64,000 bases of DNA, from contig NZ_JACJSM010000001.1 in NCBI RefSeq assembly GCF_014698145.1, positions 344,633-408,632 of the forward strand, given 5' to 3'. The stretch comes from Oscillatoria sp. FACHB-1406 (GTDB lineage: Bacteria > Cyanobacteriota > Cyanobacteriia > Cyanobacteriales > Spirulinaceae). Both the position numbers and the translations under genes were made by a program. The notes under the pieces were generated by a model. The model was not told the origin of the DNA and searched no databases. It worked only from the letters and a program-made list of their open reading frames with translations. Position 1 is the stretch's first letter, and each line of letters opens with the position of its first letter. Below are positions 1 to 64,000 of this stretch, one piece after another.

Positions 1-723
1 GAAAACGGCTTCGACGTAAGGGACTGCTGTCTCCATCAGGAACGCTAAGCCTGCCGATTGAGGCAAGATGTCGTAAACTTGACCGCCGAGGGTGACGCTG
101 TAGGTAATCGGTTTGCTAGCATTGGTAACTAAACCATCAAGGATGTGCTGTACGACTTGAGGAATTGATTGAATTTCGCCTTTGTCGTAGCGATCGCTTA
201 ATGAGATAAACATATCGCTCATCACGCGCCAAAACTGCCCTAATGCACTGTAGTAGGACATGACGCGCACTTGTTCCGGTAAAAACTGTGGAAAAAGTTT
301 ATTGAGCAATAAGATTGCCGGATTTCCCTTCCAACGGGCGCGAATGGCTTTGTCGGCAGCAGCTTGAAACTGGGGCGAATCGACATACTCATCTAACTGA
401 CCGCCGCCGTGCCAAAACATGGCTTTCATGCAGTATTCGGCATACTCGAAATTGATGCGATCGTGCCACCAATGCCGCAGCAATCGAGCCGGAGTCACTT
501 CGCCATTAAAATATTTGAAAAAGGGGAATAAGTTCAAAAATTGATGTTCGGCAACATAAATGAGATTGCGGGAATAGGCATCTAAAACAATGCCGTAACT
601 TTTAAGAATGCCGACGACCTCGAGAACGTTTTCGGGAGAATCTGCGAGCAGTGCTTGTCCGGATTCGAGGCGATGAATGTATTCTGAGAGTGGATGTCTG
701 GAGGGAGTGAGAGTAGCTTTCAC
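1..723 (-). CDS. CO2 hydration protein ChpX/ChpY (CupA/CupB) family, N-terminal 241 aa. The C-terminus lies beyond the window edge. Not in the ORF track because it runs off the edge.
   Basis: Manual minus-strand translation from GTG at 721-723 is open to position 1. It reads VKATLTPSRHPLSEYIHRLESGQALLADSPENVLEVVGILKSYGIVLDAYSRNLIYVAEHQFLNLFPFFKYFNGEVTPARLLRHWWHDRINFEYAEYCMKAMFWHGGG..., which matches my memory of the conserved ChpX/ChpY N-terminus. Confidence 0.5.
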   Translation of the reverse strand, partial: MKATLTPSRHPLSEYIHRLESGQALLADSPENVLEVVGILKSYGIVLDAYSRNLIYVAEHQFLNLFPFFKYFNGEVTPARLLRHWWHDRINFEYAEYCMKAMFWHGGGQLDEYVDSPQFQAAADKAIRARWKGNPAILLLNKLFPQFLPEQVRVMSYYSALGQFWRVMSDMFISLSDRYDKGEIQSIPQVVQHILDGLVTNASKPITYSVTLGGQVYDILPQSAGLAFLMETAVPYVEAVF

Positions 724-880
724 TAGGTTTATGCTATAGCGAGCGTTTTTATTCCATTTATTAATGTACTATTGCATTTGCCCCTTGGATCGCTTCCCGA
801 CAATGCTCGCTTCGATCGCTAAATCCACAGCGGAAGGGATTGTTGCGATCGCATTCTCGCGCTCGATTGGGGGATGAGAG

Positions 881-1666
881 TTAATTGTTGAATTCGTAAG
901 GATCTTTGGGCGTGGGGATTTCCGCGATCGCATCGGCAGAATCGACCGCGACGACGACTTGACGCTTCCCCGCCAGCACTTCCGGGATAATTTTACCCTT
1001 GAGTTCCAACCAGCGATCGGGAGGATACTTATCCCGCGCTTGCGGTAATTTAATCGGCAAACCAACCGGAGAAGCATCGACCGCGCAACAGGTAATAATA
1101 AACCGACAGAGGTAAATGTAATTTTCGGGCAAGTCCGCCGGTTGAACGACAAAACCGCTAATCTTAACGGGTTGGTCTTTATAAGCGTCGGGTTCTGGAT
1201 AGGTATTCAGCGTGCGCACCCAATCGACAATCGTTCGATCTTCCGGTTTGACGGCGGCGCGGAAGGTGCGCGTTTGGGTTTGCGTCAGCGGGAGGGCAGC
1301 GCTTACGCCGCGTTGGAGGGCTGTTTCGCTCGCTAAGATTTTTGGGGGAATCAGCAAACCCGCGATCGCAGCGACTAAGAGTAAAAAGGTACTGACTCCG
1401 GGAGGGAAGATCGTAAGATGTTGGACGGTTTGACTATCGCTTGTACGACGCGGTTTGAAACGTTCCAAAAGTTTAAAGCCCCCCATCAACAGCAGGACAA
1501 TCCCCGTACCGAGAACGAGGGATGAATAATTGGGGTGAATAAGCAAGCGCAGTTCGCCGGTTAACCAGAGTTCGATCAGTAGAGCGCCCCAAGCAGCTAA
1601 GGCGAGGAAATCGAGCCAAGGAACAATCGTTTGAGAAAATCGGTTTCGCGTTGCTTTTGCTGTCAT
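881..1666 (-). CDS. TIGR03943/DUF1980 family protein (putative partner subunit of a two-component membrane permease)
   Basis: 261-aa ORF with N-terminal transmembrane segments. It lies immediately downstream of a DUF318 permease, the typical pairing. The overlapping 769..1152 ORF is treated as spurious. Confidence 0.55.
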   Translation of the reverse strand: MTAKATRNRFSQTIVPWLDFLALAAWGALLIELWLTGELRLLIHPNYSSLVLGTGIVLLLMGGFKLLERFKPRRTSDSQTVQHLTIFPPGVSTFLLLVAAIAGLLIPPKILASETALQRGVSAALPLTQTQTRTFRAAVKPEDRTIVDWVRTLNTYPEPDAYKDQPVKISGFVVQPADLPENYIYLCRFIITCCAVDASPVGLPIKLPQARDKYPPDRWLELKGKIIPEVLAGKRQVVVAVDSADAIAEIPTPKDPYEFNN

Positions 1667-1667
1667 A

Positions 1668-1738
1668 AATTATGAATGATGAATTACGAATTGTGAGTGA
1701 TGAATGGGGAATTACGAATTACGAATTACGAATTACGC
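1668..1738. repeat. STRR-like composite repeat: GAATGATGAATTACGAATTGTGAGTGATGAATGGGG + (AATTACG)x4
   Basis: Read directly. It is homologous to the repeat at 33886-33996. Confidence 0.7.
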
Positions 1739-1743
1739 AAAAG

Positions 1744-2787
1744 TTAAAAGAAATAACTGTAACCTAGGGTCAAGATGAGGGTAAGTTGCGCCGCGATCGC
1801 GAATAAATAAATAATCGTCCTGGGTCGAAAAATCGACAGCATCAAGCCAATTCCTTTAATATCGATCATCGGCCCGAAAACCATAAAAGCGAGTAGCGAT
1901 CCGGTGGTAAAAGTCGAAGCAAAAGCTAAAACAAAAAACGCATCCACCGTCGAGCAAATCGAAACAAGCGCCGCCAGCAACATCATTGCCAGAATGGAGG
2001 TAATCGTGCCTTGTCCTAAGCTTAAAACCAACTCGCGCGGCGCTAGCACTTGAATGGCTGCCGCGATCGCGCTTCCTAAAACCAATACGCCGCCTAACTC
2101 TCGCAATTCCTGCACCATATTGTTGAGAAAAAAGCGCAGTTTATCGACGGGCAGATTAAAAAGACGGCGTTCCGGACGCGCGATCGGCTCAAAAGTTGCA
2201 TCAAAGCGCTTCGGTTGTCCTTGCTGACCTAAAATAAACGTTCCCGACTGCAATAGCGCTGGCATTGCTTTTTCCTCTATCGCTGGGGAAGGGCGTTGCT
2301 GACTGGAAACTTGGCGGCGAATAAGGCGTTGAGCCAAATCCGGCTGCAACATCGGGCGCGGATCTTTTTGAACGCTAAACAAACAGCCGATAATGGTGGC
2401 AATAGCTAAAGAAAAAACAATGCGTAAGACTACAACTTGTACGTCTTGGAACGCCACCCAAGTTGCCCAAATGACAACAGGATTGATGGTAGGGGCAGCG
2501 AGTAAAAAACCAATCGCAACCGATGTTGGCGCGCCTTGAACGAGTAAGCGTCGCGCTACGGGGACGTTACCGCACTCGCACACCGGAAATAGAAAACCCG
2601 CACAGCTACCAGCAAAGGCACCCAAAAGCGGGTTACGCGGTAACTTGGCGATGAGTTTGCCTTCATCCACAAATAAAAGTAAAGCGCTCGAGAGCAATAC
2701 GCCTAATAACAGGAAAGGCATTGCCTCGACCAGCAAGCTCAAAAAGAGCGTAAATCCGTTATACAGTTGATTCATCGCGATCTGCAT
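1744..2787 (-). CDS. Predicted permease (COG0701/DUF318 family)
   Basis: 347 aa and polytopic, with the CxC motif FPVCECGNVPVARRL typical of this permease family. Confidence 0.6.
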   Translation of the reverse strand: MQIAMNQLYNGFTLFLSLLVEAMPFLLLGVLLSSALLLFVDEGKLIAKLPRNPLLGAFAGSCAGFLFPVCECGNVPVARRLLVQGAPTSVAIGFLLAAPTINPVVIWATWVAFQDVQVVVLRIVFSLAIATIIGCLFSVQKDPRPMLQPDLAQRLIRRQVSSQQRPSPAIEEKAMPALLQSGTFILGQQGQPKRFDATFEPIARPERRLFNLPVDKLRFFLNNMVQELRELGGVLVLGSAIAAAIQVLAPRELVLSLGQGTITSILAMMLLAALVSICSTVDAFFVLAFASTFTTGSLLAFMVFGPMIDIKGIGLMLSIFRPRTIIYLFAIAAQLTLILTLGYSYFF

Positions 2788-2848
2788 CAGCAGGAAATCG
2801 AGCTACAAAGCTGCCACCGAATTGTAGCCCATTTCGGAACTCGCGCCT

Positions 2849-3829
2849 TTACTGCGGCTCTGCCTCTTCTTTCAACTCAATCTTGACGTTAGGCAAATCC
2901 TCTAGTTTTTCAATCGGTTCTCCATCGGGGATAAGTATCGCCGGGACGAATAGCGTTAAGCCTTGGGGGATACACTCGACTTCTATCGGGGTCTTGCCTA
3001 TGGGTTCGCCGTCCAGTGCGACTTTTTGGGGCGGTTCGGTAGAAATTTTTACCCGCTGCGCCCGCAAATAGCCGATATCGTCCCGTTCGACTGCTTCGCC
3101 GCGCATCCCAGTTTGTAAAAGGTGATAGCTTGCTGCGACCGCACTGGCGCGATCGCTCGGTGCGACTATTGTTATATCTAACAAACCATCATCCTCAATA
3201 ATTCCCGCCGCGCCTTGGGCGAGAACTGAAGTAGGCGGTGCTACATTCGCTACCGTGACCGCCGCCGCCACCGTCGTAATAATTTTATCGTCGGTTTCAA
3301 TTTTGACCTCAAACTGCTCGAAATTCCGCAGTTGTTGGATGCCGGACAAAATGTAGGCCAACATACCAAAGCGATTTTTGACCTCCCGACTGGCTCCTTC
3401 AATGGTTTCAGCCTCAAAACCGATGCCAGCAAGGAGAACCATTGGTTTGCCGTTGCACAAAGCCGCGTCTACAATGCGCGTCTTTCCTTCTACAATGACT
3501 TGACAAGCTTCTTCGATTGTCGTGGGAAAACTTAGGGCTGTCGCAAAAGCATTGGCTGTACCGCGAGAAATAATACCAACGGGAATGTTGGTTCCGAGTG
3601 TCGCTCCCGTTACCGCAGAAAGAGTTCCGTCGCCGCCCGAAGCGATAATTGCATCCGCTCCGCGCGCGATCGCATCCCGCGCTAACTCTCCGGGATCGCA
3701 ATCTGCCGTCGTTACCCGAACCTCTAGCTCGAACTCCGGCTCTAAAAGGCTTTTGATAGTTGCCAAATCCTGTTCGGGGTTTCCTTGACCGGCAACGGGG
3801 TTAAAAATCAAACAAGCAGAACGAGTCAT
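2849..3829 (-). CDS. Diacylglycerol kinase-family lipid kinase (YegS/DagK-like)
   Basis: Motifs LIFNPVAGQG, IIASGGDGTLS and PVGIISRGTANAFA are characteristic of the DAGK catalytic domain. Confidence 0.7.
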   Translation of the reverse strand: MTRSACLIFNPVAGQGNPEQDLATIKSLLEPEFELEVRVTTADCDPGELARDAIARGADAIIASGGDGTLSAVTGATLGTNIPVGIISRGTANAFATALSFPTTIEEACQVIVEGKTRIVDAALCNGKPMVLLAGIGFEAETIEGASREVKNRFGMLAYILSGIQQLRNFEQFEVKIETDDKIITTVAAAVTVANVAPPTSVLAQGAAGIIEDDGLLDITIVAPSDRASAVAASYHLLQTGMRGEAVERDDIGYLRAQRVKISTEPPQKVALDGEPIGKTPIEVECIPQGLTLFVPAILIPDGEPIEKLEDLPNVKIELKEEAEPQ

Positions 3830-4180
3830 AGTTTCAGTTCGATATCTAACTCTCTCTAATCAAAACTAACCGCATTAACGGGTATTGCGAATCGCTTCAG
3901 AATTTTTGGCTTTAACACTTACCGCACCCTTGCATTTAACAGTACCAACATCAATGAACTTTATGATAATTTTAGGACTTTAGGTTGCTGCAACGCATCT
4001 ATCTGGCGAATGAGCCGTCTTTTGGCGCTTTGCTGCTTGCCATCTTGTTCTGAAGTGTAGCGCCGTCAGCAAGTCTTAATTCTTTCAATGGATAGACGAC
4101 AGAAGCTGACATTAACCCCTAAAATTGCGATCGCGGTTCACCAAAGAACAGCAAAATTAAAAATTAAGGAGTTTATCTTT

Positions 4181-4540
4181 ATGGGTTGGTTACAACGAAT
4201 TTTTGGAATTGGTAAAAAAGAGGCAGAGGAAGCCGCTCAAGCCCCTCAAGCTGCTCCTCAAGTATCGACTCCCACAGCAAGCGGTGACAACATTCCCCCC
4301 GAACGAGTTGGGTTGAATGGCGAATACGACCAAAGCGGTTTGGCCAAACGAGTTGCGCTCGCCTTTGACAATAACTCCAACCTGACTGATATTGAGACCC
4401 TCTGGGTTGCTCAAACCAGCGGCACTGTCGTTCTTAAAGGGAGCGTCCCCTCTCAAGATATCCTAGACCAAATGGTAAGCACCGCTCGCGGCGTAGAGGG
4501 TGCCACCTCAGTAGATACCTCCCAAGTGACGATTGGTTAG
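4181..4540 (+). CDS. BON (OsmY-like) domain protein. The track ORF starts at 4088, but ATG 4181 sits 7 nt after an AAGGAG ribosome-binding site.
   Basis: The C-terminal pattern VVLKGSVPSQDILDQMVSTARGVEGATSVDTSQVTIG resembles a BON domain. The RBS supports the 4181 start. Confidence 0.45.
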   Translation: MGWLQRIFGIGKKEAEEAAQAPQAAPQVSTPTASGDNIPPERVGLNGEYDQSGLAKRVALAFDNNSNLTDIETLWVAQTSGTVVLKGSVPSQDILDQMVSTARGVEGATSVDTSQVTIG

Positions 4541-4605
4541 CAACTCGGGTGTAGTTCAAAGAATATATATAGCCATCGCCAAGACAGCTAGGACAAATTT
4601 GGGTA

Positions 4606-4632
4606 GGGGCGAATGCCATTCGCCCGGTTTTC
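4606..4632 (+). terminator. Intrinsic terminator hairpin GGGGCGAATGCCATTCGCCC followed by GGTTTT. A second imperfect hairpin lies at ~4678-4717, between convergent genes.
   Basis: Perfect 9-bp stem plus T tract, 66 nt after the stop of the BON-domain gene. Confidence 0.5.
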
Positions 4633-4758
4633 TACCGCTCGGATTGTCCTCATCGATGTGTCTGTTGCTATAGAGTTAGCGCTTCGGAGGTACGGCTTTT
4701 GCCCCCTCCTCGAAGCGCAACCACAGCCTTCAGTTAACCCAGCGAGCGTTAATCTGTT

Positions 4759-5826
4759 TTAAGTTAGTTGAAATACATCTGCAAAAACCTCCCCAGAATT
4801 TGGCTTTCGCGTTGTATGGGGCGAATCGTAAACCACCATTAAAGCTTCTGTCCCCTCCGCTCCCGGATACAACGTTAGTCCTTCCGCGCGGTCTGCACCC
4901 GCCACAACCGGAAGATTAAAAAGTAACTTTAAACGTTGCGAATCTTGCGAGCTTAACGTACTGCCCAAACCCCGTCCGATATCCCGAAGCTGAAACACCT
5001 TTAAGGCTCCATCAGCCTCCATTGTCGGCCCAGCCAGCACGAGCAAATCCTCTCCTCGCCAACACAAATCTCGCACGCCCAGTCCGTCAAGCTCGAGAAA
5101 ATGCTTATTGTAGAGTTCTCCGTTGGTGCCGAGGGGAGCGAGCGTAAAAACCCCTGTCGCGCTGGTTGTCGCTTCGATTTCCAAAATAACTGCCCAACCT
5201 CGCAGAACCGGGCCGCGCAAGCCCAAAAAGATGCGATTTCCCCGCACTGCTAATCCCTCGATATCAAGCCCATTTTCTTTTGAGGGCAACCCGCTCCTAA
5301 CAATTGTCCCTAAATGAGGATCGGTTGCCAAAGCATCAATGAGAATGTTACTCGTTTCAGTCCTTTGTAGGGCGGCTGCGGTTAAACTTGTCTCAGCGTT
5401 TTGATAAGATTCCACTAATTCGCCGTTCGCGACGGGAATGCGAGCGAGTAAATAACGATTGGGTTCGGCTTTAATTTCAGTCAGTCGCGCGATATCTTCA
5501 GTTTCATTGTTTCCTTTCGCTTTCTTTCGCTTGGTACTGTGCGAACCAACGACCCAAAGATAACCGTCTGCGTAATCTAACCCTTCGACATCGATTTCGG
5601 TTTTAGGGTCTAAGAATGGGAAAAATGGACTGAGGGGGAAGTGCCGCCAATGACCGAAAGTATCAGCTTCGGTCGGCGAAAGGCGCTCGATACCTAAACC
5701 TTCATCAGAACCCAGCCATAGGTTTCCTTCAGGAGTTAGCGCTACAGCAGAAAGCTCGTCAGATACTTGATTTTCCTTGGAATCGAAGCGGAGTCGAAGG
5801 CGAGAGAGTGAAATAGAGTCTGGCAT
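4759..5826 (-). CDS. DUF3616-like conserved hypothetical protein
   Basis: 355-aa ORF with good coding statistics. The family assignment is from memory of similar cyanobacterial proteins. Confidence 0.4.
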   Translation of the reverse strand: MPDSISLSRLRLRFDSKENQVSDELSAVALTPEGNLWLGSDEGLGIERLSPTEADTFGHWRHFPLSPFFPFLDPKTEIDVEGLDYADGYLWVVGSHSTKRKKAKGNNETEDIARLTEIKAEPNRYLLARIPVANGELVESYQNAETSLTAAALQRTETSNILIDALATDPHLGTIVRSGLPSKENGLDIEGLAVRGNRIFLGLRGPVLRGWAVILEIEATTSATGVFTLAPLGTNGELYNKHFLELDGLGVRDLCWRGEDLLVLAGPTMEADGALKVFQLRDIGRGLGSTLSSQDSQRLKLLFNLPVVAGADRAEGLTLYPGAEGTEALMVVYDSPHTTRKPNSGEVFADVFQLT

Positions 5827-5908
5827 AATTGGCAGTGAGAGATGACGACTTCAGGTTCCAATTAACATCGATAATGAGTGGCTTACCGGATTGTTCTCGC
5901 GTAATAAT

Positions 5909-6358
5909 TTAGCGATCGCACTGTCCCCGTTCTAACTTGACTTTCGGGATAGCATTAGGATTGCGCACTCGAGGAGTCTGGGTCAAAATGGCTAAAATTC
6001 CCGTATAGCCTGTTTCTAAGGTTGTATCGCAGAGCAGTTCGACAACCTGCACTCCTAGAATTTCCTCAATCAGAGCTTTAAGATGGGGCTTAATGGCACT
6101 CTCAATTGTCGTGCGCACGACTTGATTAAGATCTGAGCCGCCATTTTTCAAGAGTAATTGTTCGACAGGCGTAATTGCTTCTTCTCCAACCACCGCTAAT
6201 TTATTTGCAAAAAGATGGCAAATTAGCTTTTGAGGTCGATGTCCGAGGTGACAATTATATAAAGCTTGAAGGCTTTGAGCTAAACTTCTTTCGAGTTCTC
6301 CGCTTGTCGGGTAAATCGATGGAATAAGTCCTGAATATGATTCTTCTTCCCACATCAT
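5909..6358 (-). CDS. DUF2294 (MpsC-like) domain protein
   Basis: ~149 aa. Motifs HLGHRPQKLICHLFANKLAVVGEEAITPVEQLL and KPHLKALIEEILGVQVVEL match the DUF2294 pattern. Confidence 0.45.
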   Translation of the reverse strand: MMWEEESYSGLIPSIYPTSGELERSLAQSLQALYNCHLGHRPQKLICHLFANKLAVVGEEAITPVEQLLLKNGGSDLNQVVRTTIESAIKPHLKALIEEILGVQVVELLCDTTLETGYTGILAILTQTPRVRNPNAIPKVKLERGQCDR

Positions 6359-6856
6359 GGCGATAAAAGTTAGGGATTATACGGAATTTTGCCAGGAAGT
6401 GCGGTTACTACAGTTTAAACTTCTGCGATCGCGCACTTTTTACGACTATGGATAAATTTTGGGCAAATATTAGCGTTTGGAGGTTGAGGGACAGTAAGCG
6501 ACCGTTAACCTTAAAACTAAAAGTTCAAGCCCAAAGCTTTATAGCAGTAGCTATTGAGGTTGCGGCAAGAATAACTTGAAAGTTTTTACCCTTCCAATTG
6601 GGGCATACCGCCACCTTTCCGAGCTTCGCTATACATATGATTTAAGCAAAGTGCTGGACAAATTCACATCTCCCAAATTTAATATTTTTTACATTTTACA
6701 GCCTACATCAATCCGTTTTTAGGGGGGTTTTACTATGGATAAAGGGTTATAACCGAACTTTTACTGTACCGCCAGATACTTTATAATTTCTAACCTAAGC
6801 TCGGCTCCGGTAAAGCAAAGTGGCTTAAGGGGTTGAAAAGCTTACCTTCAAAAGCA

Positions 6857-7906
6857 TTAAGACTTTTTAATTGGTAAATAGAGGCTAAATAAAGTCCCCT
6901 TTCCAAGTTCAGATTTAACGTCAATCCTTCCGTGGTGTGATTGCATAATTTGGTTGCACAGGTATAATCCCAACCCGCTCCCCGATCGCAAATGATTGCC
7001 CTGACGAAAACGCTCGAACAGTTTAGCTTTTTCGTTCTCTGAAATCCCGATTCCGGTATCCTCAACTTCCAAAATCAGTTCTTCCCCTCGGCGAGAGAGG
7101 CGCAAGTCGATCGCTCCCTCATCGGTAAATTTAATCGCGTTGCCGATTAAATTGGTTAGCACGCGGCGCAATTCCATGCGATCGCCCCGTACTGTATCGA
7201 TCTCCTCCTCAATCTCAACGCGCAAATCGAGTCCCTTTTCCATCGCTAACGGCGAGAGTTCGCGCGCCACCTCTTCAATCAACTCGGGCAAGTTGAAATC
7301 GATAAAACTGAAAACTTTTTTGCCGACATCGTAGCAATAAACTTCTAGCAACGTATTCAACATCGACAAAAGGTTTTGATTGCTGCTAATCGCACTGCCG
7401 AGTGCCTGTCTCATTTCTGGCGAGACTTCTCCAAACGTACCCTGGCGCATTAAACCCAACATTCGATCCGCCGCAATTAAAGGCGTGCGCAGATCGTGAG
7501 TAAGACAATGAACGAAGTTCTCGCGCTGGTCGATACTCTGCTTGAGGCGCAACAGAGAACGCACCCGAGCTTGCAATTCATCCACCTTGAAGGGTTTGCG
7601 AATAAATTCATCCGCTCCTGCATCCAACCCGGTTACAACGCTGGATTGGTCGTGGGCGGTAATCATTAAGATCGGGATGAAGGGCAAGCGGGGATTGCTG
7701 CGGAGGCGGCGGGCGACTTCATAGCCGTCCATTCCTGGCATCATTACATCGAGCAGGATTAAATCTGGGTGAGCTTTTTCGATTTGAGCTAGCGCTTGCG
7801 CGCCGCTTTCGACCAGCTTGACTTCGTGGCCTTCTTGCTCGAGGGCGAGTTGCACTAAAAGGAGGTTATCGGGATAGTCATCAACAGCGAGAATGTAGTT
7901 ACTCAT
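6857..7906 (-). CDS. Hybrid response-regulator/histidine kinase (REC + HisKA + HATPase_c). The probable start is ATG at 7906; the track ORF extends to 8041.
   Basis: REC motifs ILAVDDYPDN, LILLDVMMPGMDGYEV and KPF are present. The H-box THDLRTPL and the ATPase G-boxes DTGIGI and GSGLGL are present. Confidence 0.75.
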   Translation of the reverse strand: MSNYILAVDDYPDNLLLVQLALEQEGHEVKLVESGAQALAQIEKAHPDLILLDVMMPGMDGYEVARRLRSNPRLPFIPILMITAHDQSSVVTGLDAGADEFIRKPFKVDELQARVRSLLRLKQSIDQRENFVHCLTHDLRTPLIAADRMLGLMRQGTFGEVSPEMRQALGSAISSNQNLLSMLNTLLEVYCYDVGKKVFSFIDFNLPELIEEVARELSPLAMEKGLDLRVEIEEEIDTVRGDRMELRRVLTNLIGNAIKFTDEGAIDLRLSRRGEELILEVEDTGIGISENEKAKLFERFRQGNHLRSGSGLGLYLCNQIMQSHHGRIDVKSELGKGTLFSLYLPIKKS

Positions 7907-7991
7907 GCAGCTTTTAGGATAGAGTATCGGCGCTAAAGAGCGTACCGATGGAGAAGGAACAACCAAATAAGAGAGAGCCTTATTGACACAC

Positions 7992-10900
7992 TCATATTGA
8001 CGTACAGCGAGGTAAATTAATGCTGAAGGTCGTACCCACATTAACTTCGCTTTTTACGTCAATCGCGCCCTGCATCATCTCAACTAAAGATTGAGTAATT
8101 GCCAAACCCAAGCCCGTACCGGAATGTTGGCGGGTCAAGGTTTGATCGACTTGCCGGAATGCTTCAAAGATTTTTTCGATATCTTCCGGGCTGATGCCAA
8201 TCCCTGTATCGCTAACGCAAAGCTCGATGCGTTCTGACCCAACCTCTCTCACTTTCACCGCAATCCTACCGGATTCGGTAAATTTAATTGCATTGGAGAT
8301 GAGATTGGTAAGGATGCGGCGCACCGCACTCGAGTCGTTAACAACAGTGGGATTTGCCATCTGACAATTAACTTCGATCGCGAGGTCTTTTTTCTGGGCG
8401 AGGGAGCGGAGTTCTTCGACGGTCAACCGCGTCAGACCGTTAAGGTCAAAAGATTCGGGTTGTAGTTCCCAACGACCCGCTTCAATTTTAGAGAAATCTA
8501 AGACTTCGTTTAACATCTCCAATAAATGTTTGCTGTTATTGAAGATGCGATCGACCATATCTTTCTGTTTGGGAAGCAGAGAACCGTACTGTTGCAATTG
8601 CAGCATCTGCGAGAAACCGCCGATCGCATTTAAGGGCGTGCGCAATTCGTGGGACATGGTGGCCAAGAATTCCGATTTTAGTCGAAAAGCTTGTTGCAGT
8701 TGCAGGTTTTGTAGGTGAATTTGCTGGCGCTGTTTGGCGAGTTCGTCGGCGCGGGACTTGAGGATCGCTTCGGCTTGCTTGCGCTCGGTAATATCATTTA
8801 AGGTGCCGTAAAGCCCGGAGATGCTACCATCTTCGCTTTCTTCGACGCGGGCGTACATCTCCAACCAACGAAATCCCTCTTCTTTCGTCGGGCAGCGGAA
8901 TTCGCAGCGGAAGGAGGTACGGCGCTGCGCGATCGCGTCGGCAAAGAGTGTCGCGACTAACTGCCGGTCTTTAACCGCATAAATATAGTCGAGCAGGGGC
9001 GTATTCAAACTCTCTTCTACGGTGAAGCCGAGAATCTCCGTCCAAGCAGGACTCAGAAAGATCCAGCGTCCGGTGCAATCGGTTAAGAAAATCACTTCTT
9101 GAACGCTGTTGATCACCGAACTGTAGAGGCGACCGATGGCACGCAGTTTGCTGCGGCGATCGATTAGTTCGCGCTCGAGTTGCTCGTTGAGCGCGACTAA
9201 GGTGGCTTCGGCTTCTTTGCGATCGCTAATATCCCGCGCGATCGAAACAATGACGGACAGCCCATTATAATCGGCAGCGGGACTGATGCGATTGGTGGTT
9301 TCCAACCAGAGATACCCGCCATCGCGCTGGCGCATCCGGAAGCTTTGGGTATATTCCTGTCTTGAAGGCGAGAGCGCCTCTTTAACACTTTGTAATGCGA
9401 CTGCATCTTCTGGGTGCAGAAACTCATAAAATGAACGCCCGATCAGTTCGTCCGGTTCGTACCCCAACAAGCGGCGACAGGCGGGCGAAACGTAAAGATA
9501 AACGCCCTCTAAGGTTTGCGTGGCAATGAAATCCGAGGAGTTCTCCGCTAGCATTTGATAGCGCTTAATCCCTTCGACCAACTGGGTTTCTGCTGCTTTG
9601 CGATCGCTAATATCTTTGTGGGTTCCCGTCACCCGCGTTGGATTTCCAGCCTCATCGCGCGCTACGACTCGGCCGTAATTTCCGAGCCATTTCCACTCGC
9701 CCGATCGCGTCTTTAAGCGATAATCGTAGTCATAAGGCAAGGAACTATCTTCTAGGTGAGCCTGCCATAGTTCCCGAACCCAAGGCAGATCCTCGGGATG
9801 AACTCGCGCTCTCCAATCTTCAACGCTCATGGGGAATTCATTCGGCTCGTAACCCAGCATCTGATACCATTGCGGGCTGAGGTACAGGGTTCCCGTCGTA
9901 ATATCCCAGTCCCACAAGGCGTTCCCCGAGGCTTCTAGAGCGAATTGCAAGCGCTCTTTTGCCTCCTGCAACTCAACTTCGGCCTGTTTGCGCGCCGTAG
10001 TATTTTGCAATGAACCCACCATGCGCAAGGGTTTCCCCTCAGAGTCCCATTTCGTTTCTCCCCGTGCCAAAATCCATTTATAGCTGCCGTCTTTGCAGCG
10101 CATACGATATTCGGCAGTATAGTGAGGTGTCGTGCCGTTGAGATGGACTTGCACGATTTCTTGGACGCGATTAATATCGTCTGGGTGCAGAAGTTCCGCC
10201 CAGGCAAGATAGTGATTTTCGATTTCGCTGTCGCTGTAACCGAGCATCTTTTTAAACAGCGGCGACATGAAGGCTTCGCCCGTCGGAATATTCCAGTCAA
10301 AAATTCCGTCGCCCGTACCGGTGAGGGCTAACTGCCAGCGTTCTTCGCTTTGTCTGAGGGCGGCTTCCGCTCGCTTGCTTTCGGTAATATCTCGACCTTC
10401 AGCGATCTCTAAGATTACCTCTCCTTCGTCGTTAAAGACGGGTTTGAGGGAAAAATCAATGATGGCGACGGTATCGCCCGCCCCCCGAACTTCAACTTCG
10501 TAGCGGATGAATTCTCCTACTGCGGCGCGCGCGATCGCATCTTTTAACTGTTCCTGCTGCGGTGAGAGTTCTCCCTCAATAGGAGCGATCGACTGCCACC
10601 AGGCTGTTTTATAGAACGGAAGACCGAGAACCTCTTCTGCCCGCAAGCCGCCAAATTCGAGGGCGCTTTCATTAGCCTCTAGCAGGATGCCGTCGGGTTG
10701 CAATAGCCCCATAAATTGGAACGTCGAGTTAAACAGCGCCCGAAAACGACGTTCGCTCTCTCGCAACTGAAATTCGGTATGTTTGCGAGCGCTTATGTTT
10801 TTGATTTGAGCGATTACATACAGCGGTTCGCCGTTCTCATCGCGTACTAGCGAAACGTTCAACGAAATCCAGACGTGATGCCCCTGTTTGTGAATGTAGC

Positions 10901-12386
10901 GCTTCTCCATTTGATAGCGTTGAATTTCGCCCTTGAGGAGTTGTTGGAGATAATCTAAATCGGTATCGAGATCTTCGGGATGGGTAATCGTTTGGAAATC
11001 GATCGCGAGCAATTCTTCGGCATTGTAACCGACCAGTTCGCACAAGGCTTGATTGACCTTTAACCAGCGCCCATCCGGCGCAACCAGCGCCATCCCAATT
11101 GCAGCGTATTCAAACGCTTCGTAAAAGCGCTTTTCGCTCTCTTGGAGGGCTGCTTCTACCTGTTTTCGTTCGGTAAGATTTAAACTCGTGCCGATGATGC
11201 GATAGATGCGTCCTTCTGCATCCTGTACCGGGTTTAAACTGGTCAGCCACCAAGTTGCGTTCTCGCTCAACGGGACATATTCTTCGTAGGTTATTGTCTC
11301 GCCTGCGGCTATACAGTTCGCGTAGTTCTGACTGAGTTTTGCGGCGACTTCCGCCGGGAAAAACTCTTCTGGGGTTTTACCCTTAATTTCTCGGTCGAGT
11401 AGCCCCGTCAAGCGCTCGTGGGTAGGGTTCAAACCGGCATAACGAAATTGACCATCTTCTGCTATGTCAATGACAAAAATCCCTAAATCGACTCCGTTAT
11501 AAATGCTGCTGAGAAATTCTTCTTTCTCTCGCAACGCAATTTCTGCTGCTTTGCGCTCGCTGATATCCTTCATCGCCACTACTGCTCCCAGTTTTTTCCC
11601 TTCTGGAGAGATAATGGGTGCGCCGCTGGCTAAGAGGGAGCGAAGCGGTCTATCTTGGGTTGCGATCGCGAGTTCGGCATTGCGTACATTTTCTCCTTGC
11701 AGCGCTCTAAATAAAGGAATTTCCTCCTTACGCAGCAGCGTTTTGCCGTCGGCTTGGTAGAGACTGTAATGTTGCGCCCATTCTTCGGGAGAAATATCCT
11801 CCCTGGTAATCCCGTGAAACTCTTGAGTGGCTTTATTGAACAGCGTTAGTTCCGCTCGTTCGTTACAGGCGACAATCCCGTCAGAAAGATTTTCGAGTAA
11901 GGCTTGCAGAAATTGTTGCTCTTGTTTGAGTTGGGCTTCCACTCGCTTGCGCTCTGCGACTTCAGCCAGTAGCATTTTGTTGGCTTCCTCCATTTGAACG
12001 GGGGAGGGAAATGTCAAGATCTGCGGTCCGTAATAAGCCACCGCATAAGTTGTTCCTAACGATAGGGCGGCTGTTACGGCTCTGACACTGCCCGATAGCC
12101 AATAATCGGAATGCCACAGCGTCCAAATATCGGTTAAGTAACTACTGCCACAGACCACTAGAAAAGCTGCAAATAAAATTAGCAAGCCGTTGAAGGGAAT
12201 ATCGGGTCGTCTACGGGCAATATGAACGAGCGTTAGCGGTATCGAAAAGTACGAGATGGCAATCAGAATATCGCTGAGCCAATGCAGCCCAATTAACTCT
12301 GGCGGCATAAGAGCGCTCGCCCCACTGGTAGTAGCCATAAAGGGGTTAATTGCCCAAAAATTTTCAGAATTTGCGAACCTCAACAT
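7992..12386 (-). CDS. Multi-sensor signal-transduction histidine kinase. It has an N-terminal membrane domain, about 8 PAS/PAC repeats, HisKA and HATPase_c.
   Basis: 1464 aa with repeated PAS/PAC-like segments. The H-box is MSHELRTPLNAIGGFSQML and the C-terminal ATPase carries DTGIGI and GTGLGL. Confidence 0.8.
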   Translation of the reverse strand: MLRFANSENFWAINPFMATTSGASALMPPELIGLHWLSDILIAISYFSIPLTLVHIARRRPDIPFNGLLILFAAFLVVCGSSYLTDIWTLWHSDYWLSGSVRAVTAALSLGTTYAVAYYGPQILTFPSPVQMEEANKMLLAEVAERKRVEAQLKQEQQFLQALLENLSDGIVACNERAELTLFNKATQEFHGITREDISPEEWAQHYSLYQADGKTLLRKEEIPLFRALQGENVRNAELAIATQDRPLRSLLASGAPIISPEGKKLGAVVAMKDISERKAAEIALREKEEFLSSIYNGVDLGIFVIDIAEDGQFRYAGLNPTHERLTGLLDREIKGKTPEEFFPAEVAAKLSQNYANCIAAGETITYEEYVPLSENATWWLTSLNPVQDAEGRIYRIIGTSLNLTERKQVEAALQESEKRFYEAFEYAAIGMALVAPDGRWLKVNQALCELVGYNAEELLAIDFQTITHPEDLDTDLDYLQQLLKGEIQRYQMEKRYIHKQGHHVWISLNVSLVRDENGEPLYVIAQIKNISARKHTEFQLRESERRFRALFNSTFQFMGLLQPDGILLEANESALEFGGLRAEEVLGLPFYKTAWWQSIAPIEGELSPQQEQLKDAIARAAVGEFIRYEVEVRGAGDTVAIIDFSLKPVFNDEGEVILEIAEGRDITESKRAEAALRQSEERWQLALTGTGDGIFDWNIPTGEAFMSPLFKKMLGYSDSEIENHYLAWAELLHPDDINRVQEIVQVHLNGTTPHYTAEYRMRCKDGSYKWILARGETKWDSEGKPLRMVGSLQNTTARKQAEVELQEAKERLQFALEASGNALWDWDITTGTLYLSPQWYQMLGYEPNEFPMSVEDWRARVHPEDLPWVRELWQAHLEDSSLPYDYDYRLKTRSGEWKWLGNYGRVVARDEAGNPTRVTGTHKDISDRKAAETQLVEGIKRYQMLAENSSDFIATQTLEGVYLYVSPACRRLLGYEPDELIGRSFYEFLHPEDAVALQSVKEALSPSRQEYTQSFRMRQRDGGYLWLETTNRISPAADYNGLSVIVSIARDISDRKEAEATLVALNEQLERELIDRRSKLRAIGRLYSSVINSVQEVIFLTDCTGRWIFLSPAWTEILGFTVEESLNTPLLDYIYAVKDRQLVATLFADAIAQRRTSFRCEFRCPTKEEGFRWLEMYARVEESEDGSISGLYGTLNDITERKQAEAILKSRADELAKQRQQIHLQNLQLQQAFRLKSEFLATMSHELRTPLNAIGGFSQMLQLQQYGSLLPKQKDMVDRIFNNSKHLLEMLNEVLDFSKIEAGRWELQPESFDLNGLTRLTVEELRSLAQKKDLAIEVNCQMANPTVVNDSSAVRRILTNLISNAIKFTESGRIAVKVREVGSERIELCVSDTGIGISPEDIEKIFEAFRQVDQTLTRQHSGTGLGLAITQSLVEMMQGAIDVKSEVNVGTTFSINLPRCTSI

Positions 12387-12404
12387 GGTCTTGAAAACTT
12401 TTCA

Positions 12405-12470
12405 AAACATTAGACTCAATCGAGTAGTGCATAAATATCTATAAATATCTGTAAATATCTATCTATAGAA
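12405..12470. repeat. Short tandem repeats (TAAATATCT/GTAAATATCT x3-4) in the divergent promoter region
   Basis: Read directly: aaatatctataaatatctgtaaatatctatctatagaatctgtaaatg. Confidence 0.5.
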
Positions 12471-13003
12471 TCTGTAAATGTAGCTGCGGATGGAAGCGGG
12501 AAAGAGACTTAAGGGAGTCTGAGAAACAGCCCCGGCAGATTATATTTCTTTCTTGAGATTTTTTTCAGGGCAGTTAGGTTGTTCTCTTATCCACAAGTCA
12601 TTAGGGACAAGCTTCTACAGTAAGCTCTGTTGGCTACAACTTAAGTATAAATGAATAATTGCATTATAAAGAAAAGCTTAAGAAATAAGGGTGAAGATAG
12701 CCCCCGGCAGAAAAGATTGCGGGGGCTATATCACAGTTTAAAATAATGTTGCTTCGGAATTATCTTCCGATCGGTAGGTTTTTCGCGAAGTCTTTTTGAG
12801 GAGGAAGGGAGCTTATCGGTTCTCTCGAAATCTCTAAAGAGAGGGATTGTATTATTTCTTTAGATAGATGCGAGCGCTCAATCATGCTTTGATAATGGGG
12901 TAAATAATGGTGTTAAATAGCTAGAAGGGAGTACGACTCGCGATAATCCTTAGCCGGATTTTTGGGTCGTCTCAATTTCTGTCCCTTCTTAACCCGATAC
13001 TTT

Positions 13004-13735
13004 ATGAGCAAGATTCGCGTTGTTCTTATAGAAGATCATGACCTAACTCGCATCGGTCTTTGCGCCGCTCTCAAGCAGAGCGAAAAGGTTGAAGTTGTCG
13101 GCGATGCAGCGAATGCACGTCAAGGTTTAAAGACAATTGAAACGATGCAGCCGGATGTTGCCGTGGTGGATATTGGCTTGCCCGATTGGGATGGGATCGA
13201 GTTGACGCAGCGTTTGAAGCAGTCGCTCGTTAACAGTTCGGTACAAACGCGCGTGTTGATACTCACCTCCCATAGCAGCGAGGACTCGGTTCTAGCCGCG
13301 TTTGCAGCGGGTGCAGATTCTTATAGCCTCAAAGATGTAAGTTTGGAGAATTTAGTCCACGCGATTCAATTAACCCATGAGGGGAATGCTTGGATCGATC
13401 CGGCGATCGCGCGGATCGTGTTAACGCAGGCGCGTAAAGGTGAAGATCGCGATCGCCTTGAACGCGAGGAAGTGCTTCCGGAAACGGCAACGAGAACGAT
13501 TGACGCGATCGAACCGGAGTATCAACAGTTAATAGAAGCTTACCCGCTGACGGAACGGGAGTTAGACGTACTCGAATTGATTGTTGCAGGGTGCAGCAAT
13601 GCAGCGATCGCAGAAAAATTACATATTACCGTCGGAACCGTTAAAACCCACGTCCGTAACATTCTCAGCAAACTCTGTGCTGACGATCGCACCCAAGCCG
13701 CCGTTCGCGCCCTACGTTCGGGCTTAGTCGGCTAA
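13004..13735 (+). CDS. NarL/LuxR-family response regulator (REC + C-terminal LuxR HTH). ATG at 13004; the track ORF starts at 12962.
   Basis: REC motifs IRVVLIEDHDL and DVAVVDIGLPDWDGIEL are present. The C-terminal LTERELDVLELIVAGCSNAAIAEKLHITVGTVKTHVRNILSKL is a LuxR-type HTH. Confidence 0.8.
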   Translation: MSKIRVVLIEDHDLTRIGLCAALKQSEKVEVVGDAANARQGLKTIETMQPDVAVVDIGLPDWDGIELTQRLKQSLVNSSVQTRVLILTSHSSEDSVLAAFAAGADSYSLKDVSLENLVHAIQLTHEGNAWIDPAIARIVLTQARKGEDRDRLEREEVLPETATRTIDAIEPEYQQLIEAYPLTERELDVLELIVAGCSNAAIAEKLHITVGTVKTHVRNILSKLCADDRTQAAVRALRSGLVG

Positions 13736-13851
13736 AATACCGCATCCTCGCTCGCTCTGCCAATTTCCGCAACCTAACAATTAAACTTCTCCAAAAGAAA
13801 TTTTTGCTTCGGGTTCTTCTTCGTAGGGAAGCCTCCACAGGGCTTTTCTGC

Positions 13852-13881
13852 CTCCAGGAAGATTCAACCTGGAGTTTTTTA
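13852..13881 (+). terminator. Intrinsic terminator: CTCCAGG-loop-CCTGGAG followed by TTTTTT
   Basis: 7-bp stem plus T6, about 115 nt downstream of the response-regulator stop. Confidence 0.5.
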
Positions 13882-14240
13882 AGCATTAATGGAATAGAGC
13901 TAGTGTTAACACTGGTAATTTTTTTGGGTAAGAAAATTGCTCGCCGAGCAATAGGCTCGACTCTGAATGGGCATTCTATCGTGAATTTCTTTCCAGAGTC
14001 TCGTCGATTTCTAAAGGATCCTAAATTTTAAATTAAAAATGCCTCTCAATCTCTTAATTCATTATTAAAATTAAATTTTGTAAAGCATAACGCACAGAAA
14101 TAAAACCGATAAGTAAATCAAATTAATGGGATTCACGGTCAATTTCAGCAAGTTAGTAATTCTCTTTATAAATTGAAGTAGAAAACTTGCAAAAACGAAG
14201 GAGCTAATGAGATGGAGAGGGAAAGAGGAAGGCAAAGATA

Positions 14241-15530
14241 ATGTTGAAAGGGAACTTTGTGATCGGTAAACCGATTGTCCGACAAGCAACGCGAGAACCT
14301 TTAGGAAAAAGCATTCAAGATTCGCTGGTTGTCTCTGCTAACGGTAACGGCTCCCGTCGAAATTGCGATCGCATCATCGGATTTTGGGTCGGAGAATCGG
14401 AACCTGGAGACGAGACCAGCATTCTGCCACTAGGAGCAGTTTCTGCAATCGGAAAGGACGCAATTGTTGTCGATGCAGACGGGTGGCTCGCACTCAGTCA
14501 TAGAAGTAAGTTTCAACGCTATCGAAGCAGCAGAGACTTAGCAATTAATCGCCAAATCCTAACTCTAGACGGACAAAATCTAGGGCGGGCGAGCGATATT
14601 TACTTCGACCCAGAAACTGGCAAGATCGAAGGCTACGAAGCTTTTGGCGGCAAATATGCCGACCCTGAAACCGGAAAAAGCTTCGTTCCGGCTAACCGCA
14701 TTATTGAAATTAGCGATCGCGAGATTAGGGTTGCACCGGAAACGATCGAACGGATGCAAGAAAGAAAGTTCCACGAGTGCAAAACTCCTATTCCGCCTGC
14801 GATTTCCCTAGAAATGCTCCAAAAAGCCTTTGTTGTGGGTCGGGTGGCTCGCGAACAAGTTTGTACGCCCAACGGCATACCACTCCTCGTATCCGGTCAA
14901 CTCATTACTTCCGCTCACGCTGCGGTCGCTCAGAATTTAGGCATTCTCGAACAGTTATATGCTGCGGTTGGGGGTGATGATTTGGGGATGATTCCTGGTG
15001 AAGCGCTAACTTGTAAAATGCCCAATCCGCTCGCGCGTGCTTGGGGACGGCGCGTTCGCAAAATGGTCGAAAATCCAGACGGCTCCATTATTGCCGCTCC
15101 GGGTCAAATCGTAACCGAGCGCGAAATCGCTCGCGCCATCGAACACCACCAAGAAAAAGCTCTCCTCGATGCTGTGGGTTATTCGATTGATGAAGCAAAC
15201 CTCAAAGGATGGTGCAAAACTTGTAGCGAGCTAAAGACTTGCAACCTAGCCGCTTGGATTGAAGCGGCAGCAAGCCGAGGCAATTCGGTCGCTAAAGAAC
15301 TTTGGGAAAGTTCGGTTCCGCTGATGCGCAAACGCGAAGACGAAAGCGAAGATTTAAGCCGAAACGAGCAAATCCAAAATGCTCTCGGTCGTCCCGTCGT
15401 GCAAGAAATTCGCGATCGCAATAATAGTCTTATTCTTGAAGTCGGCGACTTAATTACCTACCACGCGGTCAAACAAGCGATACGAGCCGAAATGCTCTCG
15501 AAATTATTAAGTGCAGTCTACGAAGAGTAG
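14241..15530 (+). CDS. PRC-barrel domain protein (two PRC-barrel-like segments plus a C-terminal domain)
   Basis: VIGKPIVRQATREPLGKSIQD and ILTLDGQNLGRASDIYFDPETGKIEGY fit PRC-barrel signatures. Confidence 0.45.
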   Translation: MLKGNFVIGKPIVRQATREPLGKSIQDSLVVSANGNGSRRNCDRIIGFWVGESEPGDETSILPLGAVSAIGKDAIVVDADGWLALSHRSKFQRYRSSRDLAINRQILTLDGQNLGRASDIYFDPETGKIEGYEAFGGKYADPETGKSFVPANRIIEISDREIRVAPETIERMQERKFHECKTPIPPAISLEMLQKAFVVGRVAREQVCTPNGIPLLVSGQLITSAHAAVAQNLGILEQLYAAVGGDDLGMIPGEALTCKMPNPLARAWGRRVRKMVENPDGSIIAAPGQIVTEREIARAIEHHQEKALLDAVGYSIDEANLKGWCKTCSELKTCNLAAWIEAAASRGNSVAKELWESSVPLMRKREDESEDLSRNEQIQNALGRPVVQEIRDRNNSLILEVGDLITYHAVKQAIRAEMLSKLLSAVYEE

Positions 15531-15585
15531 CCAGTAATTAAAAGATCGAGAGTCGATAAGTGGGGTTTCCTGGATAGACTGGGAA

Positions 15586-16695
15586 CTATCGATCGATCCC
15601 GAGTCGCTGGCGCAAAAAGATTGCCATCTCCTGTCCCACAACAGGACTGCGAGCGACTAAATGACCTTCGCTATCGGTCAGTTCTAGCTTACTAAAATCG
15701 AGTTCCTGCGATCGCGTCCACATCTCCTGCGCCACTCGATCCTGTCGAGATGCACTCAGATCGTACCACTCATCTTTTAAACTCACCGCCAAGCGACTGC
15801 CAATAAAATCCGCTTGAATCGACTGAATCAAACCATCCGCATACTGGCTAGTAATTTGAGCAACCTGCGTTTTAATCGCTGCAATTAAACGCTGTTCTGG
15901 GGTAAGAACCGGTTCCGGTGGCGCTTCCACCACGATGGGTTCTTCAGGCTGCGCTGCGATTTCAGCAGGAATCGGAGTTGCAACTTCTGAAGGGGTATCT
16001 ATCGGCGCGACAGGTTCTTCTGCGGCGGTAGGAACTTCCGATGCAGGAGAATCCTTCGCCGGTTCGCTAACCGATGGCAACGGGACGACCGTAACGGGAA
16101 CTTCTACCACCGATGGCGACGGGACGACCGTAACGGGAACTTCTACCACCGAGGGAGAAGGATTAACAGTAACGGGTGTTTCCAACGACGGCGAAGGAGC
16201 AACAGTCACCGGAACTTCAATAACGTTGGGTGAAGGAGTAACGGTGACGGGGGCTTCAACCTTATTAGGCGCAGGCGCGACAGCAACGGTTTTTGGTGGC
16301 GAATCAGGGATTAAAACGGCGATGAAAGCAATAACAGCGGCGACGAGTCCGGCTAAGATTCCAGCAAGCGCGCCATTAGAGAGTTTTTCATTCAGGGAAG
16401 CTGGGAGGAAAGAGCGCAGCTTGGCAAAAAAACCGCGTTTGGGTGGGGGTGCAACTGCGGTTTTCGCTACATCTGCGGCGCGTAGAGCGGGCGCAATAGG
16501 CGCGAGATCGGTCTCTAACGCTTCTAAATCTTCTGCGAGGCGAGTGAAAGCCGTCGTAGGCGGTAACGCATCGATTGTAGCCGATTCGAGACGGCGAGCG
16601 ACGCGATCGAGTTGTTGAATCGTCTCCCGCAGAGACTTTAGCGCGTCCGCCTTCGATAAAGTGTCCGGTCGTTCTGGCGCTCCTTCCGACATCAT
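15586..16695 (-). CDS. Hypothetical membrane-anchored protein with an internal Pro/Val-rich 13-aa tandem-repeat region and a conserved C-terminal domain
   Basis: 369 aa with one transmembrane helix. Repeats read PVTVxPSPSVVEV, encoded by near-identical 39-bp DNA repeats. Confidence 0.45.
   Translation of the reverse strand: MMSEGAPERPDTLSKADALKSLRETIQQLDRVARRLESATIDALPPTTAFTRLAEDLEALETDLAPIAPALRAADVAKTAVAPPPKRGFFAKLRSFLPASLNEKLSNGALAGILAGLVAAVIAFIAVLIPDSPPKTVAVAPAPNKVEAPVTVTPSPNVIEVPVTVAPSPSLETPVTVNPSPSVVEVPVTVVPSPSVVEVPVTVVPLPSVSEPAKDSPASEVPTAAEEPVAPIDTPSEVATPIPAEIAAQPEEPIVVEAPPEPVLTPEQRLIAAIKTQVAQITSQYADGLIQSIQADFIGSRLAVSLKDEWYDLSASRQDRVAQEMWTRSQELDFSKLELTDSEGHLVARSPVVGQEMAIFLRQRLGIDR
16071..16260. 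repeat. 39-bp in-frame tandem repeat, about 5 copies, the first two 38/39 identical, inside the CDS 15586..16695
   Basis: ccgatggcaacgggacgaccgtaacgggaacttctacca repeated directly. It encodes PVTV.PSPSV.EV units on the minus strand. Confidence 0.7.
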
Positions 16696-16807
16696 TCCCT
16701 CCGACTGAAATACACATCTAAACGAACAGTGTACAATTATCAGCTTTGATTTCTGCCTCAGAAGAGGGATATACTCAATTTGGCTCTCTACACATCCCCT
16801 TCGACCG

Positions 16808-17752
16808 ATGAGTTTAAAACGCCGTCAATTTCTCGGACTGAGTGCTTTAGGTGGATTGTCGTTAGCGCTGGGCAGTCATTTCCTCGCCAAAGCGCCCTCG
16901 CCTCACGAAACCGCCGACGCGCGCGAACCGGTTTCCTTATCCCCCGCTTCCAACTTACCCCTGCTGCGCTTTGTTTCGGTGGGAGATACGGGCTCGGGAG
17001 CAGAAGATCAGTATGCCGTCGGGCGCGCGATCGCGCAATATCGCGAGCAAAATCCTTTCCCCTTCGTCCTGCTCGCGGGCGACAATATCTACACCAACGG
17101 CGAAATCGAGAAGATCGAAGCTGTATTCGAGCGTCCCTACGAATCCTTACTCGCGAACGGCGTGAAGTTTTATGCGACCCTAGGCAATCACGACATTCGC
17201 ACTGAAAACGGCGACCTCCAAATTGAATATCCCGGGTTTAATATGGGAGGGCGTTACTATACCTTCCGCAAAGAGGACGTGCAATTTTTTGTCCTCGATA
17301 CCAATCAGTTCTACGTCCCCGATGCGTCGAATAATCCCGCAGGCGACGCACAACTCGCGTGGTTGGAGTTGGAGTTAGAACGCAGCACTGCACCGTGGAA
17401 GGTGGTACTCGGACACCATCAGATTTATTCTTCCGGTCATTACGGTGTGAATCAAGCTTTTGTGGCCAAGTTTTCGCCCCTGTTTGAGAAATATGGCGTG
17501 CAAGTTTATATTAACGGTCACGAACATCATTACGAACGCTCGAATGCGATCGCCGGAACGACGTATATTATCTGCGGTGGCGGCGGAGCGTATTTGCGTC
17601 CGCTGGAAGCAAGGCAAGAGTTTTCGGCTTATGCCGAATCGCGGTTTAGTTTTGTGACCTATGAAGTATACCGCGATCGCATGGTTATTAAAGGACTTGG
17701 CACCGACGGGCAGGTTTTTGATGAAGGAAGCATTGCTTTGAAAGCTGTATAA
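16808..17752 (+). CDS. Tat-signal calcineurin-like metallophosphoesterase (purple-acid-phosphatase-like)
   Basis: Twin-arginine motif RRQFLGLSALGG at the N-terminus. Metallophosphoesterase motifs GDTGSG, GDNIY, GNHD and GHEHHYER are present. Confidence 0.7.
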   Translation: MSLKRRQFLGLSALGGLSLALGSHFLAKAPSPHETADAREPVSLSPASNLPLLRFVSVGDTGSGAEDQYAVGRAIAQYREQNPFPFVLLAGDNIYTNGEIEKIEAVFERPYESLLANGVKFYATLGNHDIRTENGDLQIEYPGFNMGGRYYTFRKEDVQFFVLDTNQFYVPDASNNPAGDAQLAWLELELERSTAPWKVVLGHHQIYSSGHYGVNQAFVAKFSPLFEKYGVQVYINGHEHHYERSNAIAGTTYIICGGGGAYLRPLEARQEFSAYAESRFSFVTYEVYRDRMVIKGLGTDGQVFDEGSIALKAV

Positions 17753-18580
17753 ATGTCCCTTAAAAATATTGCTCGAGAAACGCTAGAAATGCTCGATCGC
17801 GGTTTCTTTATCGCTCCTAACGGCGAGCAAATTTCCTTGCAACCCGCCTTAGAAAACGCGATCGCACAAACTCGCCTTTACACCCCCGAAGAAGGCGCAC
17901 AGTTACTAAACGCCGCCCCTTCCTCACCGGGCAACCTTGCAACCCTTGAAGTCACCGATGAAACCACCCAGATTGCAGCTTACCGCCTCGTTGTAACCGA
18001 ATCCGTCCCCGATCTCGTCCTATTAAACTTTGCCTCAGCCCGCAATCCCGGCGGCGGATTCCTCAACGGAGCTAAGGCGCAGGAAGAAGATTTGGCGCGC
18101 TGTTCGGGGCTATATCCTTGTTTGCTAACGCAACCGGCTTACTACGAAGCCAATCGAGCCAATGAATCGGTACTTTACAGCGATCGTATCATCTACTCGC
18201 CCCGCGTGCCGTGGTTTCGCACTCGCAGCCACGATGCCCCCAACACCCTATTTTTAGCCTCAGTGATTACCGCCCCCGCACCGAATGCTGGAGTCGCCCT
18301 TCAACGCAATCCGGGTTGCGCCAAGGAGATAGAGACAGCGTTACGCCGCCGTGCTGGGATAGTGCTGGCGATCGCTGCTGCCCAAGGACATCGCAACCTA
18401 CTTTTAGGCGCTTGGGGCTGCGGCGTATTCCAAAACCAACCGCCTTTAGTTGCCGATGCGTTTGGAAAATGGCTCTCTTCCGAACGATTTTTCGGGGCAT
18501 TCGATCGCGTCGTCTTTGCAATCTACGATCGCACCGCCGATAAAGCAACTCTCAAAGCGTTTCAAGCGCGATTTTCCTAG
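17753..18580 (+). CDS. Bacterial-type poly(ADP-ribose) glycohydrolase-like macrodomain protein (DUF2263/TIGR02452)
   Basis: NFASARNPGGGFLNGAKAQEEDLARCSGLY contains the PARG signature GGG-X7-QEE. Its ATG directly abuts the TAA of the upstream gene (translational coupling). Confidence 0.6.
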   Translation: MSLKNIARETLEMLDRGFFIAPNGEQISLQPALENAIAQTRLYTPEEGAQLLNAAPSSPGNLATLEVTDETTQIAAYRLVVTESVPDLVLLNFASARNPGGGFLNGAKAQEEDLARCSGLYPCLLTQPAYYEANRANESVLYSDRIIYSPRVPWFRTRSHDAPNTLFLASVITAPAPNAGVALQRNPGCAKEIETALRRRAGIVLAIAAAQGHRNLLLGAWGCGVFQNQPPLVADAFGKWLSSERFFGAFDRVVFAIYDRTADKATLKAFQARFS

Positions 18581-18672
18581 TCCGCTCTGCCGAACTCACA
18601 TCTATAAGACTCTCAGCTTTTTCGAGCCAAGATTCCGGGCAAAATCCCGCTAATCACTCTTGACAAAATTAT

Positions 18673-19593
18673 TTGAGTACAAGCTGGATAGATCGCACGT
18701 ACTGCTTTCTGTTTTATCATATAGTGTATCAACACTACATCTCAATTAACCTTATGGGAGCTACTCGAAAATCCAAGAATCCAGTCGTTGAGAAGTTTTA
18801 TAAGAAAGATAACATTTGTAATATCTGCCAAAAGGAAAGTCTATTATCAATAGATCACGTGCCTCCTCAATGTTGCCCACCTGCTAAAAGTAGAGTTACT
18901 TCTAAATTGTTATATCAATTTATCGGTGATACTTCTTTTCGTCCACGCCAAGACCAAAATGGTATAACATATAAAACAATTTGCGCTAACTGTAATAACT
19001 TATTGGGATCGAAATATGATAAAGCTTTAGGGGATTTTTCAAAAACCATTGAGAGTTTTGTTGAAAGTCACTTGATTTTGCCCGATTCTTTTGAAGTTGA
19101 ATTTCATCCCAATGCAGTTATGCGTTCTGTTTTAGGCCATATTCTCGCAGCAAAAACCGAAACCGATAATATTGTATTGGACGAAATAATTCGACCATCT
19201 ATAATAAATCCATCCACACCGATTCACGAAGACATTCATGTTTTTTACTGGGTTAATCCTTATGAAAAAACCATAATTCTTAGGGATTATTGTAGGTTGG
19301 CAGTGCCTGGGAAATTTGATAAGGTTGGATTTTTTAATCTCATAAAGTTTTATCCGGTCGCTTTCTTAGTTACCTATAAACTTCATCATTACAAAGGTCT
19401 GCCTAGCTTGCATGACTTCAATAGCCTTTCAATTCATGATAAAATACAGGTTAAGATTGACCGAAACTCTACTCGAAAAGAAAGTTTTCCCGAACGAATA
19501 TCTGATAGAGATGTCTTGCTTCATGGTAGAAGCGCCGATGATTCTGTCTATTCATTGCCAAAATCGAAATCAAAAAAAAAGAAAAAGTTTTAA
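18673..19593 (+). CDS. Hypothetical protein with an HNH-like (CxxC...DH...CxNCN..LGxK) His-Me finger-like motif. The likely start is ATG ~18754. It ends in a poly-Lys tail and lies in an AT-rich, HIP1-free insert.
   Basis: CNICQKESLLSIDHVPP ... CANCNNLLGSKYD. Local GC is far below its flanks and no GCGATCGC occurs across ~1 kb. Confidence 0.35.
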   Translation: MSTSWIDRTYCFLFYHIVYQHYISINLMGATRKSKNPVVEKFYKKDNICNICQKESLLSIDHVPPQCCPPAKSRVTSKLLYQFIGDTSFRPRQDQNGITYKTICANCNNLLGSKYDKALGDFSKTIESFVESHLILPDSFEVEFHPNAVMRSVLGHILAAKTETDNIVLDEIIRPSIINPSTPIHEDIHVFYWVNPYEKTIILRDYCRLAVPGKFDKVGFFNLIKFYPVAFLVTYKLHHYKGLPSLHDFNSLSIHDKIQVKIDRNSTRKESFPERISDRDVLLHGRSADDSVYSLPKSKSKKKKKF

Positions 19594-19637
19594 GTTTGTA
19601 AAAGTCGATCGCAGTCTGATATAGCCTTATCCAGAAC

Positions 19638-19838
19638 TCAGGTTAAGTAAAAGTGCTTGAAGTTGCGGTAGTGATGTAGGTGGAAAGCAACCAGAATCGT
19701 CATGATTTCGCTCAGAGCCAGTCCACGTTGGCGTTGGCGGTTTTTTACCCCTTCGCTGAGTAATCTTTTTTGCCACTGGGGTTCAAATTGTTGGCAAAAA
19801 TCGTCAATGTTACAGAACAGTTCTTCTAAACTAGACAT
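19638..19838 (-). pseudogene. Truncated IS transposase N-terminal fragment (IS982-family-like), 66 aa
   Basis: MSSLEELFCNIDDFCQQFEPQWQKRLL...SEIMTILVAFHLHHYRNFKHFY resembles the conserved N-terminus of a cyanobacterial IS transposase family. The ORF ends after 66 aa, so this is a remnant. Confidence 0.4.
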
Positions 19839-19846
19839 AGGGAGAG

Positions 19847-19902
19847 ACCCGTTGCAGGTTTGATCGTTTGCAGCTTACAGGGTCTCTCCCTTTTTTGGCT
19901 AG
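19847..19902 (+). terminator. Strong hairpin GGGAGAGACCC-(29 nt)-GGGTCTCTCCC followed by TTTTTT
   Basis: Perfect 11-bp stem plus T6. It closes the AT-rich insert before the kef-like gene. Confidence 0.5.
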
Positions 19903-20024
19903 CCCGCACCTCCGCTACGCGATCGCATTCCCCTTATCCCGAACTGACGTTAGAATGGATTGGAAGGCGAATTTTAGAGATTGAAGCCCTATCGATCGCT
20001 ACTCGGACTCCTAACGCTAATCGT

Positions 20025-22040
20025 TCAAATCGCCCCAGAACTCGATGAATCGTCCGCTAGCAAGGCTCTCAGGGCGGCAACTTCGGAACGCTTGCCGACG
20101 ACTAAAAGGCGATCGCCCGATCTCAACGCCGTTTGTGCTTTAGGATAATAACTCGTCTCGCCGCCGCTTTGAATCGCCATGACCGTCACGCCGGTTAAGT
20201 TGCGCACGTTAGCAGAGGCTAGGGTTGCACCATCGAGGGGAGAAGGAGTAGGAACGTCAATCCATTCGTTGTGCAGGCTAGTTGCCGCCTCGCTGATATC
20301 GTTTTGGAAGGCGATCGCGGCGCGTTCCGGGCGAATATTGAGGTAGCGATTGGTGCGTAGCGTCGAAATGGTGTCGTCGATCGCGGGTTTGCTTTCGCCG
20401 AGGGTAGAAAGGAGGTGGGAACCAATCTCTAAAGCTGCCTCAAACTCCGGTTGGACGACCTCTGTGGCTCCCATTTGGGTCAAAAGGTCAATTTCGCTAT
20501 TTTCGTGCGATCTCGCCACAATGTCCAAATTTGGGGCGATTTCGAGGGCGTGTTTGAGCAGCAGGCGGGTACTGCCGGGATCGGGAAGCGCAATGGCGAG
20601 GGCTTTTGCTTTTTCTAAATGCGCTTTTTCCAAAACCAGCTTCGAGTCGCTATCGCCGAAAATATAGGGCATTCCTTCGGATCGTAACTTTTGGATTGCG
20701 GCTTCGCTATTGTCGATGACGATGAGAGGATAACCGCGATCGCGTAAAATATTGGTCACGACGCGCCCGACGCGCCCGTATCCCGCTACAACGATATGAT
20801 TGCAAAGCGTTTCGGGGACAAATAGGGGCTTATCGCGCTGCCACTGGCGCAAGTATCGTTCGAGTGGGGGAAAATTAGCGAGTTTATCCGCAAGGCGGGG
20901 CGAAAATTTCATCGCGATCGGAGTAATCACTAAAGTAATCGCTGTCGTTCCCACCAACAATAAATACTTTTCCCGTTCGATTAACCCCATTTCAAAGCCT
21001 TTTAAGGCTAAAACAAAGGAAAACTCTCCAATTTGATTGAGTCCTAAACTCACTAATATTGCTGTTTTAAAGGAATATCCAAACCTCAGAATAATCGGCA
21101 GCACAATCAGCGCTTTTCCGACCATAATCAAGACAACTAATTCCAGGATAATAACGGCGTTATTCCATAAAACCCCTGGATCGATCAGCATCCCGATTGA
21201 AACAAAGAATAAACTCGCGAAAGTATCTCTAAGCGGTAGAACTTTAGCCAGGGCTTGGTCGGAATAATCGATTTCTGAGAGCATCAAACCTGCCACAAAC
21301 GCTCCCATTTCAATCGATAACCCCAAACTTGCCGTCAGTAAAGCAACGCCCAAACACAAAGCAATCGTCACTAACAAAAATAATTCGCTATTCTCCGTTT
21401 GGGCAATCCGTTTAATAATCGGCGGTACGAGCCAATATCCCGCTGCTAAAGCTAGAGTAAAAAAGAGCAAAACTTTCAACAGGGCGACCCCTAAAGCCGT
21501 TCCAAAATCTTCCGGATTTTTGAGCGCGGGCAACAAGGCTAACATTAACCCCAATGCTAAATCTTGAACGATTAAAATTGCCAGCATTGCTTGACCGTGA
21601 ACCGTATTCGTTTCGCCGCGCTCGGTAAGCGTTTTTAAAACAACAGCGGTTGAGGAAAGCGATAAAACTGCTCCTAAAAATAAGCCTTCGAGGGGAGATC
21701 TGACAACACTTAAAACGAAGGATCCCAAAGCAACCAATAAAATGGTCGAACCCATCTGTAAGACGCTGCCTTGGATGGCAATATCCTTAACGCGCTTCAA
21801 TTCTGTGAGAGAAAATTCAACGCCGAGGGCGAAAAGAAGAAAAGCAACGCCGATTTCTGCGAAGGGTTGAATGCGTTCGGGCGTATCTAAAAGTCCGAAA
21901 CCCGAAGGGCCGACTAAAATTCCTATTGCCAAGTAACCTAAAAGCACGGGTTGCTTGAGGCGATTCGCCACGAATCCTCCGATCGCGGAGGCACTTAAAA
22001 CCGAAGTCAAATCGAGAAGGAAGGGACTGACGGCTGCCAT
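20025..22040 (-). CDS. Monovalent cation:proton antiporter-2 (Kef-type K+/H+ antiporter) with C-terminal RCK/TrkA-N and TrkA-C domains
   Basis: 671 aa with 12-13 transmembrane helices. Rossmann motif VVAGYGRVGR is present, followed by a TrkA-C-like tail. Confidence 0.8.
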   Translation of the reverse strand: MAAVSPFLLDLTSVLSASAIGGFVANRLKQPVLLGYLAIGILVGPSGFGLLDTPERIQPFAEIGVAFLLFALGVEFSLTELKRVKDIAIQGSVLQMGSTILLVALGSFVLSVVRSPLEGLFLGAVLSLSSTAVVLKTLTERGETNTVHGQAMLAILIVQDLALGLMLALLPALKNPEDFGTALGVALLKVLLFFTLALAAGYWLVPPIIKRIAQTENSELFLLVTIALCLGVALLTASLGLSIEMGAFVAGLMLSEIDYSDQALAKVLPLRDTFASLFFVSIGMLIDPGVLWNNAVIILELVVLIMVGKALIVLPIILRFGYSFKTAILVSLGLNQIGEFSFVLALKGFEMGLIEREKYLLLVGTTAITLVITPIAMKFSPRLADKLANFPPLERYLRQWQRDKPLFVPETLCNHIVVAGYGRVGRVVTNILRDRGYPLIVIDNSEAAIQKLRSEGMPYIFGDSDSKLVLEKAHLEKAKALAIALPDPGSTRLLLKHALEIAPNLDIVARSHENSEIDLLTQMGATEVVQPEFEAALEIGSHLLSTLGESKPAIDDTISTLRTNRYLNIRPERAAIAFQNDISEAATSLHNEWIDVPTPSPLDGATLASANVRNLTGVTVMAIQSGGETSYYPKAQTALRSGDRLLVVGKRSEVAALRALLADDSSSSGAI

Positions 22041-22125
22041 TGAATTTTAGGAAAGTGAAACCAGATAGTTTCAATATTAAACGAAGATTAATTTTGTCTG
22101 TAATTACGAATTACAAATTATTGGG

Positions 22126-23340
22126 TCAACGGGCAGGGGGAACAATACGAGTCCGAACTAATATTTCATCGATTTGTTCCATTACTTCAAAATCGGCTCG
22201 CGGTAACGAATTTTTCCCTTCCAAAAAGGTAAAGGCTTCGCGGAATTGCTGCCAGTCGGCAGTTATAGGCGCGCTGAAGTGGCAGGGAACGATGCGCTTG
22301 AAGTCCCAACGTCCAATGCGCTTAGCCCAGTTTAATGTCTCTTTGGAGTTGCGATTGAGAATGAGGGTTTGTAGGATGGGGGCGACGAGTAAGTTGCTTT
22401 TTCGGAGTGCGGCAAACGATTGTTGCCAATTTTCCTTCCATTTAAACGGATAAATCCCAAAATAAGCTTTTTTCGATCGCTCCGGGGCATTAGAAGCCAG
22501 AAGAAAGGCTTTGAGTAAGGGAATAGTATCGAGAACGCTGGCGCGAAAATAAAGGGCAAACAGACAGATTCGCTGCCATCCTTTGCGGCGGAGTTGGGGA
22601 CTATCTTCGATGCGATCGCGCGCTTCGTCCCGAGCGTGAAACAATAGAGGATAGGGATCGAGTTGTACGACTTCGGGCGGTTCTTCGGGGATAGAAACAA
22701 TGGTATCGGTCACGAGCAACGAACGCGATCGCTTGTGGAAAAAAGCCACCTCAGAAAACGGACGCAGCCCTAAATCGATTGGCCCCAATATCTCATAATC
22801 GAACTCATCGGCGAACGGCGTTTTACTGCTATCTGGCGGCAAAACCTCCGTCCTCTCCGGCGGAAAACCCAACCAACTCAACGGCAAATCAATCGGGAAA
22901 CTCCATTGCTGGGGCGCGACATACACTTGCGCGTTGGGGAAACAGCGTGCAAAAGGCCCTACAAATACCTTATGCTCCAAACCGGAAATCGTCGGTAAAA
23001 TAATATACTTCACCTCGCCGTGCTGCGCTTCCAACTCCCGCAATAGGCGCTTGCATTCTGGCGTTGGGGCGACGGGAGAATACACCAACAATCCGCCTGC
23101 TTCCAACTTCACCACCGTCATTCGCACCGGAACGACAACATAAAAAATGCCTTGGACTTGCTCGAACGTCCAGAGTGTATCGGGTATGATTTCTTGGCGC
23201 AGTGTCTGTCGCCGTGCGTAGGGATAGATGGGAACCAACGGCCAAAATCCCCAAAACCAATCTCCCGGACGACTAGAGGAGTTTAGAGTCGTTATTGTAT
23301 CGCGCCCGCGTTCTTCTGTCCCCATAACCCAAATCGGCAT
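22126..23340 (-). CDS. DUF4336 domain protein (conserved cyanobacterial/plastid-lineage hypothetical)
   Basis: 404-aa ORF. Family assigned from recollection of the conserved WTFEQVQGIFYVVVPVRMTVVKL region. Confidence 0.45.
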   Translation of the reverse strand: MPIWVMGTEERGRDTITTLNSSSRPGDWFWGFWPLVPIYPYARRQTLRQEIIPDTLWTFEQVQGIFYVVVPVRMTVVKLEAGGLLVYSPVAPTPECKRLLRELEAQHGEVKYIILPTISGLEHKVFVGPFARCFPNAQVYVAPQQWSFPIDLPLSWLGFPPERTEVLPPDSSKTPFADEFDYEILGPIDLGLRPFSEVAFFHKRSRSLLVTDTIVSIPEEPPEVVQLDPYPLLFHARDEARDRIEDSPQLRRKGWQRICLFALYFRASVLDTIPLLKAFLLASNAPERSKKAYFGIYPFKWKENWQQSFAALRKSNLLVAPILQTLILNRNSKETLNWAKRIGRWDFKRIVPCHFSAPITADWQQFREAFTFLEGKNSLPRADFEVMEQIDEILVRTRIVPPAR

Positions 23341-23532
23341 TTTCTCTCAGTTTCTCATAAATAAACGCTAAATCAATAATTGACAATAGGATGGTGACTT
23401 TTAAGAGTGCTTACTTTAAATTTTGTATCTATTTTGCAATAAAGTTGATGGGCGGTAAGATTTATATTATTCATTCGGCGAACTTTTCGTTAGAATAAAG
23501 ACAGATTTTTACACTACAAAGGAAAAATTCTG

Positions 23533-23700
23533 ATGGCTACTGCAACTAAAACGAAATGTGCTTGCCCTAAGTGCCAGTGCGAAGTTTCAGAAGACAAAGC
23601 TGTTGTTAAAGATGGTCAATTCTATTGCTCTGAAGCTTGTGCAAACGGTCATCCTAATGGGGAAGCTTGCTGCAATTCGGGCTGTCACTGTCACGAGTAA
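23533..23700 (+). CDS. smtA: SmtA/BmtA-type bacterial metallothionein, 55 aa. Not in the ORF track because it is under 60 aa; the listed 23558..23755 ORF is out of frame.
   Basis: Translation is MATATKTKCACPKCQCEVSEDKAVVKDGQFYCSEACANGHPNGEACCNSGCHCHE. The Cys/His pattern and the YCSEACA core match Synechococcus SmtA. AAAGGA lies 10 nt upstream. Confidence 0.65.
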   Translation: MATATKTKCACPKCQCEVSEDKAVVKDGQFYCSEACANGHPNGEACCNSGCHCHE

Positions 23701-23887
23701 AGCGCGAAAGTTTTATCAAGCTAATACCAATTTAAGATTGCGTTGCCTAGAATAAACTTTCCTAAATTCTCAGGATAACGGTGCGTTACGCTTCGCTAAC
23801 ACACCCTACTTTTTATTCTAGTGTAAACGGGTTGTACTCTTAGAAAAGTCGCGAGCGTTTGTCAGAAAAAAATGAAGTGTAGCGAAT

Positions 23888-23918
23888 AAGGGCGAAGAAA
23901 GTTCGCCCTTCTTTTATC
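23888..23918 (+). terminator. Hairpin AAGGGCGAA-GAAAG-TTCGCCCTT followed by CTTTTAT
   Basis: Perfect 9-bp stem plus T-rich tail, about 190 nt after the smtA stop. Confidence 0.4.
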
Positions 23919-23981
23919 ATTTATCTTACCGATCGCTCTTGTTTACAAATATTAATTCTTAATGTTAAACAATCGAGCCTC

Positions 23982-24296
23982 ATGCGCAAAATTCATATTG
24001 CTCTGTCTGTTGAAGATATCGAAGTATCTGTTGTAGATTATACGCAACGTTTGAGTTGCGAGCCTTGCGTTGTTGTGCCGAATGAATATGCTTTATGGCG
24101 AACGGATGAGGTCAATTTCTCAATTCGGCGATCGCAATCCGGTCAACAAAAACTTCGTCATTTAGGCTGGGAAGATTCTTCCGCCAAAGAGTTCGCCCAA
24201 TCGCAAGATGTTAATGGCATAGTTTGGGAAAATTTTGCAGCTTCGCAACAGGATGAAGAAATTAATCGTATTTGGCCTAGAGAGTCGGTCAAGTAG
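23982..24296 (+). CDS. Hypothetical protein, 104 aa
   Basis: ORF only, no recognised motif. There is a weak resemblance to the VOC/glyoxalase N-terminus (HIALSVEDIEVSVVDY). Confidence 0.3.
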   Translation: MRKIHIALSVEDIEVSVVDYTQRLSCEPCVVVPNEYALWRTDEVNFSIRRSQSGQQKLRHLGWEDSSAKEFAQSQDVNGIVWENFAASQQDEEINRIWPRESVK

Positions 24297-24331
24297 AATA
24301 TATTCTCATCGGGAAAACACGCTCTATGGTA

Positions 24332-24394
24332 GGGTGGGCATTGCCGTTTCTGGGATTGAACCGAAAATAAGGCATCAAGTCGGCAATGCCCACC
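24332..24394. terminator. 14-bp perfect inverted repeat GGTGGGCATTGCCG...CGGCAATGCCCACC with a ~34-nt spacer between convergent genes (bidirectional terminator candidate)
   Basis: Read directly. It is followed by TGTGTAATTTT on the + strand. Confidence 0.4.
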
Positions 24395-24442
24395 TGTGTA
24401 ATTTTGTCAAGACTGAGTGTTTTTAGATTAATCGAGTAGGAT

Positions 24443-26242
24443 TTACGATTCGCGATCGAATTGTTGGGCATAAAATTGTGCGTAACGACCATTTTTCTCC
24501 AATAATTCTGCATGAGTTCCAGCTTCGACAATTTGACCTTTTTCAAGCACAAATAAGCGATCGCTGCGGCGAACGGTAGCGAGGCGGTGGGCAATGACAA
24601 ATACCGTGCGATCGCGCATAATTCGTTCTAAGGCTTCTTGGACTAAAGCTTCGGATTCCGAGTCTAAAGCAGAAGTGGCTTCGTCTAGAATGAGGATTTG
24701 CGGATTGAGAAAAACAGCGCGCGCGATCGCGATTCGCTGGCGCTGTCCGCCGGATAAGTTCGCGCCGCGTTCGCCGACATAAGTATAATAACCTTGGGAA
24801 AATTGACTGATAAACTGGTGGGCATTCGCCACTTTTGCAGCCGCTTCTACCGCCGCGAGATCGAAGTTTTCTTGTCCGAAAGCAATATTTTCTGCGATTG
24901 TTCCGGAAAATAAAATTGTTTCTTGGGGAACAATCCCAATTTTTCGCCTTAAACTCGGTAGCGTGACATCGCGAATCTTAATCCCATCGATGAGAATTTC
25001 TCCCGCATCGGGATCGTAGAAGCGAGGCAGTAAATTTAAGAGCGTACTTTTGCCCGCACCAGATGCACCGACAAGGGCAATTGTTTCGCCGGGATGGACG
25101 AGGAAGTTAATATTTTGTAAGGTGGGAGTTTTGCCCTGAAAACTGCTTTCAAGAGGGCGAGAATTGGCGGGAGTATCTTCGTCGTCGATTGACGCAAAGT
25201 AAGTAGCAGCGGGATAAGTAAAATTAACGTTGCAATATTCCACTTTTCCCATAACGGGGGGTAATTCTTTTGCACCGACGGTTTCGATAATCGTGGGTTG
25301 AGTGGCGAATAACTCAAAGATACGATCCACAGAAGCCTCGCCTTGCTTGACTTCGTTGTAGTTATTGGTAGTAATCGCGATCGGATCGATGAGCATCGCG
25401 ACACCGACGCAATAACTAACAAAAGAACTGCCGCTTAAGTTGCCTCTAGAAATTTGCCAGCCGCCGAGTAGAAATAAGAGCAAAACGCATAAAGCTTGTA
25501 AAAAACCAATGACAGGAAATTGAACGGCTTTGAGCTTTTCGGTGGCGTATTTAATGCGGCGATGGCTTTCTGCTTCGCGGTTAAAAACAGCGATCGCGCT
25601 TTCTTCGGCAGCGAAGGCTTTAATCGCGCGCATTCCGGCAAAGCGTTCGACAAGTAAGGCGGAAAGATTAGAAATTCGGCTTTGACTGCGGAGGGAAAAC
25701 TTTCGCATTTGTTCGCCAAACCAGCCGATCAAAACCGCCATTAAAGGCGCGATAATAAAGGTAGCAAGGGTGAGTTGCCAGTTGAGATAAATAACGTAGC
25801 CTAAAACAACGATAACTTGCAGAACGCAGGGTATAAATTGATGGAAGATTTTTTGGACGACTTCGCCGACGCGATCGACATCTTCGGTGAGGCGATAGGA
25901 TAAATCCCCGGTTTTGCTCGATTCAAAGTAATCGATATTGAGGCGTTGTAGGTGAGCGTAAAGACGAGTTCTGAGATTATAAGCAATGGCGAGCGCTGCT
26001 TTCGCCATTAAACTATCTTGTCCGTACTGGGCTATTTTTTGAATGAGGAAGATTGTAGCAGCAACGGCAGCTAAACGCGCGATTTCGCTAACATTCCCCT
26101 CTCCCACCGACTGCGCTACCCACTTCGACAACCACGCCAGCACGGGCCAACAAGCTGTAAATACAAGAGTACAGCACAGTGCGAGCGCGATCGTTCCGCT
26201 TTGAGGGCGAATGTAAGGGGCGAGTTTCCAGTAATTGGACAT
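24443..26242 (-). CDS. ABC transporter, fused permease/ATP-binding protein (MsbA-like exporter)
   Basis: 599 aa: six N-terminal transmembrane helices, Walker A GASGAGKST, the signature LSGGQRQRIAIARA, and Walker B ILILDEATSALD. Confidence 0.85.
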   Translation of the reverse strand: MSNYWKLAPYIRPQSGTIALALCCTLVFTACWPVLAWLSKWVAQSVGEGNVSEIARLAAVAATIFLIQKIAQYGQDSLMAKAALAIAYNLRTRLYAHLQRLNIDYFESSKTGDLSYRLTEDVDRVGEVVQKIFHQFIPCVLQVIVVLGYVIYLNWQLTLATFIIAPLMAVLIGWFGEQMRKFSLRSQSRISNLSALLVERFAGMRAIKAFAAEESAIAVFNREAESHRRIKYATEKLKAVQFPVIGFLQALCVLLLFLLGGWQISRGNLSGSSFVSYCVGVAMLIDPIAITTNNYNEVKQGEASVDRIFELFATQPTIIETVGAKELPPVMGKVEYCNVNFTYPAATYFASIDDEDTPANSRPLESSFQGKTPTLQNINFLVHPGETIALVGASGAGKSTLLNLLPRFYDPDAGEILIDGIKIRDVTLPSLRRKIGIVPQETILFSGTIAENIAFGQENFDLAAVEAAAKVANAHQFISQFSQGYYTYVGERGANLSGGQRQRIAIARAVFLNPQILILDEATSALDSESEALVQEALERIMRDRTVFVIAHRLATVRRSDRLFVLEKGQIVEAGTHAELLEKNGRYAQFYAQQFDRES

Positions 26243-26579
26243 AGGGAATGAGGCTTAGGAATGTTTGGTAACATTATAAGCAGGCGATCGCCCTACCGTT
26301 CGGATAAGACCTCAGTATCCTTACGACAAAGGTTACAGAGTGCATCCGATCTCTCGGACTTGCAAACAACTTCGCAATTTGCTAAGATTTGTAGAATAGA
26401 TCGGTACACGAGGGCATGAGTTCGCCTACTTATAAGGAAGCGACTTAAACACTATCCAGTCGTGCGAACTCAACGATAGGTCTATTCCTGTCAGCGTCTA
26501 CTAGAACAATTTATTAAACGATTCATCGAAAAGTTATGCTTAAACAACTTTTTTTTATTGCTAATACAATACCATTTTT

Positions 26580-26988
26580 ATGCGTATCATTTCAGAATCA
26601 AAACTCAAGCGTTTTTGGGAGACAAAAATTGATTCTCAAGAGCCTTTAAGAACATGGTGTAAATTAACGAAGACAAGCAATTGGAAAAATTTTGTCGAAG
26701 TCAAACAAACGTTTTCTTCGGCAGATATTGTAGGAAAATTAACAATATTTGATATAGGGGGCAACAAATACCGCTTAATTACATTTATAGACTATGAACG
26801 CCAAAAGATATTTATACGCTATATATAGCGTTTTTCATATGCGTGAGGTACAGATTCCAAAATCAAATTGGTAGGGGCGCAAGCCTTGCGCCCGTTGGGT
26901 GTACCTCACTCGCGTGAAAACTGCTATATTAACTCACTATGAGTACGATCGAAATAAATGGAAAAAAGACCCGTGGAACAAAACATGA
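26580..26988 (+). pseudogene. higB: higB-family type II toxin (RelE/ParE superfamily) interrupted by a ~96-bp insertion. The N-terminal 81 codons lie at 26580-26825 and the C-terminal remainder (…LTHYEYDRNKW…) at 26929-26988 in another frame.
   Basis: The N-terminal part reads MRIISESKLKRFWE…FSSADIVGKLTIFDIGGNKYRLITFIDYERQKIFIRYI*. After the insert, …THYEYD… continues the HigB C-terminus. Removing 26826-26928 restores FIRYILTHYEYD in one frame. Confidence 0.55.
26826..26928. mobile_element. MITE-like ~96-bp insertion with terminal inverted repeats (GCGTGAGGTACA / TGTACCTCACTCGCG), an inner GC hairpin (GGGCGCAAGCCTTGCGCCC), and a flanking 7-bp direct repeat GCTATAT
   Basis: Read directly: inverted termini, nested hairpin, and duplication of GCTATAT at both junctions. 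It splits higB out of frame. Confidence 0.5.
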
Positions 26989-27088
26989 ACTATAGTTTGA
27001 CTAATAAAAATCAAAAAAAGCAACCCTTGGAGATTATCGAGCTTTTGATAATCTCCATAATTAGATTAACAAGCTCAGTGATTTCCCA

Positions 27089-27490
27089 ATGATTCACTCA
27101 TGTAATTACGTTGAATTAATCAATATCTTTCCTCCGCGCCCTATAACCTCAGAGGCTCAACTCTTAGCGACTCAGGAAATAATTGATTCTCTACTGGACA
27201 AAGAGGAGTTGAATTCTGATGAGCTTGAATACCTTGATGTATTAGGAACATTAGTTTATGAATATGAAAAAACACAAGAGTTGATTCCCGATATTTATGG
27301 TGTAGAGCTATTAAAAGCCTTGATAATGGAATTGGGTTTACGACAAAAAGACCTTGTTCCTGTTTTTAAGACTGAATCTATTGTGTCCGCTGTGCTGAGC
27401 GGTCAGAGGCAGCTTACAGCAAAGCATATCCAACAACTTAGTGAGTTTTTTCATATCTCACCTGCTGCCTTCTTCCCCATGTGTCACTAA
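27089..27490 (+). CDS. higA: HigA-family antitoxin (HTH, COG5499-like)
   Basis: 133 aa. LINIFPPRPITSEAQLLATQEIIDSLL…LGTLVYEYEKTQ…SAVLSGQRQLTAKHIQQLSEFFHISPAAF matches the HigA partner pattern. It lies downstream of higB. Confidence 0.6.
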   Translation: MIHSCNYVELINIFPPRPITSEAQLLATQEIIDSLLDKEELNSDELEYLDVLGTLVYEYEKTQELIPDIYGVELLKALIMELGLRQKDLVPVFKTESIVSAVLSGQRQLTAKHIQQLSEFFHISPAAFFPMCH

Positions 27491-27500
27491 AGTGCGTTCT

Positions 27501-27565
27501 AAAAACCCGGTTTCTCCAAAAAACTCGATGCCTTAACCAGTTTGCTCAAAGAAACCGGGTTTTTG
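27501..27565. terminator. 15-bp perfect inverted repeat AAAAACCCGGTTTCT…AGAAACCGGGTTTTT between convergent higA and Ser/Thr kinase genes
   Basis: Read directly. The stem is flanked by A and T runs, consistent with a bidirectional terminator. Confidence 0.45.
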
Positions 27566-27697
27566 CTATTAATACCATTTCTCACGGGGTCTGCACTAAA
27601 TCAATAAAGCAGGGCAAAGGGGGATGAGGTTGATTGAGTACAAAACTTATGGGAATTGGGATTAAGGAAGCATCTGGTTATTTCTTCAACTCGATCG

Positions 27698-29386
27698 CTA
27701 ACTCTCAATTATCCAACGTATTAGCGGTAAGAAAACATAAAAACTGAGTCCCAATCCGATCGCAATTCCCATCCCTAATAACGCACAAAAACCAACGCTC
27801 AGATCGAGGCGAGAAAGCGAAAGAAGTTCTTCAATAATAGAACTCGACCAATGGTCTTGCCAGAGGGAAAGCGCGAAAAATCCGGTCGTTCCGATCGCGG
27901 CAGCAAAAGCATGGAACAGCAGATGGCTGGGAAATCCCAAACCGAGGGGCAGTATAGCACTAGCGGCGGCAATAGCGACTAAAAAGCGCGCGATCGCGTT
28001 ATAAGGCATTCCTGTCCAAAGCAACCACGCCATCCCGTACCCCAAAAACCCCAGCGAAGCCGCCGAAAAACGCCGCCGAGTTTGCCCGTAGCCCCCCGCT
28101 TGACTCAATCCCCAACCCGTCCCCAACCCGACGCAGGCAAATAAAAGCAGTTCTGGATGCGCTTCGATGCGAACCCCTGCCAGCAGTTGCGGCAAATTTT
28201 CCGTCACCAAGTCGGCAAACTTCCACCCCAAGGGAGTCCAATTCGCGAGGACAAAGCCCAGCAACGTGCCGCAAACCGCCCCAATCGCACCGCCCCACAT
28301 CGAACGAGTAATAGCAAACAGTGCCGCCCCCGTAACTTTAACCAGACGACTGAGACGCGCTAAATTTTGCTGCGCGCTGGCGTTACTCTGTACCCAGTGC
28401 TGTTGGCTGCGGCGGAATACCTGCCCCATCGTTTGCCGAAAGCGCGTCCCCCGATGAAAATGCGTTCCCGGAATTTTTCTCAAACGCTGTTGCAAGGCGC
28501 GCGCGCTTTGCGGGCGTTTTTGCATCTCCCATTGCACCATCTCCTCGAGCAAAGCGATTAAAACCGGACTGGCGTTCGCGGCGTGATGCCACTGCAAAGC
28601 GCCCGTTTGCACGTCCTCCAATTCGAGGGGGTGCTGTCCGGTCAGCAGGTGAATCATCGTGCGCCCTAGGGCATAAATATCGGCAGAAGGTTCGACAAAC
28701 TGCCCTGCAACCTGTTCGGGGGGACTGTAACCGGAGGAAAAGAGGCGCGTCGAACTGTCGGTGGAATCTCTCTGTTTTACGCCGCCGAAGTCAATGAGAA
28801 CTAACTGCCCTTCGGCTAACGTTCCCGTTACGGGATCGGGGGGACGAAACCCGCGCAGCATCAGGTTTGAGGGTTTGATGTCGCGGTGAATGACGTAAGA
28901 GCGGTGCAAAACGTCTAAAATTTCGGCAGCTTGAGAAAGCCAGTCGATAATTAAGCTTTCCGGACAACCGCGCGGGAAACAATCGCTTAGCACTTCTTCG
29001 AGGGTGGGGCCGACGATTTTTTCCATCACCAGACAGTACAGCGGTTCTTGTCTGGGTCGGGGAACGACGAAGAAGCTGTCGGAGTTGACGCTTGGGATAC
29101 CGGGATGCCGAAGATTGCCCAGCATAATCGCTTCGCGTTCAAAGAGTTTGAGGGCTTTATCGGAAGCGTGGGAGAGGACTTTTAGAACCCGTTCTTGGCG
29201 TTCTTGCAAGTCCCAAACGGTGTAGATGGCGGCGAATCCGCCCGCGCCGAGGCGTTCGAGGGGAAGGTAGCGATCGCACAATTGCAAGGATGTGCCGCAG
29301 CGCGAACAGAATTTTTGTCGGGCGGACTGGTCGGTGAGGGGAAAACAGTCGGGGTTAATACAGTGCAATCGGTCGGGGAACGACAT
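27698..29386 (-). CDS. Serine/threonine protein kinase with an N-terminal 4-Cys zinc-ribbon prefix and a C-terminal multi-TM domain
   Basis: CINPDC…CSRCG prefix. Kinase motifs LGAGGFAAIY, HRDIKPSNLM, DFG and SPPE are present. The C-terminal ~200 aa is hydrophobic. Confidence 0.75.
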   Translation of the reverse strand: MSFPDRLHCINPDCFPLTDQSARQKFCSRCGTSLQLCDRYLPLERLGAGGFAAIYTVWDLQERQERVLKVLSHASDKALKLFEREAIMLGNLRHPGIPSVNSDSFFVVPRPRQEPLYCLVMEKIVGPTLEEVLSDCFPRGCPESLIIDWLSQAAEILDVLHRSYVIHRDIKPSNLMLRGFRPPDPVTGTLAEGQLVLIDFGGVKQRDSTDSSTRLFSSGYSPPEQVAGQFVEPSADIYALGRTMIHLLTGQHPLELEDVQTGALQWHHAANASPVLIALLEEMVQWEMQKRPQSARALQQRLRKIPGTHFHRGTRFRQTMGQVFRRSQQHWVQSNASAQQNLARLSRLVKVTGAALFAITRSMWGGAIGAVCGTLLGFVLANWTPLGWKFADLVTENLPQLLAGVRIEAHPELLLFACVGLGTGWGLSQAGGYGQTRRRFSAASLGFLGYGMAWLLWTGMPYNAIARFLVAIAAASAILPLGLGFPSHLLFHAFAAAIGTTGFFALSLWQDHWSSSIIEELLSLSRLDLSVGFCALLGMGIAIGLGLSFYVFLPLIRWIIES

Positions 29387-29417
29387 TAAAAATTAAAAAT
29401 TAAAAATTAAAAATTGG
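29385..29417. repeat. Heptanucleotide tandem repeat (AAAAATT)x4 immediately upstream of the kinase start codon
   Basis: cattaaaaattaaaaattaaaaattaaaaattggaag. Confidence 0.7.
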
Positions 29418-29439
29418 AAGTTCCACTGGGAAAGGTTAA

Positions 29440-30111
29440 TTATCCTACGGCTGGAGACTGGGCTAGCAGCGCGCACACTTCTTCGTCACTCGTGGGAGAA
29501 AAGTCGCCGTACCAATATCCTAAAAAATGAAAGGGGTCGGGTTGCAACAGGGAAACAACGCGATTGGCACGCTCCTGTAATTGCGCGATCGCATCGGGCG
29601 GAATTACAGGAGCCGCAACGATGATAGCAGTGGGTTCGCGACCTTGCAAGCTGCTCATGGCAGCGGCAACGGTGGAACCGGTGGCAATTCCATCGTCAAC
29701 GAGAATAACGGTGCGATCGCGAATTTCGGGGAAAGGTCGTTCGCCGCGATAAACTAAATCCCGCCGCGCTAATTCTCGAATTTCTCGCGTTATGGTTTGC
29801 GCGATCGCAGTTTCAGAAACTTTCAGCGATTGGATTAAGCGATCGTTGAGAACCATCGTTCCCCCCAAGCCGATCGCGCCCATTGCTAACTCTTCGTTAC
29901 CGGGAACGCCGAGTTTGCGAACCAAACAGACATCTAAGGGCGCGCCGAGGGCCTTAGCAATTTCCGCCGCGACAGGAACCCCTCCGCGCGGCAATCCCAG
30001 CACGATTACGTCCGAACGGTCGGCAAAGTCGCTCAACTTTTCGGCAAGCAAGCAACCGGCTTCGGTGCGATCGCGCAAAGTGCCGCGTAGGGATGCGTGG
30101 GGTTGCCTCAT
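29440..30111 (-). CDS. Predicted phosphoribosyltransferase (COG1926-like)
   Basis: The PRPP-binding motif VILVDDGIATGST is present in a 223-aa protein. Confidence 0.6.
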   Translation of the reverse strand: MRQPHASLRGTLRDRTEAGCLLAEKLSDFADRSDVIVLGLPRGGVPVAAEIAKALGAPLDVCLVRKLGVPGNEELAMGAIGLGGTMVLNDRLIQSLKVSETAIAQTITREIRELARRDLVYRGERPFPEIRDRTVILVDDGIATGSTVAAAMSSLQGREPTAIIVAAPVIPPDAIAQLQERANRVVSLLQPDPFHFLGYWYGDFSPTSDEEVCALLAQSPAVG

Positions 30112-30185
30112 TTTGCTGACCTCCTCGAACGATTGATTCCTCGCCGCTTGCTAATTGTTTAAGTTTTAAGTGTTAAGTTTTAATT

Positions 30186-31382
30186 TCAAGTTTGAGGTTC
30201 TTGGGGGGGTTTGGGCGAGGATTCTTTTTTGAGACGGCTGCCGCTATCGAGAATCTTTTGGGCGCGAAGGACGGAGTTGAGCGAGGACATCCGCGTTGGA
30301 ATCGGCGTTCTCGGTTGGAGTCCTTGCAGCATTTCCGACAGTTGCCGCGCGTCTAAGCGTTTAGTTTCTCGGATTTTGTGCCACACCGATCGCGACATCA
30401 GCAGCGTGTGTTCGATTCGTTCTGCCCCGACTTGCTCGAAATACTCTTCCCGTTCCGGTTGGTAGTCTGCCGAGGTCAGTTGTAGGGCTTGCAAGGGCAA
30501 ATCCTTGACAGAATTCACAATATATGATATTAACTCCGGATACAACCAAGTATAAGCCGGATGAACGGTGAGTTGGACTTGGTGCGGCTGCATTCCATCC
30601 CGACAAACGCGAACGTCAAAATAGCCGATCGCTGCTTTGCGTTGGGGTTCAAAGATATAGCCTTGGAGATTGCGCCCGCGTCCGAGCCAGCGATCGAGAT
30701 GATTCCGCACTTTCCCCAGAACGCTGCATTTAAAATCGTTGACGTGGCGATCGAAAACTTGGCGTAAAAGCGGCGGCATCGATACCGTATCGAGTTGATA
30801 GAGCAACTTCGCATCGGCGTTGTTAACCGGAAGAAGATTCGGCAGGTTGGGTTGGCGCTCGGCTAGCGTTTGCCATTGCTCCGGGGCAAGCTCCCAATAG
30901 GTCAGTTGAGCTAAAGGTTGAAAACCGTTTTGCCGGTAAAGCCCGAGGGTTCTTTCATGCTCGATATTGACCTCTAAAATCCAAGTTCTCGCTTCCACAA
31001 TTGTTTCAAAACAGTGACGCAACAGGCGATCGCCAATTTCCGTCGGCGAAAGGGTTGCGTTTTCGGCAATTTCTTCGAGCAAGACGCGATCGATACGCCA
31101 AGTGCTTTGGGAATTATTGAAGGGAGAAACCTGCACCATTCCTAAAGGGCGCTGATTCTGTTCCGCTACATAAGCACAGAAGAAGTGGCGATGAGAGTTG
31201 GGGAACAAACTTAAAAATTTAAGCACGCCGTACCAACGACGGACATTTTCAAGCTGTTGGTTTAAGGTCGTGCAGTCGTGGGCCGGATCTAACTCGCAGG
31301 ACTGGACAGCCAAAGCTTCGATCGGTTCTAAGTCTCGATATTGGAGAGCGCGAATTTCGACGTGGGGCGTGGTTTCAGTCAT
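30186..31382 (-). CDS. Hypothetical protein, possibly GNAT-fold acetyltransferase-like
   Basis: 398-aa ORF. The GNAT call is weak (LGLYRQNGFQP). Confidence 0.35.
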   Translation of the reverse strand: MTETTPHVEIRALQYRDLEPIEALAVQSCELDPAHDCTTLNQQLENVRRWYGVLKFLSLFPNSHRHFFCAYVAEQNQRPLGMVQVSPFNNSQSTWRIDRVLLEEIAENATLSPTEIGDRLLRHCFETIVEARTWILEVNIEHERTLGLYRQNGFQPLAQLTYWELAPEQWQTLAERQPNLPNLLPVNNADAKLLYQLDTVSMPPLLRQVFDRHVNDFKCSVLGKVRNHLDRWLGRGRNLQGYIFEPQRKAAIGYFDVRVCRDGMQPHQVQLTVHPAYTWLYPELISYIVNSVKDLPLQALQLTSADYQPEREEYFEQVGAERIEHTLLMSRSVWHKIRETKRLDARQLSEMLQGLQPRTPIPTRMSSLNSVLRAQKILDSGSRLKKESSPKPPQEPQT

Positions 31383-31713
31383 TAGGGGCTAAAAGATACC
31401 ATCGAGCGGTTAGGAGAACAGACGCTGAGCGATCGAGAGGCTAAACCAGCCGATTGCACGCTGCCCCTATATCTTAACCATTTTCTAGAGCGTCCACGAC
31501 AGCTAAGGGCGGATATTTGTAGCCGAACGCAGAAATTTGTCAATTTAGACGCATCAATCCTCGTAAACATTTGTAAACTATTATTTAGCCGATTTACAAA
31601 CTCCTGATTTTCTGAAGCGAAAATTGCGGAATGTCCCCAGGCAAGGTCGGAATGACTGAGATGCTTCTTCGCATTCCAGTAATTACACGCAAACTCAAGA
31701 GGATTTAATTTTA

Positions 31714-32631
31714 ATGAAATCACTTGCTATGGCAGAGCGATCGCTGCTCGTCAGTCACATTTTATCGATGGTCTTCGGTTTAGCAGGTCTGCTGCTCATT
31801 TTACCCAATGCCACTTTGGTGGGAAATTTGCCCGGATTCGGTCAAAAAGTTTTTCAATGGTCGATGGCGGGGGGTGGAGTCGTTTATATGCTCTTTGGCA
31901 CAGCAGCAGTCGCCCTTTATGCCTACCGAACTTTGGGCTTAAAACCATTACTCACTTTCATGATTCCGGCAATTCTGCTCTCGCTCAGTAGCGAACTGCT
32001 CGGAACGAGTACGGGTTTTCCCTTCGGACACTATCGCTACCTCGAGGGCTTAGGCTACAAAATCGCGGGTTTGGTTCCCTTTACCATTCCCCTATCCTGG
32101 TTTTATCTCGGCTTTTCCGCTTACGTTTTAGCGCGCGCGGGACTGAAAGCCTTAGCAGTCCCCCGTTTGTGGCAAATTGTCGGCGCGATCGCCTTTGGCT
32201 CGCTCCTGCTTACCTCCTGGGATTTTGTCCTGGATCCGGCCATGAGTCAAACTAGCGTTCCCTTCTGGATTTGGGAACAACCGGGCGCGTTTTTCGGGAT
32301 GCCTTACCAAAACTTTGCCGGTTGGTTCGGTACGGGCGTTGTTTTCATGAGCGTCGCATCGCTATTGTGGAGCAAACTTAACGTCCCTGCGTTCCGCGAT
32401 TTAACCTTTCCTCTAACTGTTTATCTTAGCAACCTCGCCTTTGCGACAGTGATGAGTCTTGCCTTCGGGTTTTGGGTTCCCGTTGTCTTAGGAATGGTTG
32501 TTGGAGTGGCTCCCGCGATCGCATTCTATGTCGTAGCAATGCAAGAGCGCGCCCTGCCTCAGCCTTCTACTCACCCTGAAGCTACAGTTGACGCGATCGA
32601 CAGCGAAAAAGTTAAAATCCCAGTCGCTTAA
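31714..32631 (+). CDS. cruF: Carotenoid-biosynthesis membrane protein, CruF-like (carotenoid 1',2'-hydratase family)
   Basis: 305-aa polytopic membrane protein immediately upstream of a GT2 glycosyltransferase. This is the arrangement of cruF-cruG in myxoxanthophyll-producing cyanobacteria. The sequence-level assignment is from memory only. Confidence 0.4.
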   Translation: MKSLAMAERSLLVSHILSMVFGLAGLLLILPNATLVGNLPGFGQKVFQWSMAGGGVVYMLFGTAAVALYAYRTLGLKPLLTFMIPAILLSLSSELLGTSTGFPFGHYRYLEGLGYKIAGLVPFTIPLSWFYLGFSAYVLARAGLKALAVPRLWQIVGAIAFGSLLLTSWDFVLDPAMSQTSVPFWIWEQPGAFFGMPYQNFAGWFGTGVVFMSVASLLWSKLNVPAFRDLTFPLTVYLSNLAFATVMSLAFGFWVPVVLGMVVGVAPAIAFYVVAMQERALPQPSTHPEATVDAIDSEKVKIPVA

Positions 32632-32697
32632 TCTTCAATAATTGGGGCGCAAAGTTTGCGCCCTAAACCTTAAAATCGCCAACCCGCCCAAAACGTT

Positions 32698-32731
32698 ATC
32701 AATTGTCAATTCTCAATTATCAATTGTCTCT
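32698..32731. repeat. Heptanucleotide tandem repeat (CAATTGT/CAATTCT/CAATTAT)x4 overlapping the start of the GT2 gene
   Basis: tatcaattgtcaattctcaattatcaattgtctc. Confidence 0.7.
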
Positions 32732-33887
32732 TACCTACTTACTCCTCAGCCTTCCCGCCGTCCTGATTTTCCTCTCACGCTTGCTGAAAGGAGCAAAACG
32801 GCGCGGCGCAATTGCGCCCCAACAACCCACCCCAGAAATGCAGGCAGCCGTCAGCATCGTCGTTCCCACCCTTAACGAAGCCGATCGCATCGCCCCCTGT
32901 TTGTCCGGTTTGAGCAAACAAGGAGAGGAAGTTCGCGAAATCTCCATTGTCGATAGTAACTCCCGAGACGGAACCCGAGAAATCGTCAAAACGGCAGCAG
33001 AACGCGATCGCCGCTTTCGACTCCTCACCGACGATCCCCTACCTCCCCACTGGATCGGCCGTCCTTGGGCGCTACACTACGGATTTTTGCAGAGTTCCCC
33101 CGAAAGTCGCTGGATTTTAGGGATTGATGCTGATACGCAACCCCAAGCGGGATTAGTCGCCAGCTTACTCGCTATTGCTGAAGCAGAAGGCTACGATCTG
33201 ATCTCCCTCTCGCCTCAATTCATCCTCGAATATCCCGGCGAATGGTGGTTGCAACCCGCCCTACTGATGACGTTGCTGTACCGATTTGACGCTTCCGGAG
33301 TCGATGCCAAAATTAGCGATCGCGTCATGGCAAACGGGCAGTGTTTTTTCTGCCGTCGCAGCGTCTTGGAAAGCGTCGGCGGTTACGAAAGCGCTAGATC
33401 TTCCTTTTGCGACGACGTAACCCTCGCTCGCCACATCGCCGCCCGAGGCTACAAAGTCGGATTTTTCGACGGGCGGCGCGTGCTAAAAGTGAGGATGTAC
33501 GAAGGATTAGCCGAAACCTGGCGCGAGTGGGGGCGATCGCTCGATCTTAAAGATGCCTCCTCAAAAGGGCAAATTTGGAACGATTTATGGGTGTTACTCT
33601 GCACTCAAGCACTCCCCATACCCATCTCGATCCTCGGTTGCGGATTAATTGCAATGGGTTACGGCACGCTACCGCTAAAAATCCTCACCGGACTCAATTT
33701 AGGGCTGGTTTTCATCCGATTTGCATTGCTCGTTGCGATCGCACCCTCTTATTACCGTCCCCCAAAAAAATCCCCCGCTTCCTTACTCTTTTGGCTTTCT
33801 CCCTTCGCCGATCCCCTTGCTGTCCTGCGTATCTTCTTATCTGCGGCAAACAAACCCAAACAATGGCGAGGAAGAAGTTATAAATAA
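32703..33887 (+). CDS. cruG: Family-2 glycosyltransferase, CruG-like (myxol 2'-O-glycosyltransferase candidate)
   Basis: GT2 motifs VSIVVPTLNEAD and IDADT are present with C-terminal transmembrane helices. It pairs with the upstream CruF-like gene. Confidence 0.5.
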   Translation: MSILNYQLSLTYLLLSLPAVLIFLSRLLKGAKRRGAIAPQQPTPEMQAAVSIVVPTLNEADRIAPCLSGLSKQGEEVREISIVDSNSRDGTREIVKTAAERDRRFRLLTDDPLPPHWIGRPWALHYGFLQSSPESRWILGIDADTQPQAGLVASLLAIAEAEGYDLISLSPQFILEYPGEWWLQPALLMTLLYRFDASGVDAKISDRVMANGQCFFCRRSVLESVGGYESARSSFCDDVTLARHIAARGYKVGFFDGRRVLKVRMYEGLAETWREWGRSLDLKDASSKGQIWNDLWVLLCTQALPIPISILGCGLIAMGYGTLPLKILTGLNLGLVFIRFALLVAIAPSYYRPPKKSPASLLFWLSPFADPLAVLRIFLSAANKPKQWRGRSYK

Positions 33888-33996
33888 TGAATAATGAATG
33901 GGAAATAATGAGTTTTGAATGATGAAGGGTGAGGAATGAATAGCTAATTACGAATTACGAATTACGAATTACGAATTACGAACTACGAATTATCAA
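33886..33996. repeat. Composite STRR-like repeat: TGAATGA/GGTGAGG units followed by (GAATTAC)x6
   Basis: taataatgaataatgaatggg…aattacgaattacgaattacgaattacgaattacgaactacgaattatc. Same family as 1668-1738 and, inverted, 63183-63350. Confidence 0.7.
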
Positions 33997-34000
33997 AACG

Positions 34001-34945
34001 ATGCAGACCACCACATTAGGAAAAAACGGCCCCACCGTAACCGCTCTTGGGATAGGAACTTGGGCTTGGGGCGACCAACTTTTTTGGAACTACGGCAACA
34101 GCTACGATAAAAATCAAGTGCGAGAAGCCTATCTAGCTGCAATCAATGCCGGAATTACCTTTTTCGATACCGCCGAAGTTTACGGTTTGGGCGAATCAGA
34201 ATCTCTAATCGGGCAATTCATGAAAGAAGATGGCCGTTCGGTCGATATTGCCACTAAATTCGGGCCCGTTCCTTGGCGCTTTTCTGCCGATTCAGTTTAC
34301 GAAGCCGTAACAGCGAGCCTCAAACGCTTACAATTATCGCGTGTCACCCTCTATCAAGTCCATTGGCCCTTTAGCTTTTTCCTCAGTCAAGAAACATTGA
34401 TGAATGCCCTTGCCGACGAAGTTGAAAAAGGGCGAATTGGTGCGATCGGTGTAAGTAATTATTCCGCCCAACAAATGCGCGAAGCCCATCAATTTTTAGC
34501 AAAACGCGGCATTCCCCTAGCCGTCAATCAGGTTCAATATTCCCTACTCTCGCGTCAAATCGAACGTAACGGCGTACTCGCTACAGCACGAGAATTAGGC
34601 GTAACCATTCTCGCTTACAGTCCCTTAGCGCAAGGATTATTGACGGGAAAATATAGTCCCCAAAGCGGTAATTCTCCCGATGGCGCGCGGCGGTTTAGTG
34701 GCGCTTTCAGCACCAAAGGCTTAGAGAACATCGCCCCCCTATTGCAAGTCTTACAGGAGTTGGCAACGAAATATCAGAAAACTCCTGCCCAAATTGCCCT
34801 CAACTGGTTGGTCGCGCAAGAAACAATTCCAATTCCCGGGGCAAAAAATGCACGGCAAGCGATCGATAATGCGGGAGCATTAGGTTGGGCGCTTTCTGTT
34901 GAAGATGCGGCACAATTGTCAGCGATGAGCGAATCGTTAATATAG
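34001..34945 (+). CDS. Aldo/keto reductase family oxidoreductase
   Basis: LGIGTWAWGD, FFDTAEVYG and the fold-wide AKR motifs are present. 314 aa. Confidence 0.8.
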   Translation: MQTTTLGKNGPTVTALGIGTWAWGDQLFWNYGNSYDKNQVREAYLAAINAGITFFDTAEVYGLGESESLIGQFMKEDGRSVDIATKFGPVPWRFSADSVYEAVTASLKRLQLSRVTLYQVHWPFSFFLSQETLMNALADEVEKGRIGAIGVSNYSAQQMREAHQFLAKRGIPLAVNQVQYSLLSRQIERNGVLATARELGVTILAYSPLAQGLLTGKYSPQSGNSPDGARRFSGAFSTKGLENIAPLLQVLQELATKYQKTPAQIALNWLVAQETIPIPGAKNARQAIDNAGALGWALSVEDAAQLSAMSESLI

Positions 34946-35117
34946 AGGGTAGAGCGCACAATAGTCGGTCTAGTAGGGTGGGCAGCGCCCACCAGCCAAA
35001 ACTTTTGCGTGTTTAGAAATATACTTTCACAAGCAAGTAAAACTATATCTCGATAACTTTTATTATTTTCGACATAATTTGACAATAAAAAGCACAAAAA
35101 CCATTGAGAATAGACAT

Positions 35118-35723
35118 TCATTCTCTCTCAAAACTACTCAAAAGAACTGGGCCTAGTAAAGGTTGATGTCCCAAACACCGCAAATCCGCATCTTCTCCCA
35201 ATTGTTCGCGCTGTTCGCGACTATAAAACCGCACGCTTCCCGGCGTAATTAGCAATTGCGGCAAAAGTTCACCCATCGAGAAATCGGCTAAATAATACCG
35301 CCCGCCCGATTTTAAAACTCGCCGCACCTCAGCTAAAACTCGTTCTGGATGAGGATAATGCAACAAACTGATGGTATTGAAAACTGCATCGAATTGTTCG
35401 TCCTCAAAGGGCAACGATTCTGCATTGCTTTGAAGATAACGGATGCGAGTTTCTTCATTGTTTCGCCGCGCTCGATCGAGCATTTCTGCCGATAAGTCCA
35501 AACCAATTCCTTGCAAGCTGGGATAATTTTTTGCCAAACGAGAGAGAAGTTTTCCCGTTCCGCAGCCTAAATCGAGAACTTCGGCAGATTCGGGCAGTTC
35601 GATGCAATCGAGCAAGCGCTTGTGGATGGCTTGATAAAAGACGGTTGTGAGTAGAAAATCGTAGTTAGGGGCCCAGCGATCGAAGAATTTTTGTTTCTTC
35701 CTAAACAGTTCCAAATCGTTCAT
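35118..35723 (-). CDS. Class I SAM-dependent methyltransferase
   Basis: SAM-binding motif VLDLGCGTGKL and LKSGGRYYL are present. Confidence 0.7.
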   Translation of the reverse strand: MNDLELFRKKQKFFDRWAPNYDFLLTTVFYQAIHKRLLDCIELPESAEVLDLGCGTGKLLSRLAKNYPSLQGIGLDLSAEMLDRARRNNEETRIRYLQSNAESLPFEDEQFDAVFNTISLLHYPHPERVLAEVRRVLKSGGRYYLADFSMGELLPQLLITPGSVRFYSREQREQLGEDADLRCLGHQPLLGPVLLSSFERE

Positions 35724-35804
35724 ATTGCCACCTATTTCTAAACAATATATGTAAAGAGCGTACTATTTTTTTTCAGTCCCAGCCAGCCTCAAGTTAGAAT
35801 TGCT

Positions 35805-36281
35805 TCATAGGTTTGAAATTTCATGATTGCGGGCGGCGCGATCGCATTCTCGTTGCGTTACTTCGTGCCGGTAGCGGAACATTGCTTGCAACTGTATATT
35901 CACCAGCCAACCCAATAACGCTTCGCCCCAAAAGCCGCCAGGTAACTCATAATTAATGCTATCTGTCAAGTCCGTATTGCCATTTTTTTCAACAAAATCA
36001 TGACGATGTACCCAAGAAACCATCGGTCCTTTTTCCTGTATATCAATAAAGAATCGATAGGGTTCGCAAGCAGTATGTCTTGCAATCCAAGGAATCGGGA
36101 TTGGGCCTAGCCATAACCAAAATTCCGATACCGCGCCCACCCCTAAACCGCCTTGACGACGAACGACGCGGACGGGTTGCCAAGGAGGAGTCAAAATTTG
36201 CAAAATATCGGAACGTTCGTGAAATTCCCAAACAGTTGCAACGGGCGCATTGATGGTGGAGGAGTAGTGAAAGTGAAGCAC
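35805..36281 (-). CDS. SRPBCC (START/polyketide-cyclase-like) family protein
   Basis: 158 aa with the INAPVATVWEFHERSD N-terminus typical of SRPBCC ligand-binding proteins. Confidence 0.55.
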   Translation of the reverse strand: MLHFHYSSTINAPVATVWEFHERSDILQILTPPWQPVRVVRRQGGLGVGAVSEFWLWLGPIPIPWIARHTACEPYRFFIDIQEKGPMVSWVHRHDFVEKNGNTDLTDSINYELPGGFWGEALLGWLVNIQLQAMFRYRHEVTQRECDRAARNHEISNL

Positions 36282-36284
36282 GAG

Positions 36285-36473
36285 TTATTCTTGGTAGTCG
36301 GTATCAATTTCTATTTCGAGCGTCTCTTCATCGATCCGCACGTATAAAATATTGGGTCGGCAGCAAACTTGACAATCTTCAATATAGGATTGTTCGAGTC
36401 CTGCACTCAGATCGACAAAAGTCGAATTCGTTTCGCCGCAAAATGCACAATAATATTCAGCCGTATTTTCCAT
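36285..36473 (-). CDS. CPXCG-type small cysteine-rich zinc-finger protein. Start at the internal Met; the track ORF extends to 36524.
   Basis: MENTAEYYCAFCGE…EDCQVCCRPN carries the two Cys pairs of the CPXCG family. Confidence 0.45.
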   Translation of the reverse strand: MENTAEYYCAFCGETNSTFVDLSAGLEQSYIEDCQVCCRPNILYVRIDEETLEIEIDTDYQE

Positions 36474-36739
36474 AAGTATCAGGGTACGAACTGTATCAAA
36501 TTTTAGCGATCGCGAGGGAGACAAAGCAAGAGTAGGACTTAGCTCCTAGAGCGCGACAGTTAAAATGTTAAGATCGAGGGCGTAATTAAGATTTGTGAAG
36601 TAAGCCGCTCCATTTTTTCATCAGCGCCGGAAGGTCTATTCTAAGTCTAAGGGTTTTAAGATAGTATGAGTATTCTTTCCATCTTCCCCGCGTCTTTGTG
36701 TGTGAAGTCTAATTCGCATTAGGCATAACCGTTTTTAAT

Positions 36740-38281
36740 ATGGTTTTCAACAAACTGCCCTCTCTTCTTTATCGAGTCAAGCGCAACAACAATTTAGGAT
36801 TCGAGCGACTAATGGCAACATTAGCAGCCCTAAATTATCTCCTGGTACTGTTCGATTTGACTTACATTCCCCTGCGCGATTTTTGGTTGCAAGGTCGCAT
36901 TCAAGCTTCGATTAATGCAGGTCCAGTCCAAGCAAAAATTCCCCCAGAACCGATAATAGTTCCCATGTTACCCATTCCGGTCTGGTACGACTGGGTAAAA
37001 GGGATCGAACCTCACAGAGATACAGAACGTTACCTCGATCTCGTTGCAGATCTAGAAAAAAGAGTCCTTCAATCGCCTTCATTACAAACTCCAGAAGTTG
37101 CCGACTTGCTTGCCCAACTGAGAACGCAAAGTGACGAAATGGTAACAACCAATCCTTTTGCCCTTGCGAGTAAAACCGGCACGCTGGAGAAGATTAAAAA
37201 TCGAATGCGCCAGCACGTTTTCGGTACGGCAGAAGCATCTGCAAAAGAAGCATTTCAGCGCTTTTGGGCAGCGGAAAACCTCACGCCCGATCGCTACCCG
37301 TCGGAAATCGCCTTTTTTAACCGCCAAATCCGTCCCCTCATCGCAACGAACTATTACCGTCCCACCGGAGAGAATGGCGAACCAATTAATAACTTTGGAC
37401 TGCTTGACTTCCCATTTTTCTTAATCTTTGCCCTCGAATTTCTCGGACGGACATGGTTCCTCAGTCGTCGCTACACTTCGATTAGCTGGTTTGAGGCGAT
37501 GACGTGGCGCTGGTACGATATCCTGCTGCTGCTGCCGTTTCTGCGCGGGTTGCGGATTATTCCCGTGGTGACGCGCCTCCATCAAGCCAAGCTAATTAAT
37601 CTCGACAAAATCAAACGGCAAACCAGTCAGGGAATTGTGGCTGAAATTGCTGAAGATATTACTGAAGTGGTGGTGGTGAACGTGCTGACGCAACTGCAAG
37701 AATCGATTAGCGCCGGAGAGATCGAGAAGTTATTTGCTCGCACGACGCAAGAGCAATATATCGATCTTAATAATATCGATGAAATTAAAGAAATTATTGG
37801 GCTGTTTTTGAATGTGATTGTCGAGCGAGTAATGCCAGCGGTGCAACCCGATATTGAAGCGTTGTTGCAGCATAGCGTCGATCGCGCGATCGCGCAAAGT
37901 CCCGTCTATCAGAACTTCAAACTGCTACCGGGATTTGAACAACTCGAAAAAAAGATTTCCCAACAACTTCTGTCGAGTTTGTACGATGGGCTGCGGGAGG
38001 GACTCAAAGGTTTGACACAGAGCGATCCCCAACTCGATCGCCTCTGGAAACAATTTAATCAAAGCCTGATTTCAGTTTTACAAACGGAAGTGAAAACGCA
38101 ACCCACTCTCAATCGTTTGGAATACCTGCTGACGGCCCTCATTGAGGAAGTGAAAGTGAATTACGTCCAACGACTTTCCCAAGAAGATGTCGAACAATTG
38201 CTCGAGCAAACGCGGAAATTGCGATTTGCAGTGCGAGGCAAACCCGCGATCGTGGTTAAACACTCAAATCGCGCCCCTTAG
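36740..38281 (+). CDS. Conserved hypothetical protein with central transmembrane segments
   Basis: 513-aa ORF. No motif recognised. Confidence 0.4.
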   Translation: MVFNKLPSLLYRVKRNNNLGFERLMATLAALNYLLVLFDLTYIPLRDFWLQGRIQASINAGPVQAKIPPEPIIVPMLPIPVWYDWVKGIEPHRDTERYLDLVADLEKRVLQSPSLQTPEVADLLAQLRTQSDEMVTTNPFALASKTGTLEKIKNRMRQHVFGTAEASAKEAFQRFWAAENLTPDRYPSEIAFFNRQIRPLIATNYYRPTGENGEPINNFGLLDFPFFLIFALEFLGRTWFLSRRYTSISWFEAMTWRWYDILLLLPFLRGLRIIPVVTRLHQAKLINLDKIKRQTSQGIVAEIAEDITEVVVVNVLTQLQESISAGEIEKLFARTTQEQYIDLNNIDEIKEIIGLFLNVIVERVMPAVQPDIEALLQHSVDRAIAQSPVYQNFKLLPGFEQLEKKISQQLLSSLYDGLREGLKGLTQSDPQLDRLWKQFNQSLISVLQTEVKTQPTLNRLEYLLTALIEEVKVNYVQRLSQEDVEQLLEQTRKLRFAVRGKPAIVVKHSNRAP

Positions 38282-38540
38282 TAGAAAGTTGTCAATCGGG
38301 CCAGAGAATGGTTAAGATGGAGGGAGAGCAACCGAGTTTTGCTCTTCTGGGCGCGGGCTTGAGAAAGTCGCAAATTCCGGAATTCCGCAACCTGCCCGCG
38401 CGCGGGCAAAGGCGTTGCTGAGTGCGAAATATCGCTCAAAGACAGGAAGTGGGTGCAGCCCGCTTTTTTTATTGGCATCGAGAATTGAGGGTGGAAACGT
38501 TGAGGGTATTGAGCTTCGCGAGAAAACTTTACAAATTCTC

Positions 38541-38580
38541 TGATGACTAATGACTGATGACTGATAACTGAAATGACTCA
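38541..38580. repeat. Heptanucleotide repeats (TGATGAC/TAATGAC/TGATGAC/TGATAAC) in the rimP leader
   Basis: tgatgactaatgactgatgactgataactgaaatgactca. Confidence 0.6.
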
Positions 38581-39034
38581 TCCGTTAATTCCCAAGATTC
38601 TCGAAATCGCAACGCCCATCGCCGAACAGTTGGGTTTAGAGGTTGTTGGGGCAGTGTTTCAGACTAACAAAAAGCCCCCCGTGCTGCGCGTGGACGTGCG
38701 AAATCTCCAAACCGATACAGGTTTGGACGATTGCGAAAAAATGAGTCGGGCGCTAGAAGAACAACTGGATGCAACTCAAGCGATCCCCGATGCTTATGTT
38801 TTAGAAATTTCGAGTCCTGGTACTTCTCGCCAGCTACTGAGCGATCGCGAATTTATTGCCTTTAAGGGATTTCCCATCCTCATCAAAACCTATAGCCCCT
38901 ACCAAGGGCAAAAAGAATGGCGAGGACTCTTACAAGGGCGCGACGAACAAGCGGTTTATCTCAATCAAAAAGGGCGCGCGATGGCACTCCCCCGAGACGC
39001 GATCGCAAAAGTACAACTTGACGACAACCCTTGA
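38573..39034 (+). CDS. rimP: Ribosome maturation factor RimP
   Basis: Conserved position before nusA. Motifs LGLEVVGAVF and LEISSPG. Confidence 0.8.
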   Translation: MTHPLIPKILEIATPIAEQLGLEVVGAVFQTNKKPPVLRVDVRNLQTDTGLDDCEKMSRALEEQLDATQAIPDAYVLEISSPGTSRQLLSDREFIAFKGFPILIKTYSPYQGQKEWRGLLQGRDEQAVYLNQKGRAMALPRDAIAKVQLDDNP

Positions 39035-39078
39035 CCTGCCCTCTATTCTAATCCCCGAATTTCAGGAGACTTATAAAT

Positions 39079-40362
39079 ATGTCTTTGGTTAGTTTGCCCG
39101 GTTTAAAAGAAATGATCGATGAAATTAGTAAAGGGCATAATTTACCTAAATCCGCCGTACAAGAAGCCTTGCGAGAAGCCTTACTCAAAGGTTACGAACG
39201 CTTCCGCCGCTCCCAACAACTCAGCAGTCGCCAGCCCTTCAGCGAAGATTATTTCGACAACTTTGAAGTCGAACTCGATACCGAAGAAGAAGGCTTTCGC
39301 ATTCTCAGCAAAAAACTGATTGTCGAAGAAATTGCCAATACCGACCATCACATTGCCCTAAAAGACGTACAGCAGGTGACTTCAGAAGCCCAAGTCGGCG
39401 ATTCGGTAATCCTCGATGTCACCCCAGAACAAAAAGACTTCGGGCGCATGGCTGCCATTCAAACCAAGCAAGTCCTGCTGCAAAAACTGCGCGACCAACA
39501 GCGCAAGATCGTGCAAGAACAGTTTAAGGATTTGGAAGGAACTGTTTTAACCGCGCGGGTTTTGCGTTTCGAGCGGCAATCGATCGTTATGGCCGTCAGC
39601 AGCGGTTTCGGACAGCCAGAAGTCGAAGCCGAACTGCCCAAACGCGAACAACTCCCCAACGATAATTATCGCGTTAACGCCACATTTAAAGTGTTCCTCA
39701 AAAAAGTGCGCGACGGGCTGAGTCGGGGACCGCAATTGATTGTCTCGCGCGCTGCTGCGGGTTTGGTGGTGTATTTATTCGCCAACGAAGTGCCGGAAAT
39801 CGAAGATGAAGTGGTGCGGATTGTCGCGGTTGCCCGGGAAGCAAATCCGCCCTCGCGTCACGTCGGTCCGAGAACGAAAATCGCGGTCGATACTTTAGAG
39901 CGGGATGTGGATCCCGTCGGCGCTTGCATCGGTGCGCGGGGATCGCGCATTCAAGCGGTGGTTAACGAACTGCGAGGCGAAAAAATCGATGCGATTCGCT
40001 GGTCGCCAGATCCCGCGAGTTATATCGCCAACGCTCTCAGTCCGGCGCAAGTCGATCGCGTTGTGCTAGTCGAACCCGAGGAACATCAAGCGTTGGTTCT
40101 CGTCCCAGAAAATCAATTGAGTTTGGCGATTGGCAAGGAAGGTCAAAACGTGCGCTTGGCAGCCCGCTTGACGGGTTGGAAAATTGATATCAAAGATAGT
40201 GCGAAATATCAAGAACAGCCCGAGGAGGATCGGAACGAATCGGTAGCGAGGGAAGAGGAAAGCCGTTTAGAATTAGAAGAGGTAGAGAACCGACTTGAAG
40301 GGGAAATCCCCGAAGGGCTAGAACCTGAATCTGAGGACTCCGAAGCAGCGATTGACGATTAA
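39079..40362 (+). CDS. nusA: Transcription termination/antitermination factor NusA
   Basis: S1 and KH domains are present. It lies in the rimP-nusA-infB context. Confidence 0.9.
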   Translation: MSLVSLPGLKEMIDEISKGHNLPKSAVQEALREALLKGYERFRRSQQLSSRQPFSEDYFDNFEVELDTEEEGFRILSKKLIVEEIANTDHHIALKDVQQVTSEAQVGDSVILDVTPEQKDFGRMAAIQTKQVLLQKLRDQQRKIVQEQFKDLEGTVLTARVLRFERQSIVMAVSSGFGQPEVEAELPKREQLPNDNYRVNATFKVFLKKVRDGLSRGPQLIVSRAAAGLVVYLFANEVPEIEDEVVRIVAVAREANPPSRHVGPRTKIAVDTLERDVDPVGACIGARGSRIQAVVNELRGEKIDAIRWSPDPASYIANALSPAQVDRVVLVEPEEHQALVLVPENQLSLAIGKEGQNVRLAARLTGWKIDIKDSAKYQEQPEEDRNESVAREEESRLELEEVENRLEGEIPEGLEPESEDSEAAIDD

Positions 40363-40363
40363 A

Positions 40364-40657
40364 ATGGGAGAATCCCAAGCGAAACAACCTAACGCGCGCC
40401 GCTGCATTAGCTGCCGCAAAGTCGCCCCGAAAGATGCCTTTTGGCGAGTTGTGCGAGTCTATCCATCGCGAACGGTACAATTAGATTGGGGTATGGGACG
40501 GTCTGCTTATCTGTGTGCTACCGAGTCCTGCCTGAAAGCAGCCAGACACAAAAATCGCCTGGGGCGAGCGTTAAAAACCGCAATCCCCGAAACGATTTAT
40601 CAAAGCTTGGAACTGCGCCTCGGCGCGGGCGCTCTAAGCGCTCCCCCGAAAGAATAA
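40364..40657 (+). CDS. ylxR: YlxR-family (DUF448) RNA-binding protein. ATG is 2 nt after the nusA stop; the track lists a TTG start at 40352.
   Basis: RRCISCRK…AYLC motif. It takes the canonical position between nusA and infB. Confidence 0.65.
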   Translation: MGESQAKQPNARRCISCRKVAPKDAFWRVVRVYPSRTVQLDWGMGRSAYLCATESCLKAARHKNRLGRALKTAIPETIYQSLELRLGAGALSAPPKE

Positions 40658-40859
40658 AGAAAAAGTAGAATATTCCAACAAAATTTAGAGGTAGACTGGT
40701 AACGCGAGCGCTGGGCAGCGATCGAAGCGATCGCCCTTTTTCCCTCCCCCACCCAACGAAAATCATTACATTAAAAGTGAATCTTCAACAAAAAACACCC
40801 AAGACAAACCCTCAAAAACAACCCAAACTCAAACTTATAGGTCAAACGGGGCATACTGG

Positions 40860-43800
40860 ATGAACGCAGGAAAAACGAGAATTTACGAGCTATCTAAAGA
40901 ATTGAACCGAGATAACAAAGATATTTTGGAAATTTGCGAACGGCTTAACATTGCCGTAAAAAGTCACAGCAGTACCATTGACGATGCCCAAGTCGAACGG
41001 ATTCGGGCAGAAGCAAAACGCTATCCTCACAAAGCACCAAGCGGTGTGGGGTCGAGCGATTCCGTAGGAAACCGCCCAGCAGCGCGGGGTAACGAACGAA
41101 ACCCCGAACCCGCCCGCGAACTCCGCAAACCCCAAATTCGAGAAATCTTGAAATCAACGACCCCTCCCTCTTCCCAAGCATCGGCTCCCACCCCCCCAAA
41201 ATCTATGGTGCAAGCTGCTCGACCGCGATCGCCGCTCGAACCTAGCAAGTCGGTCGAGGAGGCGCTCGAACCTTTAGAAACCCCCAACCGCGAAGACAAG
41301 CCCTGGGAGGGCGAAACCGACTCGGATTTCGCCGCTTCGCCCGAACCGGAAGCGTCCTCGCCGCAATTGCTATCGCCGCCGCCGCGCGGTGCGAAATCTC
41401 CGGATTTCACCAAAGTTAGCGCGATCGAGAAACCGATCCTCAGCAAACCGAAGAAAAAGGTGAAACCGGGCGAAGCCCGGAGCAGCAGTCCTGCCCCCCG
41501 CCCCTCTGCCGGAACAGAAGGAAAAACGCCCGTCAAACCAGCAGCGCCCGTGAAAGGTTCGGGGAAAGGCCCTGCTCTGGGAGCCAGACCCAAACCCCCC
41601 AACGCGCCGAAACTCGATGCGACCTTAGCCCCCCCGCCGGAACGAACGGTTCCGACTCCCGACGACGAGTTAGAGGAAGAAACCTTACTACTCGATCCGC
41701 CGACCGAAAAACCCAAACTCAAGCGCCCAACTCCCCCGCGCGCCTTCAAACGCGATGCCGAATGGGAAGATGAGGAAGAAGAAGGGGCAGACGGTAAAGG
41801 CAAAGTCGGTAAAGCAGGCAAGCTAGCCGGTAAAGGGAAGCGTCGCAGCACGATGCTCGAAGATGAAGAGGAAGATCTAGAAGAACTCCAAACTCAGCTT
41901 CAGAGTCAAAGTTCGGTCAGTATTTCCATTGCTCGCCCGCCCAAGCCCGCAGCAATGCAGGCTGCCGAACAAGCAACGGTAGCCGCTAAGAAAGCCAGAA
42001 AAGCGACTCCTAAAACCGGAGATAGTAGTTCCAGCCGCAATAAGACTCGCGAACGACAAACGGCGAAAGTTGCGCCGACTACGCCCGATCGCATCGTCTT
42101 GCCGGAAAGTCTGACCGTGCGCGAATTAGCCGAACGACTCTACATCTCTGAAAATGATGTAATTACCAAGCTCTTCATGCAGGGGATTGGGGTAAAAATC
42201 ACCCAAACCATCGACCTGGCGACAGCGAAACTCGTCACCGACGAACTGGGCGTGACGGTTGAAGCTCAGCAGGCCGAAAAATCTGCCGCTGCGAAAACGG
42301 AGATGATTGAAGAGCGAGATCTTGAAAGTCTCCAGCGCCGTCCGCCTGTTGTTACGATTATGGGTCACGTCGATCACGGTAAAACAACCCTGCTCGACTC
42401 GATTCGCAAAACCAAAGTCGCTCAAGGCGAAGCGGGCGGAATCACCCAGCATATCGGCGCGTACCACGTTGATGTCGAACACAACGGTCAAACCGAGCAA
42501 GTGGTGTTTCTGGATACGCCCGGTCACGAAGCGTTCACGGCGATGCGCGCGCGCGGCGCTCGGATTACCGACATTGCCATTTTGGTGGTGGCAGCAGACG
42601 ACGGCGTGCAACCGCAGACGCGGGAAGCGATCAGCCACGCGAAAGCTGCCGGAGTGCCGATTATTGTTGCGATTAACAAAATCGACAAGCCCGACTCCAA
42701 TCCCGATCGCGTCATGCAGGAGTTGACCGAACTCCAACTCGTTCCCGAAGAATGGGGCGGCGAGACGATTATGGTTCCCGTGAGCGCAATGACGGGCGAG
42801 AACCTCGATACGCTCTTGGAGATGATTCTGCTGGTAGCGGAAGTCGAACAACTCGAAGCCAACCCCGATCGCAACGGAAAAGGTACGGTCATTGAAGCCC
42901 ACCTCGATAAAGCGAAAGGTCCGGTGGCAACGCTATTGATTCAAAACGGCAGCCTGCGCGTCGGCGATATCGTCGTAGCCGGTTCGACGTTTGGGAAGAT
43001 TCGCGCCGCGATCGACGATCGCGGAAACCGGGTTGAAGACGCTACGCCATCCTTTGCCGTTGAAATCTTGGGACTCAACGACGTACCCTTAGCTGGGGAC
43101 GAATTTGAAGCCTTCGACAACGAAAAACAAGCTCGAGAGCTAGCCGAATCGCGAGCGATGGCGATTCGCGAAACTCGCCTAACCAGCGCCCCCGGTCGCG
43201 TCAGCTTGAGCAGTTTGTCCGCCCAAGCCCAAGAAGGAACCCTCAAGGAACTGAATTTGATTGTCAAAGCCGACGTGCAAGGCTCGGTCGAAGCACTCCT
43301 CGGCGCGCTCAAGCAGCTTCCTCAAGGCGAAGTCCAAGTCAGCGTCTTATTTGCCGCTCCCGGCGAAATCACCGAGACCGATGTGGACTTTGCCGCAGCG
43401 AGTAGCGCGGTTATTGTCGGTTTCAACACCGCTCTCGGTAGCGGCGCGCGTCAAGCCGCCGATCGCGCTGGCGTAGACATTCGCGAGTACAACATCATCT
43501 ACAACCTCCTCGACGACGTACAAGCGGCGATGGAAGGTCTCCTCGAACCAGAAGAAGTGGAAGAATACCTCGGTACTGCCGAAGTTCGCCAAGTCTTCAA
43601 CATTGGAAAAGGATCCGTAGCCGGGTGTTACGTGCAGTCCGGGCGTATCGTCCGCAACCGTCGCATCCGCGTCCGTCGCGGTAACGAGGTCATTCATGAA
43701 GGCACTCTCGACTCCCTCAAGCGCGAGAAGGAGAATACCACTGAAGTTAAAGCCGGTTTTGAATGCGGAATTGGCACGGCTAAGTTCAATGAGTGGAAAG

Positions 43801-43862
43801 AAGGCGATCTGATTGAGGTTCACCAAATGATTCTCAAGCGCCGCACGCTGTCAGTTAAATAG
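40860..43862 (+). CDS. infB: Translation initiation factor IF-2
   Basis: G-domain motifs [24 protein letters not shown] and NKID are present. N-terminal Pro/Ala-rich region. 1000 aa. Confidence 0.95.
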
Positions 43863-43887
43863 GGTGGAGATCGCCAGATCGATATCG

Positions 43888-43919
43888 AGCGCGGCGAGGC
43901 AAAAAAACCTCGCCGCGCT
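43888..43919 (+). terminator. Intrinsic terminator hairpin GCGCGGCGAGG-CAAAAAAAC-CCTCGCCGCGC, 26 nt after the infB stop
   Basis: Perfect 11-bp GC-rich stem. The downstream T tract is weak (TGTTACTGAAGCGTTTT). Confidence 0.5.
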
Positions 43920-44134
43920 GTTACTGAAGCGTTTTGCAATCTAGTTTACATAACGTTAGAAAAAATTAAGTTATCCTAGGAGTTGAAGAGCAAAATTCAA
44001 TTTATTAACGCTTCCCGCACTTGCCAACAGGGTAGAGAAACCCAACCCTCTAACCCGGTTTTGGGTAAAAGATGGGTTAAGAAGTCGAGGAAAGATTACT
44101 CTTTAGGATAAATCCATTTTTTGGAGGTAATGTC

Positions 44135-44341
44135 GTGCCAAATCCATGCCCAACATCCGCAACCCCTTTTTCTGAAGAGGATCGGCAAATCTGGGAAAAT
44201 TTAAAACGCGCGATCGCGTCGAGTTCTGGCTTTCAACGCTGGCAAATCGAACAACAATTAAAGGACAGTCCGGCGGTATCCGGCTCGGATTCCCTGATTC
44301 GCCTCTACTTGCGCGAAACTTTGGAAACTTTAGCGTATTAG
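44135..44341 (+). CDS. Small hypothetical protein, 68 aa, GTG start
   Basis: GGAGG lies 6 nt upstream of GTG. No motif recognised. Confidence 0.35.
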   Translation: MPNPCPTSATPFSEEDRQIWENLKRAIASSSGFQRWQIEQQLKDSPAVSGSDSLIRLYLRETLETLAY

Positions 44342-44459
44342 TCGCGGACTCTCAATTCATTACTCAGAAAAACTTGACAAAATAGACGGTTCATGCTCAG
44401 ATGGGCAGATGAGGGAGGCTTTCGAGCGCTCCCTTTAACATTGTCAAAATTTCCCGAGT

Positions 44460-44684
44460 TTAATCGCCCATTCCACCGCCCACAATCGTCACAATTTCCA
44501 AGCGATCGCGCTCTTGTACCGTCGTCCCTTCCCAATACTGCCGGTGTAGAATTTCTCCGTTATATTCCACTGCAATCAAACGCGGATTTAACCCCAAACG
44601 TTCCAGCAATTGCGGTAAAGAAAGCCCCGGCGGACAGCGGAACGGTTCGCCATTCACTTGCAAGGTAATTTCAGAATCAGCCAT
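44460..44684 (-). CDS. thiS: Sulfur-carrier protein ThiS (thiamine biosynthesis). It overlaps thiE by 8 nt.
   Basis: 74 aa, ubiquitin-like (ITLQVNGEPF…IVTIVGGG). The Gly-Gly is followed by MGD before the stop. Confidence 0.55.
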   Translation of the reverse strand: MADSEITLQVNGEPFRCPPGLSLPQLLERLGLNPRLIAVEYNGEILHRQYWEGTTVQERDRLEIVTIVGGGMGD

Positions 44685-45750
44685 GAACTTGCGGATTTCC
44701 CTCTAAGCGTAGTACCTTATGTTTTCGAGTGAGTTGCGAGAGTAGGTATTGAGCGACGAGCGTCGGTTGTTCGGCTTCCATAATGGCACGAACGATCGCC
44801 ACTCGCTCCCCCCCCGCAGCAATCACCTCGTGAATATTTTTCGGGTCGATACCGCCAATCGCAAACCAAGGAACCGTTGCATTTTCGGCAGCGTAACGAA
44901 CGTAATCGAGGCCTGCCGCAGTTTTACCCGGTTTCGTGGGCGTAGCGTAAACCGGCCCAACGCCGATATAATCTGCCCCTTCAGTAATCGCGCCTTGCAT
45001 TTCTTCGGGGTTAGTAGTGGAACGTCCGATAATACGTTGGGAGCCGAGTAATTGCCGCGCCAAGGCGATAGGAGCATCCTGCTGACCGAGGTGTACGCCG
45101 TCCGCATCCACAGCGAGGGCAAGATCGATGCGATCGTTGACCAAAAATAGCGCGCCGTAATTGTGGCACAATTGGCAGAGACGATGGGCATTTTCAACGC
45201 GATCGCGATCGTCCGCCTCCTTATCGCGGTACTGCACCACATTCACGCCGCCCTGCAACGCCGCTTCCACCACCCCAAACAAATAGTCGTGGGGCGAAGT
45301 CACCAAATACAACAACCCCTCCTCTAACTGCTGATGGCGCTGGCGAGACAATAACTGACTTTCCAGAACGTAAACCCGATAGCGCATTTGCTTGCAAGCC
45401 AGCCCCATGCGCGGTTCGTACAGCTTGCTATACTCCTCCAGAACCCGCAACGCCTCCTCAATGCGGCATAAATTTGCCTGCAACAACACCTCGATACTGT
45501 CGCGCTTTTCCTCCTGCGGGTGAGACAAATCCGTCCCCGGATCTCCGAGGGTATCCCGGGCATTCCGCAACTCCGGCGAATGCCAAGCCGCCAACTCTTG
45601 CCGCATTTCCTTGCATTCGCCCGTCAGTTGACGCTCGTTCAACCCAAACCGACACCACTCCTCAATAATCCGCAATCCCTCCCGCGCGCGGTCTAAATTT
45701 GCGTCTAAGATGCGGTAAATGACCTGTTGCTGACCGTTCTGCTCGCCCAT
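44677..45750 (-). CDS. thiE: Thiamine-phosphate synthase ThiE with a cyanobacterial-type N-terminal extension
   Basis: The C-terminal 210 aa carry TIM-barrel ThiE motifs (IQYRDKEADDRDRV, IGRSTTNPEE, GADYIGVGPVYATPTK, WFAIGGI). Confidence 0.75.
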   Translation of the reverse strand: MGEQNGQQQVIYRILDANLDRAREGLRIIEEWCRFGLNERQLTGECKEMRQELAAWHSPELRNARDTLGDPGTDLSHPQEEKRDSIEVLLQANLCRIEEALRVLEEYSKLYEPRMGLACKQMRYRVYVLESQLLSRQRHQQLEEGLLYLVTSPHDYLFGVVEAALQGGVNVVQYRDKEADDRDRVENAHRLCQLCHNYGALFLVNDRIDLALAVDADGVHLGQQDAPIALARQLLGSQRIIGRSTTNPEEMQGAITEGADYIGVGPVYATPTKPGKTAAGLDYVRYAAENATVPWFAIGGIDPKNIHEVIAAGGERVAIVRAIMEAEQPTLVAQYLLSQLTRKHKVLRLEGNPQVHG

Positions 45751-45888
45751 ACCCCTACTGCTCCGTACATCTATCCATATTAGGCGAAGACGGCTTCAGG
45801 GAAACACCGATCTCCCCCGCCCCCGTCTCCTCACAGTGCTATCTTTGCGCTACATTGAACTCCAACACTACTGGAAATTGGGGGAGAG

Positions 45889-46716
45889 ATGGCCAACGAG
45901 TTTTGGGATAACATTCTACAACTGACGCGAACCACGACCGAAGAAATTGGCAAGCAGTTAGTCAAAGATTTCGGACAAATTCAAGCCGTGCGCAAAGATG
46001 ATGGTTCGTTAGTGACGCAAGCCGATAAATGGGCAGATAAAGCACTTCGGGACGCAATCGCCGCCGCTTTCCCCGAACACGGGTTTTTGAGCGAAGAAAC
46101 GATTCACGTTTTTCCTGCGAACGATTGGTGTTGGATTATCGACCCCATCGACGGCACGACTAATTTTACGCGAGGCTTGCCCATTTGGGGCATTTCCCTC
46201 GGACTACTCTACCGAGGAACGCCCGTTTTCGGAGCCGTTTATTTTCCCCAAATCCAGCAATTTTTCCACGGATACTGGTATGGCGACTCCGGTTTAGAAG
46301 GGCCTACTGGCGCATTTCTCAACAATCGCCCCATTCATACCAGCCCCGACGAACCCAGTCTCAACCACCTCTTTAACCTCTGCGCGCGCAGTACCGATGT
46401 GGCGACTCGTCCCTTTCCCTGCAAAATGCGCCTGCTGGGCGTAGCGAGTTATAACTTGCTGCTGGTGGCTTGTGGCGCAGCGTTAGGAGGAATTGAAGCC
46501 ACGCCGAAGATTTGGGATATTGCCGCCGTTTACGCGATCTTACAGGCAGCGGGTGGGGCGTGGGTTTCTCTGAGCGACGAACCGATTTTCCCGCTACAAG
46601 TCGGACTCGATTACGGGCAGCATCCTTATCCAACCTTAGCAACCAGTCGCGCCGAACTCGTCCCAATTTTTAAACCGTTGGTAGAGCAAATCAGTCAACC
46701 CAAAGTGACTCGGTAG
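45889..46716 (+). CDS. Inositol monophosphatase family protein (SuhB/CysQ/HisN-like)
   Basis: Motifs FLSEET, WIIDPIDGTTNF and WDIAA. Confidence 0.75.
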   Translation: MANEFWDNILQLTRTTTEEIGKQLVKDFGQIQAVRKDDGSLVTQADKWADKALRDAIAAAFPEHGFLSEETIHVFPANDWCWIIDPIDGTTNFTRGLPIWGISLGLLYRGTPVFGAVYFPQIQQFFHGYWYGDSGLEGPTGAFLNNRPIHTSPDEPSLNHLFNLCARSTDVATRPFPCKMRLLGVASYNLLLVACGAALGGIEATPKIWDIAAVYAILQAAGGAWVSLSDEPIFPLQVGLDYGQHPYPTLATSRAELVPIFKPLVEQISQPKVTR

Positions 46717-46885
46717 TAAGTTGAGTTTCCTGTGGGTAGGGTAGTTAGAACCACTTACTTGCCAAAATTGGGCAACTGCTGCATAACAGAATAAGTAAGT
46801 ACAAAAGTCGAGTTTGAGCGAACTCTCGGCTATTTTGCTCTAATCTTACCTACATCAAATTATTATTGAGAGGAAATACTCGCGT

Positions 46886-48826
46886 ATGGGACTGCATAAA
46901 GGAGTTAATAAATATTTTGATGATGCGAAACTCGAGGCTGGAGTGTCTGAAAGCAGGAGCGAAAATCCCTGGCAATGGCGATGGCCGAATACAGCGGACT
47001 TCAACTTTAATTACTATAAGTTGCTGGAGGATAGTAAAAATAGCGCGATCGCGCGCAATACCAATCCCAATCTTCGGATTGCCATTATAGGAGCCGGAGT
47101 AGCTGGACTGACTGCCGCACGAGAATTGTTTCGTTGCGGCTATACAAAAATTGATATTTTTGAAGCGAGCGATCGGATCGGCGGGCGTACCTATTCTATC
47201 CCTGTTGAAGGACAAAAGACCGTTCTAGAAATGGGAGCGATGCGGATGCCGTTTTTTGACACACCGGGTAGTTGTAATAGCATTATTGATTATTACACCA
47301 CTCGTTTTGGCATTACCACCCAAAACTTTCCCGATCCGGGTTCTTCCGTAGCAGACACCGGAATTTTTATCAATAATGGGTACGGTCCCGATCTAGATTG
47401 TCCCTATCCTCAACCTCACCTCGATATTTGGCACAAAGAGGCAAAAGAACCGCCCAGCCCAAAATATGTGGCGGTCTATCAAAAATGGTCTAATTTTGCC
47501 AACATGGTAACAGAAGTTGCCAAGAAAAAATACAACACGCCACATTGGAAGGACTTTTGGCACGCAGTCGTCAATAACTACTGGGAGTATAACTTTCGAG
47601 AACTTGTCGTTCTTAAGGCAATTAAAACCTACCACCCCTGTCGAAAAGGATTTTTCGGCGGTTTAGGGATGAATGAAGAAGAAGCCGAGCTATTTTATAC
47701 AATTGGAGCAGGCGATGGATCTTGGGGCGCTTTTTACGATATTTCTTGTTTGTACCCAATTAGAACTTTGTTATTTGGATTTGGAAGCAATCATCAATTG
47801 ATTCAAGGAAAGTTCAATCCTGAAGGAGAATTTAGTCCAGGATCGGAGTACCAAAACTTACTTCAGGATAATCTCGGAAATCCCCTGGCTTCACCTCAGT
47901 ATCTCGGCGTGCAGTCCTTTGCCGAATGTTTATTTTTTGAACCCGTTGTTAGTAACTTAGTCGATCGAATTTCTCTATATCAAGCCACTCAAACAGAAAA
48001 ATACGACATCAATATTTATACTCGCAATCCCGTCCGTAATATTGAATATCTTCAGAGCAGCGATCGCTTAAAAATCATCTCGAAAAGCTTAGAGTGCGAA
48101 TACGAAGCAGCAATTCTTACACCTCCTACCTGGGCATCGCAACTGAGTTTCAACTTTTCTGAGTTCGATTTTAAAACTCAGCTTCCGTTTCAAGTATTGA
48201 ACAGCTTTAAAAACTCCCACTGGATAACCAGTTGTAAAGTATTTTTTCCTTTAAAACAACGTTATTGGGAGGTATCTAATATTCCGCAAATTATTAGTAC
48301 AGATACATATTTGCAAGGCGTTTATGGATACAGTCTCGATACTTCGGAGCGAGATGCTGGGGTTTTACTGGTTAGTTATACCTGGGAAGACGATGCTAAT
48401 AAATTTATCGCCGAAAGCGATGATGGTGCTTTTGCTAGACAATGTTTGCAAGAACTGGATGAGATTTTAGAGCGATGCAAAAACATCAACCGACCGATTT
48501 CTCCTTTCGTCGATACCGATAAACCTGCCGTCATTCATTGGTCGAGAAAACCCAATTATCGGGGCTGTGCAAAACTTTATCGAGAAATGACTTGGAATGA
48601 AGATTATGCTTTACTCAGATATAACCAGAATTTTAGCGATCGCTCTCATCTGTATTTTGCTGGGGAAGCATTTTCTGTCGAAGGAGGCTGGACAGAACCT
48701 GCTTTTCGTTCCGCATTAGACTCCGCAATCCACCTCATTAAAAATACAGGCGGTGAGTTTAACGGAGACTTTAACTACAGTCAATATCCCCAGTACGATA
48801 ACTGGAAGCCCATATCAAAATCTTAA
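46886..48826 (+). CDS. Flavin-containing amine oxidase / L-amino-acid-oxidase-family protein, 646 aa
   Basis: N-terminal dinucleotide-binding IAIIGAGVAGLTAARELF…IFEASDRIGGR is present. Large size, and lower GC than the genome background. Confidence 0.6.
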   Translation: MGLHKGVNKYFDDAKLEAGVSESRSENPWQWRWPNTADFNFNYYKLLEDSKNSAIARNTNPNLRIAIIGAGVAGLTAARELFRCGYTKIDIFEASDRIGGRTYSIPVEGQKTVLEMGAMRMPFFDTPGSCNSIIDYYTTRFGITTQNFPDPGSSVADTGIFINNGYGPDLDCPYPQPHLDIWHKEAKEPPSPKYVAVYQKWSNFANMVTEVAKKKYNTPHWKDFWHAVVNNYWEYNFRELVVLKAIKTYHPCRKGFFGGLGMNEEEAELFYTIGAGDGSWGAFYDISCLYPIRTLLFGFGSNHQLIQGKFNPEGEFSPGSEYQNLLQDNLGNPLASPQYLGVQSFAECLFFEPVVSNLVDRISLYQATQTEKYDINIYTRNPVRNIEYLQSSDRLKIISKSLECEYEAAILTPPTWASQLSFNFSEFDFKTQLPFQVLNSFKNSHWITSCKVFFPLKQRYWEVSNIPQIISTDTYLQGVYGYSLDTSERDAGVLLVSYTWEDDANKFIAESDDGAFARQCLQELDEILERCKNINRPISPFVDTDKPAVIHWSRKPNYRGCAKLYREMTWNEDYALLRYNQNFSDRSHLYFAGEAFSVEGGWTEPAFRSALDSAIHLIKNTGGEFNGDFNYSQYPQYDNWKPISKS

Positions 48827-48945
48827 CCATTTAAAGAGCGAAATCTAGCTTTTATCCCTTGAGTTATAAAGCTAGTAGAGTTAGTTTAGAAACTCTTAGA
48901 GTTTTTAAACTCTAACCATCGCCAAGGTAATTAGGACAAATTGAA

Positions 48946-51900
48946 GTGAGTTCTCAGATTCTAGCCTCCAGTTTAACATTTAAACCCATGAACTTTTTAG
49001 ACGGCTACTCCATCAGCGAGCTTATTTACAAAAGCGATAATTCTACGATTTATCGCGGCTTTCGGGAACGAGATCGAACTCCCGTTATTCTTAAGCTTCC
49101 CAGCGAAACCTCTCCTACTCCTGAAACAATTGCTCGTTACAAAAAAGAATATGAGATTGCTCGCGCTCTCAAATCTCGAGGAATAGTTACAGCCCTCGAT
49201 TGTCAAGAAAGTTTTCATAGCGTTGTTTTAGTATTTGAGGATATTGGGGCTGTTCCTTTAAAACAAAGAGTATCTGCGGGATTAGGACTCGCTGAATTTC
49301 TCGATATTGCTATTCAACTCTCAGAGATTGTAGCGCAAATTCACGAGGGAGGAGCAATCCATAAAGACATAAACCCTAATAATATTTTATTTGACCCCAA
49401 GACTCAAAATATAAAACTCATTGATTTTGGTATTTCCACAACTTTTACCCACGAAAATTTTAGTCCTCAATCGGTAAATGTGTTAGAAGGGACACTCGCC
49501 TATCTTTCCCCCGAACAAAGCGGAAGAATGAATCGCCATCTAGATTATCGTACCGATTTTTATTCTTTAGGCATTACCTTTTACGAACTGCTTCTGGGCC
49601 AAATTCCTTTTACGACCCAAGACCCTTTAGAATTAGTCCACTGCCATATTGCTAAACAACCTACGCCACCCCACCATCTCAATGAAAAAGTCCCTGAAAT
49701 CATCTCCAAAATTGTCTTAAAATTGATAGCAAAGACGGCAGAAGAACGGTATCAAAGTGCTTGGGGTCTAAAGTGCGATCTCGAATACTGTCTCGAACAA
49801 TTGCAAATGACAGGGGTAATTGTTCCTTTTCAACTCGGCATGAAAGATATTCCCAGCCGATTTCAAGTTTCCCAGAAACTTTACGGTCGAGAAGCAGAAA
49901 TAGAAAAGCTTTTAAAGGCGTTTGAGCGAGTTGCGATGGGAGAAACTTCGGGGGCATATACCATTCTAGTTTCGGGTTATTCTGGGATTGGAAAGTCAAC
50001 TTTAGTCAGAGAACTATATAAAGAACTGCCTCGTACTCACGGTTACTTTATTTCCGGAAAGTTCGAGCAGTTTCAACGCGATATTCCTTACTATGCGCTA
50101 ATTTCTGCTTTTTCAAATCTCGTCGAGCAACTGTTAACAGAAACAACAGAAAATTTACAGAAATGGCGCGATAAAATTCTTGCTTCTCTCGGTGAGAATA
50201 GCCAAATTATTATAGACTTAATTCCTAAAGTTGAGTTAATTATTGGGTCTCAACCTGCCGTTCCTGAAATGAGAGGGATAGAAGCTCAGAACCGCTTCAC
50301 TTTAGTCTTTCAAAACTTTATACGAGTCTTTTGCGATCGCGAGCATCCTTTAATTCTCTTCCTAGATGATTTACAATGGGCCGATTTAGCGACACTGAAG
50401 CTCCTGGAACTGTTGACGAGCGATCGCAATACGCAATATCTCTTACTAATCAGTTCGTATCGAGACAATGAAGTGGATGCAATTCATCCATTACGACAAA
50501 CCCTAGAAATTATTGCTAGTCATCATCAAGAAGCGATTGCAGAAATTAGGCTAGTTCCCCTAGAGTTAGAGCAAATTGAGATGCTTATTGCCGACACTTT
50601 GCACCACAGTTCCGAATCTGTTCGTCCTTTAGCACAACTTGTGTTGAATAAGACCGGGGGAAACCCTTTTTTTATTAATGAGTTTTTAAAAGTTTTATAT
50701 CGAGAAGGACTTTTATATCTTAACTTTTCTAGGCTGACAGATAATACTAATCGCGATCTAATTTGGGAATGGGATCTCGCTGCGATTGAACAACTCAAAG
50801 CAACTGATAATATTGTCGATCTAATCGCGGGTCGGTTAAGAAATTTGCCTGACTTTGTAAGGGACGTTCTGCAATGCGCAGCTTGTTTAGGAATTCAATT
50901 CGATCGCAATTTGCTTTCACAGATTTGTAATGCTTCAGAAGAAGAAGTTTTAAACGCACTCGAAGAAGCTGTACGAGCCGAATTACTCCTGACTTTATTC
51001 AGCTATAGCAAAACGCACATTCTAACCCAATATAAATTTGCTCACGATCGTATCCAACAAGCCGCTTATAATTCTTTAAATCCTTCAGACCGCATCGCAT
51101 TACAGTTAAACATTGCTCGCTTGCTTCTCCAGCATACACCTTCCGAACATCTGAGCGATCGCATTTTTGAGATTATCGACCGTTTTAATCTCGCAATCTC
51201 CCTCGTCACGGATGCAACAGAACGGCAAGAAGTGGCGCGACTGAATTTATTAGCGGGGAGAAAAGCAAAAGCTGCTGCTGCTTATTCGGCTGCTGTAAAA
51301 TATTTAGAAAAAAGCTTGTCGTTATGTCCTCAAAATAGCTGGGAAAGTTACTATGACTTTACTTTAACAGTTTGTGAAGAAGCCATTGAAGCTCACTACT
51401 TAAATACAAATTTCGAGCGAGCAGAATCTTTAGCAGATATCGTCCTGAAAAATGCTAAGCAAAATCTCGATCGCATTAAAACTCAAGAATTAATTATCCA
51501 AAGTTATACTGCACAGAATAAACCCTCTCAAGCACTCGAACTCGGTATCAGTACGCTCGAAATTATCGGACTCCCTTTAGAAACTGACTTGGAATGGGAG
51601 CTTTCTTTACCCGCACTCGAATCTCTCGAGCGAGTTGCACAGATGAGTAACCCTTTGGATTTGTCGGCGATGCGAGTTTTAATGGTGATTTGTCCTTCTG
51701 CTTACTTTATTGACCCACAAAAATTGCTTGCTATTGTATTAACAATGGTCAATTTGACCTTAAGAAAGGGGCATTCTGCACTTTCAGCGTATGCCTATGT
51801 TTGGTATGCTGCGCTAAGTTCTGCGCTCGGTAAATTTGAGCTAGGATATCAAGCTGGACAACTCGCCTTAAATTTAGTCGATCGCTACAATGCTAAAGAC

Positions 51901-54246
51901 CTTAAAGCCAAGGTATATAACTTGTTTTGTGCTTTAGTGCGTCACTGGAAAGAACCTGCTAGAAATAGTATTCCCATGCTTCAAGAAGGGATTCGATTTG
52001 GATTTGAAACCGGAGACCGCGAGTATGCGTGTTATTGCATTAAAGACTATTGCGTTCACCTATTTATGAGCGGGGAGCCTCTGCAATGGGTCGTCACGAG
52101 AATGCAAGAAAATGAACCTAAATTGTTAGAATCTAAGCAATACTATTCAATTTATCAAACTCAAATTTGGCAACAAGTTTGTTGCAATCTTCTCAATCCA
52201 AAATCATATTCTCCTAGCTTACAAGGAGACACCTTCGATGAAGTAGAAATTTTATCAATTTTACAGGAATCGAACAATAGGACTCTCCTCTGTGTTTTTT
52301 ATTTAGCTAAACTCAACCTTGCCTATCTATTTAAAGATTATAGTGCCGCGCTCTACCATGCTCGTGCTGTCGATGAATATCTCGATGCAGTGATGGGATT
52401 TCTCTACGTTGCCATCCATAACTTTTATGATTCACTTGCATTGTTAGCTTTAGCCTCTGAAAATCCTTCGGTAGATTTAGAACGAGTAGAATCCAACCAA
52501 AAACAACTTAAAGAATGGGCAAACTTAGCACCAGCGAACTTTAAACATAAGTACGAATTAGTGGAAGCAGAACGAGCAAGGGTTGCCGGTAATTACTGGC
52601 AAGCTGCCGAACTTTACAATTGTGCGGTTAGAGGAGCAAATGAGAATTGCTATCTTCAAGAAGAAGCACTGGCGTGCGAATTAGCGGCTGAGTTTTATTG
52701 GGAACGTAATTTAAATCCGCTCGCGCAAACTTACTTCCAGTCTGCGATTGAAAGTTATAGGAATTGGCAGGCTTTTGCAAAAGTAAAACAGTTAGAAAAA
52801 CGCTATATTAGCATTTTTGGAGAGTTAATTCATACAACTCATAATACACAAAAAACAAATGAAATTTCTCTAAAAACTATAAAAACAACTTCTGATTCGC
52901 AACATCTTTTAGACCTGGCGAGTATTATTAAAGCCTCTCAAACAATTGGTGGCGAAATTATTCTAGCGGACTTATTAAAGAAGCTATTAAAAATTCTTAT
53001 TGAAAATGCGGGCGCGCAGACGGGCTATTTACTATTAGCACAAAACGGAAATTTTTTTATTGAAGCCGCCGGTTCGATCGATTCTGAGAATGTCTCAGTT
53101 TTGCAATCGCTCCCGCTCGAAAATCGCTTGCCGCTCTCGGTTATTAATTATGTTGCCCGACTCCACGAAAGTGTGGCTTTAGATAATGCCACATTAGAGG
53201 GAAATTTTACGAACGATCGTTATATTCAACAGAATCAAGCGAAATCGATTCTTTGCGTTCCCGCGATCGAACAAGGACAATTAACGAGTATTGTTTATCT
53301 CGAGAACAGTTTAACGCCGGGAGCGTTCTCGCGCGATCGCGTCGAAGTCATTAAAATTCTAGCCACTCAAGCAGCCATTTCCATTGAAAATGCCTGCCTC
53401 TACCAAACTCTCGAAGATAAAGTCGCAAAACGTACCGCCGAACTTGCTGAAGCAAACGCCGAAATTACTCTTCTCAATGAGCGTCTCAAACAAGAAAACG
53501 TGCGTTTGAGTGCTGAAGTTGAAGTCGTTAAGCGATTGCAGGCAATGGTTTTGCCAAAAACTGCCGAATTGCAAGCGATTGAATCTCTAGATATTGCTGT
53601 TTATATGGAACCTGCTGATGAAGTGGGCGGCGACTATTACGATGTTTGGAAATACGATGGTGGTGTAAAAATTGCCATTGGTGATGTCACCGGACACGGC
53701 TTAGAAAGTGGCGTTTTAACAATTATGGCTCAAACCGCTGCCCGCAGCATTCATAACGAAGGTCAAACTAATCCCTGCCAATTTTTAAATAGCCTTAATC
53801 GCACGCTGTATGACAATATCCAGCGCATGAATTCGGATAAAAGCATGAGCTTTATTCTGCTCGACTATCGCGACGGTACGCTTGAATTTAGCGGACAACA
53901 CGAAGAGATTATTGTGGTGCGAGCCGAGGGAAAAATTGAACGCATTGACACGATCGATTTAGGGTTTCCACTGGCGTTGGAACCTGACATTATAAATTTT
54001 GTGGCGCAAAGGCAAATAACACTAGAGTCTGGAGATGTAGTGTTTTTATATACTGATGGAATTACTGAAGCCTTTAACTTGAAGCGAAAAGAGTACGGCA
54101 TTGACAGGCTGTGTGAAGTTTTATTAGCTCACTACCGCGAAAATGTTGAAAAGATTTGTCAAGCTGTTGTTGAGGACGTGCAGCGATATATCGGCGATCA
54201 AAAAGTATTTGACGATCTTGCAATAGTGGTGGTGAAACAAAAATAG
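48946..54246 (+). CDS. Giant signalling protein, 1766 aa: N-terminal Ser/Thr protein kinase, AAA_16/NACHT-like ATPase, long helical/TPR-like region, GAF, coiled coil, C-terminal PP2C (SpoIIE-type) phosphatase. Alternative start at Met 48988.
   Basis: Kinase HKDINPNNILF, DFGIS and SPEQ. Walker A GYSGIGKST. The GAF region ends at ISIENACLYQTLE. PP2C motifs GGDYYDV, GDVTGHG and YTDGITEA. Confidence 0.75.
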   Translation: MSSQILASSLTFKPMNFLDGYSISELIYKSDNSTIYRGFRERDRTPVILKLPSETSPTPETIARYKKEYEIARALKSRGIVTALDCQESFHSVVLVFEDIGAVPLKQRVSAGLGLAEFLDIAIQLSEIVAQIHEGGAIHKDINPNNILFDPKTQNIKLIDFGISTTFTHENFSPQSVNVLEGTLAYLSPEQSGRMNRHLDYRTDFYSLGITFYELLLGQIPFTTQDPLELVHCHIAKQPTPPHHLNEKVPEIISKIVLKLIAKTAEERYQSAWGLKCDLEYCLEQLQMTGVIVPFQLGMKDIPSRFQVSQKLYGREAEIEKLLKAFERVAMGETSGAYTILVSGYSGIGKSTLVRELYKELPRTHGYFISGKFEQFQRDIPYYALISAFSNLVEQLLTETTENLQKWRDKILASLGENSQIIIDLIPKVELIIGSQPAVPEMRGIEAQNRFTLVFQNFIRVFCDREHPLILFLDDLQWADLATLKLLELLTSDRNTQYLLLISSYRDNEVDAIHPLRQTLEIIASHHQEAIAEIRLVPLELEQIEMLIADTLHHSSESVRPLAQLVLNKTGGNPFFINEFLKVLYREGLLYLNFSRLTDNTNRDLIWEWDLAAIEQLKATDNIVDLIAGRLRNLPDFVRDVLQCAACLGIQFDRNLLSQICNASEEEVLNALEEAVRAELLLTLFSYSKTHILTQYKFAHDRIQQAAYNSLNPSDRIALQLNIARLLLQHTPSEHLSDRIFEIIDRFNLAISLVTDATERQEVARLNLLAGRKAKAAAAYSAAVKYLEKSLSLCPQNSWESYYDFTLTVCEEAIEAHYLNTNFERAESLADIVLKNAKQNLDRIKTQELIIQSYTAQNKPSQALELGISTLEIIGLPLETDLEWELSLPALESLERVAQMSNPLDLSAMRVLMVICPSAYFIDPQKLLAIVLTMVNLTLRKGHSALSAYAYVWYAALSSALGKFELGYQAGQLALNLVDRYNAKDLKAKVYNLFCALVRHWKEPARNSIPMLQEGIRFGFETGDREYACYCIKDYCVHLFMSGEPLQWVVTRMQENEPKLLESKQYYSIYQTQIWQQVCCNLLNPKSYSPSLQGDTFDEVEILSILQESNNRTLLCVFYLAKLNLAYLFKDYSAALYHARAVDEYLDAVMGFLYVAIHNFYDSLALLALASENPSVDLERVESNQKQLKEWANLAPANFKHKYELVEAERARVAGNYWQAAELYNCAVRGANENCYLQEEALACELAAEFYWERNLNPLAQTYFQSAIESYRNWQAFAKVKQLEKRYISIFGELIHTTHNTQKTNEISLKTIKTTSDSQHLLDLASIIKASQTIGGEIILADLLKKLLKILIENAGAQTGYLLLAQNGNFFIEAAGSIDSENVSVLQSLPLENRLPLSVINYVARLHESVALDNATLEGNFTNDRYIQQNQAKSILCVPAIEQGQLTSIVYLENSLTPGAFSRDRVEVIKILATQAAISIENACLYQTLEDKVAKRTAELAEANAEITLLNERLKQENVRLSAEVEVVKRLQAMVLPKTAELQAIESLDIAVYMEPADEVGGDYYDVWKYDGGVKIAIGDVTGHGLESGVLTIMAQTAARSIHNEGQTNPCQFLNSLNRTLYDNIQRMNSDKSMSFILLDYRDGTLEFSGQHEEIIVVRAEGKIERIDTIDLGFPLALEPDIINFVAQRQITLESGDVVFLYTDGITEAFNLKRKEYGIDRLCEVLLAHYRENVEKICQAVVEDVQRYIGDQKVFDDLAIVVVKQK

Positions 54247-54290
54247 AGAATCTTGTTTCTTTAATATTATAGAACTAGGGTGGTTTATCC

Positions 54291-54337
54291 GTTGTTAATT
54301 GTCAATTGTCTTTTGTCAATTATCAATTATTCATTAA
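54291..54337. repeat. Heptanucleotide tandem repeats (TTAATTG/TCAATTG/TCAATTA…) in the leader of the second giant gene
   Basis: gttgttaattgtcaattgtcttttgtcaattatcaattattcattaa. Same CAATTGT motif family as 32698-32731. Confidence 0.65.
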
Positions 54338-54349
54338 CGGGTCGCTTTT

Positions 54350-57300
54350 ATGAAATTTTTACAAGGATATCAACTTACGCAACAGATTCACGAAGGTTTG
54401 TCCACGGCAGTATATCGGGGCATTCGCGAACGAGACGGAAAACTCGTGACGCTGAAAATGAGCCGCCATGAGTACCCAAATGTGGCGGTTAATGCTCGAC
54501 TCAAGCACGAGTACGAAATTTTAAAGGGTTTGTCATTGAAGGGCAGCATCCGAGCTTATGCTTTAGAAAACGACAATCATCGTCTCGCGATCGTTTTTGA
54601 AAATAGTACGGGTATTTCGCTGAGACGGTATTGTAGGCTCAAGACTATCGATCTGCGACTCTTTTTAAAAATCGCGATCGCGATTGTTAGCGCTCTCCAA
54701 GAACTTCATCATCACAAAATCATCCACAGAGATATAAAACCAGACAATATTATTATCGAGCCTCAAACCGCGCAAATCAAGCTCGTCGATTTTGGTCTAG
54801 CGGCACGCTTTAGTGCTGAAACTAACTCATTTGAAAATCCCCAAGCAATTGTCGGAAGTTGGCCTTATATTTCTCCGGAACAAACGGGAAGAATTAATCG
54901 AACTGTCGATCGCCGAACTGACTATTATTCTCTGGGCGTAACTTTATATGAAATTTTACTGAAGGAGCGACCGTTTCTCACAAATGACCCTTTAGAAATG
55001 GTTCACTGTCACCTTGCCCGACAGCCCATTCTCCCTCACGAAAAAAAACCTTCAATCCCGCTTTCGGTTTCTGAAATTGTGATGAAACTTCTGTCAAAAA
55101 CTGTCGAAAGCCGGTATCAAACCGCCTTTGGAATTTTGGCGGATTTAAAAAAGTGTTACGAGCGACTGAGTGCAAGCGGTCAAATTGCTCCCTTCCCCAT
55201 TGGCATTGTAGACGATGCCAGCCGCTTTGTCATCCCTCAAAAACTTTACGGACGGGAGCTAGAATTTCAACGCTTGAATGCGAGGCTCGAGCGGTTCTTT
55301 TTGCCTCCACCAGCAACCGCCTTAACGTCACCGCCAGCCTCTCGAGTCCTTGAAAAGCAGTTGCCTCAATTCATTCTCATTAAAGGCGAACCGGGCGCGG
55401 GAAAATCTTATTTAGTTAACCAATTTTTTGAGCGCTCTAAACAGCATCAATGTTTTTTTATTGAAGGTAAATTCGAGCAATTGCAACCGAACACGCCTTA
55501 TGCTTGTTTGATTCAAGCGTTCCGGGTGTCTATCGATAAACTCCTCGCCCAAAACCAAGCAACTTTGGAAAAGTGGAAAGGAGAGTTCGAGCAAGCGTTA
55601 GGCGTTCACGGACAATTGATTGTCGATGTCATTCCTGAATTAGAAATGATTATCGGCAAGCAGCGTTCCGTTCCCAGTTTGAAGCCCAACGATAGCCTCA
55701 ATCGTTTCAACTCCGTTTTTAAAAAATTTGTTCGCGTTTTCGCGCGTCCGGAACATCCCCTCATTCTTTTTCTGGACGATCTTCAATGGGCAGATACTGC
55801 TTCGCTGAGTGTAATCCGCGTTCTGTTAAGCGGACTCGATAACCCACATTTTCTCTTACTCGGTACCGTTCGCGATAATGAGGTTCAGGGCGAACATCCG
55901 TTGCAAGAAACCCTAGATGGTATTTCAGAAATAGGCGTAAAGATTGAGGAAATCGAACTCTCGCCGTTAAGTTTTGAGTCAACGTTGGAACTGATAGTTG
56001 AAACCTTACAGTGCGATCGCGATCGCGCCCGTCCGCTCGCCCAGCTTTGCCAGCAAAAAACCAACGGTAATCCCTTTTTTCTCAATCAAATTCTCAAGTC
56101 TTTTTATCAGCAAGGAATTTTTGAGTATAACAGCGATCGCGGAAGTTGGAACTGGAATATCCGACAGATTGAGCAAGTTAATATTTCTGAAAATGTAGTT
56201 GAGTTTGTCAGCCAAAAACTTGAGAAGTTTTCAGAGTGTCATAAACAACTTCTGGGGTTAGCAAGCTGTATCGGCAGTCAATTTGACGGAGAAATGCTAG
56301 CTGAACTTCAGAACAATTCTCATCTAGATATCGAATACGTTCTTTATAAAAGTTTGCAGGAAGGACTGATTATCGACCTCAAAAAGTTAGGGCGAGTTGG
56401 GCTTGGTGGCGAGGAGAGTTCAACAAGTCTATTCTCGGTTTCACAGCGCGTTTATCAATTCTCTCACGACCGAATTCAACAAGTTTGCTCTGCCTTTCTT
56501 TCTGAGGAACAACGCTGTGTTAATCATGCAAAGATCGGGCGCTGGTTGCTTGCTAAAAGTAGCGATCGCGAGCTTGAGGAAAAGCTCTTTAAGATTACGC
56601 GACACTGGAACGCTGGAGAAGGCGCTCTGACTTCGTTAGAAGACTACAAACAACTGATGCTGCTTAATTACCGCTGCGGGGTAAAAGCGAAAAAATCGAC
56701 AGCGTTTGCTTCGGCGCGGGATTACTTTGCTCTAGCTTTAACGCACTCGCCTGTTAACAGTTGGAGTGAGGAGCGAGAGCTAACTTTTGTGTTGCATCGC
56801 GACTTGGCGGAATGCGAATATTTATGCAATAACTTAGAGCGCGCGGACGAACTTTTACAAGTTGCTTTAAAGCACGCCCAAACTATCTTAGAAGAAGTCG
56901 AGCTACAAGAAATTCTCTGCGCTCTTTACAGTCTCCGAGGTCAATATCGAAATATTCTCAAAACAGGGGCGAGCTATCTCGATCGCTTCGGAATTCACAT
57001 TCCTCTCGATAACCCCGAACTCCTGCAAAAGATGCTTGCGGAATATTTTCAATGGTATCGAGAAGTTTTTGAAAAAATTGAGGTTGTTTCTCTTGCCGAT
57101 CTACCTGAAATGGTCGATTCGCGCATGAAAGCTTGTGTGGGGTTGCTTAATAATATGACTCCGGCTGCTTATTTTTGCGATCGCCATTTACTAGCTTTAA
57201 TCGGGCTGAAATTGTTGCAAATCACCTACGAGTACGGCAACGCCAGAAACGTCGCCGATGCTTACGCGGCTTGGGGCGTAGTTCTGAGCGCGCAACTGCA

Positions 57301-59713
57301 AGAATATAAGGCGGGTTACGAGTTTGGAAAATTAGCCGTCGCGCTCAATAAACGTCAGGAACTTGTCTCTCACTCTTTCAATCTTTTCGGCGCGCTCATT
57401 GCTCCTTGGCGACAATCTTTAAAGCAAAATATTCCAATTCTGCGGGCGGCTTTTAAGGCGGGAGCCGAACTGCGAGATTTACAAACTAGCTTTGGTGCTA
57501 GCCATCTCATCTCGCAGCGAATTGTTGCTAATGAAGATTTAGAGAGCATCTTAGAAGAAATTAACGAGCATATCGAGTTTTTTCGGAAAACTCACGATCT
57601 TGTTTTTCTGGCAACTATTCAAATCAAACAGCATTTTCTGCTCAACTTAAAAGGTCAAACGTTTTCTAAATTCTCGTTGAGTAGCGAAGGATATGACGAG
57701 CAACAGGGCTTAGAAATTTGGCAGAAGGCGAACTTTACGCCAGGGATAGCCCAATATTGGATGTACAAAGCGAAAGTTGCGTTTCTTTATGGCGATTACT
57801 CGCAAGCCGTAACGATGGGAAAAATGGCGGTGGAACAGGCAATTTTTGTACGAGGGTCAATCCTGCAAGCCGAACCTTATTTCGATTGTGCGTTGAGTAT
57901 TACCGCCATTTTTAAGGAGTTGCCTTCTGAAGAAAAACCGGAGTATTGGCAATTGCTAGAAACCTGCCATCGTACCTACGAATTATGGGCAGAGAATTGT
58001 CCGGATAATTTTCTAAATCGGTTGCTATTAATTGAAGCGGAAATCTGGCGAATTCAAGGGCGCTTAGAGGAGGCAATGGAGCTATACGATCGCGCGATCG
58101 CGTCGGCTAAAGATAACGGTTTTTTGCTCAACGAAGCGATCGCTAACGAACTCGCCGCCAAGTTCTGGTTAAATCGTCAGAAGCCTGATTTTGCTCGCTT
58201 GTATGCTTGCAAAGCTTACTACATTTATCAGCAGTGGGGGGCGCTCCGCAAAGTGGAAGATTTAGAAGCGCGTTACCCAGAATGGTTTTTGTCCCCGACT
58301 GTGCCGCAAAAGGGAGAAATTACGCTGCAAACGCCCTCAAATCACGACAAAACGCCACAGATTTTCGATACAGCGGTGGTCACGCAAGCAGCGCTTGCCA
58401 TTTCCAGCGAAATCGAAATCGAGAAATTGCTAGAAAAGTTAATGCAATTAGCGATTGAAAATGCTGGGGCGCAGCGCGGTTTTTTAATCGTCGCGGAGGG
58501 TCAAGACTGGCGGGTTCAAGCTTCGGGAATTGTCGATCGCGCCCTTAAAATTGAGGTGCTGCAAAACTTAGAAATCGCGAGCGGGGAAATGTTACCGCTC
58601 TCGATTTTGCAATACGTGCAACGGACGCGAGAAGATGTGGTTCTCGCCGATGCTCGCCAAGATCCGCGCTATCGCGACGATCCCTATATCCAGCAGGCGC
58701 AACCCAAGTCTGTCCTCGTCGCCCCTATCCTCGATCGCGGCAAAGTTAGCGCGATCGTGTATCTTGAAAATAATCATACGACCCATGTTTTCGTGCGCGA
58801 TCGCGTCGAAGTTATCAAAGTTCTCGCCGCTCAAGCTGCAATTTCCATCGACAAAGCGCGCCTCTACCAAAACCTCGAACAAAAAGTCGCCGAACGCACC
58901 GCAGAACTTGCTGCTGCTAACGAAGAAATCACCCTCCTCAACGAACGCCTTGAAAACGAAAATATGCGGATGAGTACCGAACTCGATGTCGCTAAAGCCC
59001 TGCAATTTATGGTATTACCAACCGCCGAAGAATTGCAGGCAATTCCTAACTTAGATATTGCTGGTTTTATGGAACCGGCTGATGATGTCGGCGGCGATTA
59101 CTACGATGTTTGGCAATACGATGGCGGGGTGAAAATTGCGCTGGGAGATGTCACCGGACACGGTTTAGAAAGCGGTGCTATCATGATGATGGTGCAAACC
59201 GCCGCCCGCAGTATCCACAACGATGGACAGAGCGATCCGGTGCAATTTATCAACATCCTCAACCGCACCCTCTTTGACAATATCCAGCGCATGAGAGCGG
59301 ATAAAAGTATGACGCTTATCCTGCTGGATTATCGCGACGGAATGCTACAATTTAGCGGACAGCATGAAGAAGTAATTATCGTGCGCGCCGACGGAACCTT
59401 AGAACGATTCGACACGATCGATTTAGGGTTTCCTTTAGCTTTGGAACGGGAAATTAGCAATTTTGTCGGGTCAAATCAAACCCCCTTAAATTCGGGAGAT
59501 GTCGTGCTGCTTTATAGCGATGGAATAACAGAAGCCTTCGACCTCGAAAATAAAGAATACGGAATTGAGCGCTTGTGCGAAGTGCTGCTCGCCCACCACC
59601 GCTGTACCTCCGAAGAGATTTGTCAAGCAATTGTTGAGGATGTGCGGCGATATATCGGCAAACAAAAAGTGTTTGATGATATTACAATGGTGGCAATTAA
59701 GGTTAAGGAATGA
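54350..59713 (+). CDS. Tandem paralog of the previous gene, 1787 aa, with the same STK-AAA-GAF-PP2C architecture
   Basis: Kinase HRDIKPDNIII, DFGLA and SPEQ. Walker A GEPGAGKSY. PP2C GGDYYDV, GDVTGHG and YSDGITEA. About 75% identical to the first copy in the C-terminal third, and divergent elsewhere. Confidence 0.75.
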   Translation: MKFLQGYQLTQQIHEGLSTAVYRGIRERDGKLVTLKMSRHEYPNVAVNARLKHEYEILKGLSLKGSIRAYALENDNHRLAIVFENSTGISLRRYCRLKTIDLRLFLKIAIAIVSALQELHHHKIIHRDIKPDNIIIEPQTAQIKLVDFGLAARFSAETNSFENPQAIVGSWPYISPEQTGRINRTVDRRTDYYSLGVTLYEILLKERPFLTNDPLEMVHCHLARQPILPHEKKPSIPLSVSEIVMKLLSKTVESRYQTAFGILADLKKCYERLSASGQIAPFPIGIVDDASRFVIPQKLYGRELEFQRLNARLERFFLPPPATALTSPPASRVLEKQLPQFILIKGEPGAGKSYLVNQFFERSKQHQCFFIEGKFEQLQPNTPYACLIQAFRVSIDKLLAQNQATLEKWKGEFEQALGVHGQLIVDVIPELEMIIGKQRSVPSLKPNDSLNRFNSVFKKFVRVFARPEHPLILFLDDLQWADTASLSVIRVLLSGLDNPHFLLLGTVRDNEVQGEHPLQETLDGISEIGVKIEEIELSPLSFESTLELIVETLQCDRDRARPLAQLCQQKTNGNPFFLNQILKSFYQQGIFEYNSDRGSWNWNIRQIEQVNISENVVEFVSQKLEKFSECHKQLLGLASCIGSQFDGEMLAELQNNSHLDIEYVLYKSLQEGLIIDLKKLGRVGLGGEESSTSLFSVSQRVYQFSHDRIQQVCSAFLSEEQRCVNHAKIGRWLLAKSSDRELEEKLFKITRHWNAGEGALTSLEDYKQLMLLNYRCGVKAKKSTAFASARDYFALALTHSPVNSWSEERELTFVLHRDLAECEYLCNNLERADELLQVALKHAQTILEEVELQEILCALYSLRGQYRNILKTGASYLDRFGIHIPLDNPELLQKMLAEYFQWYREVFEKIEVVSLADLPEMVDSRMKACVGLLNNMTPAAYFCDRHLLALIGLKLLQITYEYGNARNVADAYAAWGVVLSAQLQEYKAGYEFGKLAVALNKRQELVSHSFNLFGALIAPWRQSLKQNIPILRAAFKAGAELRDLQTSFGASHLISQRIVANEDLESILEEINEHIEFFRKTHDLVFLATIQIKQHFLLNLKGQTFSKFSLSSEGYDEQQGLEIWQKANFTPGIAQYWMYKAKVAFLYGDYSQAVTMGKMAVEQAIFVRGSILQAEPYFDCALSITAIFKELPSEEKPEYWQLLETCHRTYELWAENCPDNFLNRLLLIEAEIWRIQGRLEEAMELYDRAIASAKDNGFLLNEAIANELAAKFWLNRQKPDFARLYACKAYYIYQQWGALRKVEDLEARYPEWFLSPTVPQKGEITLQTPSNHDKTPQIFDTAVVTQAALAISSEIEIEKLLEKLMQLAIENAGAQRGFLIVAEGQDWRVQASGIVDRALKIEVLQNLEIASGEMLPLSILQYVQRTREDVVLADARQDPRYRDDPYIQQAQPKSVLVAPILDRGKVSAIVYLENNHTTHVFVRDRVEVIKVLAAQAAISIDKARLYQNLEQKVAERTAELAAANEEITLLNERLENENMRMSTELDVAKALQFMVLPTAEELQAIPNLDIAGFMEPADDVGGDYYDVWQYDGGVKIALGDVTGHGLESGAIMMMVQTAARSIHNDGQSDPVQFINILNRTLFDNIQRMRADKSMTLILLDYRDGMLQFSGQHEEVIIVRADGTLERFDTIDLGFPLALEREISNFVGSNQTPLNSGDVVLLYSDGITEAFDLENKEYGIERLCEVLLAHHRCTSEEICQAIVEDVRRYIGKQKVFDDITMVAIKVKE

Positions 59714-59759
59714 TGCTTTTTAGGGTTAAATCGGAGTTCTTAAACTTTTCGTAACTCCC

Positions 59760-60656
59760 TCAATCTTTTTGCTTTTCGATCGCGCGACGAATCAAAATAA
59801 TCGCTCCTCGTACAGAATTGTACTTCGCGGGGATGAGACGCGATCGCAACGTTTCTGAGAGCAAAGGTTCGAGAAACGGCGAAACGCCCCCTAATAAGCT
59901 GCACGGTAAAATTTGGCTTCCTTTATTCGCTAAAGCTGCCCCAATTTTATCGATTTCTGCCGCTGCTTGGGTCATTAACGCGATCGCGCGGGAATCTCCT
60001 TCTTTGGCTTGTTGGATGACGAACGGCGCGATTTGGGCGAAGTGGGATGATTGCGCTCGATTCGCCCATAGCAACATTCGACTAAAATCGCGATCGAAAT
60101 GGGCAAAAACCGCCTCCACCAGCGGCGATGCGGGAATCCTCCCATCTTGCCATTGCAGGGTTAATCGTATCGCTTCCAATCCCAGCCAAGCGCCGCTTCC
60201 CTCGTCGCCTTGGGGAAAACCCCACCCGCCGATGCGCCAAACTTGTTCTCCTTCGATGCGATAAGCGATAACGCCAGTTCCAATCGAAATTACCTCGCCA
60301 TCTTCGCCGTCATGCGCGCCGAGACAAGAAGTGTAACCGTCGGATTCTACAACGAGTTGAGTAAAGGGATGGGGCCAATCCAAAAATCGCTGGCGCGCGT
60401 CGGGAACCTGCGTTCCAGCCAGTCCGCAACCGACATAATAATCATACGAGTCGGGATCGAGGGGTAAATTCGCCTGTCGTAAGGCTTGCCCCAACGCTCC
60501 TAAGATCGATTCCCACGTCATTTCCACCGACAAGCGGACGTTAGCAGTGCCGCTTTTGCCCTCGCCTAAGAGGTTGCCTCGGCTATCTTCCAGCCGTACT
60601 AAGGTTTTGGTTCCGCCGCCATCTACGCCGATAAAGAGGTTGGGTTTTTCCGTCAC
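59760..60656 (-). CDS. BadF/BadG/BcrA/BcrD-type ATPase (N-acetylglucosamine kinase-like)
   Basis: IGVDGGGTKT N-terminal phosphate-1 motif. 298 aa. It overlaps the upstream esterase gene by 4 nt. Confidence 0.6.
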   Translation of the reverse strand: MTEKPNLFIGVDGGGTKTLVRLEDSRGNLLGEGKSGTANVRLSVEMTWESILGALGQALRQANLPLDPDSYDYYVGCGLAGTQVPDARQRFLDWPHPFTQLVVESDGYTSCLGAHDGEDGEVISIGTGVIAYRIEGEQVWRIGGWGFPQGDEGSGAWLGLEAIRLTLQWQDGRIPASPLVEAVFAHFDRDFSRMLLWANRAQSSHFAQIAPFVIQQAKEGDSRAIALMTQAAAEIDKIGAALANKGSQILPCSLLGGVSPFLEPLLSETLRSRLIPAKYNSVRGAIILIRRAIEKQKD

Positions 60657-61636
60657 GGTTGCTCTAAAATTTGCTGTCGGATGAAATGTTGCGATCGCGC
60701 CGTTGCCGTTTTCGCCAGCGCGAGTGGTTGCAGGGTAAAGCCGTGCGTCAGTTCTGGGTACAGCGCGACTTCTGCCGAACTTCCCGCCGCCGCCCAGCGC
60801 GATGCCATAAACAGCGTATCATCCAAAAGAATATCGCTGCGGCTGGCCGTCAAAAATGCGGGCGGCATTCCCCGTAAATCGGCATAAAGCGGCGAATATT
60901 GCGGTTCTCGCCGCGATGCGATCGCAACTTCGGGTAAAAAGCAGTTGATGTACCATTGCATCGCTTCGGGCGTAAGATCGAACTCTCGCGCCGGATTGCC
61001 CCGCCGACAGCTTGGCGTTCCTCCGAGGTCGTAAATGCCGTAAATTAAGTTAGCAGCCTTAAAAGGGAGCAGATTGTAGCGATCGCGCAGTTGCAATAGC
61101 GTCATTACTGCTAAATAAGCACCAGCAGATTCACCGCCAATTGTCAAGCAATTCGTCCCAAATTCCGCGATCGCATTATCCGCCAGCCACAACGCCGCAT
61201 TAACGCAATCTTCCACCGCCGCCGGATAAGGATATTCCGGCGCGAGGCGATAATCGACGCTTACTGTAGCCACCTTCGCCGCTTGTGCCATCTCCCAATT
61301 CAAACGCTCTCCGAGGGTGGCATCGCCCAGAACCCAACCGCCGCCGTGAATATCGAGATACACTCCTCGCACTTCCGACGGTATTAAAACGCGCAAATTG
61401 AGCTCGCCGTCGGGAGTCGAAATTCGCCGCGTTTCGCCGACTGGGAGCGGTTTGGAAACAACTGGTGCTTTCCGCAACGCTTCTCGCATCGCGCCAGCAC
61501 GCTCTTGGCGATCGGTGGGTAAAGCAGGGATTTTTTGTGCCGCTCGTTCTAACAACTGATTGTAAGTGCGGACTTCCTGAATTTCGACCGCCGTCGGTTG
61601 TACGACAGAGATTTGTAAAGGAAAACAAGAAGTCAT
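60653..61636 (-). CDS. Alpha/beta-hydrolase fold esterase/lipase (HSL-like). Probable start at Met 61636; the track extends to 61666.
   Basis: HGGGW oxyanion motif and GESAGA nucleophile elbow. Confidence 0.7.
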   Translation of the reverse strand: MTSCFPLQISVVQPTAVEIQEVRTYNQLLERAAQKIPALPTDRQERAGAMREALRKAPVVSKPLPVGETRRISTPDGELNLRVLIPSEVRGVYLDIHGGGWVLGDATLGERLNWEMAQAAKVATVSVDYRLAPEYPYPAAVEDCVNAALWLADNAIAEFGTNCLTIGGESAGAYLAVMTLLQLRDRYNLLPFKAANLIYGIYDLGGTPSCRRGNPAREFDLTPEAMQWYINCFLPEVAIASRREPQYSPLYADLRGMPPAFLTASRSDILLDDTLFMASRWAAAGSSAEVALYPELTHGFTLQPLALAKTATARSQHFIRQQILEQP

Positions 61637-61849
61637 CTCAAATGCTCCTCTCTGCTTTACAATCAACGGCAGGCGGGCAGCGAAATTGAAAATTTTTGCA
61701 CGACTGCAATTTTTCTTTCTCCAAAAGTTTATGATGGGCGCAAGCCTAGCATACGCTAGAATGAAGGGGAAATTAGCCCCGTGCGGACTGTTCGGTTTAA
61801 GGCTTAAAGCAAGCGCGATCGCGGTGTCTTCTCGTTAAATCTTGGAGGA

Positions 61850-62836
61850 TTGGCAATGCAGAAAACCTTATATATTCCATTGCTGGCAATGTTAACTTTT
61901 ACATTGTCCGGTTGCGAGAATTTGCCATTTTTTGGCGGTGGAGAGGATGAAACCGCCAGCGAACCAGCCGCAGTCCAATCCGTTCCCGTCAAGCCGAAAG
62001 CTCAGACCGCTACCCAGAAAGCCGCAGCCCAAGCACCGCAAAAGACCGTCGTTGTCTCCCAGCCGAACGTTGCTGCCGGTTTGATTGCTTCGACCGATCC
62101 CAACAAGCGCGAAGACGATATTAAACCCCGCAATTCAGACCCTTTTTCCGCTTTTCCGGCGCGCGCGACCATCAAACAGGCTCCAGGCGGCGTAGAAGCT
62201 AAAAAAGCTAAGCCAACGCCCAAACGATCCGTTCCTTCCCTCCCGCCCCTCCCGCCCATCGAAAGACCCGCTCGTTTTCCGGGACTGCCGCGCTTCCTGC
62301 GCCCGCCCGTTCCCGTCCCCGCTCCTGGAGGAGGAGGTTCGCAACAGGCAAAAGCAACCGAACAGAAGGTTCAAGGGCGCTCGGTTCCAGAACTGCCTAA
62401 CTTACCGCCGATTGAGAAACCGCCTTCTGCCGGTTCGAGTGGAAGAGCGGGCGGTTCGAGCGGCGCTCCCGGTTCGCCCAACTTTAACCCTCCTCAACTG
62501 CCTAAAGCGCCCGACCCGACGAATGCTAAAGCCGTGAAGGTAACGGGAGTCATTGAAATTCGCGGCGTTCCCCACGCGATCGTTCAAGCTGCCGGACAAG
62601 AATCGCGCTACGTTAAAGCCGGGGATTATTTGGCGAACGGACAGGTTTTAGTGAAGCGGATTATTACCAACAAAGGCGGCAGTCCGGTTGTCATTTTAGA
62701 AGAAAAAGGCGTTGAAGTCGCTCGGCGCGTTGGCGAAGGTGGCGAGACAGCCGCAGCCCCCACTTCTTCCTCTGGCGGTTCGCCGGAAGCGGCCCCGCAA
62801 TCGACTCCCTCCCCGAATGGAGCTTCTGAGGGATAG
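61850..62836 (+). CDS. Pro/Ala/Gly-rich lipoprotein (signal peptide with LSGC lipobox)
   Basis: LLAMLTFTLSGC precedes a low-complexity region. Conserved C-terminal ~100 aa. Confidence 0.45.
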   Translation: MAMQKTLYIPLLAMLTFTLSGCENLPFFGGGEDETASEPAAVQSVPVKPKAQTATQKAAAQAPQKTVVVSQPNVAAGLIASTDPNKREDDIKPRNSDPFSAFPARATIKQAPGGVEAKKAKPTPKRSVPSLPPLPPIERPARFPGLPRFLRPPVPVPAPGGGGSQQAKATEQKVQGRSVPELPNLPPIEKPPSAGSSGRAGGSSGAPGSPNFNPPQLPKAPDPTNAKAVKVTGVIEIRGVPHAIVQAAGQESRYVKAGDYLANGQVLVKRIITNKGGSPVVILEEKGVEVARRVGEGGETAAAPTSSSGGSPEAAPQSTPSPNGASEG

Positions 62837-62846
62837 GCGCGCTGAG

Positions 62847-63110
62847 ATGCAACAAGAACGAATTTGCTGTCCGGGTTTGCCTTTAGCGGTGTATCGAGAA
62901 GTCGCCGCTCATCTGCGTCAAGTAAGTGGGGTTGAAGTTGAGTCGATCGCGCGCGTGCCAACCGAGTTCGACTACCATCAAAGTCAGGTGGATTCTTTGG
63001 TGCTGCGCTATCCCGACGCAGAAGGGCAGCGCGATCGCATTGATGCAATTTTAGGGTACTACGCGCAACGTCATAGTCCCTGGCAGCGGCGGATAATGGA
63101 TAATGGATAA
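62847..63110 (+). CDS. Small hypothetical protein, 87 aa, from the internal ATG of track ORF 62712..63110
   Basis: The ATG sits just after the upstream stop; the 5' part of the track ORF overlaps the previous gene. Confidence 0.3.
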   Translation: MQQERICCPGLPLAVYREVAAHLRQVSGVEVESIARVPTEFDYHQSQVDSLVLRYPDAEGQRDRIDAILGYYAQRHSPWQRRIMDNG

Positions 63111-63135
63111 TTGATAATTGATAATTGATAATGGA
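63094..63135. repeat. Heptanucleotide tandem repeat (GGATAAT/TGATAAT)x5
   Basis: ggataatggataatggataattgataattgataattgataatgga. Confidence 0.7.
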
Positions 63136-63182
63136 TCGGGATATTAAACTCAAACAATCTCATCGAGATATCCCAAAAATCT

Positions 63183-63350
63183 TTCCCCCCGTCACCCCCT
63201 CCCCCCGTCACCCCTCATTATTCACCACTCACCATTCATAATTCACCATTCCCCCCTCACCCCTCATTATTCATTACTCACCACTCACCATTCATAATTC
63301 ATCACTCATCATTCATAATTCACCATTCCCCCCCTCTCCCCTCTCGCACG
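63183..63350. repeat. ~50-bp tandem repeat (about 2.5 copies) built from CATTCATAATTCACCATTCCCCCCTCACCCCTCATTATT units. Inverted member of the STRR-like family seen at 1668-1738 and 33886-33996.
   Basis: Read directly. Its reverse complement matches GAATGATGAATTACGAATTGTGAGTGATGAATGG. Confidence 0.65.
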
Positions 63351-63405
63351 CGCTCCCGACTGCGATAAACTAAACGAGTCTTGCCGATCGCGATGCTTTT
63401 CTACC

Positions 63406-63849
63406 ATGTCATCTTCTGAAATTCCCGCCAAACTTTCTACCCTCGTCGCACGCTTCAAACGCCATAGCGATCCCAAACTTCGCTATCAACAACTCCTCAG
63501 TTACGCAAAAAAACTGCAACCCCTGCCTGAAGAGGATAAAGTTCCAGAAAATAAGGTTAAGGGTTGCGTCTCCCAAGTCTATATTTCGGCGCGTATCGAA
63601 GATGGAAAAGTTGTGTATTCTGGCGATTCAGATGCACAACTCGTTAAAGGATTAGTCGCCTTTTTAATTGAAGGACTCAACGGTTTAACGCCCGAGGAAA
63701 TCCTGAAAGTTAGTCCCGATTTTATTGCTGAAACAGGGCTAAATGCAAGTTTAACGCCTTCGCGCGCTAACGGTTTTTATAACACTTTTCAAATGATGAA
63801 ACAGAAGGCGCTTAATTTTCAAGTGGCAACGACTACAGAACAGAATTAA
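63406..63849 (+). CDS. sufE: SufE-family cysteine desulfuration protein
   Basis: 147 aa with the KGCVSQV active-site Cys motif. Confidence 0.75.
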   Translation: MSSSEIPAKLSTLVARFKRHSDPKLRYQQLLSYAKKLQPLPEEDKVPENKVKGCVSQVYISARIEDGKVVYSGDSDAQLVKGLVAFLIEGLNGLTPEEILKVSPDFIAETGLNASLTPSRANGFYNTFQMMKQKALNFQVATTTEQN

Positions 63850-63885
63850 AGCTAGGGGAAGCCTTCGAGCCTTTTACAGCTTGAA

Positions 63886-64000
63886 TTAGTTGCGATTAAC
63901 TGCCAAATCGAGACGTTTTTGGGAGGCGGTTAATGCTTCTCGCGGCGGCGTTCCGAGTAAGGTTGCCTCGATCGCGCGTCCCAAGTTATCCGATAATCTG
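63886..64000 (-). CDS. C-terminal fragment of an unidentified gene continuing beyond the right edge
   Basis: Open minus-strand frame …RLSDNLGRAIEATLLGTPPREALTASQKRLDLAVNRN* ending at TAA (63886-63888). Confidence 0.25.
   Translation of the reverse strand, partial: RLSDNLGRAIEATLLGTPPREALTASQKRLDLAVNRN

What the first reader, a model, noticed from the sequence alone, without database searches (positions are those of the whole stretch)
18581..19905. AT-rich, HIP1-free insertion carrying an HNH-like gene and a transposase remnant
Between the PARG-like gene and the kef-like gene, GC drops sharply and no GCGATCGC occurs for ~1.3 kb. Flanking DNA has a HIP1 site roughly every 100-200 bp.

The insert encodes one ~280-aa protein with a CxxC…DH…CxNCNxxLGxK pattern. 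This is spaced like a His-Me/HNH nuclease finger with an inserted segment, and the protein carries a poly-Lys tail.

An antisense 66-aa fragment of an IS transposase N-terminus follows, then a strong terminator hairpin. This looks like recently acquired foreign cargo. It is a candidate stand-alone nuclease, possibly an addiction or defence-type element left behind by a decayed IS or transposon.
Basis: partly seen in the sequence, partly recalled or inferred. Interest (0 to 1): 0.6.

Follow-up and report, generated by a model that had tools for sequence, protein, structure and literature searches.

The report
Foreign stand-alone HNH nuclease gene
An AT-rich islet between two ordinary cyanobacterial genes carries an intact gene for an unnamed family of HNH-type DNA-cutting enzymes that travels alone on prophages, plasmids and defence islands, and beside it lies the unrelated wreck of an IS982 insertion sequence.

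Summary
GC falls from about 52-58% to 35% (GC3 28% against 51-55% in the neighbours). The 279-aa ORF, its Cys/His/Asn motif and Lys tail, the 66-aa transposase fragment and the hairpin are all present. The HIP1 gap is not unusual: it is the 12th longest in the window, P about 0.16.

The protein belongs to a large unnamed family, with about 2,000 clusters at 50% identity, all about 270 aa. Its N-terminus is a divergent Cys4-zinc HNH module. The whole-protein AF2 model has no relative among solved structures. The ββα-Me fold could not be confirmed structurally.

The family always occurs as a single gene without a conserved partner. It sits in a P2 Z/fun prophage slot, a lambdoid nin region, integrase islets, plasmids, a conjugative element and a Nostoc type I R-M operon. 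The gene is AT-richer than its surrounding locus in all six cyanobacterial homologue loci examined.

My best reading is a horizontally acquired single-protein nuclease, probably used in defence or competition between mobile elements. That role is inferred, not shown.

The transposase fragment is an IS982 left end that extends to 19952. The "terminator" hairpin is part of the IS leader. A second IS982 end abuts the gene. IS982 did not demonstrably deliver the gene.

The parts
18581..18753 (+). AT-rich spacer between the PARG stop codon and the start of the nuclease gene. It is the left edge of the low-GC islet. No conserved element was found in it.
   Evidence: GC profile. There is no similarity to the upstream DNA of homologous loci. 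A 9-mer resembling the IS982 end at 18590-18598 is not significant.
18754..19593 (+). Intact gene for a 279-aa protein of an unnamed HNH-type family. The ATG at 18754 is chosen by alignment with homologues, not the upstream TTG at 18673.
   Evidence: ORF list. It is 100% identical to a hypothetical protein of Oscillatoria sp. FACHB-1406, and 103 homologues were found. The family has 2012 clusters at 50% identity. All invariant family residues are present.
18817..19020 (+). Codons 22-89: the Cys4-zinc HNH core. It contains C22xxC25, D34-H35, a roughly 30-40-residue insertion, N69-G70, C77xxC80-N81 and D89.
   Evidence: Invariant or near-invariant columns. Pfam HNH_5 in 52/117 members and Endonuclease_7 in 7/117. 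PHROG endonuclease VII hits at E 0.003 and 0.014. Hpy99I is the only PDB candidate. AF2 places H35 at the end of strand 31-36 and N81 in the first turn of helix 78-103.
19066..19560 (+). Codons 105-269: the C-terminal alpha/beta region with invariant H129, P201 and P246, and conserved GHLLAAK, YWxYPY, RD, K-FYP-AF and WPE motifs. Its fold has no solved relative.
19561..19590 (+). Lys/Ser-rich C-terminal tail (KSKSKKKKKF). It is modelled with low confidence and is present only in the closer cyanobacterial homologues.
   Evidence: Alignment. pLDDT is below 50 for residues 275-278.
19606..19645 (-). Second, solitary IS982 terminal repeat (19645->19625, TAACCTGAGTTCTGGATAAGG) plus about 20 nt of leader-like sequence. 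It has the same orientation as the first end, cuts the transposase ORF at codon 65-66 and lies 12 bp from the stop codon of the nuclease gene.
   Evidence: Direct repeat with 19920-19952. It matches the IR of the complete Nostoc IS982 at 20 of 21 positions.
19638..19838 (-). First 66 codons of an IS982-family transposase, then a stop. The rest of the gene, including the catalytic domain, is absent.
   Evidence: tblastn finds annotated IS982 transposases at 54-67% identity. blastp gives 67% identity over 66 aa, E 3e-29, with no further remnant in 18.5-20.1 kb. NCBIfam IS982 hit at E 0.0016.
19839..19891 (-). IS982 leader hairpin (12-bp perfect stem) whose 3' arm ends at the transposase ATG. On the + strand it reads as a hairpin followed by T6.
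   Evidence: A hairpin occupies the same position, with different stem sequences, in complete IS982 copies L101 and L102.
19932..19952 (-). Outer terminal inverted repeat (left end) of the IS982 remnant, TAACGTCAGTTCGGGATAAGG. This is the true right edge of the inserted DNA.
   Evidence: It matches the IR of the Nostoc IS982 at 19 of 21 positions. That IR is defined by comparing the two ends of L101.

Best explanation
Two unrelated pieces of foreign DNA lie side by side between the convergent PARG-like and kef-like genes.

(1) A roughly 1-kb AT-rich cassette (18581 to about 19605) carries one intact gene for a 279-aa protein of a large, unnamed family.
- The N-terminal third is a zinc-stabilised HNH/His-Me nuclease module of the T4 endonuclease VII / HNH_5 type.
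- Two CxxC pairs would hold the zinc. H35 would be the general base, and D34 and N81 the catalytic metal ligands. An elaborated loop is inserted between the two halves.
- The other two thirds are a conserved alpha/beta region. It packs with the HNH part into one globule and has no solved structural relative.
- I infer that this region decides what DNA is cut or when.

The family moves as a single-gene cargo unit among prophages, plasmids, conjugative elements and defence islands. The most likely role is therefore a one-protein nuclease that attacks incoming phage or plasmid DNA. The absence of a partner methyltransferase or immunity gene points to a modification-dependent, structure-dependent or trigger-activated mode rather than classical restriction-modification.

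(2) The remnant of an IS982 insertion sequence (19606-19952) consists of:
- a left terminal repeat;
- a leader hairpin;
- 66 transposase codons;
- a second IS982 end that cuts the remnant short.

This is decay debris of an independent insertion, not the vehicle of the nuclease gene.

Shown: composition, family membership, motif conservation, solitary and variable context, IS982 anatomy.
Inferred: nuclease activity, the role of the C-terminal region, the defence function.
For: Foreign composition:
- Gene GC is 34.8% and GC3 27.9%, against GC3 51-55% in the neighbours.
- In six cyanobacterial homologue loci the gene is 1-12 GC points below its locus.

Family:
- 103 close homologues, nearly all from filamentous cyanobacteria.
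- 2012 clusters at E<=1e-3, and the 150 best listed hits are mostly about 250-300 aa (range 159-317).
- Named only "hypothetical", or "chaperonin" in enterobacteria.

HNH assignment:
- Invariant across 117 members: C22, H35, P38, G70, C77, C80, D89. Conserved at >=90%: C25, D34, N81.
- HNH_5 in 52/117 members (best E 9.8e-8) and Endonuclease_7 in 7/117.
- PHROG endonuclease VII hits.
- Hpy99I is the sole PDB profile candidate, aligning CNIC and ICxxCNxxLG.
- AF2 secondary structure fits strand(DH)...strand-helix(CxxCN).

Solitary mobile cargo:
- No family recurs in more than 4 of 128 neighbouring proteins. The commonest are integrase, terminase and tail genes.
- Only the coding sequence is conserved between loci.
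- The E. coli member, at >=94.6% nt identity, sits in four settings. These are the P2-like slot between tail sheath and tail fibre, a lambdoid nin region, an integrase islet, and between IS26 copies on plasmids.
- The P2 Z/fun slot is a documented cargo/defence hotspot (bioRxiv 10.1101/2024.10.15.618418).
- In Nostoc the gene lies inside a type I R-M operon beside Macro, HTH-M78 and HigB genes.
- It is next to a giant helicase and an HNH gene on an ArdC-bearing element.
- 49 IMG/VR contigs carry it.

IS982 part.
Against: - The window protein itself is below every curated Pfam threshold (HNH_5 14.3 bits against 27.5).
- No PADLOC model matches the window protein or its E. coli and Vibrio relatives.
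- No paper testing a member turned up in my searches.
- In this window the gene is not in a defence island. Its neighbours are PARG, a phosphoesterase and Kef.
- Three cyanobacterial homologues also sit among housekeeping genes.
- How a lone nuclease would spare host DNA is unknown.
- Whether the site is empty in close relatives could not be tested.
Confidence: 0.5

Rival explanations
1. Selfish free-standing homing-type endonuclease gene. The HNH enzyme cuts a cognate empty site in genomes that lack it, and the gene is copied in by repair. It persists for its own spread and gives the host no benefit.
For: - It is a solitary HNH gene with no partner.
- Only the ORF is conserved between loci.
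- Its positions are intergenic and often in opposite orientation to the neighbours.
- It is AT-rich in every host examined.
- It is present in phage and prophage genomes.
- Many free-standing phage homing endonucleases are HNH enzymes (PMC5714182).
Against: - Near-identical E. coli copies lie in at least four unrelated sites (P2 tail region, lambdoid nin region, integrase islet, IS26-bounded plasmid segment). That does not fit homing to one cognate site.
- Cyanobacterial copies lie at different chromosomal positions with no shared flanks.
- No filled/empty allele pair could be found.
Confidence: 0.17
2. A housekeeping nuclease of mobile elements rather than a weapon. Examples are an endonuclease VII-like resolvase or debranching enzyme, or an HNH helper of terminase for DNA packaging. 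The cyanobacterial copy would be a stranded leftover of a lost prophage.
For: - The similarity is to the endonuclease VII branch of His-Me nucleases.
- Some viral copies lie near terminase, portal or replication genes.
Against: - In P2-like and lambdoid prophages the gene sits in accessory slots and occurs in only 141 of 5426 E. coli genomes. It is therefore not a core phage function.
- Many copies are on plasmids or in chromosomal islands without phage genes.
- The window has no prophage genes around it.
- The copy is intact with every invariant residue, which is unlike debris.
Confidence: 0.1
3. Not a nuclease. The two CxxC pairs form a structural zinc ribbon in a DNA-binding or regulatory protein, and the HNH-like matches are motif coincidence.
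For: - All profile matches of the window protein are below threshold. One of them is to a non-nuclease zinc-binding family (Yippee-Mis18, E 0.0047).
- No fold match to any ββα-Me structure was obtained.
Against: - Besides the four cysteines, the residues needed for catalysis are invariant or nearly so across 117 members at 23-40% identity: H35, D34, N81 and G70.
- HNH_5 reaches E 9.8e-8 in some members, and both halves of that profile are matched in the right order.
- Three independent libraries (Pfam, PHROGs, PDB sequences) all point to the endonuclease VII/HNH group.
Confidence: 0.08

Closest known systems
T4 endonuclease VII / restriction endonuclease Hpy99I (Pfam Endonuclease_7, His-Me finger group 13 of PMC5714182)
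   Same: - The C-x2-C ... D-H ... C-x2-C-N-x2-L-G pattern is shared, with a Cys4 zinc site framing the catalytic His and Asn.
- Hpy99I is the only solved protein found by the family profile.
- Endonuclease_7 is hit by 7 of 117 members.
   Different: - About 41 residues separate DH from CxxCN here. From the Hpy99I sequence aligned and from my recollection of T4 endonuclease VII, the spacing there is about 10-16 residues.
- All matches are below significance for the window protein.
- The protein carries a 170-residue C-terminal region with no counterpart.
- There is no evidence for junction resolution or for a fixed recognition sequence.
Pfam HNH_5 (PF14279) nucleases, such as the HNH partners of ABC-ATPase defence systems (Septu PtuB, retron effectors)
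   Same: - This is the best profile match for the family: 52 of 117 members, best E 9.8e-8.
- PtuB was a weak hit for the Vibrio member.
- HNH_5 domains are used as effectors in phage defence (PMC11464382).
   Different: - The family has no ATPase or reverse-transcriptase partner. It is always alone.
- The window protein scores 14.3 bits against a threshold of 27.5.
- The two halves of the profile are split by an insertion.
Solitary modification-dependent (type IV) HNH restriction enzymes such as McrA (listed in His-Me group 1, PMC5714182)
   Same: The layout is the same: a single gene, no cognate methyltransferase, an HNH catalytic module joined to a second domain that would select the target, and carriage on prophages and islands.
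   Different: - The domain order is reversed, with HNH first.
- Modification dependence is pure conjecture here.
IS982-family insertion sequences, for example the complete copy on Nostoc sp. C052 plasmid pC052_B (L101)
   Same: - Transposase residues 1-66 are 67% identical.
- The terminal repeat TAACCTGAGTTCGGGATAAGG matches at 19-20 of 21 positions.
- A leader hairpin abuts the ATG.
   Different: - Only the left end and 66 codons remain.
- A second end in direct orientation interrupts the remnant.
- There is no right end and no catalytic domain. It is a dead remnant.

Membership tests
HNH / His-Me finger nucleases (Pfam HNH_5, Endonuclease_7) | Profile match at or above the curated family threshold | tested here: inconclusive
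   The window protein scores HNH_5 14.3 bits (cut-off 27.5) and Endonuclease_7 13.5 bits (cut-off 23.6). At family level, HNH_5 matches 52/117 members at E<=0.01, best 9.8e-8.
HNH / His-Me finger nucleases (Pfam HNH_5, Endonuclease_7) | Conserved catalytic His (general base, usually preceded by Asp) and an Asn/His metal ligand at the start of the helix | tested here: met
   H35 is invariant, and D34 and N81 are conserved at >=90% over 117 members at 23-40% identity. All three are present in the window protein.
HNH / His-Me finger nucleases (Pfam HNH_5, Endonuclease_7) | Two CxxC pairs forming the structural zinc site of the endonuclease VII-like subgroup | tested here: met
   C22, C77 and C80 are invariant and C25 is conserved at >=90%. 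Zinc binding itself was not tested.
HNH / His-Me finger nucleases (Pfam HNH_5, Endonuclease_7) | ββα-metal fold | tested here: inconclusive
HNH / His-Me finger nucleases (Pfam HNH_5, Endonuclease_7) | Metal-dependent nucleic-acid cleavage | not testable with these tools
   This needs biochemistry.
IS982-family insertion sequence | Transposase homologous to IS982 transposases | tested here: met
   67% identity over residues 1-66 to an annotated IS982 transposase, E 3e-29. 169 plasmid records match.
IS982-family insertion sequence | Family-type terminal inverted repeats at both ends | tested here: not met
   Two left-type ends lie in direct orientation (19952->19932 and 19645->19625). No right end was found. 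It is a remnant, not an element.
IS982-family insertion sequence | Complete transposase with catalytic domain | tested here: not met
   The ORF stops after codon 66 of about 293. tblastn finds no further transposase remnant in 18.5-20.1 kb.
Known anti-phage defence systems (PADLOC-DB 2.0) | Match to a model of a known or candidate defence protein | tested here: not met
   There is no real hit for the window protein (Cas8b E 0.0024 is noise) or for the E. coli and Vibrio members (PtuB E 0.0084 only).
Known anti-phage defence systems (PADLOC-DB 2.0) | Residence in defence islands or mobile-element cargo hotspots | tested here: inconclusive
   Met for homologues: the P2 Z/fun slot, a Nostoc type I R-M operon and an ArdC-bearing element. 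Not met in this window or in L001, L006 and L010, where the neighbours are housekeeping genes.
Known anti-phage defence systems (PADLOC-DB 2.0) | Protection against phage or plasmid when expressed | not testable with these tools
   This needs infection assays. No paper testing a member turned up in my searches.
Type II restriction-modification system | Cognate DNA methyltransferase gene next to the endonuclease gene | tested here: not met
   No methyltransferase family appears among the 25 commonest families in 128 neighbouring proteins from 41 loci (33 family clusters). There is none in the window. The HsdM in the Nostoc loci belongs to the type I system.
Toxin-antitoxin / addiction module | Conserved adjacent partner (antitoxin or immunity) gene | tested here: not met
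   No recurrent neighbour was found. No ORF of 40 aa or more lies on the + strand between PARG and the gene other than overlapping reading frames.
Free-standing homing endonuclease gene | Occupancy of one cognate site, with empty alleles in close relatives | tested here: inconclusive
   Near-identical E. coli copies occupy at least four unrelated sites, which argues against it. No close relative of this cyanobacterium exists in the collections: the best Kef homologue is 75% identical and the best PARG homologue 71%.

The most novel reading that the evidence does not exclude
The roughly 270-aa family is a previously unrecognised single-protein immune nuclease. It joins an endonuclease VII-like HNH module to a new kind of sensor or target-selection fold with no solved relative. 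It is spread across bacteria from E. coli prophage hotspots to filamentous cyanobacteria, and it works without a methyltransferase, ATPase or antitoxin partner.
Probability: 0.3. Interest if true: 0.65.

Novelty: new variant of a known kind. Interest (0 to 1): 0.42.

Why it matters
If the family is a one-protein defence nuclease, it would add a compact and very widespread system to the bacterial immune repertoire. There are about 2,000 sequence clusters, and it is present in 2.6% of complete E. coli genomes. How its C-terminal fold tells foreign DNA from host DNA would then be an open mechanistic question. An E. coli member sits in prophage cargo slots, so the idea can be tested directly with standard phage panels.

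For this window the practical result is more modest. The islet is a real horizontal acquisition. The IS982 debris and its hairpin are explained. HIP1 absence should not be used as evidence of foreignness over stretches this short.

Tried and rejected
- HIP1 depletion as evidence: rejected. The gap ranks 12th, P is about 0.16, and HIP1 density is uncorrelated with GC.
- Structural confirmation of the ββα-Me fold:
  - Foldseek against PDB, best E 0.23.
- PDB sequence and profile searches: only Hpy99I, at E 0.6-1.2.
- PADLOC and NCBIfam: no match.
- Presence/absence at the PARG/kef junction:
  - 80 Kef-homologue loci from genomes (best 75% identity) and 80 PARG-homologue loci from metagenomes (best 71%) share no synteny with the window. 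None has the HNH gene nearby.
  - The exact protein is on a single contig.
- Functional link to PARG or Macro genes: considered because Nostoc copies abut a Macro gene. Rejected, because 0 of 80 PARG loci carry the gene and Macro does not appear among the 25 commonest neighbour families.
- Conserved flanks or terminal repeats of a larger mobile unit around the nuclease gene: none.
- A third IS982 end at the left border (18590-18598): only a 9-mer, not significant.
- C-terminal region fused to other domains elsewhere: not found.
- PD-(D/E)xK reading of D178...K198: rejected. The residue two positions before the Lys is hydrophobic, and there is no fold match.
- Rfam: only a sub-threshold hit (RF02592, 29.6 bits against 47) on the IS hairpin. 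It is absent from the other IS982 copies, so it was treated as chance.
- tRNA genes as an integration site: none.
- Literature: none of the 17 papers returned by the one keyword search for HNH cargo in P2-like hotspots addresses such a gene in the Z/fun slot. Rousset et al. 2022 studied the old/tin hotspot and does not mention HNH.
Full report
**What is in the sequence**

By an exact protein match, the window comes from Oscillatoria sp. FACHB-1406.

Between the stop of a microbial-type PARG gene and the stop of a convergent Kef-type transporter gene, GC falls sharply.
- PARG is 17753-18580 (Pfam PARG_cat_microb, E 1.9e-50). The Kef-type gene is 20025-22040, minus strand.
- GC drops from 0.52-0.59 to 0.33-0.37.
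- The ORF in the trough has GC 34.8% and third-position GC 27.9%. PARG, Kef and the upstream phosphoesterase have GC3 51-55%.

The compositional signal is therefore real and strong.

The HIP1 argument is not.
- The window holds 89 GCGATCGC sites, with a mean spacing of 719 bp.
- The gap 18368-19919 is only the 12th longest.
- A 1325-bp stretch has no site with probability about 0.16 at the window's density.
- HIP1 density is uncorrelated with GC.
- Only against the dense immediate flanks (spacing 127-510 bp, not 100-200) is the gap notable.

**The gene**

Alignment with homologues puts the start at the ATG at 18754, not the upstream TTG. This gives 279 aa ending at 19593.

The protein has 103 close homologues at 28-69% identity. 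Nearly all are from filamentous cyanobacteria and all are unnamed. A profile search of 1.84 billion representatives finds 2012 clusters at E<=1e-3 and 465 at E<=1e-30. The 150 best listed hits are mostly about 250-300 aa (range 159-317) and most cover nearly the whole profile.

It is thus a large, fixed-architecture family with no Pfam, NCBIfam or PADLOC model of its own. It matches one PHROG of unknown function (phrog_21495, E 6.8e-15).

**Is it an HNH nuclease?**

The sequence evidence agrees across libraries but is sub-threshold for this protein.
- The window protein scores 14.3 bits on HNH_5 (threshold 27.5) and 13.5 bits on Endonuclease_7.
- Across 117 diverse members, HNH_5 is hit by 52 (best E 9.8e-8) and Endonuclease_7 by 7.
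- The two halves of the HNH_5 profile match the CNIC...DH part and the TICxxCNxxLG part separately.
- Two PHROG endonuclease VII families are weak hits.
- The only PDB sequence reached by the family profile, in two independent searches, is the ββα-Me restriction enzyme Hpy99I (E 0.6-1.2). It aligns both CNIC and ICxxCNxxLG.
- Over 117 members sharing 23-40% identity with the window protein, C22, H35, P38, G70, C77, C80 and D89 are invariant. C25, D34 and N81 are conserved at >=90%.

This is the endonuclease VII pattern: a Cys4 zinc site, Asp-His, and Asn directly after the second CxxC. Here about 41 residues, rather than about 10-16, separate DH from CxxCN. The His-Me classification paper notes that this loop ranges from minimal in endonuclease VII and Hpy99I to elaborate in other members (PMC5714182).

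The AlphaFold model is confident (pLDDT 86.2, pTM 0.87). It places H35 at the end of strand 31-36 and N81 in the first turn of helix 78-103, after strand 71-77.

The direct fold test failed to decide.

I therefore treat the HNH assignment as well supported by sequence and unconfirmed by structure.

**The rest of the protein**

Residues about 105-269 form a conserved alpha/beta region. It has invariant H129, P201 and P246, and the motifs GHLLAAK, YWxYPY, RD, K-FYP-AF and WPE.
- It has no relative among solved structures.
- A profile search found it only joined to the HNH part.
- The high pTM suggests the two parts form one globule.

Its role in choosing the substrate or gating activity is inferred.

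**Where the family lives**

In nine independent contexts from assemblies the gene is always solitary and its neighbours differ.
- In three Nostoc loci it lies, in opposite orientation, inside a type I R-M operon next to Macro, HTH-M78 and HigB genes.
- It lies beside a QueC-like/HTH-M78 cluster and a BrnT toxin.
- It lies after a giant DEAD/MZB helicase and an HNH gene on an ArdC-bearing element.
- It lies in a Zot-carrying element.
- It lies among housekeeping genes.

Only the coding sequence is conserved between loci. In six cyanobacterial homologue loci the gene is 1-12 GC points below its locus.

Distant members (24-30% identity) are on plasmids of E. coli, Klebsiella, Shigella, Pseudomonas and Vibrio, and in a P2-like coliphage.

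The E. coli member is in 141 of 5426 complete genomes. At >=94.6% nucleotide identity it occupies four settings:
- between the tail sheath and tail fibre genes of phage pro147, the position of the P2 Z/fun cargo hotspot (bioRxiv 10.1101/2024.10.15.618418);
- the nin region of a lambdoid prophage next to hokD;
- an integrase islet on the chromosome;
- the same islet, cut by IS26, on plasmids.

49 IMG/VR contigs carry a relative. I scanned 128 non-redundant neighbouring proteins from 41 loci (33 family clusters). No family recurred in more than four. The commonest were integrase, terminase and tail proteins. No methyltransferase, ATPase or antitoxin partner emerged.

**Interpretation**

The family behaves as a self-contained cargo gene of mobile elements, concentrated where prophages and islands keep accessory and defence genes.

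The most economical mechanism is a single-protein DNA nuclease used against incoming phage or plasmid DNA. Because no modification or immunity gene accompanies it, host DNA must be spared in some other way. Possibilities are dependence on a foreign base modification, on a DNA structure, or on an infection signal. None of this is shown.

No PADLOC model matches, and no paper testing a member turned up in my searches.

- The homing-endonuclease alternative is weakened by near-identical copies in unrelated sites, but not excluded.
- A core phage function is unlikely given the patchy distribution.
- A non-catalytic zinc protein is unlikely given invariant H35 and conserved N81.

**The transposase fragment and hairpin**

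The 66-aa antisense ORF (19638-19838) is the N-terminus of an IS982-family transposase. It is 54-67% identical to annotated copies, E 3e-29 against a Nostoc plasmid copy.

Comparing the two ends of that complete element defines its terminal repeat, TAACCTGAGTTCGGGATAAGG. The window has this repeat at 19952->19932 on the minus strand (19 of 21 positions). It is followed by a leader, then the hairpin 19891->19839 whose 3' arm ends at the transposase ATG.

Complete IS982 copies from Nostoc and Cyanobacterium have a hairpin in the same place with different stem sequences. The hairpin is therefore an IS982 leader feature. On the plus strand it looks like a terminator because of the adjoining T6. 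It could incidentally stop read-through from the nuclease gene, but that is not why it is there.

At codon 65-66 the transposase frame runs into a second IS982 end (19645->19625, 20 of 21 positions). This end has the same orientation and is followed by about 20 nt of leader-like sequence. It stops 12 bp from the nuclease gene's stop codon.

No right end and no further transposase sequence remain. This is debris from nested or successive IS982 insertions and deletion. Nothing indicates that it carried the nuclease gene.

**What could not be done**

It is not possible with these collections.
- The closest Kef homologue is 75% identical and the closest PARG homologue 71%.
- None of the 160 loci shares synteny with the window or has the HNH gene nearby.

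**Verdict**

This is a real horizontally acquired islet with an intact gene of a large, unnamed, mobile-element-borne HNH family. It is a reasonable candidate for a new one-protein defence nuclease. Next to it lies ordinary IS982 wreckage. Interest is moderate: the kind (stand-alone HNH cargo gene) is known, while the family and its second domain are not.

Noticed in passing
window 26250-27500: A second low-GC islet (GC 34-38%) carries a HigB toxin gene at 26580-26828 (+) (Pfam HigB_toxin, E 6e-25). A 133-aa ORF at 27089-27490 (+) looks like its helix-turn-helix antitoxin but has no Pfam hit. The 330 bp between the ABC-transporter-like gene (stop at 24443, start at 26242, minus strand) and higB has no ORF of 90 aa or more.
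   Followed up: partly
window, whole: HIP1 (GCGATCGC) density is uncorrelated with GC in 1-kb bins (r = 0.08). Eleven HIP1-free gaps are longer than the one in the finding; the longest (41225-44210, 2985 bp) has GC 55%. HIP1 absence over 1-2 kb is therefore not a marker of foreign DNA here.
   Followed up: yes
window 19919-19926: A HIP1 site lies inside the leader of the IS982 remnant, and a CGATCG core lies in the second, truncated end (19606-19611). The element may therefore have been resident in HIP1-rich cyanobacterial genomes for a long time.
   Followed up: no
window 19837-19895 (+): There is a sub-threshold Rfam match to RF02592 (S. pyogenes antisense RNA 392987): 29.6 bits against a gathering score of 47, E 0.0078, full model length. 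It lies exactly on the IS982 leader hairpin, antisense to the transposase start. It was not found on the two complete IS982 copies examined, so it is probably chance. An antisense regulator of the transposase start is conceivable.
   Followed up: partly
window 15586-16695 (-): A 369-aa ORF contains tandem proline-rich repeats of the type PVTV-x-PSPSV-x-EV and has no Pfam match.
   Followed up: no
L003 6001-6831, L008 6001-6825, L009 1893-2717: In three Nostoc assemblies the family gene sits in opposite orientation inside a type I R-M operon, between hsdR and a Macro-domain gene. HTH/M78 peptidase, HigB-like toxin, hsdS and hsdM genes follow. In Nostoc commune (L003) hsdR is broken into fragments.
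   Followed up: partly
L093 6013-6822; L094; L152-L154: The enterobacterial family member WP_000161640.1 is frequently mis-named "chaperonin" in public records. It occurs at >=94.6% nucleotide identity in at least four different mobile-element settings: a P2-like tail-gene slot, a lambdoid nin region beside hokD, an integrase islet, and IS26-bounded plasmid segments.
   Followed up: yes
L098 1-4981: On a metagenomic conjugative-type element, the family gene follows a helicase of more than 2000 aa (DEAD, YjiV_N and MZB domains) and a separate 246-aa HNH (PF01844) gene. ArdC/MPTase-PolyVal anti-restriction genes are nearby. This may be a multi-gene defence or counter-defence cluster.
   Followed up: no
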